Source of the DNA: Anaerolineae bacterium
GTDB taxonomy: Bacteria; Chloroflexota; Anaerolineae; UBA1429
Assembly: GCA_963675785.1 (NCBI GenBank)
Contig: OY776562.1
Location: 1,120,001 to 1,184,000, forward strand
Direction of reading: 5' to 3'
Length of the DNA stretch: 64,000 nt
In this document: piece by piece, positions 1 through 64,000 of the stretch
How positions within the stretch are numbered: the stretch's first letter is position 1
Layout of the letters: each line of letters opens with the position of its first letter
The notes under the pieces: generated by a model
The model's database searches: none
What the model saw: only the letters and a program-made list of their open reading frames with translations
Told to the model about the DNA's origin: nothing
Translations under genes and position numbers: made by a program

Positions 1-24
1 GTCTCATAATGCAAGGAGACGTAT

Positions 25-1212
25 TTGGACACAGAAAACAGCAACCCACGCGATCAGGCCCGAACGCTACTGCGCTTGGGTATCTCGGCAGCAGAACGTG
101 GGGATAATGAACGAGGCCTCCGCTATGTAAAGGGAGCCCTGGCCGTTGATCCGGATTCTGAACCGGCGCTATTGTGGCAGCAGGCTCTTGAAGATGATGA
201 TCCCGCTGCTTGTCGTCCGGCAGTAGAAGAGGCCCTAGCGCGACACCCCGAAGATGCCTTGCTCATCGGCCTCTCGTCCTGGCTGGATGCGCATCCTGCC
301 GTCTCGGAAGAAGACATTCACCCCAAAGGATTCAAGGCGCCCTGGGCTCATCTCATGCCCGCCTCGACGGACGATGTGGATCCGCTGGCTCACGCTGAAA
401 GCGCAGGCGAGCCGGTTTCTATGGTGGTGCCTTCAACCGAAGAGGGAGACGGGGAGGAAGAGACAACACCTCCTGAGAAGACCCGACTGGCAATCAACTG
501 GAAGCGCATCCTGGGATCTACCCTGATGGTGCTCATGCTGCTCTATATTCTGGCAGGCGTCGGTATGCTGATAGCCAGCCTGGTGGACGAAGGTGCACAC
601 ACCTGGTTGCAGGATTGGCTGGGTGGCGCACCGGTGGATGCTCTAGAATTGGTCATCTTTGTGCCTACGGCTACAGCTACCTTGACCCCTACAGCGACGG
701 CTCTGCCTACAAATACCCCTACCATTACACCAACTGCCACCGCCACCTCAACCCCTACGCTCACGCCGACACCAGAATGGGTGACGGACGTTTATGCGCC
801 GTTGCCGCTGGACGAAAACTGGATAGAGGTTGATCTCTCGGACCAGATGCTCTACGCCTACGAGGGTAGCGTGCAGGTCTTTTCATCGTTGGTCTCTACC
901 GGCAAAGAGGCCACCCCCACGCGTCAGGGGCGTTTTCGTATCCAAACCAAGTATCTCTCACAGGATATGGGCGGCAGTGGCTATTACCTGCCCAATGTCC
1001 AATGGGTGCAGTATTTCTATATCAATTTCGCCCTGCACGGCGCCTACTGGCATGATTCCTGGGGAACAACCACAAGTCACGGCTGTGTGAATATCACCAA
1101 CGAGGACGCAGAATGGCTCTTTAACTGGACGGATCCTGTGTTGCCGGAAGATGCGTCAATGGTTAGCGCAACGACGGATAATCCGGGTACCTGGGTGCTG
1201 GTTCACGAATAA
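25..1212 (+). CDS. L,D-transpeptidase (YkuD family) with N-terminal TPR-like helices, TM anchor and Pro/Thr linker
   Basis: HGAYWH...SHGCVN catalytic motif, IEVDLSDQ and VSTGK YkuD motifs; hydrophobic TM segment; TPTAT linker; TTG start after AAGGAG. Confidence 0.9.
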   Translation: MDTENSNPRDQARTLLRLGISAAERGDNERGLRYVKGALAVDPDSEPALLWQQALEDDDPAACRPAVEEALARHPEDALLIGLSSWLDAHPAVSEEDIHPKGFKAPWAHLMPASTDDVDPLAHAESAGEPVSMVVPSTEEGDGEEETTPPEKTRLAINWKRILGSTLMVLMLLYILAGVGMLIASLVDEGAHTWLQDWLGGAPVDALELVIFVPTATATLTPTATALPTNTPTITPTATATSTPTLTPTPEWVTDVYAPLPLDENWIEVDLSDQMLYAYEGSVQVFSSLVSTGKEATPTRQGRFRIQTKYLSQDMGGSGYYLPNVQWVQYFYINFALHGAYWHDSWGTTTSHGCVNITNEDAEWLFNWTDPVLPEDASMVSATTDNPGTWVLVHE

Positions 1213-1246
1213 TCGTATTCTGCAAACCGTTTGCTATGGGGGAAGC

Positions 1247-2659
1247 ATGGTCAAAATTGCAATGATTGGCGCGGGTAGCCTGACGTTTACCAAGCACCTG
1301 GTGACGGATGTGCTGGCGGTTCCAGAGCTGCACGACACCGAATTTCGGCTCATGGACATCTCGGCGGAGAACCTCGATATGTCTGCCCAGATGGTCAACA
1401 AGATCATCGCCGATAATGACCTGGATGCCACCGTGGTGCAGACGTTGGATCGTCGCGAGGCCATCCGCGGCGCCGATTACGTGGTTTCCTTAGCGCGTGT
1501 AGGTGGCCTGGATGCCTTTGCCCAGGATATCGAGATCCCACTAAAGTACGGCGTCGATCAGTGTGTGGGCGATACGCTGGGCCCGGGCGGCATCTTTTAT
1601 GCCATGCGCACCATCCCCGTGCTGCTGGATATTGCCGCCGATATGCGCGAACTGGCCCCCGATGCGCTGCTTCTCAACTATTCCAACCCCATGGCCATGA
1701 ACAGCTGGGCGGTACGCCGCGCTGGCGGCGTGCGTTATATGGGGCTGTGTCACGGCGTGCAGGGCGGCCATGAACTCATCGCCAAGGCGTTGGGCTTGCC
1801 CAAGGAAGAGGTCGACTATATTTGCGCGGGCATCAACCACCAGACCTGGTACATTCAGGTGACCCACAAAGGGCAGGACATGTTGCCGTTCTTGCTAGAG
1901 GCCATGGAGAGCAATCCCGAGATTGCCGCTGCCGAGCCCTGCCGTATCGACATTCTCAAGCGCTTTGGCTATTTTTCTACCGAGTCCAACGGCCACCTTT
2001 CCGAGTATTTGCCCTGGTATCGCAAACGCCCGCAAGAGATCGACCGTTGGATCAATCCCAAGGTGTGGATTGGTGGGCGCACCGCCGGCTATCTGAACGA
2101 TTGCCGCGACACCCGCAACGAATACAGCCACACCTTCCCCGAGATGATGAGCGGCAACCCCATCGAGGCTACGCCCGCAAAGCGCTCCACCGAGCATTTC
2201 TCGCACATCATCGAGGCGTTGGAGACAGGGCGCGTTTACCGCGGCCATTTCAACATCGGCAATACCGGCATCATTAGCAACTTGCCTGAAGGCTGCACCA
2301 TCGAGGTACCCTGCTATGTGGATGGCAACGGCATTAGTCCGGCATGGGTGGGCGATCTGCCCCTGCCCTGCGCCGCCGCTTGCCGTGTCTCTATCAACGT
2401 GCAAGAGATGGCTGTGGAGGCTGCGCTTACCGGCAATCGCGAGTTGGTCAAGCTGGCTGTACTGCATGATCCCTTGACCGGTGCCGTGTGCAACACTAAA
2501 GAAGTGTGGGCCATGTGCGAAGAGATGTTTGACGCGCTGGCCCCCTGGATGCCCCAGTTCAACGGTGAGGGCCGCACCTGGGCTGACCTGCCGGCCTATG
2601 GTGATGGCACGCTGCGCAAGCCCAAAGTGGCAACCGAGCTGCCGCCTTCTCTGCGCTAG
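1247..2659 (+). CDS. Glycoside hydrolase family 4 (NAD+/Mn-dependent alpha-galactosidase/alpha-glucosidase)
   Basis: KIAMIGAGS NAD motif, GDTLGPGG, NYSNP, GLCHG, GINHQ, ESNGHLSEY; start trimmed to ATG 1247. Confidence 0.9.
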   Translation: MVKIAMIGAGSLTFTKHLVTDVLAVPELHDTEFRLMDISAENLDMSAQMVNKIIADNDLDATVVQTLDRREAIRGADYVVSLARVGGLDAFAQDIEIPLKYGVDQCVGDTLGPGGIFYAMRTIPVLLDIAADMRELAPDALLLNYSNPMAMNSWAVRRAGGVRYMGLCHGVQGGHELIAKALGLPKEEVDYICAGINHQTWYIQVTHKGQDMLPFLLEAMESNPEIAAAEPCRIDILKRFGYFSTESNGHLSEYLPWYRKRPQEIDRWINPKVWIGGRTAGYLNDCRDTRNEYSHTFPEMMSGNPIEATPAKRSTEHFSHIIEALETGRVYRGHFNIGNTGIISNLPEGCTIEVPCYVDGNGISPAWVGDLPLPCAAACRVSINVQEMAVEAALTGNRELVKLAVLHDPLTGAVCNTKEVWAMCEEMFDALAPWMPQFNGEGRTWADLPAYGDGTLRKPKVATELPPSLR

Positions 2660-2698
2660 GCATAGGTATCGCATCGCCATACAATTCACTAAACAAGC

Positions 2699-2739
2699 AA
2701 ACTGCCTGGCGATACCTTTTGGCATCAACCAGGCAGTTT
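2699..2739. terminator. Probable bidirectional terminator hairpin
   Basis: AACTGCCTGG...CCAGGCAGTT stem between convergent genes. Confidence 0.6.
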
Positions 2740-2780
2740 GAGTTCTATACTGCTTTATTGGGGGGAGTGACGCTAAAACC

Positions 2781-3452
2781 CTATTTCTTTTCGCGGCGGA
2801 AGCACATGAACCAATCGAGGCAGTACTGATCCTCGTCTTTGCTTTCCATGCGCTCTTTGGCAGTGCCGCAAGAACCAGCTGTGGGCACGATCACGTCATC
2901 ACCCGGACGCCAATCGGCTGGCGTGGCCACATTATCGGCGTCGGCCTTTTGCAGTGCCAGGATGATTCGCTTGATCTCATCAAAGTTGCGCCCTGTGCTG
3001 AGCGGATAGTAGAGAATGGTGCGAATCTTGCCCTTGGGGTCGACGATAAAGACCGCACGCACGGCCTGCGTGTTGGACTGGCCCGGTTGGATCATGCCGT
3101 ACTTGTTGGACACTTCCATGCGAATGTCTTCGATGAGCGGGAAGGTAATCTCAATGTTCTTCTTGCCGTTCCACTCGAGCTCTTGAATCTTGCGCAGCCA
3201 GGCGATGTGGGCATACAGCGAATCCACCGACAGACCTACGAGCTCGGTATTCAACGCCTTGAACTCGCCGATCATCGAGCCAAAGGTCATGAACTCGGTG
3301 GTGCAAACGGGTGTAAAGTCGGCCGGGTGTGAAAAGAGGATTACCCACTTGCCCTTGTAATCTTGGGGAAAATTGATGGGGCCCTGGGTTGTTACGGCTT
3401 TGAAACTGGGGGCGTCATCGCCAATTAGCGGCATTCTGTTGAACTCTTCCAT
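2781..3452 (-). CDS. Peroxiredoxin (Prx6/archaeal type)
   Basis: FSHPADFTPVCTTE peroxidatic motif, GRNFDE, C-terminal CLDWFMC. Confidence 0.95.
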   Translation of the reverse strand: MEEFNRMPLIGDDAPSFKAVTTQGPINFPQDYKGKWVILFSHPADFTPVCTTEFMTFGSMIGEFKALNTELVGLSVDSLYAHIAWLRKIQELEWNGKKNIEITFPLIEDIRMEVSNKYGMIQPGQSNTQAVRAVFIVDPKGKIRTILYYPLSTGRNFDEIKRIILALQKADADNVATPADWRPGDDVIVPTAGSCGTAKERMESKDEDQYCLDWFMCFRREKK

Positions 3453-3511
3453 TGTTCTTTTCCTTTGCTATTTATAGCGCTCTGCGGCGCGCTTTCTTGC
3501 CTACAGATACC

Positions 3512-3553
3512 AGTGTATCAGCATGTGACTCTTGGTTCTGTAACAAAGTCACA
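3512..3553 (-). promoter_or_regulatory. Crp/Fnr-type site and -10 box for the peroxiredoxin promoter
   Basis: TGTGAC-TTT-GTTACA (3539-3553), extra half-site TGTGAC (3524-3529), TACACT -10 at 3512-3517 on the minus strand. Confidence 0.6.
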
Positions 3554-3638
3554 CTCAGGGCGATTTTTTAAGGTTTGCCCCAAAATTAATAGGCCCGGTT
3601 TTACATCTGCCCCGTTTGTTCATTGAAAGAGGTTCAGC

Positions 3639-4310
3639 ATGAAGCAATCTGCGAGGAGGCTGGACGAGGTCTTGCCCTTTTGGCGAGATCTGACTGTCGA
3701 TCAGCAAGGGGTGCTTCAGTTCACGATGATTGAGCGCCGCTTTAGATTGGGCACAACTATTCAGAGTGATTCTGAAGATTGCCCCGGCCTTTTGGTTGTG
3801 ACAGCAGGGCAGCTTCGTGTGTTTCTCATCTCTCCTACGGGTAAAGAAATTACGTTGTATCGCGTATTTGGTGGGGAAATCTGCCTTTTTTCAGCTTCCT
3901 GTATTATCCGCGGTGCCAATTTTGATGTATACGTGCAGACTGAGCGCGAAACGACGGCGTTGGTTATTCCAACGTCTGTCTATCAGGAATTGATGGATCA
4001 GTCCACGTGTGTCGCTAACTTTACCAATATGCTCATGGCCTCACGCCTGACGAATGTCATTCAGTTGATGGAAGATGTGCTGTTTTCCAGCTTTGACAGT
4101 CGCCTGGCAGCCTTCTTGCTCGAACAAAGCGCTATTGAGCGTAGCGCGACATTGCGTATGACCCATGAACAGATTGCTCGCAACTTGGGGACAGCTCGCG
4201 AGGTAGTGAGCCGAATGCTGGGTTATTTCCAAACAGAGGGTTTGATTGTCATGTCACGGGGGTGTATTACCATCACCAATGGCCCCAAGCTGCGTGCACT
4301 CGTTCAGTAA
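3639..4310 (+). CDS. Crp/Fnr family transcriptional regulator
   Basis: GKEITLYR cNMP-domain segment, CLFSASC, THEQIARNLGTAREVVSR HTH. Confidence 0.93.
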   Translation: MKQSARRLDEVLPFWRDLTVDQQGVLQFTMIERRFRLGTTIQSDSEDCPGLLVVTAGQLRVFLISPTGKEITLYRVFGGEICLFSASCIIRGANFDVYVQTERETTALVIPTSVYQELMDQSTCVANFTNMLMASRLTNVIQLMEDVLFSSFDSRLAAFLLEQSAIERSATLRMTHEQIARNLGTAREVVSRMLGYFQTEGLIVMSRGCITITNGPKLRALVQ

Positions 4311-4341
4311 TTAATCGTATAGTTGGGGCAGCAAACATAGC

Positions 4342-4384
4342 AAAATCGGGGTACAGAATCTTTCTGTACCCCGATTTTTTTTTT
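4342..4384. terminator. Rho-independent bidirectional terminator
   Basis: AAAATCGGGGTACAGAA / TTCTGTACCCCGATTTT stem followed by a T run. Confidence 0.85.
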
Positions 4385-4412
4385 GTACAAGGCTACGTTA
4401 TGAGCGGCATGC

Positions 4413-5192
4413 TCAGAGGAAATCGAGCCCTTCACACTCCTTCTTGGCTTGCCGCAGCATCAAGATCACATCACTGGCCAGCGCCAAAAAAGTAAATCCC
4501 TGTGCCACACGCATATTGACCTCGGCGGCCGTCTGGCAGTGATATCCTGCTGCCACACCGTTCTTTTTCGCCGCTTGTAGAATGTGTTGTACGGCATCTT
4601 CTCGCTCTGGCCCTGGTGCAGAAGGGCTCATGCCCATGCTAAGCGCCAGGTCAGTGGGACCAATGAAACAGCCATCTACACCCGGCACCGAGAGAATGTC
4701 CTCGGCACGTTCGGCGGCGGTGATCGTCTCGATCATTACAATGGTGCACAGTTCGCGTTGCGCAAACTCGCGGTACTCTCCTTCGACATAGAGGTTCATC
4801 CTACCGCCGCCGCAACTACGAACGCCTTCTTGGGCGTATTTGCAGTTGGCTACGGCGCGTTCGGCCTCTTCTCGCGAGTTGATCATGGGAATAACCAGCC
4901 CGAGCGCCCCTGCATCTAGGGTGCGCTGAATCCAAACGGTGTCCAGCCAGGGTACGCGCGCCATAGGTACGGCGCCCCCCAGCTGAATGGCCCGAAAGGA
5001 ATTGACCATGGTGTCAAAGCCAACCGGGCTGTGCTGCGCGTCGATCACCAGCCAATCCCAACCAACAGAGGTCATATGCTCGGCTGATGCCGCAGAGCAA
5101 AGCGATATCCAACTGCCGATAGCCGGTCGGCCCTCTTTCAAAGCCTTTTTCACCGGGTTATGCGTGAGCAATTGAGCAGGTCCAGAACGCAT
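4413..5192 (-). CDS. HpcH/HpaI class II aldolase (GarL/HpaI-like)
   Basis: DWLVIDAQH, LDAGALG, VMIET, FIGPTDL motifs. Confidence 0.9.
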   Translation of the reverse strand: MRSGPAQLLTHNPVKKALKEGRPAIGSWISLCSAASAEHMTSVGWDWLVIDAQHSPVGFDTMVNSFRAIQLGGAVPMARVPWLDTVWIQRTLDAGALGLVIPMINSREEAERAVANCKYAQEGVRSCGGGRMNLYVEGEYREFAQRELCTIVMIETITAAERAEDILSVPGVDGCFIGPTDLALSMGMSPSAPGPEREDAVQHILQAAKKNGVAAGYHCQTAAEVNMRVAQGFTFLALASDVILMLRQAKKECEGLDFL

Positions 5193-5210
5193 ATTGTGGC
5201 CTCCTGGTCT

Positions 5211-5726
5211 TTACCACTGATCTGTGTGAACGCGGCTCTCCATGTACTTTGTACTGGGGTCTTTGCTCTCAGCGGGATAGCCCACCGGGATGAGACAGAA
5301 GGGCATGATGTCATCGGGAATGTCGAGGATGCTGCGCACCTTGGCCATACGCCCTTCGTCGGGATACATGCCGCACCATACGGCGCCCAACCCTAGGCCT
5401 GCAACGGCAATGAGCAAGTTTTCGGTGGCGGCGGCCATATCCTGAACCCAGAACGGCGGGCCGGGATTGATAGCTGGGTCGCCGCAGGGGATGATGATCA
5501 CACTGGCCTGGCGGGCCATATCCTCGCGTGGACTGCCAGCATAGAGAGCCAACCGCTTGGCCGGATCTTTGACTACTACAAAATGCCAGGGCTGGCTGTT
5601 GCGTGCTGAGGGGGCGGCCATCGCCGCTTCGAGCAGAGTCGTGACCTGTTCGTCGCTGAGCGGCTGGCCGGTAAAGGCGCGAATGCTGCGCCGGGCAAAC
5701 AGGTTGTCGATTTTCAATTCGGGCAT
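5211..5726 (-). CDS. Nitroreductase family protein (tandem copy 1)
   Basis: RRSIRAF, APSARNSQPWHF, GLGAVW; ATG 5726 after AGGAGG. Confidence 0.93.
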   Translation of the reverse strand: MPELKIDNLFARRSIRAFTGQPLSDEQVTTLLEAAMAAPSARNSQPWHFVVVKDPAKRLALYAGSPREDMARQASVIIIPCGDPAINPGPPFWVQDMAAATENLLIAVAGLGLGAVWCGMYPDEGRMAKVRSILDIPDDIMPFCLIPVGYPAESKDPSTKYMESRVHTDQW

Positions 5727-5820
5727 TGTGTGCCTCCTATAAGGATGACATGACCGATTTTTCAAGAACGAGGTGTTTGCAGTGGGTAGTGTAAATGCTT
5801 GTGCCAGGAGCGGGCGTCGA

Positions 5821-6336
5821 TTACCACTTTTTCAGATGGACGCGGCTTTCCTGATACTGCGTGCGCGCTTCTTTTTCCTCGTTAGGATAGCCGACGGGGA
5901 TGAGGCAGAAGGGCATGATATCCTCGGGGATGCTCAGCACCTTACGTACCGCCGTCACACGTTCGTTGTTAGAGTAAACGCCGCACCAAACTGCGCCCAG
6001 GCCCAAACCTACTGCTGCCAACAGAATGTTCTCCGTCGCAGCGGCTAAATCCTGCACCCAATAGGACGAATTGTTGCTGAGTGCGGGCTCACCACATGGG
6101 ATGATGACGGCGCTGGCTTCACGCGACATGCGCGCATAGGGATGGGCCTCCACAAGTGCTTCGCGGTCCGCCTGGTCGCGCACAACGATGAAATGCCAGG
6201 GCTGCTTGTTGTTGGCCGAGGGTGCAGCCATAGCCGCCTCGAGCAGTGTTTTAATCTGCTCGTCACTGACTTGCTGATCGGTAAAAGACCGGATGCTGCG
6301 TCGGGCAAAAATGTTATCGATTTTCAGTTCGGGCAT
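5821..6336 (-). CDS. Nitroreductase family protein (tandem copy 2)
   Basis: RRSIRSF, APSANNKQPWHF, GLGAVW; ATG 6336 after GAGGAG; same length as copy 1. Confidence 0.93.
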   Translation of the reverse strand: MPELKIDNIFARRSIRSFTDQQVSDEQIKTLLEAAMAAPSANNKQPWHFIVVRDQADREALVEAHPYARMSREASAVIIPCGEPALSNNSSYWVQDLAAATENILLAAVGLGLGAVWCGVYSNNERVTAVRKVLSIPEDIMPFCLIPVGYPNEEKEARTQYQESRVHLKKW

Positions 6337-6408
6337 TTTTACAACTCCTCTATGATTCATTACGCCTTGGTCCTATGGGCTGTAAGATAACAAGAGGGAG
6401 TACCCTTG

Positions 6409-7569
6409 TCAACGCTTGATGTGGTGTAGCACGCGCCCTGGAAGCGGAGTTCGTATGACAATCGCCTTGTAAGGGCACAGTTCCTGGCAGCAATAACAGC
6501 GAATGCAGCGCATGTAATCGTGGTGGGCAATATCGCCGTTTACCGTAACCGCTGGTGGATCGATGGGGCATACTTGTTCGCAGATGCCGCATCGCTTGCA
6601 GACATCGGCCAGCACAGTGGGGCGGGGGGTGATGAACTGCCGGAAAAAGGTGCGCAGGCTGCTGTTATTCAATGAGGATGTTCCCGACTGCGCGCCGCGA
6701 TTGATGACGAAATCAGCCTGAATGAGCGGTTCGATGGGATCGCCTACTAGTTCGATGTTGGACATGGTTCCCAGGCCGCTGGCTTCGCCGGCGGTGTTGG
6801 TGGGTACCAGCGCCGGGTCGAGGTTGACCAACCGGCAGGCCGTGCTGTCCAGTGCAATGGGGTCGGTTGAAAAGAGCAGCACGCCCATGTTACGCGGGGT
6901 ACCGTTGCGCGGGCCGTTCCCTTCCATGGCGATAATGCCGTCCATCACATAGAGACGCGGCCTGATCAGCGTATTCAAGTCCACCAGCATTTGCGCAAAA
7001 CGGCTGATTTCCGGCAGACGGGCGTGAAACTCGGCCTTGAGCAGCCCTGGAATGCAACCAAACTGGTTTTTCACCGCGCCAGTAAAGCGGGTCAGACCGT
7101 GGGATTTGAGTTTGGAGATAGAGATGAGCCCGTCTGCATCGACCACGCCTTTGGCCAGCGTAAAGCGCTTGATGAGTACACCGCCGGGGTGATTCAACTC
7201 GCGTTGAGTGCTCATATCGGCGGGTTCAAGTCCCAATGCTTCGGCTGCCTCTTGGATGCCGGATTTGCGGGCAGCGGCGCCCTCACGAGACTCGAACCCC
7301 GGGCTGTCACCATAGGTCAACGTAGCATGGGTTTCAGCCAGTACCTGTGCCACAGCCGAAAACACAGCAGGATGAGTGACTGCCATGGATTCGGGCGGCA
7401 GGCTGACCAGCAAATTGGGTTTGAGCAACAATGTCTCGCCAGGGGCAGCAAATTGCTCAGCGCCGCCCAGCAAACGGATGCCCTCGGCCACACAGGTGAG
7501 CACATCATCGGGTGCATAGCTGTTACAACTGACGACGGCGACGCGGGAAGGGTGGGATAGACTGTTCAA
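6409..7569 (-). CDS. DUF362 domain protein with C-terminal 2x[4Fe-4S] ferredoxin domain
   Basis: LLKPNL, THP, KLKSH..TGAVKNQFG, MEGNGP; CKRCGICEQVCP and CIRCYCCQELCP; probable TTG start 7569 after GGAG. Confidence 0.88.
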   Translation of the reverse strand: MNSLSHPSRVAVVSCNSYAPDDVLTCVAEGIRLLGGAEQFAAPGETLLLKPNLLVSLPPESMAVTHPAVFSAVAQVLAETHATLTYGDSPGFESREGAAARKSGIQEAAEALGLEPADMSTQRELNHPGGVLIKRFTLAKGVVDADGLISISKLKSHGLTRFTGAVKNQFGCIPGLLKAEFHARLPEISRFAQMLVDLNTLIRPRLYVMDGIIAMEGNGPRNGTPRNMGVLLFSTDPIALDSTACRLVNLDPALVPTNTAGEASGLGTMSNIELVGDPIEPLIQADFVINRGAQSGTSSLNNSSLRTFFRQFITPRPTVLADVCKRCGICEQVCPIDPPAVTVNGDIAHHDYMRCIRCYCCQELCPYKAIVIRTPLPGRVLHHIKR

Positions 7570-7582
7570 GGTATTCTCCGAC

Positions 7583-7619
7583 AAAAAAGGGCAGCGGACT
7601 GTTGAGCCCGCTGCCCTTT
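7583..7619 (-). terminator. Terminator after the beta-mannosidase gene
   Basis: AAAGGGCAGCGG / CCGCTGCCCTTT stem with a T tract on the minus strand. Confidence 0.75.
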
Positions 7620-7626
7620 CGTATGG

Positions 7627-10107
7627 CTAGATCTTGGCAACCAGGCTTGTAAGGTCAAACACTTCAATGGCCCCCGGGTTGCTCGAACACTCGATCTCGT
7701 ATTCGACGCCCGGCTCCATGTTGAGGCAGTTGCCTCCCATATCGACATCGTTCTCTGGCTCGATAAACACGCCAAAAGCGGGCACATCGCTGATGAGGGT
7801 AATGATGTCGTCTTCTACACTCACCGCAATGTTGGGCTTGGCCAGGTTCATCGAGCGGAAGCGTTGGAACACCTTGTAATTGGTGTAAATGTCCCCGTCC
7901 AAATCCAACTCGACATAAACAACCGTGTCGAAGAGGTCGCCGTTCAACTCGTGCGGGTTGGTGGTAGAAGGCTGATCTACCGGCATGACCCGTATCTTGT
8001 GTCCGATGCCCAAATCCTCCAGCGCCAGATGCTTGAGCACTGTCGTGCTGTTGGGTTGCAGTGTCACCGGAAAGCTCAGTTCCGCGCGTAGCTCGCCAGC
8101 TAGGGTGTATGATGTCAGTCGTACTGTACCAGCAGTTTCTCCTATACGATCCGAGGCCGCCTTGAGTATCAATTCGCCATTCTCTTCCACCAATACGGGC
8201 AGTACATCCGCAAAAAAGTCCCCGGTATAGTGGTAAAGTGCCTTTTTTCGCCCGTAATAGTCGATAGAGGCCCAACTGGCTACTGGCCAACAGTCGTTGA
8301 TCTGCCAATAGAGTGCTCCGGCTGTGTTGAACATGCGTAGCCGCCAGTGCTCAACAGCCGTCTTGACGGCCTCAGCCTGGTTGAACTGGGTGAGGTACAC
8401 AAAGCTGCGGAAATCCTTGGGGAATCCCACGCGCCCCACCAGGAACCGGACCAGCCGCTCGGTGCCCTCTTTCATCTTGTTGTGCGAACGCACCACATCG
8501 CTCAGGATGGTGCGGTCTTCGGGCTCGGTATAGCTGAGTACTGTCTTCCAGTTGGGCATGGCCTGAAAGCCGAATTCGCTCAGGAAGCGACCGTTATCGG
8601 CCAAATATCCCGAGTAATCCTGCCAGTTGCTCCACACCGACCACTGATGGCGGTCGCCGGCCTTTTCGCTGTTGGGTGTGTCTCCGCCATAAGGGCTCGA
8701 TACCCAGTAAGGGCGAGAAGGATCGACCTCGCCGCATACCTCGGGCAGAATCTGGCGGTAAATGGTGTTGCCCAAATACTCGGGCACGCCGTTGCCCCAC
8801 CAATCCGCAAAGCCCCAGTTGTTCTCATTGTTGCCGCACCATAGCACGATGCTGGGATAGTTGCGCAACCGTGAGACCACCTCGATGGCTTCTTCGCGGG
8901 CGCTATCGCGGAACCATTCGAACTCATCGGGATACTGGGCGCAGGCGTACATAAAGTCCTGCCAAACCATAATACCCAGGCGGTCGCAGGCCTCATAGAA
9001 AGCGGGGTCTTCGTACAATCCGCCGCCCCAGATGCGCAGCATGTTCATGTTCGCTTCTGCCGCCATCTCGATCAGGCTCTCATAGCGCTCTGCGTCGAGG
9101 CGCGGCAGCAGGTTGTCTGCCGGAATCCAGTTGGCACCCTTGCAGAACACGCGTCGGCCGTTGATCTCGATGATAAAGCTCTTGCCTTCGACATCTTCTT
9201 CCTGGATAAGGCGCACCGTGCGGATGCCGGTCTTGATCCGGGCAGTGTCGAGAGTCGCTTTGCTGGCTAGCAGGGTGATCTCGACATCATAGAGGGGTTG
9301 GACACCCAGGCCATTAGGCCACCACAACTGGGCGTCATCGATGGTCATGGTAGTCTCAAAGCCTAGCGTGCCGCGCAGATTATCCACGCTCACGGTCTTT
9401 TCCACCACGGGTTCACCATCTAGTGAGATGGCGATGCGAGCCTGGAGAGGCACAACGTCATATTGGCGAATGGCCGCTTCGACGTGCAGCGCCGCCGTCC
9501 CGTCTTCGTTGATGGACTTGGTATAAGCATAGGGATTGCTCAGCTCAGCGGTGCGGATGACGCGCACCTGAACGGGCCGCCAAATGCCTACCTGGGCGAT
9601 CCGTGGTCCCCAGTCCCAGCCATAGGCATATTGGGCCTTGCGGATATAGGGTCGCGCAGATTCACAGCCGCCCTTGAGATCGAGGTCGCTGTTGCGTTCC
9701 ATATCCTTGATGGTGTTTAGCGGAGAATGGAGGTAAACCGTGAGCGTGTTCTCGGTCTCAGCAAACTGGGTGATATCGAACCAGTAACGCATGAACATGT
9801 TGTCGGCACTGCCGATAAACACGTCATTGACATAAATATCGGCATAGGTATCCAACCCCTCGAAAAGCAGGTCGATCTGGTCGGCTTCCAGGTCTTCTTC
9901 ACCCAGTTCGAAGGATCGTCGATAGACCCATTCCTTCGGTTCGAGTTTTACGGCCTCGACCTCGTTCATGCGGTAAAACGGATCGGGCAGGTCACCGAGG
10001 TTCATCAAATCCAGTTGTACACAACCGGGCACAGTGGCTGCGCGCCAATCATCGCCGGCCACGTCCCTGAATTGCCATTCGCCGTCAAGGCTGTAGGTCT
10101 TGATCAT
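7627..10107 (-). CDS. Beta-mannosidase, glycoside hydrolase family 2
   Basis: RKAQYAYGWDWGP, KGANWIP, NMLRIWGGG, WCGNNE acid/base, SEFGFQ nucleophile, WQINDCWP. Confidence 0.95.
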   Translation of the reverse strand: MIKTYSLDGEWQFRDVAGDDWRAATVPGCVQLDLMNLGDLPDPFYRMNEVEAVKLEPKEWVYRRSFELGEEDLEADQIDLLFEGLDTYADIYVNDVFIGSADNMFMRYWFDITQFAETENTLTVYLHSPLNTIKDMERNSDLDLKGGCESARPYIRKAQYAYGWDWGPRIAQVGIWRPVQVRVIRTAELSNPYAYTKSINEDGTAALHVEAAIRQYDVVPLQARIAISLDGEPVVEKTVSVDNLRGTLGFETTMTIDDAQLWWPNGLGVQPLYDVEITLLASKATLDTARIKTGIRTVRLIQEEDVEGKSFIIEINGRRVFCKGANWIPADNLLPRLDAERYESLIEMAAEANMNMLRIWGGGLYEDPAFYEACDRLGIMVWQDFMYACAQYPDEFEWFRDSAREEAIEVVSRLRNYPSIVLWCGNNENNWGFADWWGNGVPEYLGNTIYRQILPEVCGEVDPSRPYWVSSPYGGDTPNSEKAGDRHQWSVWSNWQDYSGYLADNGRFLSEFGFQAMPNWKTVLSYTEPEDRTILSDVVRSHNKMKEGTERLVRFLVGRVGFPKDFRSFVYLTQFNQAEAVKTAVEHWRLRMFNTAGALYWQINDCWPVASWASIDYYGRKKALYHYTGDFFADVLPVLVEENGELILKAASDRIGETAGTVRLTSYTLAGELRAELSFPVTLQPNSTTVLKHLALEDLGIGHKIRVMPVDQPSTTNPHELNGDLFDTVVYVELDLDGDIYTNYKVFQRFRSMNLAKPNIAVSVEDDIITLISDVPAFGVFIEPENDVDMGGNCLNMEPGVEYEIECSSNPGAIEVFDLTSLVAKI

Positions 10108-10169
10108 CGTGCCTCCTCATAAGGCCGTTCAATTAGGTGTTGCGATAATAGTCTCGCCTGCAATTCGGG

Positions 10170-10826
10170 TCAAACGCTGCTCAACCTGGCCCGGAGCTGT
10201 GTGATCTCGACCGGGTTCCCCCGGAAGGTCTTTACGGCAATGCGCTCTTGCTGATACGTCTCCATGCCATTTAATAGCTGAGCTAATCGTTCTTCGCTGT
10301 GATGGCGCATCACTACCCCTGGCTCGATCTCAAAACAGCCATAGGTACCCAGTTCTGGTGCCCAGCGTGCGTAGCGTTCCTGATTCCGCGCGTCATCCTG
10401 CAGCCCGTAATCCGAGAGATAGAGTACGCCGTCGGGCCGCAGAATGCGGCGTACATCAGCCATCACCGCATCTTGCGATGCATCATCGGCGATGCAGGTG
10501 AGCACGGCGAACAACAGCACGGCATCCACCGAGCCATCGGGCAGGGGGGCGTGTCCTGCTGGCATGGTGCGCAGGTCGAGCTGTGGATATAGCTGTTGGC
10601 CTCGGTGGATCATCTCGGCTGAGGTGTCTAGCCCGATGGGCGAGAGGCCGGCCTCTGCCAGGACAGTACAGGTGCGGCCATAGCCGCAACCGTAATCCAC
10701 CACAGTTGCCCCTATGCCCAGCTCTTCCACCAGGGCGACAGCGTCAACAGGGTGAGTAAAGGTGACCGAATCTGCCACGCGATCCCAATAGTCAGCCTGA
10801 GAGGTTGGGGTGTCTGGCGTTTGCAT
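10170..10826 (-). CDS. Class I SAM-dependent methyltransferase
   Basis: VVDYGCGYG motif I, RILRPDGVLY. Confidence 0.9.
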   Translation of the reverse strand: MQTPDTPTSQADYWDRVADSVTFTHPVDAVALVEELGIGATVVDYGCGYGRTCTVLAEAGLSPIGLDTSAEMIHRGQQLYPQLDLRTMPAGHAPLPDGSVDAVLLFAVLTCIADDASQDAVMADVRRILRPDGVLYLSDYGLQDDARNQERYARWAPELGTYGCFEIEPGVVMRHHSEERLAQLLNGMETYQQERIAVKTFRGNPVEITQLRARLSSV

Positions 10827-10999
10827 GAGAAGGGACTCTCCAATCCGGGATAAGATACGATAACGACCACACAGTTGGTCTCTAGCTCATTTTATCTTAA
10901 CAATCCTACTCTTGTCGGAACAGCAGGTCAACGCGTTTTACACGTACCGCGTGAGAGGCGTATGATGGATGCACCTATAGATAGAAAAGGACGAAACCG

Positions 11000-12208
11000 A
11001 TGGCAGATAAGGCTTTTGAGACACTGGTTGTACACGCAGGGAAAGAGTTTGCCGTACCAACTCCAGGAGGCCGCCCCGTTACGGTGCCCATCGACATGAG
11101 CGTGGGCTATGCTCAGCAGAGCATGAAAGCGCTGGATGACGTCTTTGCTACTGGAGAGGGCTATGTTTATGTTCGTTACGGTACACCCACCGTCGCCGCC
11201 TTTGAACATGCCGTCGCAGCGCTAGAGGCTGCGCCCGAAGCCGTGGCCTATGGCAGCGGCATGGCTGCCCTCACCGGTGCTATTCTGGGTGCTGGCGCCA
11301 AACAGGGCTCGACCGTGGTTTGCGCCAGAGACGTGTATGGCGCCACCATCGCCTTGCTGCGCGATGTGTTGGGTACGATGGGTGTTGAGATGGTATTGGT
11401 GGATATCACCGACCATAAAGTCGTTGCCGAGGCGCTTGCTGCGCCGGCTGCCTGCACCCTGGTATGTGAAACGGTCTCCAATCCTCTGCTGGTGGTGGCT
11501 GATGTGCCCGCGCTGGCTGAAATCGCCCATCAGCAGGGGGCCACGCTCATTGTGGATAGCACCTTTGCCACGCCCTATCTCTACCGGCCTTACTTGGACG
11601 GCGTGGATTATGTGGTGCATTCGGCCACCAAGTACATCTCTGGCCACGGCGATGTCATGGCCGGCGTCATTGCCTGTAATTCAGCTCGTGCTACCGATCT
11701 GCGCAACCGCCAAAAGAGCTTGGGCGCTAATCTGGGCCCCATGGAGGCCTGGTTGGCTCTGCGCGGCATCCGAACGCTGGCCCTGCGCATGAAGCAGCAG
11801 TGTGCCAGCGCGGCACGGGTGGCCGCCTGGCTCGACGCCGATCCGCGCGTTGCCCACGTCAATTATCCGGGCCTGGCGCATCATGCCCAACACGAACTGA
11901 CGGCTCGCCTGTTCGCTGGTAAGGGCTTTGGCGCCATGATCAGCTTTGACCTGCGCAATGCTGGCCGTGCCGAGGTCTTTGCCCTCATGGAGGCGCTGCA
12001 ACTCATTGCCCCGGTCACCACCCTCGGTGATGTCTATTCCCTCATGCTCTATCCGGCCATGGCCTCGCATCGGGGCTTGCCCGCCGAACAGCGCAAAGCC
12101 ATTGGCATTGGCGATGGTCTAGTGCGCTTGAGCGTGGGCATTGAGGCGCCGGAGGACATTATCGCCGATCTCGACCAGGCTCTTGACTCGGCCCAGGGCG
12201 CGAAATAA
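11000..12208 (+). CDS. PLP-dependent Cys/Met metabolism enzyme (cystathionine gamma-synthase / methionine gamma-lyase family)
   Basis: YVRYGTP, SGMAA, ETVSNP, VDSTFATP, HSATKYISGH PLP lysine, RLSVGIE. Confidence 0.92.
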   Translation: MADKAFETLVVHAGKEFAVPTPGGRPVTVPIDMSVGYAQQSMKALDDVFATGEGYVYVRYGTPTVAAFEHAVAALEAAPEAVAYGSGMAALTGAILGAGAKQGSTVVCARDVYGATIALLRDVLGTMGVEMVLVDITDHKVVAEALAAPAACTLVCETVSNPLLVVADVPALAEIAHQQGATLIVDSTFATPYLYRPYLDGVDYVVHSATKYISGHGDVMAGVIACNSARATDLRNRQKSLGANLGPMEAWLALRGIRTLALRMKQQCASAARVAAWLDADPRVAHVNYPGLAHHAQHELTARLFAGKGFGAMISFDLRNAGRAEVFALMEALQLIAPVTTLGDVYSLMLYPAMASHRGLPAEQRKAIGIGDGLVRLSVGIEAPEDIIADLDQALDSAQGAK

Positions 12209-12229
12209 TCACTGTTTCGTGCATATGCT

Positions 12230-12263
12230 AAAGGGCGACCGATTCACGAATCGGTCGCCCTTT
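12230..12263. terminator. Bidirectional terminator
   Basis: AAAGGGCGACCGATTC / GAATCGGTCGCCCTTT perfect stem. Confidence 0.85.
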
Positions 12264-12310
12264 GTGATTTGCGCCAAGCTATCCCTATCTAGGCCTTTGG
12301 AACTTGCTCC

Positions 12311-12598
12311 TTAGTTGGACTCCACAACAAGGGTGTCGCAATCGGCACTCTCTAGTCGGTACTTGAGGATTTCCTGATACGCGTCGGATTGATACCACGC
12401 CATGAGCGCTCTTTTATCGGGAAACTCGATCAGCACCAGCCGCGTGTAGGGCCAATTGCCTTCCAAAACGGTTGGGTTGTTATCGACAGTGAGGTACTTG
12501 CCTTTGTACTGGGCAAAGACGCGATCGCTGTTCGCCACATATTTGGCATAGGCAGCCTCGTCTTTGATGCGAATGTTGGCGATAAAATAGACGCTCAT
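12311..12598 (-). CDS. DUF1330 family protein
   Basis: Y.GKYL, LEG.W, LIEFP, AWYQSDAYQ pattern. Confidence 0.85.
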   Translation of the reverse strand: MSVYFIANIRIKDEAAYAKYVANSDRVFAQYKGKYLTVDNNPTVLEGNWPYTRLVLIEFPDKRALMAWYQSDAYQEILKYRLESADCDTLVVESN

Positions 12599-12611
12599 CT
12601 AGGCACTTTCT

Positions 12612-13394
12612 TTATACCTTGATCTCACCAGCTAGATACAACACAGCTCTACCAGCGATCTTGACTCGCTCGTCACAATATTCGCACTGTAGTGAACCGC
12701 CGCGTTCGGATAACTGCCTTGCCACCATCTGCGTTTTGCCAAGTCGTTCTGCCCAAAAGGGAATCAGGGTCGTATGCGAGGAGCCCGTAACTGGATCCTC
12801 AGGTATTCCTGCGTTGGGGGCAAAGAAACGTGAGACAAAATCTACCTCGTTCCCTTGGGCCGTAACGATCACTGCAAAACAATCGGGAATTCTCGCGAGT
12901 AATTCCATATTGAGTTGCAGGTTCTGTACCGTTTCTTCATCTTTTACCAGCAGCAACAGATCACGCGCCTGATGCGCTTCCAACACGGGGCATCCCAGAG
13001 CTTGTTCCATCAATGGCGTGACTTTTGCTTCGACCGGTGCCCTGCTGGGAAAATCCATCTCGAACAAGTCGCCTTTTGGGATGACACATAGAATCCCGCT
13101 CTGTGTTGTGAAACGTATAGTCTCTAGATCGGGGTTTACGAATTTGGAAATGATGAATGCGCTCGCCAAAGTAGCATGGCCACACAAATCGATCTCTACT
13201 TTTGGTGTAAACCAACGCAAATCAAAATCGGTGCCGTTAGGGAGGATAAACGCAGTTTCTGCCAGGTTGTTCTCCGCCGCTATTTTCTGCAGGGTATCGT
13301 CATCTAGCGGCGTCTCTAAAAGACACACGCCAGCTTGATTTCCTTGAAACAATCTGTCGGCAAACGCATCTACCACAAAATACTTTATATTCAT
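12612..13394 (-). CDS. PhzF family epimerase/isomerase
   Basis: VDAF..GN.AGV, ETAF, LRWFTP.VEIDLCGHATL, EDPVTGS. Confidence 0.93.
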   Translation of the reverse strand: MNIKYFVVDAFADRLFQGNQAGVCLLETPLDDDTLQKIAAENNLAETAFILPNGTDFDLRWFTPKVEIDLCGHATLASAFIISKFVNPDLETIRFTTQSGILCVIPKGDLFEMDFPSRAPVEAKVTPLMEQALGCPVLEAHQARDLLLLVKDEETVQNLQLNMELLARIPDCFAVIVTAQGNEVDFVSRFFAPNAGIPEDPVTGSSHTTLIPFWAERLGKTQMVARQLSERGGSLQCEYCDERVKIAGRAVLYLAGEIKV

Positions 13395-13524
13395 CGTCCC
13401 TCAAACTTGCTATGTAACGGATCAAACCCAAATCAGCTTTTGCCAAGCTCGCCATTTATAATATCAAAAGGCACTCTGCTATCACAGATCACTTGTCATT
13501 GCGGGATCATAGTGAAAGCTGATT

Positions 13525-14361
13525 TTACTCTTCAAAATTACATTTTGTGGTGGCCAGAAGCTGGAGGGATTCCGGAGTGACCTTGTAGAATGGCTCGTGC
13601 TTGTTGAGGGTGGCAATGAGAGCCATTTCTTCATCGGTAAGGCTGAAATCGAATATCTCCACGTTCTCCTTGATATGATCGTGAGACTTGCTGCCGGGAA
13701 CAAGACCGAAGCCCATCTGGATATGCCAGCGAAGAATGACCTGAACAGTGCTCTTGCCGTACTTCTCAGCAAGGGAGATGAAGACCGGGTCATTTATAAG
13801 ATCAGCATTGCCGTGACCCAGCGGATACCAGGCCTGCAGCTTGATCCCCTTCTCGTCGCAGAACGATTTGACAGCCTCGGCAGGGTAATATGGGTGACAC
13901 TCCACCTGCATGAGGGCAGGTGTGATCTCGCATTTTTCAACGACTTCCCTGATCTTCTCGACTGGGAAGTTGGAGATGCCAATGGCGCGAATCTTGCCGG
14001 CTTTACAGGCCTTCTCCAGCATCTTATAGGCGTAGATGTAGTTGTTGACCGGGTGATGAAGGATCATAACATCGATGTAATCCACGCCAAGGCGCTTTAA
14101 TGTGCCATCAATAGCATCGTCTTTTTCATACAGAGTAGGTCCGAGCTTTGTTTCAAGAAAGTACTCCTCTCTTTTCAGGCCGGACTTCTTGAGTCCTTTG
14201 CCGACCTCCACTTCATTTCCGTAGCGGTTGGCAGTGTCAATGAGCTTGTAGCCGTTGTTAAGGGCAAATGCAACATTGTCAGTGATCTGTTCTCCGTATT
14301 GCCCGATCGTGCCGAATCCAAGCTGCGGCAGTTCAATTCCGTTGTCAAGTTTTATTTTCAT
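13525..14361 (-). CDS. Aldo/keto reductase
   Basis: LGFGT, IDTANRY, GISNF, QVECHPY, LRWHIQ. Confidence 0.93.
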   Translation of the reverse strand: MKIKLDNGIELPQLGFGTIGQYGEQITDNVAFALNNGYKLIDTANRYGNEVEVGKGLKKSGLKREEYFLETKLGPTLYEKDDAIDGTLKRLGVDYIDVMILHHPVNNYIYAYKMLEKACKAGKIRAIGISNFPVEKIREVVEKCEITPALMQVECHPYYPAEAVKSFCDEKGIKLQAWYPLGHGNADLINDPVFISLAEKYGKSTVQVILRWHIQMGFGLVPGSKSHDHIKENVEIFDFSLTDEEMALIATLNKHEPFYKVTPESLQLLATTKCNFEE

Positions 14362-14395
14362 TTGGTTTTATCCTCCCGAATGTGTATTTCGCTGA

Positions 14396-15265
14396 TCAAT
14401 CGTGTATGTTTCTCTGGCAGCACATCCGCACAAAGTCTGGGTCAAAATGCTTGACAGCCGTCCCCTCGTATCCCATATCCAGCGAAGCGACCTGCTGCAT
14501 TTCTTCGTCCGTCAACGAGAAATCCCAGATGTTGAAATTCTCCACTATGCGCTCTTTGTGGGTAGACTTCGGAATGACCGTCACACCGCGCTGAACGTTC
14601 CAGCGGAGTATCACCTGCGCTATGTTCTTTCCATGTGCTTCGGCAATACCTTTCAACATCTCGTTTTCAAACGGATTATACCGTCCGCCACCCAGTGGGG
14701 CCCACGCTTCGGGATGCACGCCATAATGTCGCATAGTGTCAAGAGCGCTCTCTTGTGTAAAATATGGATGCAGCTCTACCTGATTTACGACGGGTTTGAT
14801 CTCCACGGTCTCGCAGAAGTTTGTCAGCACGAAGGGATAGAAGTTGGAGACACCAATAGCACGCAGCTTTCCTTCTTTATAGGCATCCTCCATGGCACGC
14901 CACGCGCTAAAGTAGTCCTTCATCGCCTGATGCAGCAGATAGAGGTCGATATAATCAAGTCCCATGGCATTTAAAGACGCGTCGATAGCCTTCTTTGCCA
15001 TGTCATAGTTCTGCATATCCTGTACCCACATCTTGGAGGTGATGAAGAGCTCCTCGCGGGTGCAGATGCCTTCGGCAATAGCCTCACGGACTGCCTCACC
15101 TACAGCGTCCTCGTTGGTGTAGGAAGCGGCAGTGTCAATAAGGCGATAGCTGGCACGGATGGCATCCAATACAGATCGCTTGCACTCTTCCTTATCGCGC
15201 ACCTGAAAGACGCCCAAGCCCTCCATGGGCATTTTGATTCCGTTGGATAATGTTTTGAATTCCAC
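14396..15265 (-). CDS. Aldo/keto reductase (2,5-DKG reductase-like)
   Basis: IDTAASY, TSKMW, LYLLHQ, GVSNF, IPKS. Confidence 0.93.
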   Translation of the reverse strand: MEFKTLSNGIKMPMEGLGVFQVRDKEECKRSVLDAIRASYRLIDTAASYTNEDAVGEAVREAIAEGICTREELFITSKMWVQDMQNYDMAKKAIDASLNAMGLDYIDLYLLHQAMKDYFSAWRAMEDAYKEGKLRAIGVSNFYPFVLTNFCETVEIKPVVNQVELHPYFTQESALDTMRHYGVHPEAWAPLGGGRYNPFENEMLKGIAEAHGKNIAQVILRWNVQRGVTVIPKSTHKERIVENFNIWDFSLTDEEMQQVASLDMGYEGTAVKHFDPDFVRMCCQRNIHD

Positions 15266-15290
15266 TGTTTTTTCCTTCTCAATATAGTTA

Positions 15291-15653
15291 TCAGTATACC
15301 AAAGCTGTAAAGCTGAACTGAATGAGTTTCCACTCGCTGTCTGTGAGGGTGTAGACCTCAGTTACTGCAAAGTGATGGGTGGTTGGCTTGCCGTCAAGGA
15401 GCAAACCGTAATCGCAGTCTGTGATCACAACGGCGATATCACCGTATATTCTGGCTTTCTTGTCGTGGAAAACGAGTTCTGTTGGTTTGAAAAGGTCGCT
15501 GGTGTAACATTCGATCTCTTTTTCGAGTTCACAGGTCATTCCGGTGCGAACGAAACAGCAATCAGAAACAGCAATCTCGCGCATACCGTTCTCATCGGCT
15601 GTTTCCATGGCTTTTCAGAATTTTCCCGATATACTTAAAATCTGATCTTTCAT
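15291..15653 (-). pseudogene. NTF2/DUF4440-like gene interrupted by an in-frame TGA at codon 13
   Basis: ATG at 15653 after AAGGGTG reads MKDQILSISGKF*KAMETADE...; TGA at 15615-15617; C-terminal HHFAVTEVY...WKL fits the NTF2/DUF4440 fold. Confidence 0.7.
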
Positions 15654-15669
15654 AAAATGTCACCCTTCA

Positions 15670-16116
15670 TTATAGCTTGGCTGCAAGGGCAGCAGATTCC
15701 TCTTTTGTGGTTGCCATGCCCTGATAGGATAGGCCGTAAAGGGCACCAAATCGTGCTATGGTAAATTCGCCAGCCTCCATCATCCACTTTTCCGGAGATG
15801 CTCCCTGAAACAGGAAGAAAAGCTTGCCGTTGAGTGAACCCGGCTCTACAGTACCGTAGCATCTGTCAAGGAATGTTCTGACGGATCCGCAGATATTGTG
15901 CCAGTATAAGGGAGAACCAATGACCAGAATATCCGCAGAGAAAACTTTTTCAAGCACTTTGTCAAACTGATCTCCGTGGATATTCTGACCGTATACATTG
16001 ATCTGATAATCGATCAGGTTGAGTGTCTCATAATCATGGCCGGCCAGCAGTGTTTCTGCCAGTGCGACTGTATTGCCGTTTGGGTTGGGACTTCCGTTAA
16101 GAAATAAAATCTTCAT
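15670..16116 (-). CDS. Flavodoxin-like NAD(P)H-dependent FMN reductase
   Basis: FLNGSPNPNGNT, GSPLYW, FLDR. Confidence 0.88.
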   Translation of the reverse strand: MKILFLNGSPNPNGNTVALAETLLAGHDYETLNLIDYQINVYGQNIHGDQFDKVLEKVFSADILVIGSPLYWHNICGSVRTFLDRCYGTVEPGSLNGKLFFLFQGASPEKWMMEAGEFTIARFGALYGLSYQGMATTKEESAALAAKL

Positions 16117-16125
16117 AGTATCGTC

Positions 16126-16968
16126 TTACTCCTGACTATCAAGGTCGATCACAAAGCCGGCATATCTTTCGACCATTTCGTCTGTGGCGTTGTAGTATCT
16201 GACATTCTTGTTGATCTTTGCGATGTTTGCCATCTCCTCTTCGGTGAGCTGGAAGTCGAAAATGTCGAGGTTTGCTTTGATATGCTCGGGATTGTTGGAA
16301 CCCGGGATGACCTGGTTGCCGAACTGAACGTGCCATCTCAGGATGATCTGTGCTGTAGTTTTGCCGTATTTCCTGGCAAGCTTTACAAAGACCGGTTCTT
16401 CCATCAGTGCCTTATCGCCGTGCCCCAGAGGATACCAGGCCATGACACGACAGCCGCACTCAGCAAGACGATTTGTTGTTTCTGTGTCAATGAAATACGG
16501 ATGAGCCTCCATCTGGATCACATGGGGTTTGATCTCACATTCGTTAAGGAGCTTCTCAAGCTTTTCACTCTTGAAATTGGAGATGCCGATGGATTTGATC
16601 TTTCCGGACTTGTAGGCTCCCTCCAGCTTTCTGTAGCCGGCCATAAAGTCGCCGGAAGGCTGGTGAATGAACATCAGGTCGATGTAGTCTGTGTCCAGCA
16701 GTTCAAGGCTCTTTTCAACAGTACCCTCAGTGTTGTACTGGCTGGCCCAGATCTTGGTTGAGAGGAAAATCTCCTCGCGGGCTACACCTGATTTCTTGAT
16801 GGCGCGGCCAACAGCACGTTCATTCATGTAAGCCTGAGCGGTATCGATCATTCGATATCCATTGGAAAGAGCACACAGAACAGCGGCTTCTGCCTGCGCC
16901 GGTGTCATAGTAAAGGTGCCGATGCCGACTGCCGGCATGGTAACTCCATTGCTGAGTGTAAAATTCAT
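16126..16968 (-). CDS. Aldo/keto reductase
   Basis: GIGT, IDTAQAY, STKIW, GISNF, HPY. Confidence 0.93.
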   Translation of the reverse strand: MNFTLSNGVTMPAVGIGTFTMTPAQAEAAVLCALSNGYRMIDTAQAYMNERAVGRAIKKSGVAREEIFLSTKIWASQYNTEGTVEKSLELLDTDYIDLMFIHQPSGDFMAGYRKLEGAYKSGKIKSIGISNFKSEKLEKLLNECEIKPHVIQMEAHPYFIDTETTNRLAECGCRVMAWYPLGHGDKALMEEPVFVKLARKYGKTTAQIILRWHVQFGNQVIPGSNNPEHIKANLDIFDFQLTEEEMANIAKINKNVRYYNATDEMVERYAGFVIDLDSQE

Positions 16969-17042
16969 CTTTGTTGTCCTCCCTGTCTATATTTATTTAC
17001 TGTATTTTCAAGATACAGTTCTGCGCTATAAGAATCACTGTA

Positions 17043-17073
17043 AGCATAACACCCGGTAGTTACAACCGGTCAA
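17043..17073 (-). promoter_or_regulatory. MerR-type promoter (19-bp spacer with dyad) for the AKR operon
   Basis: Minus strand TTGACC-N19-TATGCT with dyad CCGGT-N7-ACCGG overlapping the -35 and spacer. Confidence 0.75.
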
Positions 17074-17101
17074 GTTGAAATTCTGTTTTAAGGAGATTTT
17101 C

Positions 17102-17506
17102 ATGTATAAAATGAAGGAAGTGTGCCGTGAGACCGGCATGACCTATGAAGCATTAAAGTTTTACTGCAATGAAGGACTCGTTCCCAACGTAAAACGCGAC
17201 GCCAACAACCACCGCGTGTTTGATGATCGCGACATCGCATGGATCAAGAGCCTGACCTGCCTGAAAAACTGCGGCATGAGTATTCAGGAGATGAAGGTTT
17301 ATATTGATTTTTGCCTACAGGGCGAGAGTTCGATTCCTGAAAGAAAGGTTATCCTTGCACAGAAGCGCGGGGATCTGCTTGGACGGATAGCCGAGTTGCA
17401 GGCAAGCATTGAATTTATTGACGGGAAGCAGAAATTCTATGATGATGTTCTTTCGGGAAAGACAAAGTATCACAGCAATTTAATCGTGGTTGATAGTAAT
17501 GATTGA
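17102..17506 (+). CDS. MerR family transcriptional regulator (AdhR-like)
   Basis: YKMKEV...LKFYCNEGL, RD.NNHR.F, CLKNCGMSI; ATG 17102 after AAGGAG. Confidence 0.92.
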   Translation: MYKMKEVCRETGMTYEALKFYCNEGLVPNVKRDANNHRVFDDRDIAWIKSLTCLKNCGMSIQEMKVYIDFCLQGESSIPERKVILAQKRGDLLGRIAELQASIEFIDGKQKFYDDVLSGKTKYHSNLIVVDSND

Positions 17507-17648
17507 AAAAAGATATCGAGGGTACATATAGCTACATAAGTTGATTTTGTTCTGTTAGGGGGAAATTGCCCTTGACAAATAGCGTCTCACAAGGCGATTT
17601 TTCCATTTTCGGTAGTGGCTTTTCCTATGGGTACAGCGATGAAACAAG

Positions 17649-17672
17649 AGGGCGCCCATCAGACGCCCTCGT
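17649..17672. terminator. Probable terminator after the aminopeptidase
   Basis: GAGGGCG...CGCCCTC stem. Confidence 0.5.
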
Positions 17673-17678
17673 CTGTAT

Positions 17679-18782
17679 CTAGATGACAAACTTGCCGTCT
17701 TTGTAGAGCAGCTCGCCGTCCACCCGAATCTCGCTCTCTTGCCGCATGTCGCAGATGAGGTCGAGGTGGATGCTTGAGTCGTTCGTGCCGCCAGTCTCCG
17801 GGAATCCCCTCCCCAAAGCGATGTGAATGGTGCCGCCGATTTTCTCATCGAACAGGATGCTGTGGGTGAACTGCTGAATCCCATAGTTGGTGCCAATGGC
17901 AAACTCGCCCAACTGTGAGGAGCCCTTATCTGTTTCCAGCAGACTGCGCATGAAATCCTCGTTCCGGGTCGCCGTCATCTTAGTGACTACGCCATCGCTG
18001 AACTCAAGGCGTACCCCTTCGATGGCTCGCCCCGCCGTTACCGCGGGAAAGCTCGTCTCGTACCAGCCATTTACCGAGCCAGCCACGGGCGTAGTGTACA
18101 CTTCACCGCTGGGCATGTTCTTTTGTCCGTCCGAATTGATGAACGCGCGCCCCTCAATGGATAGCGTCAGGTCGCAGTGCGGCCCCATGGCGTGTATCGC
18201 CTTGTGCCCCCGCAGCCAATCTACAGCCTTTTGCTGCTCCCGCGAGATGCGCTTCCACTCTGCAATGGGATCTTCTTTGTCGGCATAGGTGGCGCCAAAC
18301 AAAAAGTCTTCAAACTCACCAAGGCTCATCGAGGCATCCTGGGCCAACGCCTGCGTGGGGAATTGGGTAATCACCCATCGAAATTTTCCCGAGGCGCTCC
18401 GCTCGCTCCAAATGCGCCCCAATTCCATGCGAGCAACTTGTCGAACTTGATGCTTTTTCGGATCAAGACTGGTGAGCGCACGCGTGTTATCGGGTGCATC
18501 CAAGCGGATCATACAATCCGCCTTTTCCACCAATATCTCTTCAACGGGCGTTATATAGGTCAACTGTTCTTTGTTGGCATGGCGCATGAATGTTTCCTGC
18601 AGGCCAGCATCTTCGATCGTGATCAAGGGGTTACCGCCAGCAGCCAGCACGGCCTTGACCACCTCATTGGCCAGAGGAATGGCTGGTGTGCTAGCATTGA
18701 TGATCACCAGATCTCCTGGTTGAACGCGTGTCGAATAATTGACCAGGACGTTTGCCAAGCGTGTATGACGGATGTCTGCCAT
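17679..18782 (-). CDS. Aminopeptidase, M29 family (AmpS/AmpT-like)
   Basis: NMPSGEVYT, GEFAIG, LFDEKIGGTIHIALG, SIHLD. Confidence 0.92.
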   Translation of the reverse strand: MADIRHTRLANVLVNYSTRVQPGDLVIINASTPAIPLANEVVKAVLAAGGNPLITIEDAGLQETFMRHANKEQLTYITPVEEILVEKADCMIRLDAPDNTRALTSLDPKKHQVRQVARMELGRIWSERSASGKFRWVITQFPTQALAQDASMSLGEFEDFLFGATYADKEDPIAEWKRISREQQKAVDWLRGHKAIHAMGPHCDLTLSIEGRAFINSDGQKNMPSGEVYTTPVAGSVNGWYETSFPAVTAGRAIEGVRLEFSDGVVTKMTATRNEDFMRSLLETDKGSSQLGEFAIGTNYGIQQFTHSILFDEKIGGTIHIALGRGFPETGGTNDSSIHLDLICDMRQESEIRVDGELLYKDGKFVI

Positions 18783-18843
18783 AGGGTCTGCTCCTTTATT
18801 ATAAGTGATTGTATTCTAGTCGGATATAGAAGGCCCTACAACC

Positions 18844-18875
18844 AAGAAACCCACGGCATATGCCGTGGGTTTCTT
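18844..18875. terminator. Perfect 32-bp palindrome, terminator of the PadR-DUF5320 operon
   Basis: AAGAAACCCACGGCAT|ATGCCGTGGGTTTCTT. Confidence 0.8.
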
Positions 18876-18893
18876 AACTCAGGTATTGTGAAG

Positions 18894-19274
18894 CTATTCC
18901 TTGACGGAACCTTCTGCAGAACCTTCATTCATATCGGCTAGATCAGCCTCGATGGCTTCTAGCTCTTGTCGCAGAGCATTGGCTCTGTTCTCCAGCATCT
19001 CTTTGTGAGAGGGTCTGCTTTCAAAACCTGCCTCTGGGCCCATAGGGCCGTATCCGGGGCCCGCAGGCACCCAATAGCCTTCGTACCCCCAACTGTGGTG
19101 CATGCCCATGCCGCGGCCGAAACCCCGGCGGCCTCTGCTCCAAAATCTCCGGTGTCTACGGCCGCAGTGGGCCATATTTGCATAGCCGGGATGCTCATAT
19201 CCTGCGCAGTAACCTGCGCCTCTGCCTGTCATTGGGCCCATCTCTTCGGGCCCTGTACCATCTCCAAATGGCAT
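18894..19274 (-). CDS. DUF5320 family protein (Gly/Arg-rich, C-terminal coiled coil)
   Basis: MP.GDGTGP...GPMTGRGAGYCAG N-terminus, RG-rich middle, LENRANALRQELEAIE coiled coil. Confidence 0.85.
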   Translation of the reverse strand: MPFGDGTGPEEMGPMTGRGAGYCAGYEHPGYANMAHCGRRHRRFWSRGRRGFGRGMGMHHSWGYEGYWVPAGPGYGPMGPEAGFESRPSHKEMLENRANALRQELEAIEADLADMNEGSAEGSVKE

Positions 19275-19310
19275 ATTGCTACTCCTTGCTTATTTCTGAA
19301 TTGCGATTGC

Positions 19311-19502
19311 TTAGAAGCGTCGCCCTCGGCCACGCCCGCGCCCCCAAAGCCGTCCGAGCCAACGTCTCTTGCCAAGTCGGCGACGGGGATTGTCAAAACG
19401 TTCATCCATGTATCCTGGTTGGTCATATCCTGCACAGTAACCTGCACCTCTGCCTGTCATGGCACCCTTTCCTTCGGGCCCTGTTTTATCTCCTGCTGGC
19501 AT
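19311..19502 (-). CDS. Short DUF5320 paralog (conserved N-terminus plus RG tail only)
   Basis: MPAGDKTGPEGKGAMTGRGAGYCAG, RGRGRGRRF tail; AAGGAGG RBS. Confidence 0.8.
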   Translation of the reverse strand: MPAGDKTGPEGKGAMTGRGAGYCAGYDQPGYMDERFDNPRRRLGKRRWLGRLWGRGRGRGRRF

Positions 19503-19589
19503 TGTGTACCTCCTTTGCCTGCTTGCGCGATAACTTGATAATCGAGCGATTCCTTTTCTACAAACGACCTACTCTCAAAAGATGGCCCC

Positions 19590-19970
19590 CTACTTCTCAG
19601 GGTGCTCCAGTTGTTCATAGGCCCTGAGAAAGTCGTTCAACACATTCACCGTATCTTCAAGCTGCTCTGCCCAATCTTGCAAGATCATGAGGCCATCGGC
19701 TGTGATGCGGTAAACGCGCCTGGCAGGGCCGGCCGCCGTATCCGTATCCCAATCAGAAAGTACCAGATCATCCATCTCGAACTGGCGCATCATGCGATAA
19801 ACCAGGCTTGGGGCCACGCCCGGCATACCCATTTCACCCAACTCTTGGATCAGCTCGTAACCATACGAGGGTTTGCGGGCTACAAGTAGCAACAAAAAGG
19901 GCTCCATGTGGCGCCTGGCTGGCAAGTGTCGGCCGTGCCCTCGTCCACCCCATCCGTGTCTTCCCGGCAT
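19590..19970 (-). CDS. PadR family transcriptional regulator
   Basis: PSYGYEL, VYRMM, GPARRVYRITADG; AAGGAG RBS. Confidence 0.92.
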   Translation of the reverse strand: MPGRHGWGGRGHGRHLPARRHMEPFLLLLVARKPSYGYELIQELGEMGMPGVAPSLVYRMMRQFEMDDLVLSDWDTDTAAGPARRVYRITADGLMILQDWAEQLEDTVNVLNDFLRAYEQLEHPEK

Positions 19971-19980
19971 GGTCTCTCCT

Positions 19981-20042
19981 TACATCTATGTACTAAATGT
20001 ACATAGTGACTAAATAATACTATATGCTAACGCATTTGTCAA
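19981..20042 (-). promoter_or_regulatory. sigma70 promoter and PadR-like operator
   Basis: TTGACA-N17-TATTAT (20042-20014); CTATGTAC-N5-GTACATAG dyad at 19986-20006. Confidence 0.75.
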
Positions 20043-20061
20043 GTCTTTTTCAAACATACGC

Positions 20062-20090
20062 TTGACACGTTTACCTGTTGTGCGTATGCT
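20062..20090 (+). promoter_or_regulatory. sigma70 promoter of the B12 operon
   Basis: TTGACA-N17-TATGCT. Confidence 0.75.
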
Positions 20091-20106
20091 CACGCTGTCT
20101 AATGAA

Positions 20107-20226
20107 TGGCAGGGGTGCTCCCGAGCCCGGATGTGACGGAGCACAATGGGGGAAGCCGGTGAAAGACCGGCGCTGTCCCGCAACTGTAAGGCGCTAACGC
20201 GCCAAGCCAGGATGCCCGCCTCTGCT
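20107..20226 (+). ncRNA. Cobalamin (B12) riboswitch
   Basis: GGGAAGCCGGTGAAAGACCGGCGCTGTCCCGCAACTGT core and AGCCAGGATGCCCGCC B12-box, upstream of an ECF transporter operon. Confidence 0.93.
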
Positions 20227-20291
20227 ATCCGCCCAGCAACCTTCGTGGAGAAAGGGGTGCTCGCATGTCTAGGTGTATCTATCTTTCCGTC

Positions 20292-20349
20292 GCGACACTA
20301 TTACCAAGAGGCCATCCAGGCTTTGTGGTAATGGGGTCGTTTTCTTTTT
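20292..20349 (+). terminator. Attenuator terminator in the riboswitch expression platform
   Basis: GCGAC..TATTACCA...TGGTAATG..GTCGT followed by TTTCTTTTT before the first start codon. Confidence 0.65.
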
Positions 20350-20370
20350 GTGTAAAAAAGGATGGACGGA

Positions 20371-22689
20371 ATGAATAAGCGAACGCGTGCTAGATGGTTA
20401 TCGATAATCTTGAGTGTTGTGATGCTGGCCAATCTATTCGTGGGCAGTGTCAGTGCAATGCCAAGTCTATCTGAGACGGCAGAAGCTCCGTCAGATAAAG
20501 CCATCGCTTATCTGGCAGATCAGCAGCAAACCGATGGTGGCCTGTCGGGCTTTGGCGGTGATTCGGATGTGGCGACGAGTGCTCTGGGGCTTGTGGCTCT
20601 GGGGCTCGCAGGCGTAGATCCCGAGTACATGTCTACAGATTCAACGGACATCAGCTTGCTCGATTTTGTGGTGAATAATGCCATTACCTACACCCACGAA
20701 ATCACCGGAACGAGCGCAGCAAACCTCTTCCCCGGGCGCGCTGGTTTGGTGCTCACCGGCATGGCATCTGTGTACCCTACATTTGACGAGATGTACACGG
20801 CTGAAGGCTTTGCGGATGCTTACAGTGTCATATCCCAGCTTAGTTCACAGCTAAGGCAAGCCTATGATTCCGAAACTGGTGCTTACGCGACCGACGCTCT
20901 GGAAGGATGGACGAGCGGGGCTGCCAGTATTTCTAATCAGGCTTGGAGCATCTTGGGGTTGACTTCGTTGACCGGCTCAGTACCAGTAACAGCGACCAAT
21001 TGGTTGATCGATCAGCAAGATGTGGACGGCTCTTTCAACTATGCAGATCCTGATACGACGGCCTTGGTTGGTGTGGCCTTGTTGATGTCGGGCAATGTCG
21101 GTGCAGATGATGCTGCAATTCAGGCCATCGTCGATTACTTTCAGGATACTCAATTGGAATCTGGCGGTTGGCGCCCCTCTTGGGATACCGATGCCCTCAA
21201 TGCGGATACCACGGGCTGGGTACTCCAGTTCTTGCTCATGGCTGGCCATGATCCTGCCTCTCCCATGTGGAATGGCCCTTATGAGGCTTTGGCTAGTCTC
21301 CAGGGAGAGAGTGGCATTATCGGCGGTACCTATGCCAATGTCTATTCGACCGTAGAAGCCCTCTTTGGACTTTACGAGCGTCCTCTAACGCAGATCACTG
21401 CGCAAAACCTTCCCACGAGCATTCGCCCAATCCTTGCTGAGATGAACACCACTGGCGATGATGCCGGCTCTTGGAATGGTTATAGTGGTACGGCTGATGT
21501 GGGCTCTACTTGTGATGCAGTCATGGCCATTGCTTCTACTTATGTGGATCCTTCTACGATCGGTACGGTTGATCATTCTCCTATGGATTATTTGGCGAGT
21601 CAGGCAGACACCGTTGCGACGACGGGTGGAGCTTCTCTTGTGGGCAAGCTTGCTGTCACGGTGAAGGCTGCTGGTTTGGATACCACCTCTTTCGGTGGTC
21701 AAAACTTACCTGAAGTGTTGCTCAACGATTGGTACTCATCTACGGCTCGAGCTTTTTTGGATGAATATGGCGCTGTCGGTGACAGCTGGGTCCAATCCTA
21801 TGCCATTTTGGGCATGGCAACCATCACAGATACTAGCACAATTCCTGGCGCGGCGATTCAAACGCTTGAGAATATGCAGCAGGATGATGGTTCCTGGCTG
21901 GATGGCTGGGGTTATTCACCCATCGACAGTACAGGCCTTGTCTTGCAGGCCCTTGTCGCTGCTGATGGCACGCCCAGTGTTATCGCTGATGGTGTAGCCT
22001 ATCTCAAGAGCGTGCAAGAATCGGATGGGGGTTGGGGTAACGCCAACTCCACCTCTTTTGCTGTGCTCGGCCTCATCGCAGCCGGCGAGGATTTGCACAG
22101 TTCAGATTGGCTCGTCGATGGCAAAGGGCCTATTCAAGCCCTTTATAGCTTTGCCAAGGGCGATGGCGCTTTTGTCTGGATGTGGGAGAGCGAATGGTCT
22201 GCTCCTGTAGATAACCTTTATGCTCTTGAGCAATCGGTGCTGGCGCTAAGAGGTTGGGTAATGCCCTTTACAGGTGCCTCTATCCCCTTGATGACTGCTG
22301 AGCAGATGAATAGCTCGCTCAAGTCGGCTCTTCCCGATCCTGACCGTCTAGTGATTGATGGGGTGGATGTCCCGCGTTCTGCCTCGGGGCTGGATATCAA
22401 CGTGCCTTTCGGCTCTGATCTGGACGAGGATGCGACAGTGTCTGCCGAGCTACTGCCTTATGGCAGCACCGAATGGCTTTCTGTCGGCAGCTTGACCCGT
22501 GATACGGGTGTCTATAGCCTACATCTGTCCTCTTTGGATGCCGCGACAGCTTCCAGTGTGCGCGTAACAGTCGCTGATCCCGATACCGTACAGGATAAAA
22601 CTGATGTGGGTTCATCTTTGGTCTACACAGTGACCCTGGAAGAGTATTACCTTACCATTCCTTGGGTTACCAACTACGTTACTGATTGA
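20371..22689 (+). CDS. Secreted prenyltransferase/squalene-oxidase-repeat (alpha/alpha barrel) protein; probable corrinoid-capture surface protein
   Basis: Signal peptide; repeated QxxDG(G/S)(W/F) motifs (QQTDGGL, QDVDGSF, QLESGGW, QQDDGSW, QESDGGW) in two blocks; first gene after the B12 riboswitch. Confidence 0.8.
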   Translation: MNKRTRARWLSIILSVVMLANLFVGSVSAMPSLSETAEAPSDKAIAYLADQQQTDGGLSGFGGDSDVATSALGLVALGLAGVDPEYMSTDSTDISLLDFVVNNAITYTHEITGTSAANLFPGRAGLVLTGMASVYPTFDEMYTAEGFADAYSVISQLSSQLRQAYDSETGAYATDALEGWTSGAASISNQAWSILGLTSLTGSVPVTATNWLIDQQDVDGSFNYADPDTTALVGVALLMSGNVGADDAAIQAIVDYFQDTQLESGGWRPSWDTDALNADTTGWVLQFLLMAGHDPASPMWNGPYEALASLQGESGIIGGTYANVYSTVEALFGLYERPLTQITAQNLPTSIRPILAEMNTTGDDAGSWNGYSGTADVGSTCDAVMAIASTYVDPSTIGTVDHSPMDYLASQADTVATTGGASLVGKLAVTVKAAGLDTTSFGGQNLPEVLLNDWYSSTARAFLDEYGAVGDSWVQSYAILGMATITDTSTIPGAAIQTLENMQQDDGSWLDGWGYSPIDSTGLVLQALVAADGTPSVIADGVAYLKSVQESDGGWGNANSTSFAVLGLIAAGEDLHSSDWLVDGKGPIQALYSFAKGDGAFVWMWESEWSAPVDNLYALEQSVLALRGWVMPFTGASIPLMTAEQMNSSLKSALPDPDRLVIDGVDVPRSASGLDINVPFGSDLDEDATVSAELLPYGSTEWLSVGSLTRDTGVYSLHLSSLDAATASSVRVTVADPDTVQDKTDVGSSLVYTVTLEEYYLTIPWVTNYVTD

Positions 22690-22747
22690 TTCATGCTAAT
22701 ATACAGAGAGCAGACGTAATGTGCGTCTGCTCTCCGTGGAGATTGCG

Positions 22748-23899
22748 ATGTTCAAGTTTCGCTTGCGAATTGCTGTCACCTTGCTCTTGCTCTTTACCTG
22801 TGTCGGCATAGCTTCCCCTGTTGCTGCCGACTCTTCCAATCACGTAGGGCTGGTCGTTCAAAAGAGCGATGGCACCATCGTCACCCGCTGTGTCGAATTC
22901 ACTGAATCCGAGATCAGTGGCTTGGACGTGCTGCTGCGCTCAGGTTTAGAGATCAAGTACGCTGCTTCTTCACAGGGGACGACCGTGTGCTCCATTGATG
23001 GCGAAGGTTGTCCCTCCGGTGATTGTTTCTGTGATTTTCCGGAACGTTATTGGTCATATTGGCTGTGGGCGGACGGCACCTGGCAATACTCACCAGTCGG
23101 TGCCTCGCAGTTCAAGGTGCAGGATGGTGATATTCAGGGTTGGGCCTATACGGAGAATGCGCAGGCACCTTCGTTCACGCCGGATCTGGGTTCTATCTGC
23201 CAGCTACAGCCTACAGCAGTACCTGCAACCGCGACATCCACAGTAGCTCCAGCCACTGCGACACCTATACCTCCAACGGCTACTCTGGCGCCAACCGTTG
23301 TACCCACGCCTGATGTCTGGTTCCGTTTGGACGAGAATCCAATCAATGCAGGTGATTGCACCACTTTGCGCTGGGATACCGAGAGCGCCTGGGAGGTTTA
23401 TCTCGATGATGCAGGCCAGGCCCTGGATTCCAGTGTAAAAGTTTGCCCCACTGAGGCAACCGTCTATCAGTTGCGTGTTATCAGCGCTGCCGGTGAACAG
23501 ACCTACGAGTTAACGCTTGGCGTAACAGGCGTTTCCCCCACTATGACGACTTTGCCTACCGTTGCGCTAACCACTGCTAAAACCAGTACGCCAGCAATGA
23601 CTGAAATTGCGACATCAACGCCCATTGCGCAGCAGTTGGATCAACCCGTAGCAACATTGACTCGAACGGCGACGGTAGTACGAACGAGTACAATAGCGGC
23701 TACAGTTACCTCGATAGCTGCAAATAGTTCCAGTACTGTACCTTCGGCTACTGAAACGCAGTCGGCAGTCCCGACTTCTGAGGCCTCTGATACAGAGGTG
23801 GCTCAAGAACCCAACGAAACGACTGGCTATGTCATCCTGAGCGTGCTGGTCATTGCACTAGCTTCTTCCTTCTTTGTTGCTCGCCGAAAGCACAAGTAA
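22748..23899 (+). CDS. Membrane-anchored transcobalamin beta-domain-like (DUF4430/SCO2322-like) protein
   Basis: Signal peptide; GTTVCSIDG...YWSYW...G.W.YS.VGA...VQDGDIQGW; Pro/Thr linkers; C-terminal TM plus RRKHK. Confidence 0.75.
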   Translation: MFKFRLRIAVTLLLLFTCVGIASPVAADSSNHVGLVVQKSDGTIVTRCVEFTESEISGLDVLLRSGLEIKYAASSQGTTVCSIDGEGCPSGDCFCDFPERYWSYWLWADGTWQYSPVGASQFKVQDGDIQGWAYTENAQAPSFTPDLGSICQLQPTAVPATATSTVAPATATPIPPTATLAPTVVPTPDVWFRLDENPINAGDCTTLRWDTESAWEVYLDDAGQALDSSVKVCPTEATVYQLRVISAAGEQTYELTLGVTGVSPTMTTLPTVALTTAKTSTPAMTEIATSTPIAQQLDQPVATLTRTATVVRTSTIAATVTSIAANSSSTVPSATETQSAVPTSEASDTEVAQEPNETTGYVILSVLVIALASSFFVARRKHK

Positions 23900-24720
23900 T
23901 GATCAAACGTCTGGCGCGGCGCCTTGTCATCGTCCTCAGCTTGGCGATGGGGCTGCTCGCTTTTGCCTATCCTTTTGTGGATGTGGCCGCAGGAGCTCCT
24001 CACGGTAGCGGTACCACTACTTCTACTGCGGGAGCCCTATTCATTACTGTGGCCTTGGTTGCCATGCTCTTGGAGCTTCAATCCGATGGCATGGACGCGC
24101 GTTCTAGCGCCATGATCGGTGTTCTTGTCGCCATTACCAGCATCCTTCGCTTTATCGAAATCGCTGTACCGCTGCCGGGCGGCTTTTCGCCCATCTTTGC
24201 GCCCATTCTCATTGTGGGCTGGGTATTTGGTGGGCAGTTTGGTTTTCTCATGGGCAGCCTTACCATGCTCGTATCAGGTCTCATTACCGGCGGTATTGGC
24301 CCGTGGCTGCCTTACCAAATGTTCGCGGCGGGTTGGGTGGGTATGGGGGCTGGTGTGGCCCGTGGATTGAGGGATGTCTTGCGCCCACGTCAAACCTCCT
24401 TTGATCGCTGGGATCTGGCTGTTCTGGTGGCGATGGGGATTCTCTGGGGGCTGCTCTATGGCGCTATCATCAACCTCTACTTTTGGCCCTATGCCGTGGG
24501 CTCGGCAGATCAAACCTGGTCTGTGGGCATAGGCCTGGGGCAAACGCTCAAGCGCTACGCCCTGTTTTATGCGGCCTCTTCCTTCTTGTGGGATTTGGCT
24601 CGCTCCGCAGGAAATGCCGCCTTGCTGTTGGCTGTGGGCATGCCAGCCGCCAAGGCCTTGGAGCGTTTTGAGCGCCGCTTTTCCCATGAAATAGTACGTG
24701 AGGTTGCGCCCCATGCTTAA
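23899..24720 (+). CDS. cbrT: ECF transporter S component (CbrT-like, cobalamin)
   Basis: Multi-TM; FGGQFGFLMG, GGIGPWLPYQMF, WDLARS; B12 riboswitch operon. Confidence 0.8.
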   Translation: MIKRLARRLVIVLSLAMGLLAFAYPFVDVAAGAPHGSGTTTSTAGALFITVALVAMLLELQSDGMDARSSAMIGVLVAITSILRFIEIAVPLPGGFSPIFAPILIVGWVFGGQFGFLMGSLTMLVSGLITGGIGPWLPYQMFAAGWVGMGAGVARGLRDVLRPRQTSFDRWDLAVLVAMGILWGLLYGAIINLYFWPYAVGSADQTWSVGIGLGQTLKRYALFYAASSFLWDLARSAGNAALLLAVGMPAAKALERFERRFSHEIVREVAPHA

Positions 24721-25750
24721 TGCTGCAACCTGGTTGGTATGGGCTTTGGTTGTGCTGATTGTCTCTTCGGCGACACGCAATCCACTTTACATAACAGAAC
24801 TAATCGCTGTTTTGCTAATCGTTGATGCTACCACGGCTCGTTCTGACGATGCCCATGCTTGGATTTCCAGTTGGCGTTTTGCGGCAATTGCTGTGCCTGC
24901 TGCGGCCATCTTTAACGGCCTGACTGTGCACCTGGGCAACACCGTGCTGTTTCGTCTGCCAGATTGGCTGCCTTTGTTGGGCGGCATCGTTACCCTTGAG
25001 GGAATATGTTATGGCGCTCTCAACGGCCTCTTGTTGACCACCATTTTTTTAGGGTTTACCATCATGACCCGCCGCACCTACACCCATGATCTCGTGCGTC
25101 TCATACCTCGTGCGTTTTATCAGCTTGGGGTGGTGCTGGCCATCGCCATGACATATTTGCCGCAGACGCGCCAGAACCTTTCCCGCATTCGCGAGGCTCA
25201 AACCATTCGCGGTCTCAGCTCTACCAAAGTGCGCGATACGGCGCCTATCATAGTGCCCTTGTTGGTGGGGGGGCTAGAGCGTTCCATCGGCCTTTCTGAG
25301 GCGATGATGGCCCGTGGCTATGCCAGCAACGAGGTTGCTAAAACGGCACGTTGGCAACAGGCGTGGCTCATTGCAGCTTTGATCTTCTTACTTGGTGGTT
25401 GGGTTGGCCAGCTTCTGGTGGGAGGCCTATTCTATGTTGTGCTCATGGTCGCTGGAGGTAGCCTTTTCTTGTTGCTTATCTGGCTCAGGGGCCGCTCGGT
25501 GGAGGCCACCCGCTATCGCCAACATCATTTTTCCGCCGTCGATTGGTTCTGTCTGGCAGGGAGCGCCATCGCTCTGGCAGTCGTCACTCTGTTACCAGAG
25601 GCTCAATCTGCTTCACTCTATTACTCGCCCTATCCGATCTTGGCAATGCCCCCTTTCAATGTGTGGCTTGGCATTGGCCTGCTGGGGCTGTCCATCCCCG
25701 CTCTAGTCGCTCCTTGGATAGCGCCAACAGAGGCCCGATATGAAGATTAG
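24713..25750 (+). CDS. ecfT: ECF transporter T component
   Basis: Multi-TM; EAQTIRG and EAMMARGY coupling motifs. Confidence 0.88.
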   Translation: MLNAATWLVWALVVLIVSSATRNPLYITELIAVLLIVDATTARSDDAHAWISSWRFAAIAVPAAAIFNGLTVHLGNTVLFRLPDWLPLLGGIVTLEGICYGALNGLLLTTIFLGFTIMTRRTYTHDLVRLIPRAFYQLGVVLAIAMTYLPQTRQNLSRIREAQTIRGLSSTKVRDTAPIIVPLLVGGLERSIGLSEAMMARGYASNEVAKTARWQQAWLIAALIFLLGGWVGQLLVGGLFYVVLMVAGGSLFLLLIWLRGRSVEATRYRQHHFSAVDWFCLAGSAIALAVVTLLPEAQSASLYYSPYPILAMPPFNVWLGIGLLGLSIPALVAPWIAPTEARYED

Positions 25751-27344
25751 TCTGAGCCATGTCACCTACACCTATCCTTCGGCTGCACGCCCGGCCTTGG
25801 TAGATTGCAGCTTGGATATCCCTTCCGGCACGTTTTGTTTGGTTATCGGCCCTTCCGGTGCTGGCAAATCCACCCTTTTGCGCACCCTCAATGGCCTGGT
25901 GCCCCATTTTAGCGGTGGGCGCATCGCCGGTTCTGTCCACGTCGGCGATCACGACCCTTTGCAAGAAGGGCCGCGCGTGCTGGCCCACCACATAGGCTTT
26001 GTCTTTCAAGATCCTGAATCCCAGTGCATCATGGATCGCGTCGAAGATGACATCGCTTTTGTGTTAGAGAATCAGGCTGTTCCTCCCTCGCTCATGCACG
26101 AACGTGTGCAGCATGTGCTTGATCTGTTGAGTGTTGCCCATCTGCGAGATCGCCGCATCGAAACCCTTTCCGGTGGCGAACGTCAGCGTGTGGCTCTGGC
26201 TGCTGCTTTGGTACAAGAGCCAAGTGTGTTAGTGCTAGATGAACCCACATCCCAACTCGATCCCGAGTCCGCTGCTGATGTCCTCGATGCTATAGTCGAG
26301 CTGCATCGCCGTCTGGGGCTCACCGTCATTCTCTCTGAGCATCGCCTGGAGCGCGTGCTCGATTTGGCCGATCAAGTTGTGCTGGTTCATGCCGATGGCA
26401 CGGTCTCTTCGGGTGCTCCCCGTGCCATGCTCAGTCAGGCGGCATCGGTGCCTCCTGTGTTTGATCTGGGTCAGCGTTTGGGTTGGGAGCCCTTGCCGCT
26501 CACCTTGCCCCAGGCCCGAGAGCATTTTGTGGGTAGGCATCTGGCATTAGCTGAAGCACAAATACCCACACAGCCCAAATCGGCGTCTGTTCTTGAGGTG
26601 TGCGGCTTGTACGCTGACTATGGCGGAGAGCCTGTGCTGCAGGGCGCATCTCTACAATTGGCTGCTGGCCAGATCACGGCGCTCATGGGGCGTAACGGCA
26701 CTGGCAAAACCACCTTGCTGCGCTCGATTGTGGGCCTTCACCAGCGCCGCAGTGGCGATATTTCGCTCAATGGGCAATCTATCAACGAACGCCCGGCTAG
26801 TGAGATTTGCCGTGAGATCGGTTATCTTCCCCAACGCCCTGATGATCTCCTCTTTGCCGATACCGTGGCAGAAGAACTGCAAGTGACCCTGCGTAACCAC
26901 GGCTTGACCGAGAGCCCGCCACTGGATTGCGAGGCTCTGCTTGCTTCATTGGGGCTCGAAACGTTAGCTTCGCTCTATCCTCGCGATTTATCAGTGGGGC
27001 AGAGGCAGCGCGTGGCTTTGGCGGCAATCATGGTCACCAAGCCGCAAGTGCTGCTGCTTGATGAGCCAACCCGCGGTCTGGATGCGGCCCTCAAGCGCGC
27101 TTTGCTCTCGCTCTTGCGTCAGTGGTGTCGCGATGGCATCGCCGTGCTCATCTCTACCCACGATGTCGAGCTGGTGGCCGAAGCTGCCGATGCCGTTCTG
27201 TTGCTTGAGGGCGGCCATATTGCCGCGAGCGGTTGCCCAGAGGATGTTTTGCCCCTTCTTGGAGACAACGGTCCCCAGATGGCCCAGTTGCTTCCGGGTG
27301 CGCACTGCGTGACGGTCGATCAGGCTGTGCGTTTGCTCAACTAA
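25740..27344 (+). CDS. ECF transporter duplicated ATPase (two ABC domains)
   Basis: GPSGAGKST / LSGGE / LDEP and GRNGTGKTT / LSVGQ / LLDEP. Confidence 0.92.
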   Translation: MKISLSHVTYTYPSAARPALVDCSLDIPSGTFCLVIGPSGAGKSTLLRTLNGLVPHFSGGRIAGSVHVGDHDPLQEGPRVLAHHIGFVFQDPESQCIMDRVEDDIAFVLENQAVPPSLMHERVQHVLDLLSVAHLRDRRIETLSGGERQRVALAAALVQEPSVLVLDEPTSQLDPESAADVLDAIVELHRRLGLTVILSEHRLERVLDLADQVVLVHADGTVSSGAPRAMLSQAASVPPVFDLGQRLGWEPLPLTLPQAREHFVGRHLALAEAQIPTQPKSASVLEVCGLYADYGGEPVLQGASLQLAAGQITALMGRNGTGKTTLLRSIVGLHQRRSGDISLNGQSINERPASEICREIGYLPQRPDDLLFADTVAEELQVTLRNHGLTESPPLDCEALLASLGLETLASLYPRDLSVGQRQRVALAAIMVTKPQVLLLDEPTRGLDAALKRALLSLLRQWCRDGIAVLISTHDVELVAEAADAVLLLEGGHIAASGCPEDVLPLLGDNGPQMAQLLPGAHCVTVDQAVRLLN

Positions 27345-27414
27345 CCCCTTTCTGAGCCTTGTTTTCCCCTTCTTGCTGTGTTAGCTTTCACTCGGCATAA
27401 CAAGGGAGGTTACT

Positions 27415-28224
27415 GTGAGCGAGGCAAATCCGACGCTTCTCGTTGTTGGTGCGCACCCCGATGATTGCGACTTTTCAACCGGCGGCACCGCTGCCCTCTG
27501 GGCTCGCGCGGGCCGTCAAGTGCATTTCCTTTCCCTGACCAATGGTGACGCAGGCCACCATATCACCTGGGGCTCTGAATTGGCTGCTCGCCGTAAGGCT
27601 GAGGCCGCCCACGCCGCTGCCGTTTTGGGCGTGCATTATGATGTCTGGGATGTCCACGATGGCTATCTCGAAGCGACCATTCCCCTCCGCTTGGAGCTCA
27701 TCCGCGCCATCCATCGCTTGAACCCCGACGTGGTCATCTGTCCCCGCCTGTGGGACTATCACCCCGATCATCGCGCCGCCTCTCAGCTCGTACAGGATGC
27801 TTCTTATTTGCTCATGGTGCCTGCCGTAGCGAACGATGTGCCGCCACTTACTCGCATGCCCATCATCCTCAACTGCTGGGATCATTTTCGTGAGCCCTCT
27901 CCTTTTCGCTGTGATGTCATAGTTGATATCGAATCCGTGCTGAATACCAAGGTCGAGGCTTTGGCCTGTCACGAATCGCAAGTATTCGAGTGGTTGCCCC
28001 ATGTGGATGGTCATGATAACGCCGTTCCCACAGACCGGACTGGGCGCATCGCTATGCTTCGGGCTGTTCTGGAAGCGCGTGCCCATGCCCTCGCTAATGA
28101 TTGTCTTCCCACTGAAAAGCAGGGCTGCTTGCGCTTTGCCGAGGCATTTCAGTTGTCCGAATATGGGCGTCAGGTTTCTTTCGAGGAGTTGGGCGATCTT
28201 TTTGGCCTGGCTGTAAGCCAATAG
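27415..28224 (+). CDS. PIG-L/LmbE family deacetylase
   Basis: GAHPDD and DYHPDH metal motifs, HESQ; GTG start after GGGAGG. Confidence 0.9.
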   Translation: MSEANPTLLVVGAHPDDCDFSTGGTAALWARAGRQVHFLSLTNGDAGHHITWGSELAARRKAEAAHAAAVLGVHYDVWDVHDGYLEATIPLRLELIRAIHRLNPDVVICPRLWDYHPDHRAASQLVQDASYLLMVPAVANDVPPLTRMPIILNCWDHFREPSPFRCDVIVDIESVLNTKVEALACHESQVFEWLPHVDGHDNAVPTDRTGRIAMLRAVLEARAHALANDCLPTEKQGCLRFAEAFQLSEYGRQVSFEELGDLFGLAVSQ

Positions 28225-28257
28225 CCGTGTTTGCAAGAGTGTCTTGGAGGAGGAGAT

Positions 28258-29382
28258 ATGTTTGAGCATCGTGATGCAGAAAAGACGATCTTTCAGGATC
28301 CAGTAACTGGGCGCGAGATCTGGCGGCTGACCAACGGCCCTTTGGATGACCGCCACACTTACTTTGACGTATTCCCTTGGAGCCCGGATGGTCGTCATAT
28401 CGTGTTTTCCTCAGCCCGGCCTGAGGATACGACAGTGCCTCTGGGTGACCTGTTGACTACGCAGCATGGGCAAATCTATTTGATGGACACCGAGACATTC
28501 GCCTTTGAAAAGCTCGCCGATGGTGCCTTTTTCGATACCCATACAGGCTCTTTTACCGCTTGGCATCCCACTGGGCAGGGAGTTTTCTTCCGCTACTCCC
28601 CACGAGAGATCGGCTATGTCGATATCGACACCAAAGAGGTCTCGCGTTTCCCTGGCCAAATGCGCCAAATCAGCCCCGATGGCACCACCTTTGTCTACAC
28701 CGTAACACCACCTGCGCCCATGGCCGAACGCGGCGTCTATCTGATGGACATCGATGGCAGCAATGCCCGCCGTGTCATCACCACCAAAGAAATCTATGAC
28801 CTCACGCCCAATCGCGACCAATTCACCCTAGATGACATCCGCACCGGCAATACCAAGTGGTCTCCAGACGGTGAACACATCTTGCTGACCATCTGGATCA
28901 AGCTGGATTTGCAAGCACGCAAATACAGCGAAAAGGGTATCCGCCGCAGCCTCTACATCTGTGATAAAGATGGCGGCAACCTCCGTTGGCTCTCTTACAC
29001 GGGGCATCACCATTCTTGGCTGCCCGATGGCTCCGGTGTTATGTTCTGCGAATGGCTCGATCCCATCGCCCAGACGGGCCCGCGTGTCTATCTGGTTGAT
29101 TTTGACGGCTGTAACAGGCGCTTGCTTATCGATGATGACCTGGGCGGGCATCCGGGCATGGATCCTACCATGAAGCGCGTGGCCACTTGGGATGAAAAGG
29201 GCGTCATTGTCGTAGATGTGGACGCGCAAAAGCTCGGTTATGTAGCTATATTTGGGCCATCTGGCTTTGATATGAGCCATGAAGGCTGTCATCCACATCC
29301 CATCTGGAGCGCTGATGGCTCACAGCTTTTGTACAACGACGCTCAGTTTGGCCGCAGCCAGCTTTGTCTGATGCCTTTCTAG
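28258..29382 (+). CDS. Oligogalacturonate lyase-like / TolB-type beta-propeller protein
   Basis: DPVTGREIWRLT, HTYF..PWSPDG, repeated WSPDG, HPHPIWS. Confidence 0.7.
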   Translation: MFEHRDAEKTIFQDPVTGREIWRLTNGPLDDRHTYFDVFPWSPDGRHIVFSSARPEDTTVPLGDLLTTQHGQIYLMDTETFAFEKLADGAFFDTHTGSFTAWHPTGQGVFFRYSPREIGYVDIDTKEVSRFPGQMRQISPDGTTFVYTVTPPAPMAERGVYLMDIDGSNARRVITTKEIYDLTPNRDQFTLDDIRTGNTKWSPDGEHILLTIWIKLDLQARKYSEKGIRRSLYICDKDGGNLRWLSYTGHHHSWLPDGSGVMFCEWLDPIAQTGPRVYLVDFDGCNRRLLIDDDLGGHPGMDPTMKRVATWDEKGVIVVDVDAQKLGYVAIFGPSGFDMSHEGCHPHPIWSADGSQLLYNDAQFGRSQLCLMPF

Positions 29383-29572
29383 GTTTTATAGGAAAAGTGG
29401 CTTGTGCAACATGCACGAATATTTGGAAATCTTTATATTTTAGGTTGCTAACCCGGATTATGTTACTTATACTGACGCCGCATCTAGGTCATCTGCACAT
29501 GTGCGAATGGCGGGTGTATCCGGGGGGGAGGATGGCTCCCACTTGTGTGCGCAAATAGAGGAGGATTAGCGC

Positions 29573-31591
29573 ATGAAAGTTTCACGTAGAGAGTTTGTAC
29601 GCGTGTCAGCCCTGGCAGCAGCAGGAACTGTGGCAGCGGCTTGTTCTCAACCAACTGCTACTCCTGCACCAGTGGCGACGACCGCACCGACCACTGCACC
29701 AACTGTTGCCGCAACTGCGACAACTGCCGCCGCTGTTCCACCAACAGCAGTTCCAGAGCCCACAACTGTATTAAGTCTTTACAACGAGGCCCCTGCATTG
29801 GCCGAGTTGGTTGCCAGCGGCGCATTGCCGCCGGTAGAAGATCGTCTCCCAGTGAATCCGCTGATCTTGCAGGTACTGGAAGAGACCGGCCAGTATGGCG
29901 GCATCATTCGCCGTGGTTTCAAGGGTGTCTCGGACGGCACCGGCCCCTGGAAGATGGTTGTGCAGTTCATGGTTTTTTATACCTATGATTTGGCTCTGCG
30001 CCCCAATATTGCCGAATCGTGGGAATCAAACGAAGACGCCAGCGAGTGGACTTTCCATCTTCGCGAGGGTATGAACTGGTCTGATGGTACGCCCTATACT
30101 GCCGACGCCTTTACCTGGTGGTGGGAATATCGTCAGAACAACAAGGATATCCAGACTAGCCCTTCCGTTTGGATGACGACGGGCTCTGAAAAGACGCCTG
30201 CTGTGCTTACTGCACCCGATGACTATACCGTGGTCTTTAGTTTTGCCGACCCCAACCCTTTGTTTATCTACCAGATTGCGCAGTATGAGTGCGGTCTCCC
30301 TGGCCATTATTTGGCCCAGTACCATATGGATCTGACCGACGATCAAGATGCGCTTCAGGCTATGGTGACAGAAAAGGGTTACGAGACCTGGGTGGACGTC
30401 TTCACAGAGAAGGAAACCTTCCGCCTCAACAATGAGTGCCCCACCATCTATGCATGGACCGGCACAGATACCACCTTGCAGGACGAGATCTTTATCCTGG
30501 AGCGGAATCCTTATTTCTGGCAGGTCGATGTCGATGGCAATCAGTTGCCTTATATCGACAAACTTCAACACCGGTTGTTCGAGACCACCGATGTCTTTAA
30601 CATGTGGATCTTGAACGGCGAAATCGACTTTCAGGCACGCCATGTCAGTGTGGCCGACTGGGTGCTGCTCAAAGAAAGCGAAGCTGCGGGTGGCTACAAG
30701 GTGCACTATGCAGCCGACGATGCGACCTGGACGCTCTTCCCGAACCAAACCACGCCCGATCCAGATGTGCGTGCCTTCCTGGATGATAAGAATGTGCGCA
30801 AGGCCCTTTCTTACGCCATGAACCGCGAAGAAATCAACGAGCTGGTGTTTGACGGCCTCTATACGCCGCGTCAGTTCAGCCCGCCATCGGCATCGCCGCA
30901 GTACTATGAGCCTCTGACCAACGCCTATATCGAGTATGACCCCGATATGGCCAACCAATTGCTGGATGAGGCTGGCTACACAGCCAAAGACGCAGAAGGT
31001 TATCGTCTGACATTGGATGGCAGCAAGACGTTGAGCTTTGTCATCGAGTCCTCAGATACTGGTCATGACGACGAGATGGAAATGATGACGACCTACCTGA
31101 CTGCTGTGGGCGTCAAGTGCTCGTACAACATTCCCGAACGTTCGTTGGTTGAGGAGCACTGCTCCAGCAACCAGATCCAGATTCGCTACACTCTGGCCAG
31201 CCGCGCCATGCTGCCGTTGGTAGACCCGGCCTTCTTCCTAGGCCTCGCTATCGACAAATGCTTTGGGGCAGCTTGGAAGCTATGGTACGATGATCCGACC
31301 GGACCTTTGGCTGAAGAGCCGCCTGCGGATGGTTTCGCCAAGGAGATGTGGGCGCTCTGGGAAGAGATCAAGGTCGAGCCGGAAGCAGCGCAGCAGACTG
31401 CCAAGTTCCTGGACATCCTGGATATCGCCCGCGAAGAGCTGCCGTACATCGGCATCGTGGGTGTCGGCCCGGCGCCGATCATTGTGCGCAATGGTTTGCG
31501 CAACCTGCCCATCGATTATCACATGCCTTACTCAAACCCCATCATTCACGATGGCTTTGTACCTCTTGCCACCTACTGGTGGGAAGAATAA
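29573..31591 (+). CDS. ABC transporter substrate-binding lipoprotein, family 5, Tat-exported
   Basis: SRREF twin-Arg plus AAAC lipobox, PT linker, EAP.L...LPPVEDRLP, LREGMNWSDG, ERNPYFW...GNQLPYID. Confidence 0.92.
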   Translation: MKVSRREFVRVSALAAAGTVAAACSQPTATPAPVATTAPTTAPTVAATATTAAAVPPTAVPEPTTVLSLYNEAPALAELVASGALPPVEDRLPVNPLILQVLEETGQYGGIIRRGFKGVSDGTGPWKMVVQFMVFYTYDLALRPNIAESWESNEDASEWTFHLREGMNWSDGTPYTADAFTWWWEYRQNNKDIQTSPSVWMTTGSEKTPAVLTAPDDYTVVFSFADPNPLFIYQIAQYECGLPGHYLAQYHMDLTDDQDALQAMVTEKGYETWVDVFTEKETFRLNNECPTIYAWTGTDTTLQDEIFILERNPYFWQVDVDGNQLPYIDKLQHRLFETTDVFNMWILNGEIDFQARHVSVADWVLLKESEAAGGYKVHYAADDATWTLFPNQTTPDPDVRAFLDDKNVRKALSYAMNREEINELVFDGLYTPRQFSPPSASPQYYEPLTNAYIEYDPDMANQLLDEAGYTAKDAEGYRLTLDGSKTLSFVIESSDTGHDDEMEMMTTYLTAVGVKCSYNIPERSLVEEHCSSNQIQIRYTLASRAMLPLVDPAFFLGLAIDKCFGAAWKLWYDDPTGPLAEEPPADGFAKEMWALWEEIKVEPEAAQQTAKFLDILDIAREELPYIGIVGVGPAPIIVRNGLRNLPIDYHMPYSNPIIHDGFVPLATYWWEE

Positions 31592-31617
31592 GCCAAGCAC
31601 GGCTGCTCGTTTCAACA

Positions 31618-31653
31618 AGAGGGAGATGGTCAACGACCATCTCCCTCTCTTTT
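31618..31653 (+). terminator. Rho-independent terminator
   Basis: AGAGGGAGATGGTC / GACCATCTCCCTCT stem followed by CTTTT. Confidence 0.85.
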
Positions 31654-31850
31654 GTTTGCCTTTTTTCACAGAAAACACATGGCACAGGAGTGAGGAGCGT
31701 ACTATACTAAAATCGTTGGTTAAAAAGATGGGGCACTGGTAGAGTTAGTAGAGTGCACGAAGAGCATAGTGGTTTTGTGACATGCAATTAAAACGCGCGC
31801 GCGTTTTGCGCACCATACGTGTGGTAGCAAAATCTGGGAGGAATGATCGG

Positions 31851-32717
31851 ATGAGCATAACATTTTCTTGGCCTGAAGAATCGGAGCGAAGCAAGGATGC
31901 GCTAAAGCGTCCGGATGGCGTCGATCAGTTCAGGGTACTCCCCGGTCAAGAGGTAGACTTGGATGAATACCCGACTCGCTACGAGGGAGAGATTACCAAG
32001 AAAAAGGCGCTCAAAGAGCTTGAGCAAAGCAAGAAACGCCTCAACCTTTTGCAGCAGCTTCTTTATGCTACCGAAAAACGGTCTCTTCTCGTGGTGTTGC
32101 AGGGTATGGATACTTCAGGCAAAGACGGCACCATCAAGCATGTGATGGATGCGTTCAATCCCCAGGGATGCCAGGTATCTGGCTTTAAGGCACCTACATC
32201 CGAAGAGCTGCGCCACGACTTTCTCTGGCGCGTTCACAAAGTGGTGCCTGCGCGGGGTATGGTGGGCATCTTTAACCGCTCTCATTATGAGGATGTGCTT
32301 ATCCAACGCGTTGAGGAAATGGTGCCCAAAGCTGTATGGCGCGGCCGCTATGAATCAATTCGCGAATTTGAAGAGTCTATTACAGAGGCAGGCACTATTG
32401 TCGTCAAGTTCTTTCTCCATATCTCGCCGGATGAGCAAAAGAAACGGCTGGAGGATCGCCTGGCCGACCCAACGGCCCAGTGGAAGTTCAAAGTAGGCGA
32501 TCTGCGGGTTAGGGCCAAGTGGGATGAATACCAGACTGCTTATGAGGATGCCCTGACTGAATGCTCCACAGAGATTGCTCCCTGGTACATTGTGCCGGCC
32601 GACCGCAAATGGTATCGCAATTTGGTGGTCTCTCGGGTGTTGGAAAAGACGCTGAGTGATCTCGATTTGGAATGGCCTCCGCTAGAAGAGGAAGCCAAAG
32701 GCATCGAAATCGAATAA
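31851..32717 (+). CDS. ppk2: Polyphosphate kinase 2 (class III-like)
   Basis: GMDTSGKDG Walker A, HDFLWR, FNRSHYEDV, PWYIVPADRKW. Confidence 0.93.
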   Translation: MSITFSWPEESERSKDALKRPDGVDQFRVLPGQEVDLDEYPTRYEGEITKKKALKELEQSKKRLNLLQQLLYATEKRSLLVVLQGMDTSGKDGTIKHVMDAFNPQGCQVSGFKAPTSEELRHDFLWRVHKVVPARGMVGIFNRSHYEDVLIQRVEEMVPKAVWRGRYESIREFEESITEAGTIVVKFFLHISPDEQKKRLEDRLADPTAQWKFKVGDLRVRAKWDEYQTAYEDALTECSTEIAPWYIVPADRKWYRNLVVSRVLEKTLSDLDLEWPPLEEEAKGIEIE

Positions 32718-32735
32718 CCAGAGGCCTTGCTTTGG

Positions 32736-33989
32736 TTAGGGTGTCAAACGCCTGTAGACGCGCTCCATTCTCGGCAGAATGGTGGTCCAGTCATAGTTCT
32801 CGCGTACAAAAGTCTGCCCAGCCTGTCCGAGGGCTTCACGGCGTTTGGCATCAGAGAACAGCAACAAAATGCTGTTGGCAAACCCATCCTCTGTATCCGC
32901 CAGCAGCGCATGTTTTCCGTTCTCCAGCTCGATTCCTTCGCTTCCCAGAATAGTAGATACCAGCGCTTTGCCTGCGGCCAGTGCTTCCAGAACTTTGAGC
33001 CGGGTTCCACCACCAATACGCATGGGCACCGTACAAACGGTGGCCTGTTTCAAGTAGGGCAGCATGTCATCTACAAATCCGGTAACAACCACACGATCCA
33101 TGCTGCGCAATCTGTCCAAGCGGGCATGGGGGTTCTTACCCACAATATATACTCGGGCCTCGGGTTCCTTTTGCCAGACATACGGCATAACCTGGTCGAC
33201 CAACCACAAGGCCGCATCCACATTGGGGCGATAGTCCATCTTGCCGGCAAAAAGAATCGCTGGCTCTTGCATTACATGTGGGAACTCAGCTTGCTGTTCA
33301 TAGTGGCTTACGTCTACCGCGTTCGGAACAGTCACAACTTCGACCAGGGCCAGTTCAGCTAGTGCTCGAGCATCCAAACGTGAGACGCAACTAACTGCAT
33401 CAGCCGCCTGGCAAACCAGCCTTTCAAAATGCCGCAATCTTTCAGCCTGAAGCCGTGAATAAACGGCAGTATGCGCATGTCGCAGCTCCGTGATATCCGT
33501 CTCAAAGGCGCGAAGCTGCAAGACATATTCGGCATTGTGATCGTCGAATAACAAGCGGGGAGCATAAGGCCGACGTTCAGCAATCTTGAGCAAATACGTG
33601 CCCAACTCTAGCCCTTCAAACTGAATGATGTCGGGCTTGAATGACGCGATCATTCTATCCAGCGCTTTTGCCATCTCTGAAGACGCATAGCGATAGACCA
33701 TATCCGGCAGTGTCGAAGCAATCAATCCGCGCAGCCGGGTTTTGTTTGAGTGTAGGGGAGGCGCAACAATTTGAAGATCTTCACAAAGCGAGCTGAGGTG
33801 CTCATAGTCCAGGGATGGATCACCGAAACACAAAAGGGCGACGGCGCCTCTTTGGGCAGCCCCCGCCAACAAATGATAGTTTCGCAGAGCACTCCCTTGT
33901 TGCGGTGGATAGGGCACATTGGGAATAACAAAAAGGATGCGTCGCGCCTGTTCTGCTGGCATCTCCAACCCATTCCTTACTCTAGGCAA
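32736..33989 (-). CDS. Glycosyltransferase family 4
   Basis: PYPPQQG, DDHNAE, GKMDYRPN, GGGTRLKVLEALAAG. Confidence 0.9.
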   Translation of the reverse strand: MPRVRNGLEMPAEQARRILFVIPNVPYPPQQGSALRNYHLLAGAAQRGAVALLCFGDPSLDYEHLSSLCEDLQIVAPPLHSNKTRLRGLIASTLPDMVYRYASSEMAKALDRMIASFKPDIIQFEGLELGTYLLKIAERRPYAPRLLFDDHNAEYVLQLRAFETDITELRHAHTAVYSRLQAERLRHFERLVCQAADAVSCVSRLDARALAELALVEVVTVPNAVDVSHYEQQAEFPHVMQEPAILFAGKMDYRPNVDAALWLVDQVMPYVWQKEPEARVYIVGKNPHARLDRLRSMDRVVVTGFVDDMLPYLKQATVCTVPMRIGGGTRLKVLEALAAGKALVSTILGSEGIELENGKHALLADTEDGFANSILLLFSDAKRREALGQAGQTFVRENYDWTTILPRMERVYRRLTP

Positions 33990-35085
33990 GTTGATGATAG
34001 AGCTCTAGGGTCTGTCGCGCTGCCTTTTCCCAAGAAAAAGTAGCGGCCCTTTTGAGTCCCTTGGTTTGAAGCTTGGTTCTTAATTCGGAATCATGAAGAA
34101 CGCGCGAGAGTGCTACCGTCAATTCTTCCGCATCCGTCGGATCAAAAGTGAGGCCGGCATCGCCGACCACTTCGGGCAGTGAAGAAACATTGGATACGAC
34201 AACCGGCGTTCCGCAAGCCATTGCTTCCAGTGGTGTCAAACCAAAGCCCTCATACAGCGAAGGCAGAACAAGCGCTTCGGCGGCGTTATAGAGCGCAACC
34301 AGCTCCTGGTTTGAGACGCGTCCAACAAAGAGCACATTCTCAGTCAGGTCCAGCCGCTCGGTAAGATCGAATACTTCATCAAACAACCAACCGCGAGAGC
34401 CCGCTACTACCAGCTTGACACTGGAATCGTAGGAATCGAGAAGCTGCCTAAAGGCTCTAAGCAGAGTGGGGAGGTTTTTGCGGGGTTCGATGGTGCTGAC
34501 AAAGAGTAAGAAATCACCTGTTACGCCGAGATTGCCCTGAATCTGTTGTTTGGCCTTTTCTTTGTTCATTGGCCTGAACGCAGCGCTGGCCGCTTCATGA
34601 ATCACCGTCACCTTTTGCTCGGGGACGCCCAAAAGGCTCATGACATCTCGTTTAGTGGCTTGCGATACAGCAATAATTCCATCTGCTCGGCGCACCGCCT
34701 GGTCGATCTGGCCATAATACCTCGCCGAGGCCTTAGTCAAAAAATGTGGGTACATCATAAAAACGAGATCGTGAATAGTGATGACAGACTTGACGCCTGC
34801 CTTGAGAGGTGGAATAAAATCGGGGCTGTGCAAAAGCTCGATCCGGGTGGCGGCAATTTCCAGAGGTAACAAGTATTGCTCAAGCCGGTGATGGCTTGGC
34901 GTTATGAGGTGTCGCGTGCTAAAGCGATCACGGTCGATGATAGGTGCTTTATCATGCACGCTCTGGAATATGGTGAATTCGTCATCGCCCGGCAAAAGGG
35001 CCAGGGCTTGCATAAGTTGGACCGTATATTGGCTGATGCCAGCCTTTTGATAGTGCACGAGCCGGGCATCGATTCCGATCCGCAT
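33982..35085 (-). CDS. Glycosyltransferase family 4 (MtfB-like)
   Basis: [36 protein letters not shown]; start trimmed to ATG 35085. Confidence 0.92.
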
Positions 35086-35219
35086 AACCGCTCCTGTTAT
35101 TAAGCTAGATAATAATACCCCCTCGGCGGCCTTGGCCGGCACAAGGGGGCGACGGCGCATCCCTATCCACGCCTACAATCATATCATGCCTGTAAGTACA
35201 CGTCAAAGCCATTGTCCGT

Positions 35220-36497
35220 CTAGTCTTTTTGGGATGCTCGGAGTTGGGCTTTGTACTCTTGCATATCAATCACACGGCCCGTCCGGCGTGCTTCTTCTGC
35301 TGCAAACGACATCAGGTGGCTCTCCAAAGAAGCTCTGGCTGATGTTAGCGGCTCTGTATCCTCCCCCCGAACGGCCGCAATAAATGCCTTCATGACGCCA
35401 GCATCACCACCGCCGTGTCCGCTCTCAGAGCGCCCGGGCTCCAAACGATTCACATTGCCCGTCAGGTAATCGTGTGTCTCAATCAGCCAGGCCGATTCAC
35501 TGGCCCGCAGGGTAGCCTTGGTGGCATCGTAACGCATGGTGCGCACATTCTCATGTGAATGCCCTTGCATCACAAAATCAACGGTCGTTCCGTTTTCCAG
35601 TTCCATGGCCACAACCTGATGATCCACTGCCGAGTTATCGCAATGATAGACGCAACGCCCATAGGGGCCGTGTTGTAGCGCCTGCAGGCGTCCCTCGTAC
35701 GAAAGATCTTCGGTAATGGCGCTTACTGGCCAGCCTGTGCTCTCTGTAAGGTACTGGCGAGGTGCATAATAGGGGCAAGAATCGGCTGCAGGGCAGCCAT
35801 CCATACAGCGCTCGGGTGCTCCTGCCGGGGCATTCTCAGCTCCAAAGTGCGTCAACGCACCAAAAGAGGACAGTCGCTTGACCGGGCTTCCCAGCAGCCA
35901 ATAGAGGATATCCATATCATGGCAACACTTGGCCAGGATCATGGGAGAAGTCCGTTCTGTGTTCCCCCAGTTTCCTCGAACGAAAGAATGGGCCATGTGC
36001 CAGTAGGCAACGTTCTCACGGTGAGACACGTTAATGATCTCGCCGAGCTGATCTGAAGAAACGATCTGCTTGAGGGCCTGCCAGAACGGGGCATAACGCA
36101 TCACGTGGCATATCTGCAAAATCTGCCCAGCCTGCTCGGCAGCATCGACCAATCGCACGCAATCCTCGGGTCTGGTGGCCATGGGCTTTTCCAACAGGAC
36201 ATGGTATCCCTTTTGAAGGGCAGCCAGTGTCGATGCCAAATGCATCTGGTCCATCGTGGTATTCAGCAACCCTTCGCAGAGTTGCGGCACTGCTAAAAGC
36301 GCTTGCCAAGAATCAAAACATCTCTCCGCGGGTATGTCATGAGCCCTTGCGAAACGTTCTCTGCGAACAAGGTCAGGTTCAGCAACCGCTGTAAAACGAA
36401 CAAGCTGAGGATGCTGCAGCGCAAATTCACCATAGGCATAATAACCGCGGCCCCCGGCGCCTAGCAAGGCCAGCTCAACAGGTCTAGACATACTCAT
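35220..36497 (-). CDS. Gfo/Idh/MocA family oxidoreductase
   Basis: GAGGRG, LLEKP, HSFVRGNW, KCCHDMD, GHGGGD. Confidence 0.92.
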   Translation of the reverse strand: MSMSRPVELALLGAGGRGYYAYGEFALQHPQLVRFTAVAEPDLVRRERFARAHDIPAERCFDSWQALLAVPQLCEGLLNTTMDQMHLASTLAALQKGYHVLLEKPMATRPEDCVRLVDAAEQAGQILQICHVMRYAPFWQALKQIVSSDQLGEIINVSHRENVAYWHMAHSFVRGNWGNTERTSPMILAKCCHDMDILYWLLGSPVKRLSSFGALTHFGAENAPAGAPERCMDGCPAADSCPYYAPRQYLTESTGWPVSAITEDLSYEGRLQALQHGPYGRCVYHCDNSAVDHQVVAMELENGTTVDFVMQGHSHENVRTMRYDATKATLRASESAWLIETHDYLTGNVNRLEPGRSESGHGGGDAGVMKAFIAAVRGEDTEPLTSARASLESHLMSFAAEEARRTGRVIDMQEYKAQLRASQKD

Positions 36498-36618
36498 CAC
36501 CCTCCTCATGCGGACTGCGCCATGCTACTCAATAGCCGTGGCTGTGTCAACAGTTGGAAAGAGCTATTCGCTAGTGCCGTACCTTCTAGGGAGACCTTTG
36601 CCTTTATGGTGGTTGCGC

Positions 36619-36891
36619 CTAGTGGCGATCGTTTCGCGATTTTGGGGTGGCAGGTTTTACGCGTAGTGTTCGGCCGCCAAATTGGGTGCCGTCAAGCTCA
36701 ACAATCGCGGTGTTTGCTGCTTGTTCTGTCTCCATTGTCACAAATCCAAAACCACGAGCGCGGCCTGTCTCGCGATCGTATATCAAGGCGACTTCGCTTA
36801 CAGGACCGATTGCAGTAAAGACAGCGGCAAGGTCTTTTTCTGTAACTTCATACGGCAAGTTACCTACATAGATTCGCGATCCCATCTCCAT
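36619..36891 (-). CDS. RRM-domain RNA-binding protein
   Basis: IYVGNL (RNP2), RGFGFV (RNP1); AAGGAGG RBS. Confidence 0.93.
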   Translation of the reverse strand: MEMGSRIYVGNLPYEVTEKDLAAVFTAIGPVSEVALIYDRETGRARGFGFVTMETEQAANTAIVELDGTQFGGRTLRVKPATPKSRNDRH

Positions 36892-36959
36892 CAAATAACC
36901 TCCTTCAAGGCTCAAACTTAGCGCGATGGTTAGAACTCTCATTCATGCGCTCTTTGTCC

Positions 36960-36988
36960 ATTGTATTTTGTCATGCGTCCTCAGTCAA
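36960..36988 (-). promoter_or_regulatory. sigma70 promoter of the RRM gene
   Basis: TTGACT-N17-TACAAT on the minus strand. Confidence 0.7.
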
Positions 36989-37120
36989 GCTAATTTTCCT
37001 TTTATTAGCGTTCTTTAAGATTTTGTTATGTATGAAAAGCGAATTGCCTCTGCGGGGCAGGCAATTCGCCGTTTTTCAAATCCTTGTATATACTGGCGGA
37101 ATGATAGAGGAGGAATGTCC

Positions 37121-37603
37121 ATGATAGTGGATGCTAGAACGCAGGTTGCTCATGCTTTGGAGGCAGCTGGCGTAGAGACAGAGATCATCATCTTTGAGGA
37201 TTCAACCGCCACGTCGCAAGAGGCAGCAGATTGCCTTGGCGTGCCTGTGGGCGCTATTGCCAAAAGCCTCTGCTTTATGGTCGTGGGTGAGCCCATTCTG
37301 GTTATCGCTTCGGGCGATACCCGCATTGATGATCGCAAGTTGGGCCAAGAGTTCGGGGTGAGCCGCAAAAAAGTTAAAATTGCCACGGCTGATCAAGTGC
37401 AAGCGGCAACGGGATTTGCTCCGGGTGGGGTGGCGCCTGTTGGCCACACCTCCCAGCTCACCATCCTGGTCGATCAGGCACTTGGCCGTTTTGATACAGT
37501 CTATGCTGCGGCAGGCACGCCTCACGCCGTGTTCGAGATTGCCTTTAAAGAACTTGTCCGCGTAACAAAGGCGCGCGTGGTTGATCTGACACAGGGTTTA
37601 TGA
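37121..37603 (+). CDS. YbaK/EbsC aminoacyl-tRNA deacylase family protein
   Basis: IAKSL, TGFAPGGVAP, YAAAG. Confidence 0.9.
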   Translation: MIVDARTQVAHALEAAGVETEIIIFEDSTATSQEAADCLGVPVGAIAKSLCFMVVGEPILVIASGDTRIDDRKLGQEFGVSRKKVKIATADQVQAATGFAPGGVAPVGHTSQLTILVDQALGRFDTVYAAAGTPHAVFEIAFKELVRVTKARVVDLTQGL

Positions 37604-37646
37604 TGCCCTTGTTCTTCTACTGAACGCGCATAATTCCGTTGATTTG

Positions 37647-37675
37647 TTGACAATAAAGACACGTGGTAGTACTAT
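37647..37675 (+). promoter_or_regulatory. Near-consensus sigma70 promoter upstream of a standalone RNA
   Basis: TTGACA-N17-TACTAT; predicted +1 near G37683. Confidence 0.8.
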
Positions 37676-37682
37676 TTTTATT

Positions 37683-37826
37683 GCGAGGTTCGAGAGGTTG
37701 ATGGGTCAAAGGAACGACCGCTGGGTGATTGGGCACATGGCTTAGGATCCCTGGTCAGATTCAGAGTGTGTACTCGATTACATGAACCGGCGGAAACGCT
37801 TCCGACTACAGGTCACTTGATCTCGC
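37683..37826 (+). ncRNA. Standalone structured small RNA (rod-like; 6S-like or unclassified)
   Basis: Own promoter and terminator, no substantial ORF; ends pair (GCGAGGTTCGAG / CTTGATCTCGC); nested stems GGAA/TTCC, CCGCTGG/CCGGCGG, GTGATTGGGCACAT/GTGTACTCGATTAC. Confidence 0.65.
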
Positions 37827-37836
37827 CCCTTTTCCG

Positions 37837-37872
37837 AAAGTGGGGGACATGTATATGTCCCCCACTTTTTTT
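37837..37872. terminator. Bidirectional terminator
   Basis: AAAGTGGGGGACAT / ATGTCCCCCACTTT stem with a T run on the plus strand. Confidence 0.88.
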
Positions 37873-37883
37873 GTTCCTAAAAA

Positions 37884-39125
37884 TTACTCGTGGCGCAGGG
37901 CTTCGATGGGTTCCATCTGCGCGGCACGCCTGGCCGGATAGATACCAAAGAACAGGCCCACAGCTGCCGAAAAGGCTACGGACAAGAACACAGAGCTGCT
38001 CGTTACAGCCGTGGGGAATACATCCAGGCTGTTGACGATGGCCGAAACCAACCATCCAAAGCCAATCCCCAGCAAGCCGCCGACGAGAGAAAGCACAATT
38101 GACTCAATCAAGAACTGCCACAAGATGTCCGATTCTCTGGCCCCCACGGCCTTACGGATGCCGATCTCTCGTGTGCGCTCGGTGACAGAGACCAGCATGA
38201 TGTTCATAATGCCAATGCCGCCAACGAGAAGTGAGATAGCCGCTACGGCCCCCAGGAAAATCGTAAACATATTGGTTACCTGATCAAACACGCCGGCGAT
38301 ACTCTCTTGCGAAGTCAGGGTAAAGTCATCCTCACCATAGTTGACATCATGCTCTTCGCGAAGTATCAAACGAATCTCTTCCATGGCTTCATCGCTCATG
38401 CCTTCATCGGCAGAGACACTGATGTAATCCACCACGTCGCCATAGCGCGAGTTATACGTATCAGCAAAGAGTCTGTCTTGGGCGGTTGTAAGCGGAACAA
38501 TGGCCAGCTCATCGGACGAGAACATGGGGAGGGCACTGCCGCCTTTGGATTCGAGAACCCCCACCACTTCAAATGGAATGCTGTTGATGCGTACAGTCTC
38601 ACCCAAGGCCGATTCTGCGTCGCCAAAGAGGCTCTCGGCTGTATCGGCGCCTAGCACCACAACCCGCGAGCTACTCTGTTCATCACTATCTGTGATAAAC
38701 GCGCCGTATTCCACCACATAGTTTCTGACATAGAGATAATCAGATGTGGTGCCCGTCACACTGAGGCTGACACTCTCACCATCATAGGTGATTGTGCCAG
38801 AGCGGCTTACTTCAGGGGCTACGCCCGCCACATAGGTGGTCCGTGTTGTATCTGCGATTGCCTCGGCATCCTGTCGTGTGAGCGGGATGATTTTATCAGG
38901 TTCTTCCGAGTCATCAGCGAAACTAACGCCCGACATGACATAAATCAAGTTGGAACCTACCGACGATATCTCGGCCTGGATGGCGTCCTGGGCGCCGGCT
39001 CCCACAGAGAGAATAGCAATGACGGCACCCGTGCCAATGATGATGCCCAACATCGTCAGGATTGAGCGTGTCTTGTTTGCCAAGAGGTTGCGAAAAGCCT
39101 GCTTGATGCTTTCGAGGGTGCTCAT
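37884..39125 (-). CDS. MacB/FtsX-family ABC permease
   Basis: [47 protein letters not shown]. Confidence 0.93.
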
Positions 39126-39853
39126 GCGCGCACCTCTTCGAACTCGGGCTCTGACAAAGATTCTGCAAGTTTGATATGATCTACTTGATAATCGCCTTCA
39201 ATCAGCCCATCCCGAATCCGAATAATGCGCTGTGTATATTCGGCTACTTCAGGGTCATGGGTTACAAAGATGACAGTGATACCCTTTTCGCGTTGAAGCT
39301 TTTGGAACAGGGCAATGATCTCTTGCCCTGTCTTTGTATCCAGGTTACCAGTTGGCTCATCAGCCAGAATGATGCTGGGACTGTTCACAAGCGCTCGGGC
39401 TATGGCAACTCGCTGCTGCTGACCGCCGGATAGTTCGGTAGGTTTGTGGTGCATCCGACCTTCCAGGCCCACTGTTTCGAGTGCCTTCATCGCCAGCTTG
39501 CGCCGGTTGGGTTTTCCCGAGTAAAGCAAGGGCAGCTCGACATTTTCGATAGCTGTTGTTCGGGCAAGCAGGTTGTACTGCTGAAAGACAAAGCCAATTT
39601 TCTGATTGCGGATGGCGGCAAGCCGGTCGCTCGAAAGTTTGGCAACATCTGTGCCTTCGAGTTTGTAGGTTCCACCACTGGGCACATCCAGGCAGCCCAG
39701 AATGTTCATCAGGGTGCTTTTGCCAGACCCTGAGGGCCCCATAATGGCTGTCAGTTCACCTTCTCGCAGTTCAAGAGAGATATCGCGCAAGGCGTGAACC
39801 TGAACGTCGCCCATGGTATATACTTTTGTGACATGCTCAAGTTCAATTAACAT
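39122..39853 (-). CDS. ABC ATPase (MacB/LolD type)
   Basis: [26 protein letters not shown]. Confidence 0.95.
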
Positions 39854-41243
39854 TGATCACTCCAAATGGTCCTTCAAATGTGAAACTCTCAGGACGCGAT
39901 ACGATGTACTCGTCACCTTCGTCGAGACCCGAGATAATCTCGGTATAGTCATCTCCTACGAGGCCCGTTTCAAGATAGATCGCATCCACGCTCGTTGTAC
40001 CCAACACTTCGACGTATTTCCCATCAGAATCGCGCCGCAAGGCGCGATTTGATACGAGCAATACGTCATCTTTGGTGGACGTAATGATATAGACGGATGA
40101 TGTAAGTTGAGGGCGCAAGGCCAAGTCGGTTGACTCGAGATTGACGCGTACGCCATAGGTAACAATGCCCTGAGCGCTCGTGCCCACCAGGTCAATGCTC
40201 TCGACTATGCCTTTGATGATCTGGCCTGAGAATGAATCAACTTCGATGTTGGCGTTTTGCCCTGCGGCAATCTGTCCAATTTCGCTTTCATCAATATAGA
40301 CATTGATATGATAAGCCGAGTTATCGATCAGGGTGGCCAAAGGAACAGATGGTGTTACCAGATCGCCTACATTCACATCCCAACCCTCAACGTAACCGTC
40401 AAAAGCCGCTGTGAGTTCGAGGTCATCGAGCTGGTTCTCCAAGAGCTGCACGCTGATGCGCGCTTGCTCGACGCTTGCCTCAGCAATCTGGATCTCTTCT
40501 GCAGATGGGGAGGATAGCAGAGAAGATAGATTGGCCCGAGCCTGTGCAACTTGCAGTTCAGCACTCTTGATTGTTGTCTCGTTGGGCTCTGTAAATAGCT
40601 GGTCGTACTGCAACTGGGCAAGTTCCACGCCAACTTCAGCATTCAGCACTTGAGCCTCTGCCTGATCAATCGAGGACGAACTGGCTAGCGGATTCCCCGC
40701 TGCGGCATCTCGTGCAGCTTGTGCTGCCCAAAGCGAGTTCTTGGCCTGGTCGATCTGAAGCTCTGCCGAATGGATCTGTTCATCGGTTGGTCCTTCATAG
40801 AGGGCGTTCAGTGTGGCCTGTGCTGCGGCAAGCGAAGCCTGCGCCGCAGTAATGCTATCGTCTGATGCGCCTTCAATTGTACGTGCTAACTGGGCCTCTG
40901 CTGAGCTCAGTGCGACTCTTGCACTGGCCAGATTAAGTTCCAATGTGGAATCATCTAGTGTCGCCAGAACCTGACCTTCTGTGACAAAAGCACCATCTTC
41001 TATCAGAACAGATGCTACGGTGCCGCTTGTCGAAAAAGTGATGGATTCGCTGCGCTCGGGGGCCAAACTACCTGTGGCTACTACCACAGCCTCTACCGAG
41101 CCGCGTTCGACAGTGGCTAGAACAACTTGGCTGTCTTCGCTGGCCTGGGTAGCAGCATTTCTTTGTTGCACAATGTAGTATCCGCCTGCGATGGCGGCAA
41201 CAACGACGACGATGATAATAACATTACGGAGTTTCTTACTCAT
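39843..41243 (-). CDS. MacA/HlyD-type membrane fusion (adaptor) protein
   Basis: N-terminal TM, lipoyl halves (G.FV.EGQVLATLD), long Ala/Gln coiled coil, GLDEGD. Confidence 0.88.
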   Translation of the reverse strand: MSKKLRNVIIIVVVVAAIAGGYYIVQQRNAATQASEDSQVVLATVERGSVEAVVVATGSLAPERSESITFSTSGTVASVLIEDGAFVTEGQVLATLDDSTLELNLASARVALSSAEAQLARTIEGASDDSITAAQASLAAAQATLNALYEGPTDEQIHSAELQIDQAKNSLWAAQAARDAAAGNPLASSSSIDQAEAQVLNAEVGVELAQLQYDQLFTEPNETTIKSAELQVAQARANLSSLLSSPSAEEIQIAEASVEQARISVQLLENQLDDLELTAAFDGYVEGWDVNVGDLVTPSVPLATLIDNSAYHINVYIDESEIGQIAAGQNANIEVDSFSGQIIKGIVESIDLVGTSAQGIVTYGVRVNLESTDLALRPQLTSSVYIITSTKDDVLLVSNRALRRDSDGKYVEVLGTTSVDAIYLETGLVGDDYTEIISGLDEGDEYIVSRPESFTFEGPFGVINVN

Positions 41244-41734
41244 TCAAATTTTCCTCGAATAGTGGGAGTGACGACAAAGAGGGGTTCGCCCTGTACCCAT
41301 TCCTCAATGCCAAATGCCGATGATAGAATTCTCATTGCTGCGATGACAGTCTCAGAATCAGCGGGGCTCAGTCCTTCCAATTCTTGGCTCAGTGCCTCAT
41401 GGAGAATGCGTCCCCATTTCTCAATCTCGTTTATCCCTGCGGGGGTAAGCACAATCTCAACAACTCGTCGATCGTCTGGCTCCTGTTGTCGACTGACCAA
41501 ACCGCGTTTGACAAGCGCCTGTACACAGGCCGTCATGGCCGGGCGGCTCATATGAAATCGCTCCGCCAGATCGCTCATCCGGCATCCTTCATGTGTCCTT
41601 AGCCACATGAGCGTCCGAAATTGAAGTTGTGGAAAAGGACGTGCATCCATTTTGGTTTTGCTGCCAATAATCTGCATGAGATTAGGCAGCGCGTGTAAAA
41701 CGCTCGACGCAACGTCTTGCGATGTAAAAGTCAT
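41240..41734 (-). CDS. MarR family transcriptional regulator
   Basis: SDLAERF..SRPAMT..V..LVKRGLV.R...DDRR...LTPAG. Confidence 0.9.
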   Translation of the reverse strand: MTFTSQDVASSVLHALPNLMQIIGSKTKMDARPFPQLQFRTLMWLRTHEGCRMSDLAERFHMSRPAMTACVQALVKRGLVSRQQEPDDRRVVEIVLTPAGINEIEKWGRILHEALSQELEGLSPADSETVIAAMRILSSAFGIEEWVQGEPLFVVTPTIRGKFE

Positions 41735-41834
41735 ATATAATTTCTCCCTTAAATAGTTCCAAGACTTAATTATATTGAGAATAAATATTTTAGCAAGTGA
41801 CATTTTGGCCTATGTCGTGGTTATAGCACAGCAT

Positions 41835-41861
41835 AAAGGCCGGTCTGCAAGACCGGCCTTT
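41835..41861. terminator. Terminator after the alpha/beta hydrolase
   Basis: AAAGGCCGGTCT / AGACCGGCCTTT. Confidence 0.8.
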
Positions 41862-41882
41862 CAGGATTAGCAGCAGGGAAAT

Positions 41883-42692
41883 CTAGGATGTGGCAGGTTC
41901 GCCCATAAAAGCGTGAATCGCTTCGATATAGCGTGGCCAGTTATCGCGGTGGATGTTGTGCCCCGCCTCGACCTGCACATGAGTTGCCTGCGGCAGGAGG
42001 GTCATGACTCCGCGAGCAATCTCGGGGGTAACGATAACGCCTCGCTCATTCAAACCCGTGAGAAGCAGACAGCGACAGCGCATACTGGCGGCCATGGCAC
42101 GCCAGTCGGGGTACACCGACGACCTCATTTGGCTGACCTGTGGCCTCACGCTCTGCTGAGCAGTTACCCAGGCCGCAACCTCCTGAGGGTGCCAGTCAGG
42201 CTTAGCTCGGCTCATCTCGTAAAACAACTCATCTGCCCCGGCCTGACGGTGTTTTTCGATTTTGACCCGCATGTCCTCTGCGCGTTCGAGCGAATCATCT
42301 CGCCCGTGCGAATCTCGCCAGGGGGGATCTTCCAATACAACCGCTCCAATCAGATCCGGGTAGTTGGCAGCGGTCAACGCGGCAGTTTCTGCCCCCATAG
42401 AATGGCCAATGAGGGTGGGTTTCTCCAACTTGAGCGCTTTGATGAGCCGGGCCAGGTCGCGTGCCAGGGTTGGGTAATCATAACCATCTTCTGGAGTAGA
42501 CGATCTGCCATGCCCGCGCGCATCTGGAATGATCAGCTCATGCTCGGTTTCCAACTCGTCGCTCAGACGCCACCAACAGCCGCTGTCGTCGGTGAGTCCG
42601 TGTAGTAACACCACAGACGGTCCGGTTGGCGCCGTACGTAGAAAAGCCAATGAGACATCGCCGAGATCCAGTCTGTTGGATGGCATGTTCAT
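41883..42692 (-). CDS. Alpha/beta hydrolase
   Basis: LLHG, DARGHG, GHSMG nucleophile elbow, AGH. Confidence 0.92.
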   Translation of the reverse strand: MNMPSNRLDLGDVSLAFLRTAPTGPSVVLLHGLTDDSGCWWRLSDELETEHELIIPDARGHGRSSTPEDGYDYPTLARDLARLIKALKLEKPTLIGHSMGAETAALTAANYPDLIGAVVLEDPPWRDSHGRDDSLERAEDMRVKIEKHRQAGADELFYEMSRAKPDWHPQEVAAWVTAQQSVRPQVSQMRSSVYPDWRAMAASMRCRCLLLTGLNERGVIVTPEIARGVMTLLPQATHVQVEAGHNIHRDNWPRYIEAIHAFMGEPATS

Positions 42693-43324
42693 TCAATCTC
42701 TCCTGCGGCCCATAGAATGCCGTTATGGAGCAAAGTCTGGAATCCTTCATTGGCATAGGCGACGGCATCGTGCCCCAGCGTGCAGCAGAACACCCGGGCC
42801 AGGCCGTGCATCCGTGTCCAGGCAATCGTGGGCAGGCTCTTGGGATCGTCCGTCGTCACCAGGATGTCGGCAGAGGCATCGACGTTCTGGTGCAGCAAAT
42901 AGGTCTCATCGACAGTGGTCCAATGGCTCAGGCCGCGTGTGATGGGATGGTTAGGATTCGTTACTGTAAGCGAGATGGTGCGATCGTGATAATACTCAAA
43001 GGGCTCGTTTACCAGGCCCATGAGGTCGATCCACGACTGCCAACCGGGGTAGCCAAGCACGGCATGATGTAACACCACAATGCCTTGATCGCGCTGCGAC
43101 AGACTTTCCAAAAAGGCCTTTTCTTTGTCCTCTGGCTTGTACATGGGCATACCGTAAAACACCAATGCGGCATAATCATCCAGGCAGTCGCCTCGGTCAG
43201 CCACCAGATCCTCGATGGTTTGTGGATAAAAGCGAAATGGCTCAAATGTAGCCAGTGTATCTTGCAGGGCGGGCACATCATAGGTATGGCCGCCAACGAT
43301 GAAAGCAACTTTTCTCTGTTCCAT
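42689..43324 (-). CDS. ThuA-like domain protein
   Basis: GGH, GIVVLHH, HPITRGL, DETY, RVF...LGHD, NGILWAA; ATG 43324 after AAGGAGG. Confidence 0.85.
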   Translation of the reverse strand: MEQRKVAFIVGGHTYDVPALQDTLATFEPFRFYPQTIEDLVADRGDCLDDYAALVFYGMPMYKPEDKEKAFLESLSQRDQGIVVLHHAVLGYPGWQSWIDLMGLVNEPFEYYHDRTISLTVTNPNHPITRGLSHWTTVDETYLLHQNVDASADILVTTDDPKSLPTIAWTRMHGLARVFCCTLGHDAVAYANEGFQTLLHNGILWAAGEIE

Positions 43325-43458
43325 AAACGCACGCCTCCTTTTACCGCGGATATTATGCAGCGACTTGTTCACATTGTCTACACCTCTTGAGGGCTTGACC
43401 TTCTTTCTGAGATGGTTATGCTTCTGTCGAGATGACATTATTGCGCAGGAGGACAACC

Positions 43459-44541
43459 GTGCAGACGTTCGATCAGCAAGTATTATACCGCGCAGGTGCA
43501 GGTGGGTATGCGAGTTATCGCATTCCTGCGCTCATTATGACCGCCTCAGGCACCGTCCTGGCCTTTTGCGAGGCGCGCAAGTATTCATCCAGTGACACGG
43601 ATCAGATCGACACCTATGTGCGTCGCAGCACCGATAACGGCTGCACCTTTGGTCCGCCTATCTTGGTGGCTACCGAAGAGGACATGGTTTGTGGCAACCC
43701 TGCACCTGTTATCGACCAGCGTACCGGGCGTATTGTGCTGCCCCTCACCAAAAACAGCCGTTGGACCGATGAGAACGCCATTCATCGCCGTGAAGGAACG
43801 CGTACCGCTTGGTTGACCTATAGCGATGATGATGGTCTGACTTGGACCGAACCGCGCGAAATTACGGTCCAGGTTTCCAAGCCAGAATGGACCTGGTATG
43901 CCACCGGACCGGGCCATGCTGTTCAGCTCACCCATGGCCCTCACACCGGCAGACTGGTTGTGCCTTGTGATCATGTCGTCTATGGCGATGGTACCCGTAA
44001 TGATGCTTCCTATTCCCACCTCATCTACAGCGATGACGGCGGTGATACCTGGGCCATAGGAGCCATCAGTGACAAAGGTGCCAATGAATCCATCCTTGCT
44101 GAGACCAGCTCAGGGTTGTTATACTGGAATTGTCGTAACCAGCGTACGTATATGGCTGATCTCAATTTCTTCTTCCGCCGTGTGGCCTGGAGCTCTGATA
44201 GTGGTGAGACGGCCTCGCCGCTCATTCGCGACGCGGCCCTTCCTGAATCGATCTGTCAGGCCAGTGCGCTGCCTGTCGTCGTCAATGGGGAACCTGCCTT
44301 GCTCTTTGCCAATCAGGCCAATCCTCAAGAGCGCTCTCAGATGACCGCCCGTTTATCCTGGGATGAGGGTCGTACTTGGCCGGTGAGTCGTATGCTTCAT
44401 TCAGGCTTTTCGGCCTATTGTGATCTCGCCGCGGCTCCCGATGGCACCTTCTTGTGCTTATACGAGTGGGGCGACTCCCAAAAATATGAGGCCATCGTGT
44501 TGGCGCGCTTCAACCTGGACTGGCTGCTTGATGCGCTCTAG
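43459..44541 (+). CDS. Sialidase-family (GH33) enzyme
   Basis: YRIP motif; Asp-boxes STDNGCTF, SDDDGLTW, SDDGGDTW, SWDEGRTW; no signal peptide; GTG start. Confidence 0.88.
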   Translation: MQTFDQQVLYRAGAGGYASYRIPALIMTASGTVLAFCEARKYSSSDTDQIDTYVRRSTDNGCTFGPPILVATEEDMVCGNPAPVIDQRTGRIVLPLTKNSRWTDENAIHRREGTRTAWLTYSDDDGLTWTEPREITVQVSKPEWTWYATGPGHAVQLTHGPHTGRLVVPCDHVVYGDGTRNDASYSHLIYSDDGGDTWAIGAISDKGANESILAETSSGLLYWNCRNQRTYMADLNFFFRRVAWSSDSGETASPLIRDAALPESICQASALPVVVNGEPALLFANQANPQERSQMTARLSWDEGRTWPVSRMLHSGFSAYCDLAAAPDGTFLCLYEWGDSQKYEAIVLARFNLDWLLDAL

Positions 44542-44565
44542 GCAATGGCATTAGGAGGAACTCGA

Positions 44566-45906
44566 ATGGCCCAAAAACCGAATATCCTCTTCTTTTTCAC
44601 CGATGACCAGCGTTTCGATACGTTGCATGGTCTGGGCAATCCCGAGATTCAGACACCCAATATGGATCGATTAGTCCATGAGGGCACGTCCTTCTCTGAT
44701 GCCTACATCATGGGCGGTTCCTGTCCCGCCGTCTGTATGCCCAGCCGGGCCATGCTTATGACCGGGCGCACCCTCTATCATTTGGATGATTGCGGGCAAG
44801 GGATCCCGCCCGAGCATGAACTATTGGGCGAGACACTGCGCCGTGCTGGCTATCGCACCTTTGGCACCGGCAAGTGGCACAATGGCACGGCTAGCTATGC
44901 GCGTTCCTTTACCGATGGCGCCAGCATCTTTTTCGGTGGCATGAACGATCATTGGCGTGTTCCCGTGGCTGATTACGATCCCTCAGGCGAATACCCCGAA
45001 TCGGCCCGTTACCAGCATGAGGGTGTGCATTCCAGCGATTTGTTCTGTGGCGAGGCGGCGCGTTTCATCCGTGAATACGATGATGAGCGTCCTTTCTTTG
45101 CCTATGTGTCCTTCATGGCGCCTCATGATCCTCGCGAGACCCATCAACGCTACCATGATCTCTATGATCCGGAGCATATTGAACTGCCGCCCAACTTCTT
45201 GTCCGAGCATCCCTTTGACAATGGTGAGTTGCGTGTGCGCGACGAGCTGTTGGCTGGCTTTCCCCGTGATCCAGAAGAGATCAAACACCACATCGCCGAA
45301 TACTATGCCATGATCACCCATGCCGATGCCCAAATGGGCGTGGTAATGGATGCCTTGCGTGAACGCGGTCTTTACGAGAATACGATCATTCTCTTTGCCG
45401 GTGATAACGGCCTGGCTCTGGGTCAGCACGGTCTCATGGGCAAGCAAAGCTGCTATGACCATAGCGTGCATGTGCCCTTGGTGATGGCGGGTCCTGGCAT
45501 TCCGGTAGGCCAATCGTGCGATGTGCTCTGCTATCTGTTGGATATCTATCCCACGCTGTGCGACCTGGTCGATGTAGCCATTCCCATGAGTGTGGAAGGG
45601 ATGAGCTTATTGCCAGCCATAGAGTCCTGCGAATCGGGGCGTGAGAGCTTGTTCTTTGGCTATCGCGATCTGCACCGGGCTGTGCGTGAGCGCCGTTGGA
45701 AGCTCATCGAGTACGTTGTGCAGGGGCAGCGCACCACGCAGTTATTCGATCTGGAGAATGACCCTTACGAGATGGATAATCTCGCCGATAAACCAGAGCA
45801 GCAGAGAACACTCAAGCGTTTGCGCACAAGGCTGATGAACTGGCGTAGAGACTTGGGCGATGACAGGGAACGCGAAGCCGCCTTTTGGCACGGCTATACG
45901 GATTAG
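44566..45906 (+). CDS. Cys-type sulfatase
   Basis: TDDQ, CMPSRAMLMTG (CxPxR), GKWH, APHDP, GDNG. Confidence 0.93.
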   Translation: MAQKPNILFFFTDDQRFDTLHGLGNPEIQTPNMDRLVHEGTSFSDAYIMGGSCPAVCMPSRAMLMTGRTLYHLDDCGQGIPPEHELLGETLRRAGYRTFGTGKWHNGTASYARSFTDGASIFFGGMNDHWRVPVADYDPSGEYPESARYQHEGVHSSDLFCGEAARFIREYDDERPFFAYVSFMAPHDPRETHQRYHDLYDPEHIELPPNFLSEHPFDNGELRVRDELLAGFPRDPEEIKHHIAEYYAMITHADAQMGVVMDALRERGLYENTIILFAGDNGLALGQHGLMGKQSCYDHSVHVPLVMAGPGIPVGQSCDVLCYLLDIYPTLCDLVDVAIPMSVEGMSLLPAIESCESGRESLFFGYRDLHRAVRERRWKLIEYVVQGQRTTQLFDLENDPYEMDNLADKPEQQRTLKRLRTRLMNWRRDLGDDREREAAFWHGYTD

Positions 45907-45928
45907 AGATATTGTTGGAGGAAGCAAA

Positions 45929-46828
45929 GTGAGTCCATTTATCGAGGCACAAAAGATTCGGGTGGGTACGCTGGTACGATGTAACGACCCCATGCCGGCT
46001 GACCGTTACATCGCGCAGATCATGCCTCACGGCTTTGAGTGCTTTGGGCTCTTTTTCTGGGCAACTTGCGAGGGTTTTGACTGGGATGGCCAGGCTGAGG
46101 CCGTTACGCGCACGCTAGAGGGCACAGGAACGGTGATTTCGTCCCTCGGCTTTTACGGCAATCCTGTGGCCGATCCCTCTCAGATTGCCTATGTGCAAGC
46201 CTGCATCGATAACGCCCGCCGCTTTGGCACCGATTTGATCACCGGCTTTACCGGTCGCCCGGTGGATGTGCCCATCGACAAGGGTATGCCCGAGATAGCC
46301 CGCGTTTGGAAGCCGTTGCTTCAGCGCGCCGCCGATCAGGGCGTGCGCATTGCCTTTGAGAATTGCCAAATGGGTGGCGATTGGAACCGAGGCGATTGGA
46401 ACGCGGCCCACTCACCGGACGCCTGGGAGCTCTTGTTTGAGGCCTTGCCCTACGAGAACATGGGCCTCTGCTGGGAGCCTTGCCATCAGATGGTGGCCCT
46501 CATCGACCCCCTGGAAGAACTCAAAGAATGGGTGCCTCGGGTGTTCTCTGTTCATGGCAAAGATGCCACCATTCACTGGGATATCATTCGGAAATACGGC
46601 ATCTACGGCCCCAGGCAGTTTGTCTATCATCGCACGCCCGGCTTTGGCGATTCCAACTGGACCGACATCATCAGCGTGCTCCGTGCCAGTGGTTTTGAGG
46701 GCAACATCGAGATCGAGGGCTGGCACGATCCCGTCTATCGCGACGAACTAGAGATGACCGGGCAGGTCCATGCCCTCAATTACCTCAAGCAGTGTCGCGG
46801 CGGTGATTTTGTCGCCAATCCTAGTTAA
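45929..46828 (+). CDS. Sugar phosphate isomerase/epimerase (IolE/XylA-like TIM barrel)
   Basis: AFENC, WEPCH, HGKDA, RTPGFG, IEGWHD; GTG start after GGAGG. Confidence 0.88.
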   Translation: MSPFIEAQKIRVGTLVRCNDPMPADRYIAQIMPHGFECFGLFFWATCEGFDWDGQAEAVTRTLEGTGTVISSLGFYGNPVADPSQIAYVQACIDNARRFGTDLITGFTGRPVDVPIDKGMPEIARVWKPLLQRAADQGVRIAFENCQMGGDWNRGDWNAAHSPDAWELLFEALPYENMGLCWEPCHQMVALIDPLEELKEWVPRVFSVHGKDATIHWDIIRKYGIYGPRQFVYHRTPGFGDSNWTDIISVLRASGFEGNIEIEGWHDPVYRDELEMTGQVHALNYLKQCRGGDFVANPS

Positions 46829-46845
46829 GCCTTTTCTACAAAAGA

Positions 46846-46875
46846 AAACAGGGAGAGCATCTGCTCTCCCTGTTT
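46846..46875. terminator. Terminator
   Basis: AAACAGGGAGAGCA / TGCTCTCCCTGTTT. Confidence 0.8.
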
Positions 46876-46955
46876 CATGATAACGAACTGACTATTGAAG
46901 ACTACCGCGCAATCGTATAGCATAAGAATCAGCTGACGATACCGGGGGAAAAATC

Positions 46956-47915
46956 ATACCTAAATTCGAACTAGCTCCGTACAAGGGCGCTGAACATGGC
47001 AATTTTCAACAAGAGTGGGGACTTCACAGAGGCTGTTCGGATTGGTGGTATGCCACTGGGTATCTGCACGACGAGGCCGGGCACCTGTATTCATTCCAGC
47101 TTACGGTTTTCCGTGTCAAGGCATACTTGATCTATCCCTACGTCGTCATGCTGTCACTGACGGATTTTACCAAGGACAAGCACTACTTTTTCCACGATTT
47201 TCAACTCCGCGCCAAGGGCATTGTCATTGAGCCAGATACCATCGAGTTTCGCAATCTAGTCCGGATACACAAGGGGGAAAAGGAAATGACCCTTGCTGTT
47301 CGGCACAAGCATTTTTCTCTTGATCTAAAGCTCGACTATGGCAAAGGTGCTGTCTGGCACTGCGATGACGGACTGTTGCAGATGGGTATCCCGCACAAAA
47401 AAGAGACGACGATCTACTATTCCTATCCCAATATGCAAACCTCCGGTGCCATGACCCTGAACGATAAAACGCTTCCTGTTTCTGGCAAGGCCTGGTTTGA
47501 TAGGCAGGGTGGTCCTTACAACATGTTCAAAACCTTAACCCATTGGGAGTGGTTCTCACTTCGCTTCTTTGATGATGAAGAAATGATGCTCTTTTCTTTT
47601 CCCCAGACAGGACATCAGGATGGAACCTATATCGACAAGTACGGACAATCCACACGCCTGACGGACTATACTCTTACCCCCAGGGAGTTCATGATGAGCC
47701 CCGAGCCGCTCCGATATTCGTCCAAATGGGAACTCACCATTCCTGGGTTCAAAGAAGAACATTACACCATCCTTCCTCTCTCCAACCTGCAGTTCAATCT
47801 CAACTACTATGAGCTGTTGGCGGGCATACATAACCGCAACAACGAACGGGTAGGAATGTGTTTTGTTGAACTGCTCCCCGGTGCGCGCAACAAAAGGTAT
47901 TCGATAACCATCTAG
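46956..47915 (+). CDS. CrtC/AttH-type lipocalin-like protein; apparent ATA start or start-loss pseudogene
   Basis: Frame is open from 46926; DWWYATGYL lies upstream of the first canonical start (47127); YYSYP, GKAWFDRQ, WEWFSL, YYE motifs. Confidence 0.7.
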   Translation: MPKFELAPYKGAEHGNFQQEWGLHRGCSDWWYATGYLHDEAGHLYSFQLTVFRVKAYLIYPYVVMLSLTDFTKDKHYFFHDFQLRAKGIVIEPDTIEFRNLVRIHKGEKEMTLAVRHKHFSLDLKLDYGKGAVWHCDDGLLQMGIPHKKETTIYYSYPNMQTSGAMTLNDKTLPVSGKAWFDRQGGPYNMFKTLTHWEWFSLRFFDDEEMMLFSFPQTGHQDGTYIDKYGQSTRLTDYTLTPREFMMSPEPLRYSSKWELTIPGFKEEHYTILPLSNLQFNLNYYELLAGIHNRNNERVGMCFVELLPGARNKRYSITI

Positions 47916-48001
47916 CGCTCTACTAGAAGCTTGCTATGATGCAAGCAGTTCGTGGCAGCGTTGCATCGTTAGTCTAGCTAGTGGCACGCTAGCAAAAAAA
48001 G

Positions 48002-48031
48002 AGCAAGGTGCATCATTTGATGCACCTTGCT
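48002..48031. terminator. Terminator
   Basis: AGCAAGGTGCATCA / TGATGCACCTTGCT. Confidence 0.8.
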
Positions 48032-48106
48032 TTCTGCAATCTTGCAAGTCTGCTTCATTCGCAAGAGTTAATTCACTCTCAGCAGGTTTCTAGAGTCCGA
48101 ATCTTA

Positions 48107-48889
48107 TCAAGTTTCATCTACCCGCCCATATAAATAAGCCTTGCCCCGTTTCCCCACGCGCTCCAGGGCCCCTGCCTTATACAGCGTATAAGCCATGCGC
48201 CCTGCCAGCCGATTGCGAATGCCCGCGGCTTTGGCCAGTGCACTCACAGAAAAGGGATCGTCCAGCGTGGGGGGTAGTAGGGAAGCCAGATCGTTTGGAG
48301 AGGCAAAACGCCGCGATTCGAGCACTTGAACGAGTTCCTGCCCAACGATGCTGATGCCCTTGCGCCGCCAGCTTCCCTGGCCGTCGTTGCACCGCAGTTC
48401 GCGCCTTTCCACCAGCACCAGCTCTAGCTCGAAATTAGGATGTTTGAGCAATTTGGGGATGTAAACCAACTCGCCAAAGGCATCGAGATAACTTTCCTTT
48501 TTAGGCGAACGTCGCTCCCACAAGATTTCATCGCCTTCGGCGGCATAACAGCGCAGCCACTTTCGCGCCGAACGCGGATGTACCAGGCGCACCGGGTGCT
48601 CCTCCACCAATCGCTCCAGCTTGGGCCGTATTGCGCCCAACGAGCTCGTCTGCACCTCGATCAGCGTCTCGCCGCGCACCGCATCGATCACGCTGCCGTC
48701 CATCTCCACCTCGATGCGTCCCGTATCGCCAGCGGCCCATGCCACCAGTGCCCGATGCAAGTCGGTCTGCGCTCGCGTGCCAATGCCCACAGTCTCCACG
48801 CGCTCTTGGTAACCGGTTCGCGTCCCTTGATCGCTATTCTGCGGTTCTGGGCAGCTAGCTTGCGGCTCGGGCTCAATACGGTAGCTCAA
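48107..48889 (-). CDS. Hypothetical protein with PD-(D/E)xK-like motif and C-terminal winged helix
   Basis: LH..., IDAVRGETLIEVQT, RRSPK; C-terminal FSVSALAK...AYTL..AG.LERVGKRG.AYLY. Confidence 0.6.
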   Translation of the reverse strand: MSYRIEPEPQASCPEPQNSDQGTRTGYQERVETVGIGTRAQTDLHRALVAWAAGDTGRIEVEMDGSVIDAVRGETLIEVQTSSLGAIRPKLERLVEEHPVRLVHPRSARKWLRCYAAEGDEILWERRSPKKESYLDAFGELVYIPKLLKHPNFELELVLVERRELRCNDGQGSWRRKGISIVGQELVQVLESRRFASPNDLASLLPPTLDDPFSVSALAKAAGIRNRLAGRMAYTLYKAGALERVGKRGKAYLYGRVDET

Positions 48890-49005
48890 AACAGTCTCCC
48901 GTCCAGTGTTTTGTCCTATACTCAGTATGCTTTCTTAACAATCGCAAAAAATGGGCGCTTTTGCCCTTCCAAAATGCTCTTTTGTCAGTATACTCTCTGC
49001 TGCTT

Positions 49006-52000
49006 TTAGCGCCACAAACACAGCGACTCGACATAATCCTTTGAGCCGTCGCGGTACCACCCATCGCGTTGGGCCTGCTCTTTGAGCTGCTGCCCCCTGT
49101 TGCGATCGACGTGCAAGTAAAGCGGCTGTACCTCAGGCAAGCCGGTCATGTCACCCCAGAGCTTTTCATACTGCGCCACCGGATACACATCCTCCTGGCC
49201 GTGCCCCCAACGTTTCTTCACATCCTTGAGGGTGATGTAGGTAGGCACGCGGCGGGCCATAGTGCGCACAGCCCGGCGCACCAGCTGGGCGTCACCCAGG
49301 GTTTCGCGATCAAGGCCAAACAGCCTGAGCAAGGCATCAACATTCAGCCAAAAGGTGTTGGTGTTGTAATAGGTGAGCTGGAACTCGACCTCTTCACGGG
49401 GCATGGCCAATCCCTCGACCAGGCGCAGCTTGCCGTTTACGCGAGCCAAACCGCCGCCGCGGTCGTGCACCAGCCGTGGAATGACCTCCACGGCCCAATC
49501 GGCTTGCTGCTCCAGCAGTGTACCTACAATCTCGGCGTCGACGTTGGTGCCCACCGTGTCGATGTTGTGCACCATGAGGTACTGCACCGTGGGGTGTTCC
49601 TGCAAAAGCTGGTTGAGCGTGCCGCTGAGCAGCAGATTGGGCACTTCGTACCAGTGGCCCACGGGATTGATGCATTGCAGCGGCAGGTTATCCTGATAGT
49701 CCGTGCCTTCCCCCATGGCACGGGCCCAGGCAATAAGGGCGTTATGCTGGCTATCACGTACTTTTTGGGCCTGCTCGTCCAAGAGCTGCTGGGGCATCTC
49801 TTCCCAGGCAAAGCGCAAATCGCGCGTCATGGGGATGAGCCGCAGCCCCACCGATTGCCCCCGCGAGAGGTAGAGGGGGCCGTCATAACCATAGTTCTGC
49901 TCACGCTCGAGGGTGGCACTGATAGCCGGGTGGGTGAGATAGCTGGTGGTGATGATATGCGGCACAGCACAGGCGGCCAGTTCAGCCGTTTGGCGGCTTT
50001 TAGCCAAATGCACCTCGATAAAGGAGCGGTGCCGCGAAGCATCTTCACTACTGCCAAAGCGGCAGAACGGCGAAAGTGCCTTGACCACACCTGCCCCCTG
50101 GGTCCAGCGGCTGCCCACGCCACCCGCCAGGGTTACCACGGCGACGGACTGGTTATGCAGGGCTTGTAGGCCAAGCGCCCTGAGCGAAGCAGACTTTTCG
50201 CCGCCGATTTCTAGAACATCGCCCTCACGTACATCGGTGATCTGAGTGTTCACAGGCAATCGATTCTGGGCCAGGCCAATGCGCCCCTGCTGCAGGTCTT
50301 GCCTCAGAACGCGATGTCCTTCTTCATCAAAGCCCAATTCGTGCAACAGGTTGTCGAGTTCTCCGGGATGTTGGCCCTGGTTGGCCGCTGGTTTGTATGA
50401 TTCGGCCAAAGACTGCATCATGGCGGCCAGTTTTTCCTGCGGAGCCTTGTGGCGCGCGTAATAAGCCAGCTCGTTACGGCGGACATCGGTAGCGGCTTCA
50501 CGACCACTAAGCACGCCGGGGCTGGTAATGTCATAGTAGCGATTGGGCAGCAGAGCCTGTTGGCCACGATAGATCTCGCCCATGGTGCCATAGTCGTTGA
50601 TGCTCATATCATAGACCACGGGATCCATGGCAAAAGACAGGGCCTGCTCCAATTCTCTCTTGAGCCCCAGCATGATGCCGCCCAGCTCTTCCTGGGCTTG
50701 CAGGCGCACTTTGGGATCGACGATAAAGCCCATGCCACCGCCAGACATACCGCCGAGCATCCAGAATCCCCAGTAATCGGCGCCAAAACGCGCTTTGACG
50801 CGGGCGATCAACTCTTCGGTGTAGAGGTTGGAGGCCCAGGGGATGATATCCTGAATAGGGCTGGCAAAGTTGTGCGCAGTCGCCTGGCCCAGGCCGCGGA
50901 TGTCACCGCGTTCGAGGTGACCGACGATGCTATCAAAGAGGGACATGGCTTGCTGACGTGCTTTCCACTCTTTATGGCTGCGCAGCAAATAGCGTTCGGT
51001 AACCATCTCTAAAATGGGGCCAACATTCTGTGCCATGCCGCCGTGCACCAGCACCAGGCTGTCTTGCAGGGCTTGGCGAGCGGATTCTGGCACGCGATCG
51101 CGCCCTAGAATGGTGTGTTGAGGCAACAAGCAACCACGACTGGTGCCATACTCGGGATCACCCTCGGCTGCACGCACGCCCTCGATAAGTTTAATGCCCG
51201 GCCAGACGCCACCGGAATCCTGCCAACCGCCACCGGAGCCGCCTAACCATTCGCCCAGAATGGCCCGAGCAGCTACTGTGCGACGCTCGCCATCTTGCAG
51301 GCCGCCGCGCAGATTGACGGTTTGGCCCGTGGCGCGCATACAGGTGGTGATAATGGCCGCCAACAAGTTGGTGGAGACGGCCAAGCGTGAGCCTTTGGGG
51401 ATATCGCGGACGCGCGAAACCAGCTCGATGCCCTTTCCGGGGCCGACCAGTTGCACCAGTAACTCGGAGAGAGGCTGTTCAGCGCCCTCGATGCCGGGAG
51501 GTACGATGCCAGCGGCGATGATGCCTGCCTTGAGCAGGCCCAAATAGTCGCGTGCATAATCAAATATCTCGTCCAGACTGGTGATGTCGGCGCGTGCACC
51601 CAGATCTACGCAGCACAGGCGGATGAGGGGTTCATCAATGACGCGCAAATAAGCCTCGACGGGCGGTGCGGCAATGGGGTCGCGGCCGTGCACGCCAAGA
51701 TCGATGGAGACGTTGAGCACCCGGGCACCTTCAGGATAATCCATGCCCAGGAAAAAGATGTCGCTCCAACCACTGTGACTCAGATCCATGCGTACTGGTG
51801 TGCGCTCTACCAACAGCGGATAGAGGCCCGTTTCTGCATCGCGCTGGAGCATCTCGGGGCGAAAGCGGAGAGGATGATCGAGCGGGTGGCCCATGCGAAA
51901 TATCCACTGATTGCCGCGTACCGAGCGCACGCTCTTTTTCACCTGATTGGCCAGATGCTGAAAACCGAGAGCGTGATAGGCCTCGGCCAGCGCACTGGAG

Positions 52001-52335
52001 AGCGCGTCCGAAGGGCCATTGGCCGCTTGAGCCGCCAGCAGCGTATCAATGGATTCTTCAAAGCGCCGCTCGAGAAGATAGGTATAACTATCAAAGGGAA
52101 TGTGGGTGGTCGCATTGCCCAGTGTTCCCTCCAAGCGAAAGCGATGCAGCGCATAGAGGAAAAAGCAGGCGCGAACCCGCTCGTACAGGTTGCTTGCTTG
52201 ACGGCGAAAGGCGTCCAGGGCAGCGCATTCTGCTAAAAGCTGCTTCGTCGTCAGACCCTGACAGACTTGTTCCAGGGGAGTGTTACGCACAGCAGGGTTT
52301 TGCGCAGTGATGATTTCGACGAGGCGGCTGGTCAT
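49006..52335 (-). CDS. Fusion of a GHMP (fucokinase/HddA-like) sugar kinase and a UDPGP-family nucleotidyltransferase
   Basis: PVRMDL...GWSD, IPKGSRLAVS, GSGGGWQD, LGGMSGGG; C-terminal LAGGVGSRW, PVGH, HNIDT, GGGL, YYNTN, QYEK. Confidence 0.8.
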   Translation of the reverse strand: MTSRLVEIITAQNPAVRNTPLEQVCQGLTTKQLLAECAALDAFRRQASNLYERVRACFFLYALHRFRLEGTLGNATTHIPFDSYTYLLERRFEESIDTLLAAQAANGPSDALSSALAEAYHALGFQHLANQVKKSVRSVRGNQWIFRMGHPLDHPLRFRPEMLQRDAETGLYPLLVERTPVRMDLSHSGWSDIFFLGMDYPEGARVLNVSIDLGVHGRDPIAAPPVEAYLRVIDEPLIRLCCVDLGARADITSLDEIFDYARDYLGLLKAGIIAAGIVPPGIEGAEQPLSELLVQLVGPGKGIELVSRVRDIPKGSRLAVSTNLLAAIITTCMRATGQTVNLRGGLQDGERRTVAARAILGEWLGGSGGGWQDSGGVWPGIKLIEGVRAAEGDPEYGTSRGCLLPQHTILGRDRVPESARQALQDSLVLVHGGMAQNVGPILEMVTERYLLRSHKEWKARQQAMSLFDSIVGHLERGDIRGLGQATAHNFASPIQDIIPWASNLYTEELIARVKARFGADYWGFWMLGGMSGGGMGFIVDPKVRLQAQEELGGIMLGLKRELEQALSFAMDPVVYDMSINDYGTMGEIYRGQQALLPNRYYDITSPGVLSGREAATDVRRNELAYYARHKAPQEKLAAMMQSLAESYKPAANQGQHPGELDNLLHELGFDEEGHRVLRQDLQQGRIGLAQNRLPVNTQITDVREGDVLEIGGEKSASLRALGLQALHNQSVAVVTLAGGVGSRWTQGAGVVKALSPFCRFGSSEDASRHRSFIEVHLAKSRQTAELAACAVPHIITTSYLTHPAISATLEREQNYGYDGPLYLSRGQSVGLRLIPMTRDLRFAWEEMPQQLLDEQAQKVRDSQHNALIAWARAMGEGTDYQDNLPLQCINPVGHWYEVPNLLLSGTLNQLLQEHPTVQYLMVHNIDTVGTNVDAEIVGTLLEQQADWAVEVIPRLVHDRGGGLARVNGKLRLVEGLAMPREEVEFQLTYYNTNTFWLNVDALLRLFGLDRETLGDAQLVRRAVRTMARRVPTYITLKDVKKRWGHGQEDVYPVAQYEKLWGDMTGLPEVQPLYLHVDRNRGQQLKEQAQRDGWYRDGSKDYVESLCLWR

Positions 52336-53195
52336 GGGGTCGTTTCCTCGCCGTTTCGTCCCGTTTCGGCCAGCAATTCGACCAATTTGGTGAGCACCTG
52401 ATCTCTTTGCGAGCCGCTGAGGGCCAGAGCTAGGCGAGCGACGAGCATACCATAGCGCACGCCCACGTCGTAGCGGGTGCCATCAGCGATGAGTGCGAGG
52501 TAGCGTTCGCGCCGGGCCAGTTCATCGAGAGCGCCAGAGAGGTTGATGGAGGCTCCCGGGCGACTGTCGAGCTGCTCTGCCAGGATGCCGTGAATGCTGG
52601 CTGGCAGCACGTGCATGCCAAAGAAGCAGAGATAGCGCCCAGCCCGTAAGCCAGGAACCACCAACTCTTGCTCGGCCACCGTGGGCGTTGGTTTTTCTAA
52701 CACACGTTCGATCTCGTACATGCCGCGGGCACCGGCCACACGGCGGCCACCCACACAGCCATAATAGGGCAACTGGCTCTCGCGGGTGGGCTGCACAGCT
52801 GAAACGGCGCAATCGTTGGCCTGAGCCACTTGCACAAGTCGCGAGGCGCAGCTTTGGGCTCCTGTGGAGACGAACAAGTGATCGCCAACGATGTGCAAAA
52901 AGGCTTCGTCGCCGGTATATTCACGGGCGCAATAAATGGCGTGACCATACCCCCGCGGGTCGTGCTGTTCGATAAAGGTAATGTGCTGGGCCAGCTCACC
53001 GGCAGCTTCGCGATAACGTTCGCGTTCGCCTGGGCAAATGACAACACCGATGTCCTTGATGCCTGCGTTCAGCGCCTCCTGGGCCAAAAGGTAGAGCAAC
53101 GAGCGCTCGTCGCCATTCTGGTCCTCCAGAGTCTGAATGGGCAGATGGCGCTGTGCGCGTAAAGCCGCGGTGATTAACGCTTTGCGAACCTGCAT
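52332..53195 (-). CDS. GalU-like sugar-phosphate nucleotidyltransferase with degenerate signature
   Basis: KALITAA, Q.DPRGYGHAI, VGDH, YGCV, LEKP, RYDVG. Confidence 0.8.
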   Translation of the reverse strand: MQVRKALITAALRAQRHLPIQTLEDQNGDERSLLYLLAQEALNAGIKDIGVVICPGERERYREAAGELAQHITFIEQHDPRGYGHAIYCAREYTGDEAFLHIVGDHLFVSTGAQSCASRLVQVAQANDCAVSAVQPTRESQLPYYGCVGGRRVAGARGMYEIERVLEKPTPTVAEQELVVPGLRAGRYLCFFGMHVLPASIHGILAEQLDSRPGASINLSGALDELARRERYLALIADGTRYDVGVRYGMLVARLALALSGSQRDQVLTKLVELLAETGRNGEETTP

Positions 53196-53211
53196 GTGAC
53201 CTCCAGAATCA

Positions 53212-53796
53212 TCAGATGAAAATGGTTAGCCAGGCAGCCAGACCGCCAATCAAGGAGACACCAGCGAGAATCCAAAAGGCGCGCCCGGTGGCAGGACTTG
53301 GCCAAAGTTGCGTGTATTTGAGCACCAAGGCCTGGACGTTCTCCCAGGCTTTATCCGAGGCGAAAATACGCTGCGGCAGGACATTGTAGACGTGCTGCTC
53401 GTGGTAGAGAAGTAGGGTTCTACTATTGGCGCGAAAACCGAGGATCTTGCTCCAGGGAATTTTGCTCTGCCCGGCGCTGGTTTTGATGGTCAGGCCCGTG
53501 TCGTCGATCTTGCCTTCAATAATGCCCCGTACGACGGGCTGCCGCTGCCATTGCGCAGAGGCTTGCAAGCGGGCAAAGATGCTGCGTGCGTTCCAAAGGA
53601 TAACCCAAAAGGGGATGAGCACGATGGCCAAAACCATATACTCGTCATAGTTCAAGGCGACAGCAGCGAGAGTGATTGTGCCAAACACAGCGATAGAAGC
53701 TTGTGCAAGGGTGGTAGTGCGATTCTGGCGGGCATGCAGCGTCGCTGCGCCCATGAACTCGTTGCGAGTCAGCCGTCCTTTGAATTCAGCTTTCAC
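53212..53796 (-). CDS. YcxB-like membrane protein
   Basis: Two N-terminal TMs; G+.+......S.IPWS.I...LLLY...LP.R.F C-terminal domain; GTG start after AGGAG. Confidence 0.7.
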   Translation of the reverse strand: MKAEFKGRLTRNEFMGAATLHARQNRTTTLAQASIAVFGTITLAAVALNYDEYMVLAIVLIPFWVILWNARSIFARLQASAQWQRQPVVRGIIEGKIDDTGLTIKTSAGQSKIPWSKILGFRANSRTLLLYHEQHVYNVLPQRIFASDKAWENVQALVLKYTQLWPSPATGRAFWILAGVSLIGGLAAWLTIFI

Positions 53797-53963
53797 AGCA
53801 TACTCCTGGTTCTGAAGGGCTTGCGCCAAAGTTTCATAGAACGCCTCTAGTTTATGCTTTGCGGACGCTTTTGCCAAGGTTACGCACTTGCTTGACAGGC
53901 CTAGCACACCCCCATACCATTCTCTTGGTAGATTGATAGCTATATCATGGGGGAATAGGCTTG

Positions 53964-55349
53964 ATGGAGATCAAACTGGCGATTATCGGCGGGGGCAGTG
54001 TCAACTGGATGCGCGGTTTGATGCGCGATGTGTATTTGATGGATGACATCGATGGTGGTGAGATTCGCCTCGTCGATCCCCAAACCGGGACGGTGCAAGC
54101 TGTCGCCGATATGCTCAGTGCCTTTAACGTGATGCGCGACAAGCACTATGCTATATCCGTCGTCGATGATCGTAAAGAGGCATTGGATGGCGTGGATTTT
54201 TGCCTGACGACGTTTAGCCCTGGCACCATGGATGCCTTTTATAACGATCTTGAAATCCCTATTCGCTATGGCATACGCCAGCCCGTTTCTATGACAGTTG
54301 GCCCCTGCGGTATCTCGGCGGCGTTGCGCACGGCGCCCGTTGCTTACGAGATCGTCGAGGACATGGAAGAGATGTGCCCCGGCGCCTGGTTGCTCAATGT
54401 TACCAACCCCATGAGCGTGGTTACCCGCGCCATGAACGTAGCGGCGCGAACGATCAAGGTGGTGGGCATGTGTCACGAATTCCACGCCTTTTCGCACTAT
54501 ATCGGCGAGTTGATTGGTCTGCCTAAACCCGAGGGGATGCACACGCTGGATTATCTCTATCGCTGGCTGCCCGAACAGGGCCTGGATTACACTGTGGCTG
54601 GCGTGAACCACTTTGTCTGGCTCACCCAGGCGGCGCTCAACGGCGAGGACATGATCCCTGTGATTCGGAACTATTGCGATGAGCACTGGGATCGTATGCC
54701 AGAGGGTCAGGTCAACAATCTCAGCGCCTGGGAGAACAAGACGCAGGCAGTCAAGATGGCCTACTGCCGCCAGTTTGGCTATATGCCCTTGGCAGGAGAT
54801 CGCCATCTCATCGAGTTTTGGCCTCACTTTTGCAATGCCCGTAACGGCTGGGGCATGAAATACAATGTCATCAAGACTACGGTGGATTCCCGGCGTTCTG
54901 ACAAGGAGCATCAACTGTCCACTATCCGCGGCATTGCTGCTGGGACTGAAACAGTGGATTGGACACAAAGCCCGGAAGAGATGACCGAAATCATCAAGGC
55001 AGTGACCTATAACCGCGAGACAACGGCTATTGTCAACATGCCCAACCAGGGGCAGATCAGCAACATGCCAGAAGGCGTGGTGGTAGAGACTTTGGCCACA
55101 GTGTCATCCCAGGGCGTGGCGCCCAAACCATCAGGAGATTTGCCAGGTGCTGTAGGCTCGCTGTGCAGGCTACATGCGGATGTTCACGCGTTGACCTACG
55201 CCGCCGCCATTGAAGGCAGCCGTGACAAGTTCATTCAGGCGCTGTCGTTGGATCCGTTGTCGGCCGGTGCTGATTTTACTGAACTCCCCGATCTGGCAGA
55301 TGAACTACTCGAGGCGAATCGTCAGTGGTTGCCCCGTTTCTTTGATTAA
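53964..55349 (+). CDS. Glycoside hydrolase family 4 (divergent)
   Basis: IIGGGS, TVGPCG, NVTNP, GMCHE, GVNHF, GDRHLIEF. Confidence 0.9.
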   Translation: MEIKLAIIGGGSVNWMRGLMRDVYLMDDIDGGEIRLVDPQTGTVQAVADMLSAFNVMRDKHYAISVVDDRKEALDGVDFCLTTFSPGTMDAFYNDLEIPIRYGIRQPVSMTVGPCGISAALRTAPVAYEIVEDMEEMCPGAWLLNVTNPMSVVTRAMNVAARTIKVVGMCHEFHAFSHYIGELIGLPKPEGMHTLDYLYRWLPEQGLDYTVAGVNHFVWLTQAALNGEDMIPVIRNYCDEHWDRMPEGQVNNLSAWENKTQAVKMAYCRQFGYMPLAGDRHLIEFWPHFCNARNGWGMKYNVIKTTVDSRRSDKEHQLSTIRGIAAGTETVDWTQSPEEMTEIIKAVTYNRETTAIVNMPNQGQISNMPEGVVVETLATVSSQGVAPKPSGDLPGAVGSLCRLHADVHALTYAAAIEGSRDKFIQALSLDPLSAGADFTELPDLADELLEANRQWLPRFFD

Positions 55350-55369
55350 CGATTGAGAGGAGAATCATC

Positions 55370-56452
55370 ATGCCCGAGTACCGACGAAACCCGCGGCTTT
55401 TGAACAGAATGCTTCCCGTAGAGTTTGTGTTTGCACCCGCGTGGTGGCGGGCTAATACGGGCATGCGTTTTGATGTTGACTTTTTCTACGACCCCACGCG
55501 ACGCGTAGCTGCGGAACAGCAGATGGAGCAGGCGCTGTTCGAAAGATGGGGTGCGTTCGGTCTGGGAGAGTACGCCAATCTACCCCGTCCCGAAGTAGGG
55601 CCGGTGCACCTGGCGGCAGGCTATCTCATTCAAGAGATGCTGGGTTGCAAGGTGGTTTATGCCGAGGAGCACCCGCCCGAGGTGTTGCCTCTCAATGGCA
55701 AATTAGAACCCGTGGATGTAGGCGCGGCCTTTAGCAGCCCTGCTTTTGTGCGGTTTACAGCACTGGTGGAAGCGCTCAAGAGTGAGTATGGCTATGTCTG
55801 CGGTGATGTGAACTGGTCGGGCGTGCTCAATGTGGCGCTGGATCTGCGCGGTCAGGCGCTGCTCATGGATATGATGGATCAGCCGGGCAAAGTGGGCATG
55901 TTTTTTGAGAGTATTGCCGATGTCATCGAGCGGTTTGTGGACTATGTAGAGGGCCAGACGGGCACCAGTTCGATCTCGGTGAACCGCATCGTCCGACATA
56001 TTGAACCGTCAATCGCGCTGCATTCCGAGTGCTCTCACACCATGATTGCCACACGCGATTACGATACCCTGCTCAAAGCATATGACGAACGCTGGTGCAC
56101 ATCGTGGCCCGGTTATGGCATACACTATTGCGGCAAAGATCCACACCGCTATGCCAAGACCTTTGCCTCACTGCCACGCCTCGACTTTCTCGACCTTGGC
56201 TGGGGAGGTGACGTGGCTGCTATCAGGGCTGCCTTGCCCGAGACCTTTTTGAGCATCCGCATGAGTCCAGTTTGGCTCATCGATGCCAGCGTTGAGGCGG
56301 TCAAGGAGACGGTTCATCGCCTTGTTCGGGAGAGCGGTAACCCCTGGTTGACGGGCGTTTGCTGCATCAACATGGATGAAAAGGTATCGGACGACAAAGT
56401 AACGGCGATACTGGAGACCGTGCAGGCGTTACGAACAGAGTACGAGGAATAA
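55370..56452 (+). CDS. Uroporphyrinogen-decarboxylase/MtaA-fold protein
   Basis: LNVALDLRG...MDM..P, HSECS, GIHYCG, C-terminal CCIN; size fits a URO-D TIM barrel. Confidence 0.6.
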   Translation: MPEYRRNPRLLNRMLPVEFVFAPAWWRANTGMRFDVDFFYDPTRRVAAEQQMEQALFERWGAFGLGEYANLPRPEVGPVHLAAGYLIQEMLGCKVVYAEEHPPEVLPLNGKLEPVDVGAAFSSPAFVRFTALVEALKSEYGYVCGDVNWSGVLNVALDLRGQALLMDMMDQPGKVGMFFESIADVIERFVDYVEGQTGTSSISVNRIVRHIEPSIALHSECSHTMIATRDYDTLLKAYDERWCTSWPGYGIHYCGKDPHRYAKTFASLPRLDFLDLGWGGDVAAIRAALPETFLSIRMSPVWLIDASVEAVKETVHRLVRESGNPWLTGVCCINMDEKVSDDKVTAILETVQALRTEYEE

Positions 56453-56816
56453 ATCAGGAAGAGCTCGTGGATACGAGCAGAGACCAAAACTCTACCAACT
56501 CAGAACAAAGATTGTCAAGGGGTTAAATGGTATTTTTGAAAATAACGCGGTTTTCTATCCTGTTCCCCATTTTCGGCGGCGCAATGGTACGGCAAAAATC
56601 CAGATGGTCAAGGGTTTAAGAGTGGAGATTTTTTCGCGCACTTTGCGAAAAAATACTACCCGCTCCTTGACAGTCTGGATAGGCGGAACGGGCGGAATGG
56701 CGGTAGGCAAGAACGGGTGATATGCTCATTGTCTCTCGCGGGTGGGTATGGTGTAAATTTTTCGATCCGGAGCGATAAATGGGAAAATTTCTTTTTAAAG
56801 CTTGAATGTTAATATG

Positions 56817-56833
56817 CGTTGCTTGTAGCAACG
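56817..56833. promoter_or_regulatory. Dyad upstream of the XRE gene (likely operator)
   Basis: CGTTGCT-TGT-AGCAACG. Confidence 0.5.
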
Positions 56834-56886
56834 GGCAGTTCCTCATACATTAGGGGTAACGACAGAAAGAAAGGAGTTTATCCCTA

Positions 56887-57402
56887 ATGTTAAATGAAAA
56901 CATTAGAACAATCAGAAAATCAAAAGGACTTTCGCAAGAAGAACTTGCTATCAAGCTGAATGTAGTGCGACAAACAATCTCTAAATGGGAGAAAGGTTTG
57001 TCAGTTCCGGATTCTGAGATGCTGCTTTTCATAGCGGAAGTGCTTGAAACACCCGTAAGCACTTTGCTTGGGGAAACTGTTATTGAGTCGAAGGTTGATG
57101 ACTTAAAAGCGATTTCCGAAAAACTGGAGGTTATAAACTTGCAGCTCGCACAAAGGAAGAACACAAGACGAAAAATATTTCATTGGCTATTTATCTTGTT
57201 GTGTGCGGTCATCGTAACAATTTCTGCCGTCATAATAATATTGGACAGTCCTTACTTAGGTTGGGATTATAGTGACCCTGAAACTGCCGTTGTAGGAGTA
57301 GCTTTTCACGCATTTGAATGGCTGTTTGTTAGGTTAGCACCGTTTATCCTTATAGGGATAGGGGCAAGTATTGGAATTTTTTTGACACGGAAGAAAGTAT
57401 AA
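56887..57402 (+). CDS. XRE family HTH regulator with two C-terminal TM segments
   Basis: RKSKGLSQEELA..LNVVRQTISKWEKG.S.PD; hydrophobic C-terminus; AAGGAG RBS. Confidence 0.9.
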   Translation: MLNENIRTIRKSKGLSQEELAIKLNVVRQTISKWEKGLSVPDSEMLLFIAEVLETPVSTLLGETVIESKVDDLKAISEKLEVINLQLAQRKNTRRKIFHWLFILLCAVIVTISAVIIILDSPYLGWDYSDPETAVVGVAFHAFEWLFVRLAPFILIGIGASIGIFLTRKKV

Positions 57403-57479
57403 AACTGCCCTGCTTTTCGGGGTACAGTTCAGACTTCAAAATCCTCAGTCTGTCGGACTGATTAAACGCTCCATAGTGC

Positions 57480-57779
57480 TCAAATAAATGTCGGCGGGCA
57501 GATAGAACTGCCCGCCGATTTGCCTTTTTGCAACTCCTTGTCCTGCGTCCTGCGCGGTGCTTGCTCCCGCTGTTCCCGCCGCAAGATATTGTAAACGCTC
57601 TTTCGGAGTTGCTCGGCTTCCTTTACCTCGTCTTTGAGGGCAAGATACCTCTGATTGAGCGTTTTCCTCTCGGCGGTCAGCTTGGCATATTCCACTCTAA
57701 TGCCGTGAAACTCCTGAAAATGAGCCGCTTGCCATGCTGTTTTAGTGGCGGTATTATTACCACCCTTTACAGCATACAT
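57480..57779 (-). pseudogene. C-terminal fragment of a MobA/MobL-like relaxase
   Basis: KLTAERKTLNQRYLALKDEVKEAEQLRKSVYNILRREQRE...QDKEL resembles clostridial relaxase C-termini; catalytic domain absent; frame reads through the hairpin at 57491-57518. Confidence 0.6.
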
Positions 57780-58222
57780 TCCAGGTTGGTGGAGTTTTCT
57801 GTAAAATCTAGCTCGTATTTGGTTCCGTGATGGAAAAGCACGCCATCCGTCAAACGGATACGGAGAATGCAGGTGTTCGGGTCATTTTCGTTGGTGTGGC
57901 CGTTTGAATACCATTCTGCAAACACTTGACGGAGCTTTTTCATGAGCATCGTGTTTTTGTCATCGAGCGGATGCCCGATGTTTTCCCCGATGCCATGTGC
58001 GGTAAACCATTCACCACAGATAGCGACTGTTGGGTTCTGTTCAATTTGTTTCATCTTGTTGGAAAGCGCATAAGTAACCGTATAAAATGCGCCGTCCTCG
58101 TAGTAGCTGTTCACGATACGCACAGAGGGGCGATTCCCATCCAAGGTCGCAATTGAGATGAGCGTATCATGGCCAAAGCGTTCCGCTAAAAGTGATAATG
58201 CTCTAGTGTCCTTCTGATTCAT
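57767..58222 (-). CDS. Pyridoxamine 5'-phosphate oxidase-like FMN-binding protein
   Basis: SIATLDGNRPSVR.V, SNKMKQIEQNP.VA. Confidence 0.85.
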   Translation of the reverse strand: MNQKDTRALSLLAERFGHDTLISIATLDGNRPSVRIVNSYYEDGAFYTVTYALSNKMKQIEQNPTVAICGEWFTAHGIGENIGHPLDDKNTMLMKKLRQVFAEWYSNGHTNENDPNTCILRIRLTDGVLFHHGTKYELDFTENSTNLECML

Positions 58223-58326
58223 AGTTTTGCCTTTATTTCTATCAAACCATTCTTTTACTGTGCAGTATGAAGAGTATACTACAATTAGGGACGCACTTGT
58301 GTACAACGCTTTGCTGATAAACGCGA

Positions 58327-58357
58327 AAACAGGAACAGCTTTGAGCTGTTCCTGTTT
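58327..58357. terminator. Terminator hairpin downstream of the kinase gene
   Basis: AAACAGGAACAGCT / AGCTGTTCCTGTTT 14-bp stem. Confidence 0.8.
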
Positions 58358-58378
58358 CATAACGAGGAGCTCTTGTTG

Positions 58379-60361
58379 TTATTCAGCAGGCGCTGCCAGG
58401 AAGCGTCCGGCAATCCAGCCCGTACCGCCGCGCTCCAATTCGACGTTGATCCAGGCATAGTTATCAGCGTAGACGGGGCCTTCCAACACGGTAACGGCCA
58501 TACCCTCTTCTTCAGAATAGCTGACAGCGTAACTGAGCCCTGGCCCAGTGCGCAAATTAGCACCTCTGCCGCCAGTTCCTGCAATAAGGGCCTGATCACC
58601 AGCGGAAAGACCGAACACAATAGTGGGTCCTGGCGTGACGGTAGGCTCTTCTGTTGGTGTAGGTTCGGGCGTGTTGGTTGGAACCAACGTCGCAGTAGGC
58701 TTGGGTGTTGCTGTCACCAGCGGTGTAAAGGTGGGCACCGGCGAAGAGACAACGATGACTTGTGTGGGAGCTGTGGTCGGTTTGACTGTGGCTGTTGGTG
58801 CTGCTGTTGGTTGGGCAAAAGGCGACGTAATGCCCGCCCAGCTGAGCATGTTTGTCTCCCACAGAGCCAAAAAAGCCAAACAGAGGATGAGGAAAATCGT
58901 GCCTACCCAGCGCCAGGGCCTTTTCTTGGGGCGAACCTCGTCCAATGGTTCCCAGGTTGCAGTGCCCAGAGGATCGCGCGTTCGATCTGCTTGTACTGGT
59001 GCAATCTCGTCATCAGGTATCGGCTCTGACATCTCGGGCTCTGAGAGATCGTCCGGTGCATCGAGCCCTTCTACCTCTGGGGTCTGATCGTCAATTTCAT
59101 CAGGCTCCATCGCTTCCGGTTCCTTCTCTTGCATGTTTTCGTTCTCTGTCACTTGAGGCTCCTTGAATGTTGAGGGCAAGACGTCTTCTTGAAGCGAGTT
59201 GAGAATCTGCAACAGCTCTTGTGCTGTTTGGGGTCTCTTCCATGGATCGGAAGACAGACATCTTGCGACGAGTCCATCCAGGGTTGGCGCAATACCCGTC
59301 ACAAGTTGACCGGGGCGCGTCCCAGGGGGGTGCTCTTTATAGAGTTGCAGCGTCAACATCTCAAACAACACGACACCCACAGCATAAAGATCTGCCGAGG
59401 GAGATACAATCCCATCGCCCGATAGCTGTTCAGGGGCCACATAAAGGGGCGTTCCGGCGCGCAAAAGCCCGGGGCTGCCCTCGGTCTCGCTGGCGCGCCC
59501 AAATTGGGCCAGCCCAAAATCTCCGAGATGGGCATCGCCGTTGGCATCAAAGAGAATGTTCGACGGTTTGACGTCGCGATGGACGATCCTCAACGGATGC
59601 TCGTGAGCGGCCTGGAGCGCCAGCAGCACCCGTCGCGTGATGGCAATAGCGCGAGAGTGAGGCAGTGGACGTTTGCGCTGCTCAAGCAGATCGCCCAAAG
59701 AACCGCCGGGCATGTATTCCATGACCAACAATATCCGGCCATTGAGCCGCTCAGTCGTTAGCGCACGGACGATAGCGGGCGCCTGTACGGCCTCCAGTTC
59801 GGCGCAAACCTGTAACTCACGGGCGTAACGGGCGTTCATCTCGTTACCCTGGAAGGGAAGCAGGTCTTCGCGAGGCACTTTGATGGCCACCTTGCGATCG
59901 TGCATATCCGGTTCGTGAGCAGCCCAGACACTCGCCATACTGCCCTGGCCAATGAGCGCATCGAGCACATATTTATCAACTAGCGAAAGGCCTGCCCGAA
60001 AATGGACATGCGGCGCGACGGCTGGAGCCGACGCAGTAGGTTTGACGATACTTGCATCTTTGTTGGCGCGTGTGCCAATGGCTGTAGCACAGAGCTGAAA
60101 ACCGTTAGCCGCCCGTTCACGCATGCTGGAAAGCGGGATCAGGTCCATAGCCTGTTCGTAATCATCCCTGGCCATAGCCAGATGACCCAGGTGTCGATAG
60201 CCCTCGGCTCGCTCCAGATAAAGCTGTCCGGCCTCGGGGTAGATTCGGAGAAGCCGCTCAAACTCTTCTTCGCCACGCGACAGATCGGCAAGCATGATGC
60301 GATAAGCTCGCTGAGCAAGGTAACGCAGGTCTCGTTTGTCGGTTGGGGGCGTCTCAGGCAT
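58379..60361 (-). CDS. Hanks-type Ser/Thr kinase: TPR - kinase - TM - PT linker - SH3b-like domain
   Basis: GQGSMA, VAIK, HRDVKPSN, DFG, GTPLYVAPE; TM; ANLRTGPG...GP....YAW.......GWIA; ATG 60361 after GGAG. Confidence 0.9.
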   Translation of the reverse strand: MPETPPTDKRDLRYLAQRAYRIMLADLSRGEEEFERLLRIYPEAGQLYLERAEGYRHLGHLAMARDDYEQAMDLIPLSSMRERAANGFQLCATAIGTRANKDASIVKPTASAPAVAPHVHFRAGLSLVDKYVLDALIGQGSMASVWAAHEPDMHDRKVAIKVPREDLLPFQGNEMNARYARELQVCAELEAVQAPAIVRALTTERLNGRILLVMEYMPGGSLGDLLEQRKRPLPHSRAIAITRRVLLALQAAHEHPLRIVHRDVKPSNILFDANGDAHLGDFGLAQFGRASETEGSPGLLRAGTPLYVAPEQLSGDGIVSPSADLYAVGVVLFEMLTLQLYKEHPPGTRPGQLVTGIAPTLDGLVARCLSSDPWKRPQTAQELLQILNSLQEDVLPSTFKEPQVTENENMQEKEPEAMEPDEIDDQTPEVEGLDAPDDLSEPEMSEPIPDDEIAPVQADRTRDPLGTATWEPLDEVRPKKRPWRWVGTIFLILCLAFLALWETNMLSWAGITSPFAQPTAAPTATVKPTTAPTQVIVVSSPVPTFTPLVTATPKPTATLVPTNTPEPTPTEEPTVTPGPTIVFGLSAGDQALIAGTGGRGANLRTGPGLSYAVSYSEEEGMAVTVLEGPVYADNYAWINVELERGGTGWIAGRFLAAPAE

Positions 60362-60496
60362 AGCTTCTCCGCAAAATTCATGCAGCCTGTACATTATATC
60401 GCTCGATTCTACTTGTGCAACAGCATTGGGGCACTTTTGTGGACATTGGATGTGTGCCCGTTTACAATGGGATACGTGTTTTGGAGTGGAGAGGAT

Positions 60497-62674
60497 ATGA
60501 ATGTAGACCAGCAAGAGCAGCTTTTGCGATTAACACCTGTGCAGCAAGTCTGTGTCGATCACGATTCTGGCAGCCTTTGGGTGCATGGTCCGGTAGGCAC
60601 TGGCAAGACCGTTGCTTTGCAGCAACGGTTGGTGCGCATGCTGGGCGAAGGGATCTATCCACAGAGCATTTTGATGCTCTTGACCAATCGCGCCCAGGTG
60701 CAGCTTTGCGAAGAGGTGCTCTACAGTAGCCCTGCAGCAGTGCGCGGCCAGGCCTGGCTAACGACATTCCCCAGTTTGTGCCGTAAGATGGTGGCTCTCT
60801 ATTGGCCCGAGATTGCCAATGCAGCTGGATTGGATGGACAGCAAGAGCCTTGTTTCTTGAGCATTGAGGCGACGCAATATCATCTTTGGCAGATTGTAGA
60901 GCCGTTGATACAGCAAAAGGGCTATTTTGCAGAGTTGGCCATTCGGCGTGAACGGCTGCTTTCGCAGCTCATCGACAACCTTAACAAGTCGGCGCAGGTT
61001 GGTTTTGCCCACACTGAGATTGAGGAACGACTGACCTCGGCCTGGGCGGGTAGCCCCGAACGAATTACCTCTTATCGCCAAGCCCAGCATTGCGCTTTGC
61101 TCTTTCGGCAGTATTGTCTGGAGCACAACCTGGTCGATTACTCGTTGACTATCGAGCTGTTCAATCACTTTGTACGGCCCCTGGCGGCTCAGGGAGGCCC
61201 GCTGGCCGATGTGCAGCATGTGCTGGTGGACAACTTGGAGGAGAATGTGCCGGTCGCGCTGGACTGGTTGGATAGCCTAAAGACTCGATGTACAACGATG
61301 GTGTTGGCCAGTGATGATTGGGGCGGTTATCGAAGCTTTTTGGGTGCCGATCCGGAGTCAGCGACGGCGGTGGGACAGAGTTGTGAGCAGGAGCTGGCTT
61401 TTGAGGCACTCTTGCGACCTGTGGGCAACACACGAGCCCTTACTGAGGCAGTGTGTACGGCATTGGGCTGCCCCTCCGAAGATAAAGATTCCTGCGCACA
61501 ACCATCGGCGGCTGAGGCGCTCTCGGCAATACGAGGCCAGGGCGGCGCCGAGTTTTGGATTGGCCAGGTGCGCTGGGTGGCAGATACGGTGGCTGAGCTG
61601 GTGACGGAGCGAGGTGTGGCTCCCGAACGAATCGCCCTTATTGCCCCTTATGTCAGCGAGGTCATGCGCTTTACACTGAGTGAAGAGTTGGCTCAACGTG
61701 GACTGCATCTGGCGCTGCTGCGGCCCTCGATGCCGCTCAACGAGCATCCCGTGGTGCGGGCGGCGTTGACGTTGACACGATTGGCCCATCCCGATTACAG
61801 CGTGCGCATCTTTGGTACACCGCTGGTACTGGGCGAAGAGGATGTTGCCCTGGCGCTGGAATACGCCCTGGCCGGCCTGGACAAGGTGCGGGCTTTGGTA
61901 CTGGCGCGAGCAGCCTATGATCCACAAACCACCAGCCTGCGGCCACTTTCTGGCGAGCTCAGCGATCGTCAGCAGGCTGACGCGGCTCGCACCTGGCAGC
62001 GGTTGGGCTATCGCTACCAGGCGCCTTATGAGCGTTTGCAGGGCTGGCTGGCGGCTTATCGCACGGGCATCCCCAATGCTTTGGATGAATTTCTGGGCCG
62101 CCTGTTTGGCGAGGTGCTCTCTCAGCAGGATATGGCGCTGCATAGCGATGCGGCCGGTATTCGCGCCTATGCGCGGTTGGTAGAAGCTGCCCAAGGGTTG
62201 TATGAATCGGGTTTGGGCATGAGCGGCAGTGATCCTCTGGAGACGGGGCAGGCTTTTATGAATCTGGTGCTGGGGGGTATGGCCAGCGCTGAGTATCTGC
62301 TGGATTGGCAGCAGACCGAGGATGATGCCGTGCTGTTGACGCCAGCCTATGCATACCTGACGCGTGAGCAATCGTCGGATTACCAGTTTTGGATGGACCT
62401 GGGGGCCAATGGCTGGTGGACGCGGCCCAACCAACCGCTGACGCACCCGTATGTGCTTTCGCGTAACTGGCTGCTAGGTGCCAAGTGGAGCGATCGCGAG
62501 GAGAACGAGGCTCGGCGAACGGCTTTGGCCCGTGTGCTGCGCGGCCTGGCTTCTCGCTGTACCGGCGGCATTTATTTGGCCTCAAGCCGGCTGGGAATGA
62601 ATGGTGAAGAACAAAGCGGGCCGCTGTTGCGGGCTGTGCTGGTGGCGATGACGAGGTTGAGGGCCAATGGCTGA
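60497..62674 (+). CDS. Degenerate UvrD/AddB-like helicase-fold protein
   Basis: GPVGTGKT Walker A; Walker B altered (LVDNLEE); QFWMD and RC..GIYL C-terminal motifs; overlaps the next gene. Confidence 0.75.
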   Translation: MNVDQQEQLLRLTPVQQVCVDHDSGSLWVHGPVGTGKTVALQQRLVRMLGEGIYPQSILMLLTNRAQVQLCEEVLYSSPAAVRGQAWLTTFPSLCRKMVALYWPEIANAAGLDGQQEPCFLSIEATQYHLWQIVEPLIQQKGYFAELAIRRERLLSQLIDNLNKSAQVGFAHTEIEERLTSAWAGSPERITSYRQAQHCALLFRQYCLEHNLVDYSLTIELFNHFVRPLAAQGGPLADVQHVLVDNLEENVPVALDWLDSLKTRCTTMVLASDDWGGYRSFLGADPESATAVGQSCEQELAFEALLRPVGNTRALTEAVCTALGCPSEDKDSCAQPSAAEALSAIRGQGGAEFWIGQVRWVADTVAELVTERGVAPERIALIAPYVSEVMRFTLSEELAQRGLHLALLRPSMPLNEHPVVRAALTLTRLAHPDYSVRIFGTPLVLGEEDVALALEYALAGLDKVRALVLARAAYDPQTTSLRPLSGELSDRQQADAARTWQRLGYRYQAPYERLQGWLAAYRTGIPNALDEFLGRLFGEVLSQQDMALHSDAAGIRAYARLVEAAQGLYESGLGMSGSDPLETGQAFMNLVLGGMASAEYLLDWQQTEDDAVLLTPAYAYLTREQSSDYQFWMDLGANGWWTRPNQPLTHPYVLSRNWLLGAKWSDREENEARRTALARVLRGLASRCTGGIYLASSRLGMNGEEQSGPLLRAVLVAMTRLRANG

Positions 62675-64000
62675 GCGCATCACAGAGCTTTTCGGTTATC
62701 GCCTGCGCGATGCCCAACAAGAGATTATGGCTTACCAGGGCGGCAAGCTCGCCGTCTCAGCGGTGCCGGGCAGTGGAAAAACGCTCACGCTGGCCCTGCT
62801 GGCAGCCCAGCTCATCGTTGATGGCAAGATTGGCGACCAGGGAGAAGTGTTGGTGGTAACCGTACAGAATTCGGCTGTGACCAACATCTCGGCACGCATT
62901 CGCCAAATATTGGAGAGTGAGCACCTGCCGCCGGTAGGCTTTCGGGTGTGCACACTGCACCGACTGGCGGCAGATATTCTGCGGCGGCGTTATGACCTGG
63001 CCGGCATGGAAGAGACTCTGCTCATCGTTGATGATGGCGAGGCCGGGCGGCTTATCGATCGCGCCATCGATACCTGGCTGGCAACCCACAGCGCCTGGTG
63101 GGAGAGCTTTTTGGGCGAGAACGCTGGCAAGAGCAGTGTGGTGCAGGCCTGGCGTCGTGAAACAGAAAAGATTGCGCACGAGGTTATCAAAGAGTGCAAG
63201 CACTTGCGGCTGCATCCCTCTGAGGCGCGCCAGATGCTGGGCTCACGCGGCGCTCAGGAATCGCCTTTTTTACTGATGGGCATTGAGATATACGAGCTGT
63301 ATGCCCGTTACTTGCAGACACGCGGCGGACTCGATTTCGATGATCTCATCTGGCGGGCGATCGAGGCTCTGAAACAGGACAGTTCATTCCTGACGAGTTT
63401 GCGAGAAGCCTGGCCCTATATTCTGGAGGATGAAGCCCAGGATAGTTCACCGCTGCAGGAGAATATCCTGGCGGCATTGGCCGGTGCGGAAGGCAACTGG
63501 GTACGCGTGGGTGATCCCAATCAGTCTATCAACAGCACTTTTACGGCGGCTGATCCCCGCTATTTCAGGCGTTTTGCCGAACGATCGGATGTGGCTTCGC
63601 TGACACTGCCGCAAACGGGCCGCTGCGCACAGCCCATCATGGATTTGGCCAACAATCTGGTGGATTGGACTACTGCGTCTCATCCTGATGCAGTGATACG
63701 CAGCATGGCCTTTCAGCACCAGCATATGCTACCCACCGATGCAGGAGACCCTCAGCCGAACCCATCTGCCAATGACGCCAAGATCAGTATCCGACCAGAG
63801 CCCTTTGAGACCGAACAGCAAGAGACCACCTGGGTGGCGACCTGGGCGGGAAAGTATGTGAGTATGCACCCCGAACGCACCTGTGCCATCCTTTGCCCCA
63901 CGCAGATCAGCGGCTCGAACTATGTACAGCAACTGCAAAACGCCACGCCACCGGTGCCCTGTGAAGACTTGTTACGTTCAACGCCGCAAACACGGGCGAT
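62667..64000 (+). CDS. UvrD/PcrA/AddA-family ATP-dependent helicase (runs off the window end)
   Basis: Read manually from ATG 62667: LRDAQ, AVPGSGKT, LDFDDLI, ILEDEAQDS, VGDPNQSI; absent from the ORF track because it has no stop in the window. Confidence 0.9.
   Translation, partial: MAERITELFGYRLRDAQQEIMAYQGGKLAVSAVPGSGKTLTLALLAAQLIVDGKIGDQGEVLVVTVQNSAVTNISARIRQILESEHLPPVGFRVCTLHRLAADILRRRYDLAGMEETLLIVDDGEAGRLIDRAIDTWLATHSAWWESFLGENAGKSSVVQAWRRETEKIAHEVIKECKHLRLHPSEARQMLGSRGAQESPFLLMGIEIYELYARYLQTRGGLDFDDLIWRAIEALKQDSSFLTSLREAWPYILEDEAQDSSPLQENILAALAGAEGNWVRVGDPNQSINSTFTAADPRYFRRFAERSDVASLTLPQTGRCAQPIMDLANNLVDWTTASHPDAVIRSMAFQHQHMLPTDAGDPQPNPSANDAKISIRPEPFETEQQETTWVATWAGKYVSMHPERTCAILCPTQISGSNYVQQLQNATPPVPCEDLLRSTPQTRA

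Follow-up and report, generated by a model that had tools for sequence, protein, structure and literature searches.

The question raised by this locus is whether a gap of 280 nt (37604-37883), on which a YbaK-type gene (plus strand) and a MacB/FtsX permease gene (minus strand) converge, holds a gene of its own or is simply the space in which its neighbours end. The window, the whole stretch of DNA that was analysed, comprises 64,000 nucleotides from the genome of an Anaerolineae bacterium, and positions without a prefix refer to it. A first-pass annotation of the sequence had placed a stand-alone structured RNA here, with its own promoter and terminator, and every sequence feature that it described is present at the positions it gave. 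The computed features of the locus are a promoter consensus, a terminator, a strand-specific fold, the absence of a plausible open reading frame (ORF), the absence of an Rfam match, and a single copy in the genome. Beyond these, we infer transcription, action in trans, and a pairing mechanism for the candidate RNA. Our preferred reading, which we hold tentatively and with confidence a little short of even, is that the gap contains a gene for a small non-coding RNA that is transcribed on its own and restricted to the lineage, and that would act by base pairing. The features on which this reading is built, and those of the surrounding genes, are collected in Table 1.

Table 1. Features of the convergent gap and its neighbouring genes, in window coordinates.
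Feature	Position	Strand	Details
RRM RNA-binding protein gene	36619..36942	-	genome's only RRM_1 match; likely true start 36891
YbaK-type aminoacyl-tRNA editing gene (tRNA_edit)	37112..37603 (ORF opening 37028, likely start 37112)	+	PF04073, 91.7 bits
Sigma-70-type promoter-like site	37647..37675	+	TTGACA 37647-37652, 17-nt spacer, TACTAT 37670-37675
Predicted RNA body, about 145 nt, long imperfect rod of nested helices	37682..37826	+	minimum free energy (MFE) fold
Closing helix, 5' arm GCGAGGU	37683..37689	+	pairs with 37820-37826
Apical hairpin, with 8-nt loop CCUGGUCA (37750-37757)	37745..37762	+	loop mean unpaired probability 0.98
Internal-loop strand AUGAA	37782..37786	+	predicted unpaired 1.0; largest one-sided loop, 5 nt
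Closing helix, 3' arm AUCUCGC	37820..37826	+	pairs with 37683-37689
Single-stranded C/U-rich linker CCCUUUUCC, body to terminator	37827..37835	+	predicted unpaired 0.99
Intrinsic terminator: 15-bp stem (7 G-C), 4-nt loop, T7 run 37866-37872	37836..37872	+	consensus scan; hairpin 37836-37869
MacB_PCD + FtsX ABC-transporter permease gene	37884..39125	-	PF12704 161 bits; PF02687 86.7 bits

The gap is long for a space between converging genes. In a crude ORF-based gene map of the genome (2664 genes, with 314 convergent gaps amounting to 42.9 kb in total), the median convergent gap is 71 nt, and 41 of the 314 are equally long or longer than this one. The G + C content of the segment is 0.45-0.50, slightly under that of its flanks, and the candidate RNA is rich in G and U, with a GC skew of +0.26. 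Both of the genes that the annotation had named as neighbours, ybaK and one for an RRM protein, are present upstream. At the ybaK stop codon there is only a weak hairpin of 5 pairs (37593-37609). Because it is so weak, ybaK may use the strong terminator at 37836, and its mRNA probably runs on to that point, which would make the terminator common to both units. The RRM gene lies about 740 nt upstream of the candidate RNA; its true start is likely the methionine codon at 36891 rather than that at 36942, as the domain does not start until residue 24 of the long ORF. On the other side of the gap, the permease gene is the last gene of an ABC-transporter operon.

The promoter-like site that had been proposed at the head of the folded segment, TTGACA-17-TACTAT, was recovered by a consensus scan. 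It matches the sigma-70 consensus at 10 of 12 positions, with four of six in the -10 hexamer. Transcription usually starts 6-9 nt past the -10 hexamer and, from this distance, would be expected to begin here at about 37681-37684. The distribution of similar sites was determined across the 3.22-Mb genome by counting every perfect TTGACA that is followed, after 16-18 nt, by TAnnnT. There are 221 of these, the candidate's included, and 126 of them fall in the 5.3% of the genome that lacks ORFs of at least 100 amino acids, with 95 in the other 94.7%; their density is 24-fold higher outside long ORFs. Within the convergent gaps of the crude gene map there are 11 such sites compared with 1.0 expected from 30 mononucleotide shuffles, which is an 11-fold enrichment. 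Since a convergent gap should contain no promoter for an mRNA, most of these 11 sites must drive small unannotated genes. Judged from its sequence and context, the promoter at 37647-37675 is probably real. The SRP RNA gene of the same genome has a comparable arrangement, with TTGACA-17-TATGCT ending 8 nt before the 5' end of the RNA and a hairpin past its 3' end. The 6S gene of this genome has no site with a perfect -35 hexamer and TAnnnT.

At the other end of the segment, the terminator is oriented for the plus strand, since its hairpin, when read on the minus strand, has three U only behind it. The annotation had also described a strong terminator with a convergent gene beyond it, and had argued that the segment is not a riboswitch leader. 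Both statements agree with the layout: a 15-pair hairpin with a T7 run is followed by the permease gene on the minus strand, and the unit of promoter, body, and terminator has no downstream gene on the plus strand. Seven ORFs of at least 20 amino acids overlap the gap, and none of them makes a plausible gene. They start upstream of or inside the promoter, or lie on the minus strand, or overlap the terminator or the permease gene. The only one of at least 20 amino acids that lies wholly past the predicted start is an 89-amino-acid frame that crosses the terminator and runs antisense into the permease gene. The sequence thus has the features of a stand-alone small RNA gene, namely a promoter of its own, an intrinsic terminator, and no coding frame.

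The body between these signals is predicted to fold into a single long rod. For positions 37680-37828 the MFE structure has 53 pairs at -53.3 kcal/mol, and 13 of the 53 pairs are G-U. This agrees with the earlier description of a segment of about 145 nt with paired ends and nested helices, the ends being closed by GCGAGGU and AUCUCGC. Apart from the terminator loop, three stretches have a predicted unpaired probability of at least 0.98 (the apical loop CCUGGUCA, the internal-loop strand AUGAA, and the linker CCCUUUUCC), and CCUGG also lies in a predicted loop. The body alone folds with z = -2.2, with 5 of 200 shuffled sequences folding equally well, and together with the terminator it reaches z = -4.05, which none of 200 shuffles matches. 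The reverse strand of the body gives -33.2 kcal/mol (z = +1.08), a level of folding reached by 175 of 200 shuffles. Such a bias between the strands is consistent with the number of G-U pairs in the body. The predicted folding is therefore strand-specific, yet only modestly significant, and the MFE structure makes up less than 1% of the ensemble.

Several known families of RNA were considered for a segment of this shape. A scan with Rfam 15 at the gathering score finds no family at the candidate locus. In the window as a whole, the sole match at this level is a cobalamin riboswitch aptamer (RF00174, 77.2 bits) at 20096-20237 on the plus strand. With the threshold relaxed to E ≤ 10 on a 401-nt slice (37550-37950), six weak matches of 13-21 bits appear, all far under the cut-offs of their families. 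All six overlap the terminator hairpin, and the conserved positions that they align are mostly located there. The annotation's default guess had been 6S RNA (RF00013; cut-off 46.4 bits), and this has to be abandoned: the model does not match the slice even at E ≤ 10, and a canonical 6S RNA is found elsewhere in the genome (G000:C1:2011488-2011651, 68.9 bits). The shape speaks against it as well. The usual large central bubble, which the annotation had already failed to see, is absent from the single-sequence prediction, in which the largest one-sided internal loop is one of 5 nt at 37782-37786.

The other families that had been put forward for comparison fare no better. Short blocks resembling the raiA motif are present in the sequence as described, but carry no family signal: RF03072 does not match the candidate locus even at E ≤ 10. 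Across the whole genome this model reaches 12.9 and 12.0 bits at best, in both cases away from the candidate, with a cut-off of 101.3 bits. Neither of the SRP models (RF00169 and RF01854) matches at the locus, and a large-type SRP RNA is found at G000:C1:2179699-2179960, with scores of 169.6 bits and 72.1 bits. For tRNA-like and tmRNA-like structures, ARAGORN reports 0 genes in 36000-39500 and there is no RF00005 match at E ≤ 10. A mobile element of the MITE or PATE type was also considered and rejected, the segment being single-copy in the 3.22-Mb genome by nhmmer, blastn, and a covariance model. Among the papers listed for small or 6S RNAs of Chloroflexi, titles and abstract openings mention no such RNA, which is not proof of its absence from the literature.

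Relatives of the segment were sought at several levels. The source organism is the sole member of its genus among the genomes compared, and the nearest genomes belong to other genera, in which identity does not exceed 55% for YbaK and 59% for the permease. Such distances are too great for most small RNAs, and the absence of a homolog at these distances says little either way. A BLAST search of the 241-nt unit against 60 relatives returned only the sequence itself. A single-sequence covariance model was built from the candidate sequence and its predicted fold. It finds nothing in 41 genomes of the family (0 of 41) and gives one match in 150 genomes of the class, in G159 (G159:C3:46826-46974), with 25.9 bits and a per-genome E of 0.0015. 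What the model matches there is a palindromic hairpin of GGGGTCAGGGG repeats, which scores on either strand and has almost no sequence in common with the candidate. The hairpin sits between two ORFs that overlap it at both ends, and for this reason also the match is regarded as spurious.

Searches guided by gene order gave a similar picture. The ybaK orthologues, at most 55% identical, are followed by unrelated DNA, and the covariance model finds no homolog across 62 loci of ybaK relatives. Downstream of one orthologue (G003:C106) there is a TTGACA...TATACT site, followed by a GT-rich and apparently structured non-coding stretch; this is unrelated in sequence to the candidate RNA. A scan of metagenomes with YbaK yielded 51 loci, the best having 50% identity over the full length and up to 55% over part of it, and in these 51 the covariance model gives nothing beyond one match of 13.1 bits (E 0.49). 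Beside the permease orthologues of the five closest relatives (56-59% identity), the convergent gaps are short or unrelated, with a best covariance-model score of 12.3 bits. A two-anchor pattern has 0 matches in the contigs of species-representative genomes and 0 in viral contigs. The 18-mer of the apical hairpin has 16 matches in unrelated phyla, about the number expected by chance, and at these the covariance model aligns the 18-mer itself only.

Near-identical DNA occurs in public sequencing runs under several labels, and none of the 22 runs listed is one of RNA. One contig, from run X9, spans 37468-38209 (742 nt) and covers the whole unit. It differs from the window by 27 substitutions and two indels and comes from a diverged relative. 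In length it differs at two places only, lacking one T of the run after the -10 hexamer and carrying an additional G after 37882, and both promoter hexamers and their spacing are intact despite the loss of the T. The seven of the 27 substitutions that were listed lie in the 3' end of ybaK (37516-37588). Runs X10, X11, and X13 gave short pieces only. Hundreds of metagenome contigs match a segment of the FtsX region of the permease gene (38124-38250) at 80-90% identity; this is a highly conserved paralogous motif and does not represent coverage of the strain. An unclassified Chloroflexota RNA, as the annotation had suggested, would imply a family, and these searches found no second member of one. 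Judged from the sequence data, the candidate is a plausible, though unproven, lineage-restricted small RNA, an orphan with no family around it.

The architecture of the candidate can also be compared with that of other loci in the same genome. A script was used to search for a perfect -35 promoter followed by a strong terminator within 450 nt, and found 23 distinct units of which the candidate locus is one; one terminator is reached at two different spacings. An Rfam scan took in 20 of the 22 others, leaving aside one unit with a spacing as short as 36 nt and another with 52 nt. Eight of the 20 match Rfam, as six tRNA loci and two T-box leaders, and a ninth is a tRNA-Leu by ARAGORN, so that at least nine of the 20 are tRNAs or T-box leaders. 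Of the units that allow a check, therefore, about half belong to genuine RNA genes or leaders. The tRNA-Leu(GAG) found by ARAGORN lies at G000:C1:2706486-2706569 on the plus strand and is absent from the Rfam gathering scan there. A further unit, at C1:217875-218187 on the minus strand, carries a GGGTGGTACCGCG signature that, judged by eye, is T-box-like. Run against the 12 units lacking an Rfam match, the candidate's covariance model scores at most 8 bits, and identifies no sibling.

Along with these observations, a mechanism can be suggested for the candidate RNA. Transcription from TTGACA-17-TACTAT would begin at the predicted start and end at about 37869-37872, at the T-run, giving an RNA of about 190 nt. 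Its parts would be the imperfect rod (145 nt), the C/U-rich single-stranded linker (9 nt), and the terminator hairpin. The ybaK mRNA would end at the same terminator, in a layout like that of small RNAs that arise at the 3' ends of genes from promoters of their own. The RNA would then most likely pair with mRNAs through the three exposed stretches given above, in the apical loop, the internal loop, and the linker. Among these, the linker is the candidate seed, and its C/U-rich composition would suit purine-rich ribosome-binding sites. Pairing of this kind would need neither Hfq nor CsrA, and profiles for these proteins (PF17209 and PF02599) have no match in the genome, which is 94.8% complete. 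Complementarity to the candidate across the genome is not above chance, the best cases being perfect matches of 14 nt with E of at least 1.3. A crude duplex scan against 2663 start regions gave unrealistic duplexes with long loops only and is uninformative about targets.

Different explanations can be given for the same observations, and the chief competing one denies a separate RNA gene altogether. The gap would then be spacer or the 3'UTR of ybaK, with a shared terminator, and the promoter and rod would be fortuitous or inconsequential. We consider this somewhat unlikely. It accounts readily for the terminator, which ybaK needs anyway if its mRNA passes the weak hairpin at the stop codon and reaches it, as it probably does. 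It also accounts for the segment being missing in every relative examined, as would be the case for non-functional, fast-evolving DNA, and a body fold with a z of merely -2.2 is in keeping with it. For the promoter the argument runs both ways. Chance alone would account for about one in 11 of the perfect -35 sites in convergent gaps, but the enrichment of these sites in such gaps, and the known RNAs found in many of the units that run from promoter to terminator, argue for a real gene. Furthermore, the promoter-like site stands exactly where the closing helix starts, the gap has a length four times the median, and folding is strongly biased to the strand of the promoter.

Other explanations accept that an RNA is made and differ on what it does. 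It could bind protein: either the RRM protein, to which it might serve as partner, sponge, or cargo, or RNA polymerase, as a 6S-like decoy. We regard this as improbable. The shape, a long rod in which long single strands are few, would suit binding of this type, as would the G + U-rich composition. The neighbouring RRM gene is the only RRM_1 match in the 3.2-Mb genome, and neither Hfq nor CsrA was found there. The 6S-like version is opposed by the lack of a match to the 6S model, the canonical 6S elsewhere, and the missing central bubble. For the RRM version, the adjacency was noticed post hoc and the linkage is not conserved, since in the loci of relatives that were examined the RRM gene does not lie beside the orthologues of ybaK or the permease. 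Its most specific form, in which the rod RNA is the dedicated partner of the sole RRM protein (as sponge, scaffold, or regulator) and the two make up a bacterial RRM-RNA regulatory pair not described before, is very unlikely. Least probable of all is that the segment is the mRNA of a micro-peptide, for example a 14-codon frame with its ATG at 37701, or the remnant of a decayed gene or mobile element. By eye, a purine run, GAGAGG, precedes this ATG by 3 nt, but a typical ribosome-binding site stands further from the start codon than this, and none of the seven ORFs of at least 20 amino acids is plausible. A remnant would explain why the segment is lineage-specific and looks like an insertion; its single copy by nhmmer and blastn sets it apart from a repeat of the MITE or PATE type, and its G + C content differs only slightly from that of the flanks.

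For the preferred reading, a small RNA gene with its own promoter, the nearest known kind is presumably that of the trans-acting, base-pairing small RNAs of bacteria, in particular the type I small RNAs derived from 3'UTRs, which have their own promoter and share a terminator with the mRNA, for example DapZ and MicL. The candidate resembles these in having a sigma-70-type promoter of its own shortly past the stop codon of ybaK and a strong intrinsic terminator in common with that gene, in lacking an ORF, in its length (100-200 nt), and in the exposed stretch beside the terminator. It differs in that no Hfq was found, no conservation was detected, and the body is an unusually long continuous rod. 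With regard to mechanism only, there is an analogy with the small RNAs with C-rich motifs in Gram-positive bacteria that work independently of Hfq, of the type of RsaE and RoxS. By this analogy, purine-rich ribosome-binding sites could be bound by the unpaired C-rich stretches of the candidate, CCCUUUUCC and the looped CCUGG. The candidate has no Rfam match to any such family. The likeness to 6S RNA is one of general form, both being stand-alone rods, 150-190 nt long, whose ends pair, and is outweighed by the missing match at E ≤ 10, the missing bubble, and the 6S gene elsewhere. With the raiA motif the candidate has in common only that it is a stand-alone structured RNA; the locus is unmatched by that model, and the best score in the genome is far below its cut-off.

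If it is transcribed, the candidate would be among very few candidate riboregulators in a poorly studied lineage. The organism is apparently without the usual small RNA chaperones and, again if transcribed, the RNA would provide a handle on RNA-based regulation there. For the present it is an unvalidated candidate, restricted to one species and without a family, for which the 6S and raiA guesses are wrong. Within the same genome, eleven of the other units that run from a promoter to a terminator have neither an Rfam gathering match nor a tRNA, and several of them may be small RNA genes or genes for small peptides. For example, the units at G000:C1:159024-159265 and 1743283-1743494, both on the minus strand, have similar short frames (ATGCAACATAG...) after purine-rich sequences that resemble ribosome-binding sites, and these two may be a pair of small-peptide genes.
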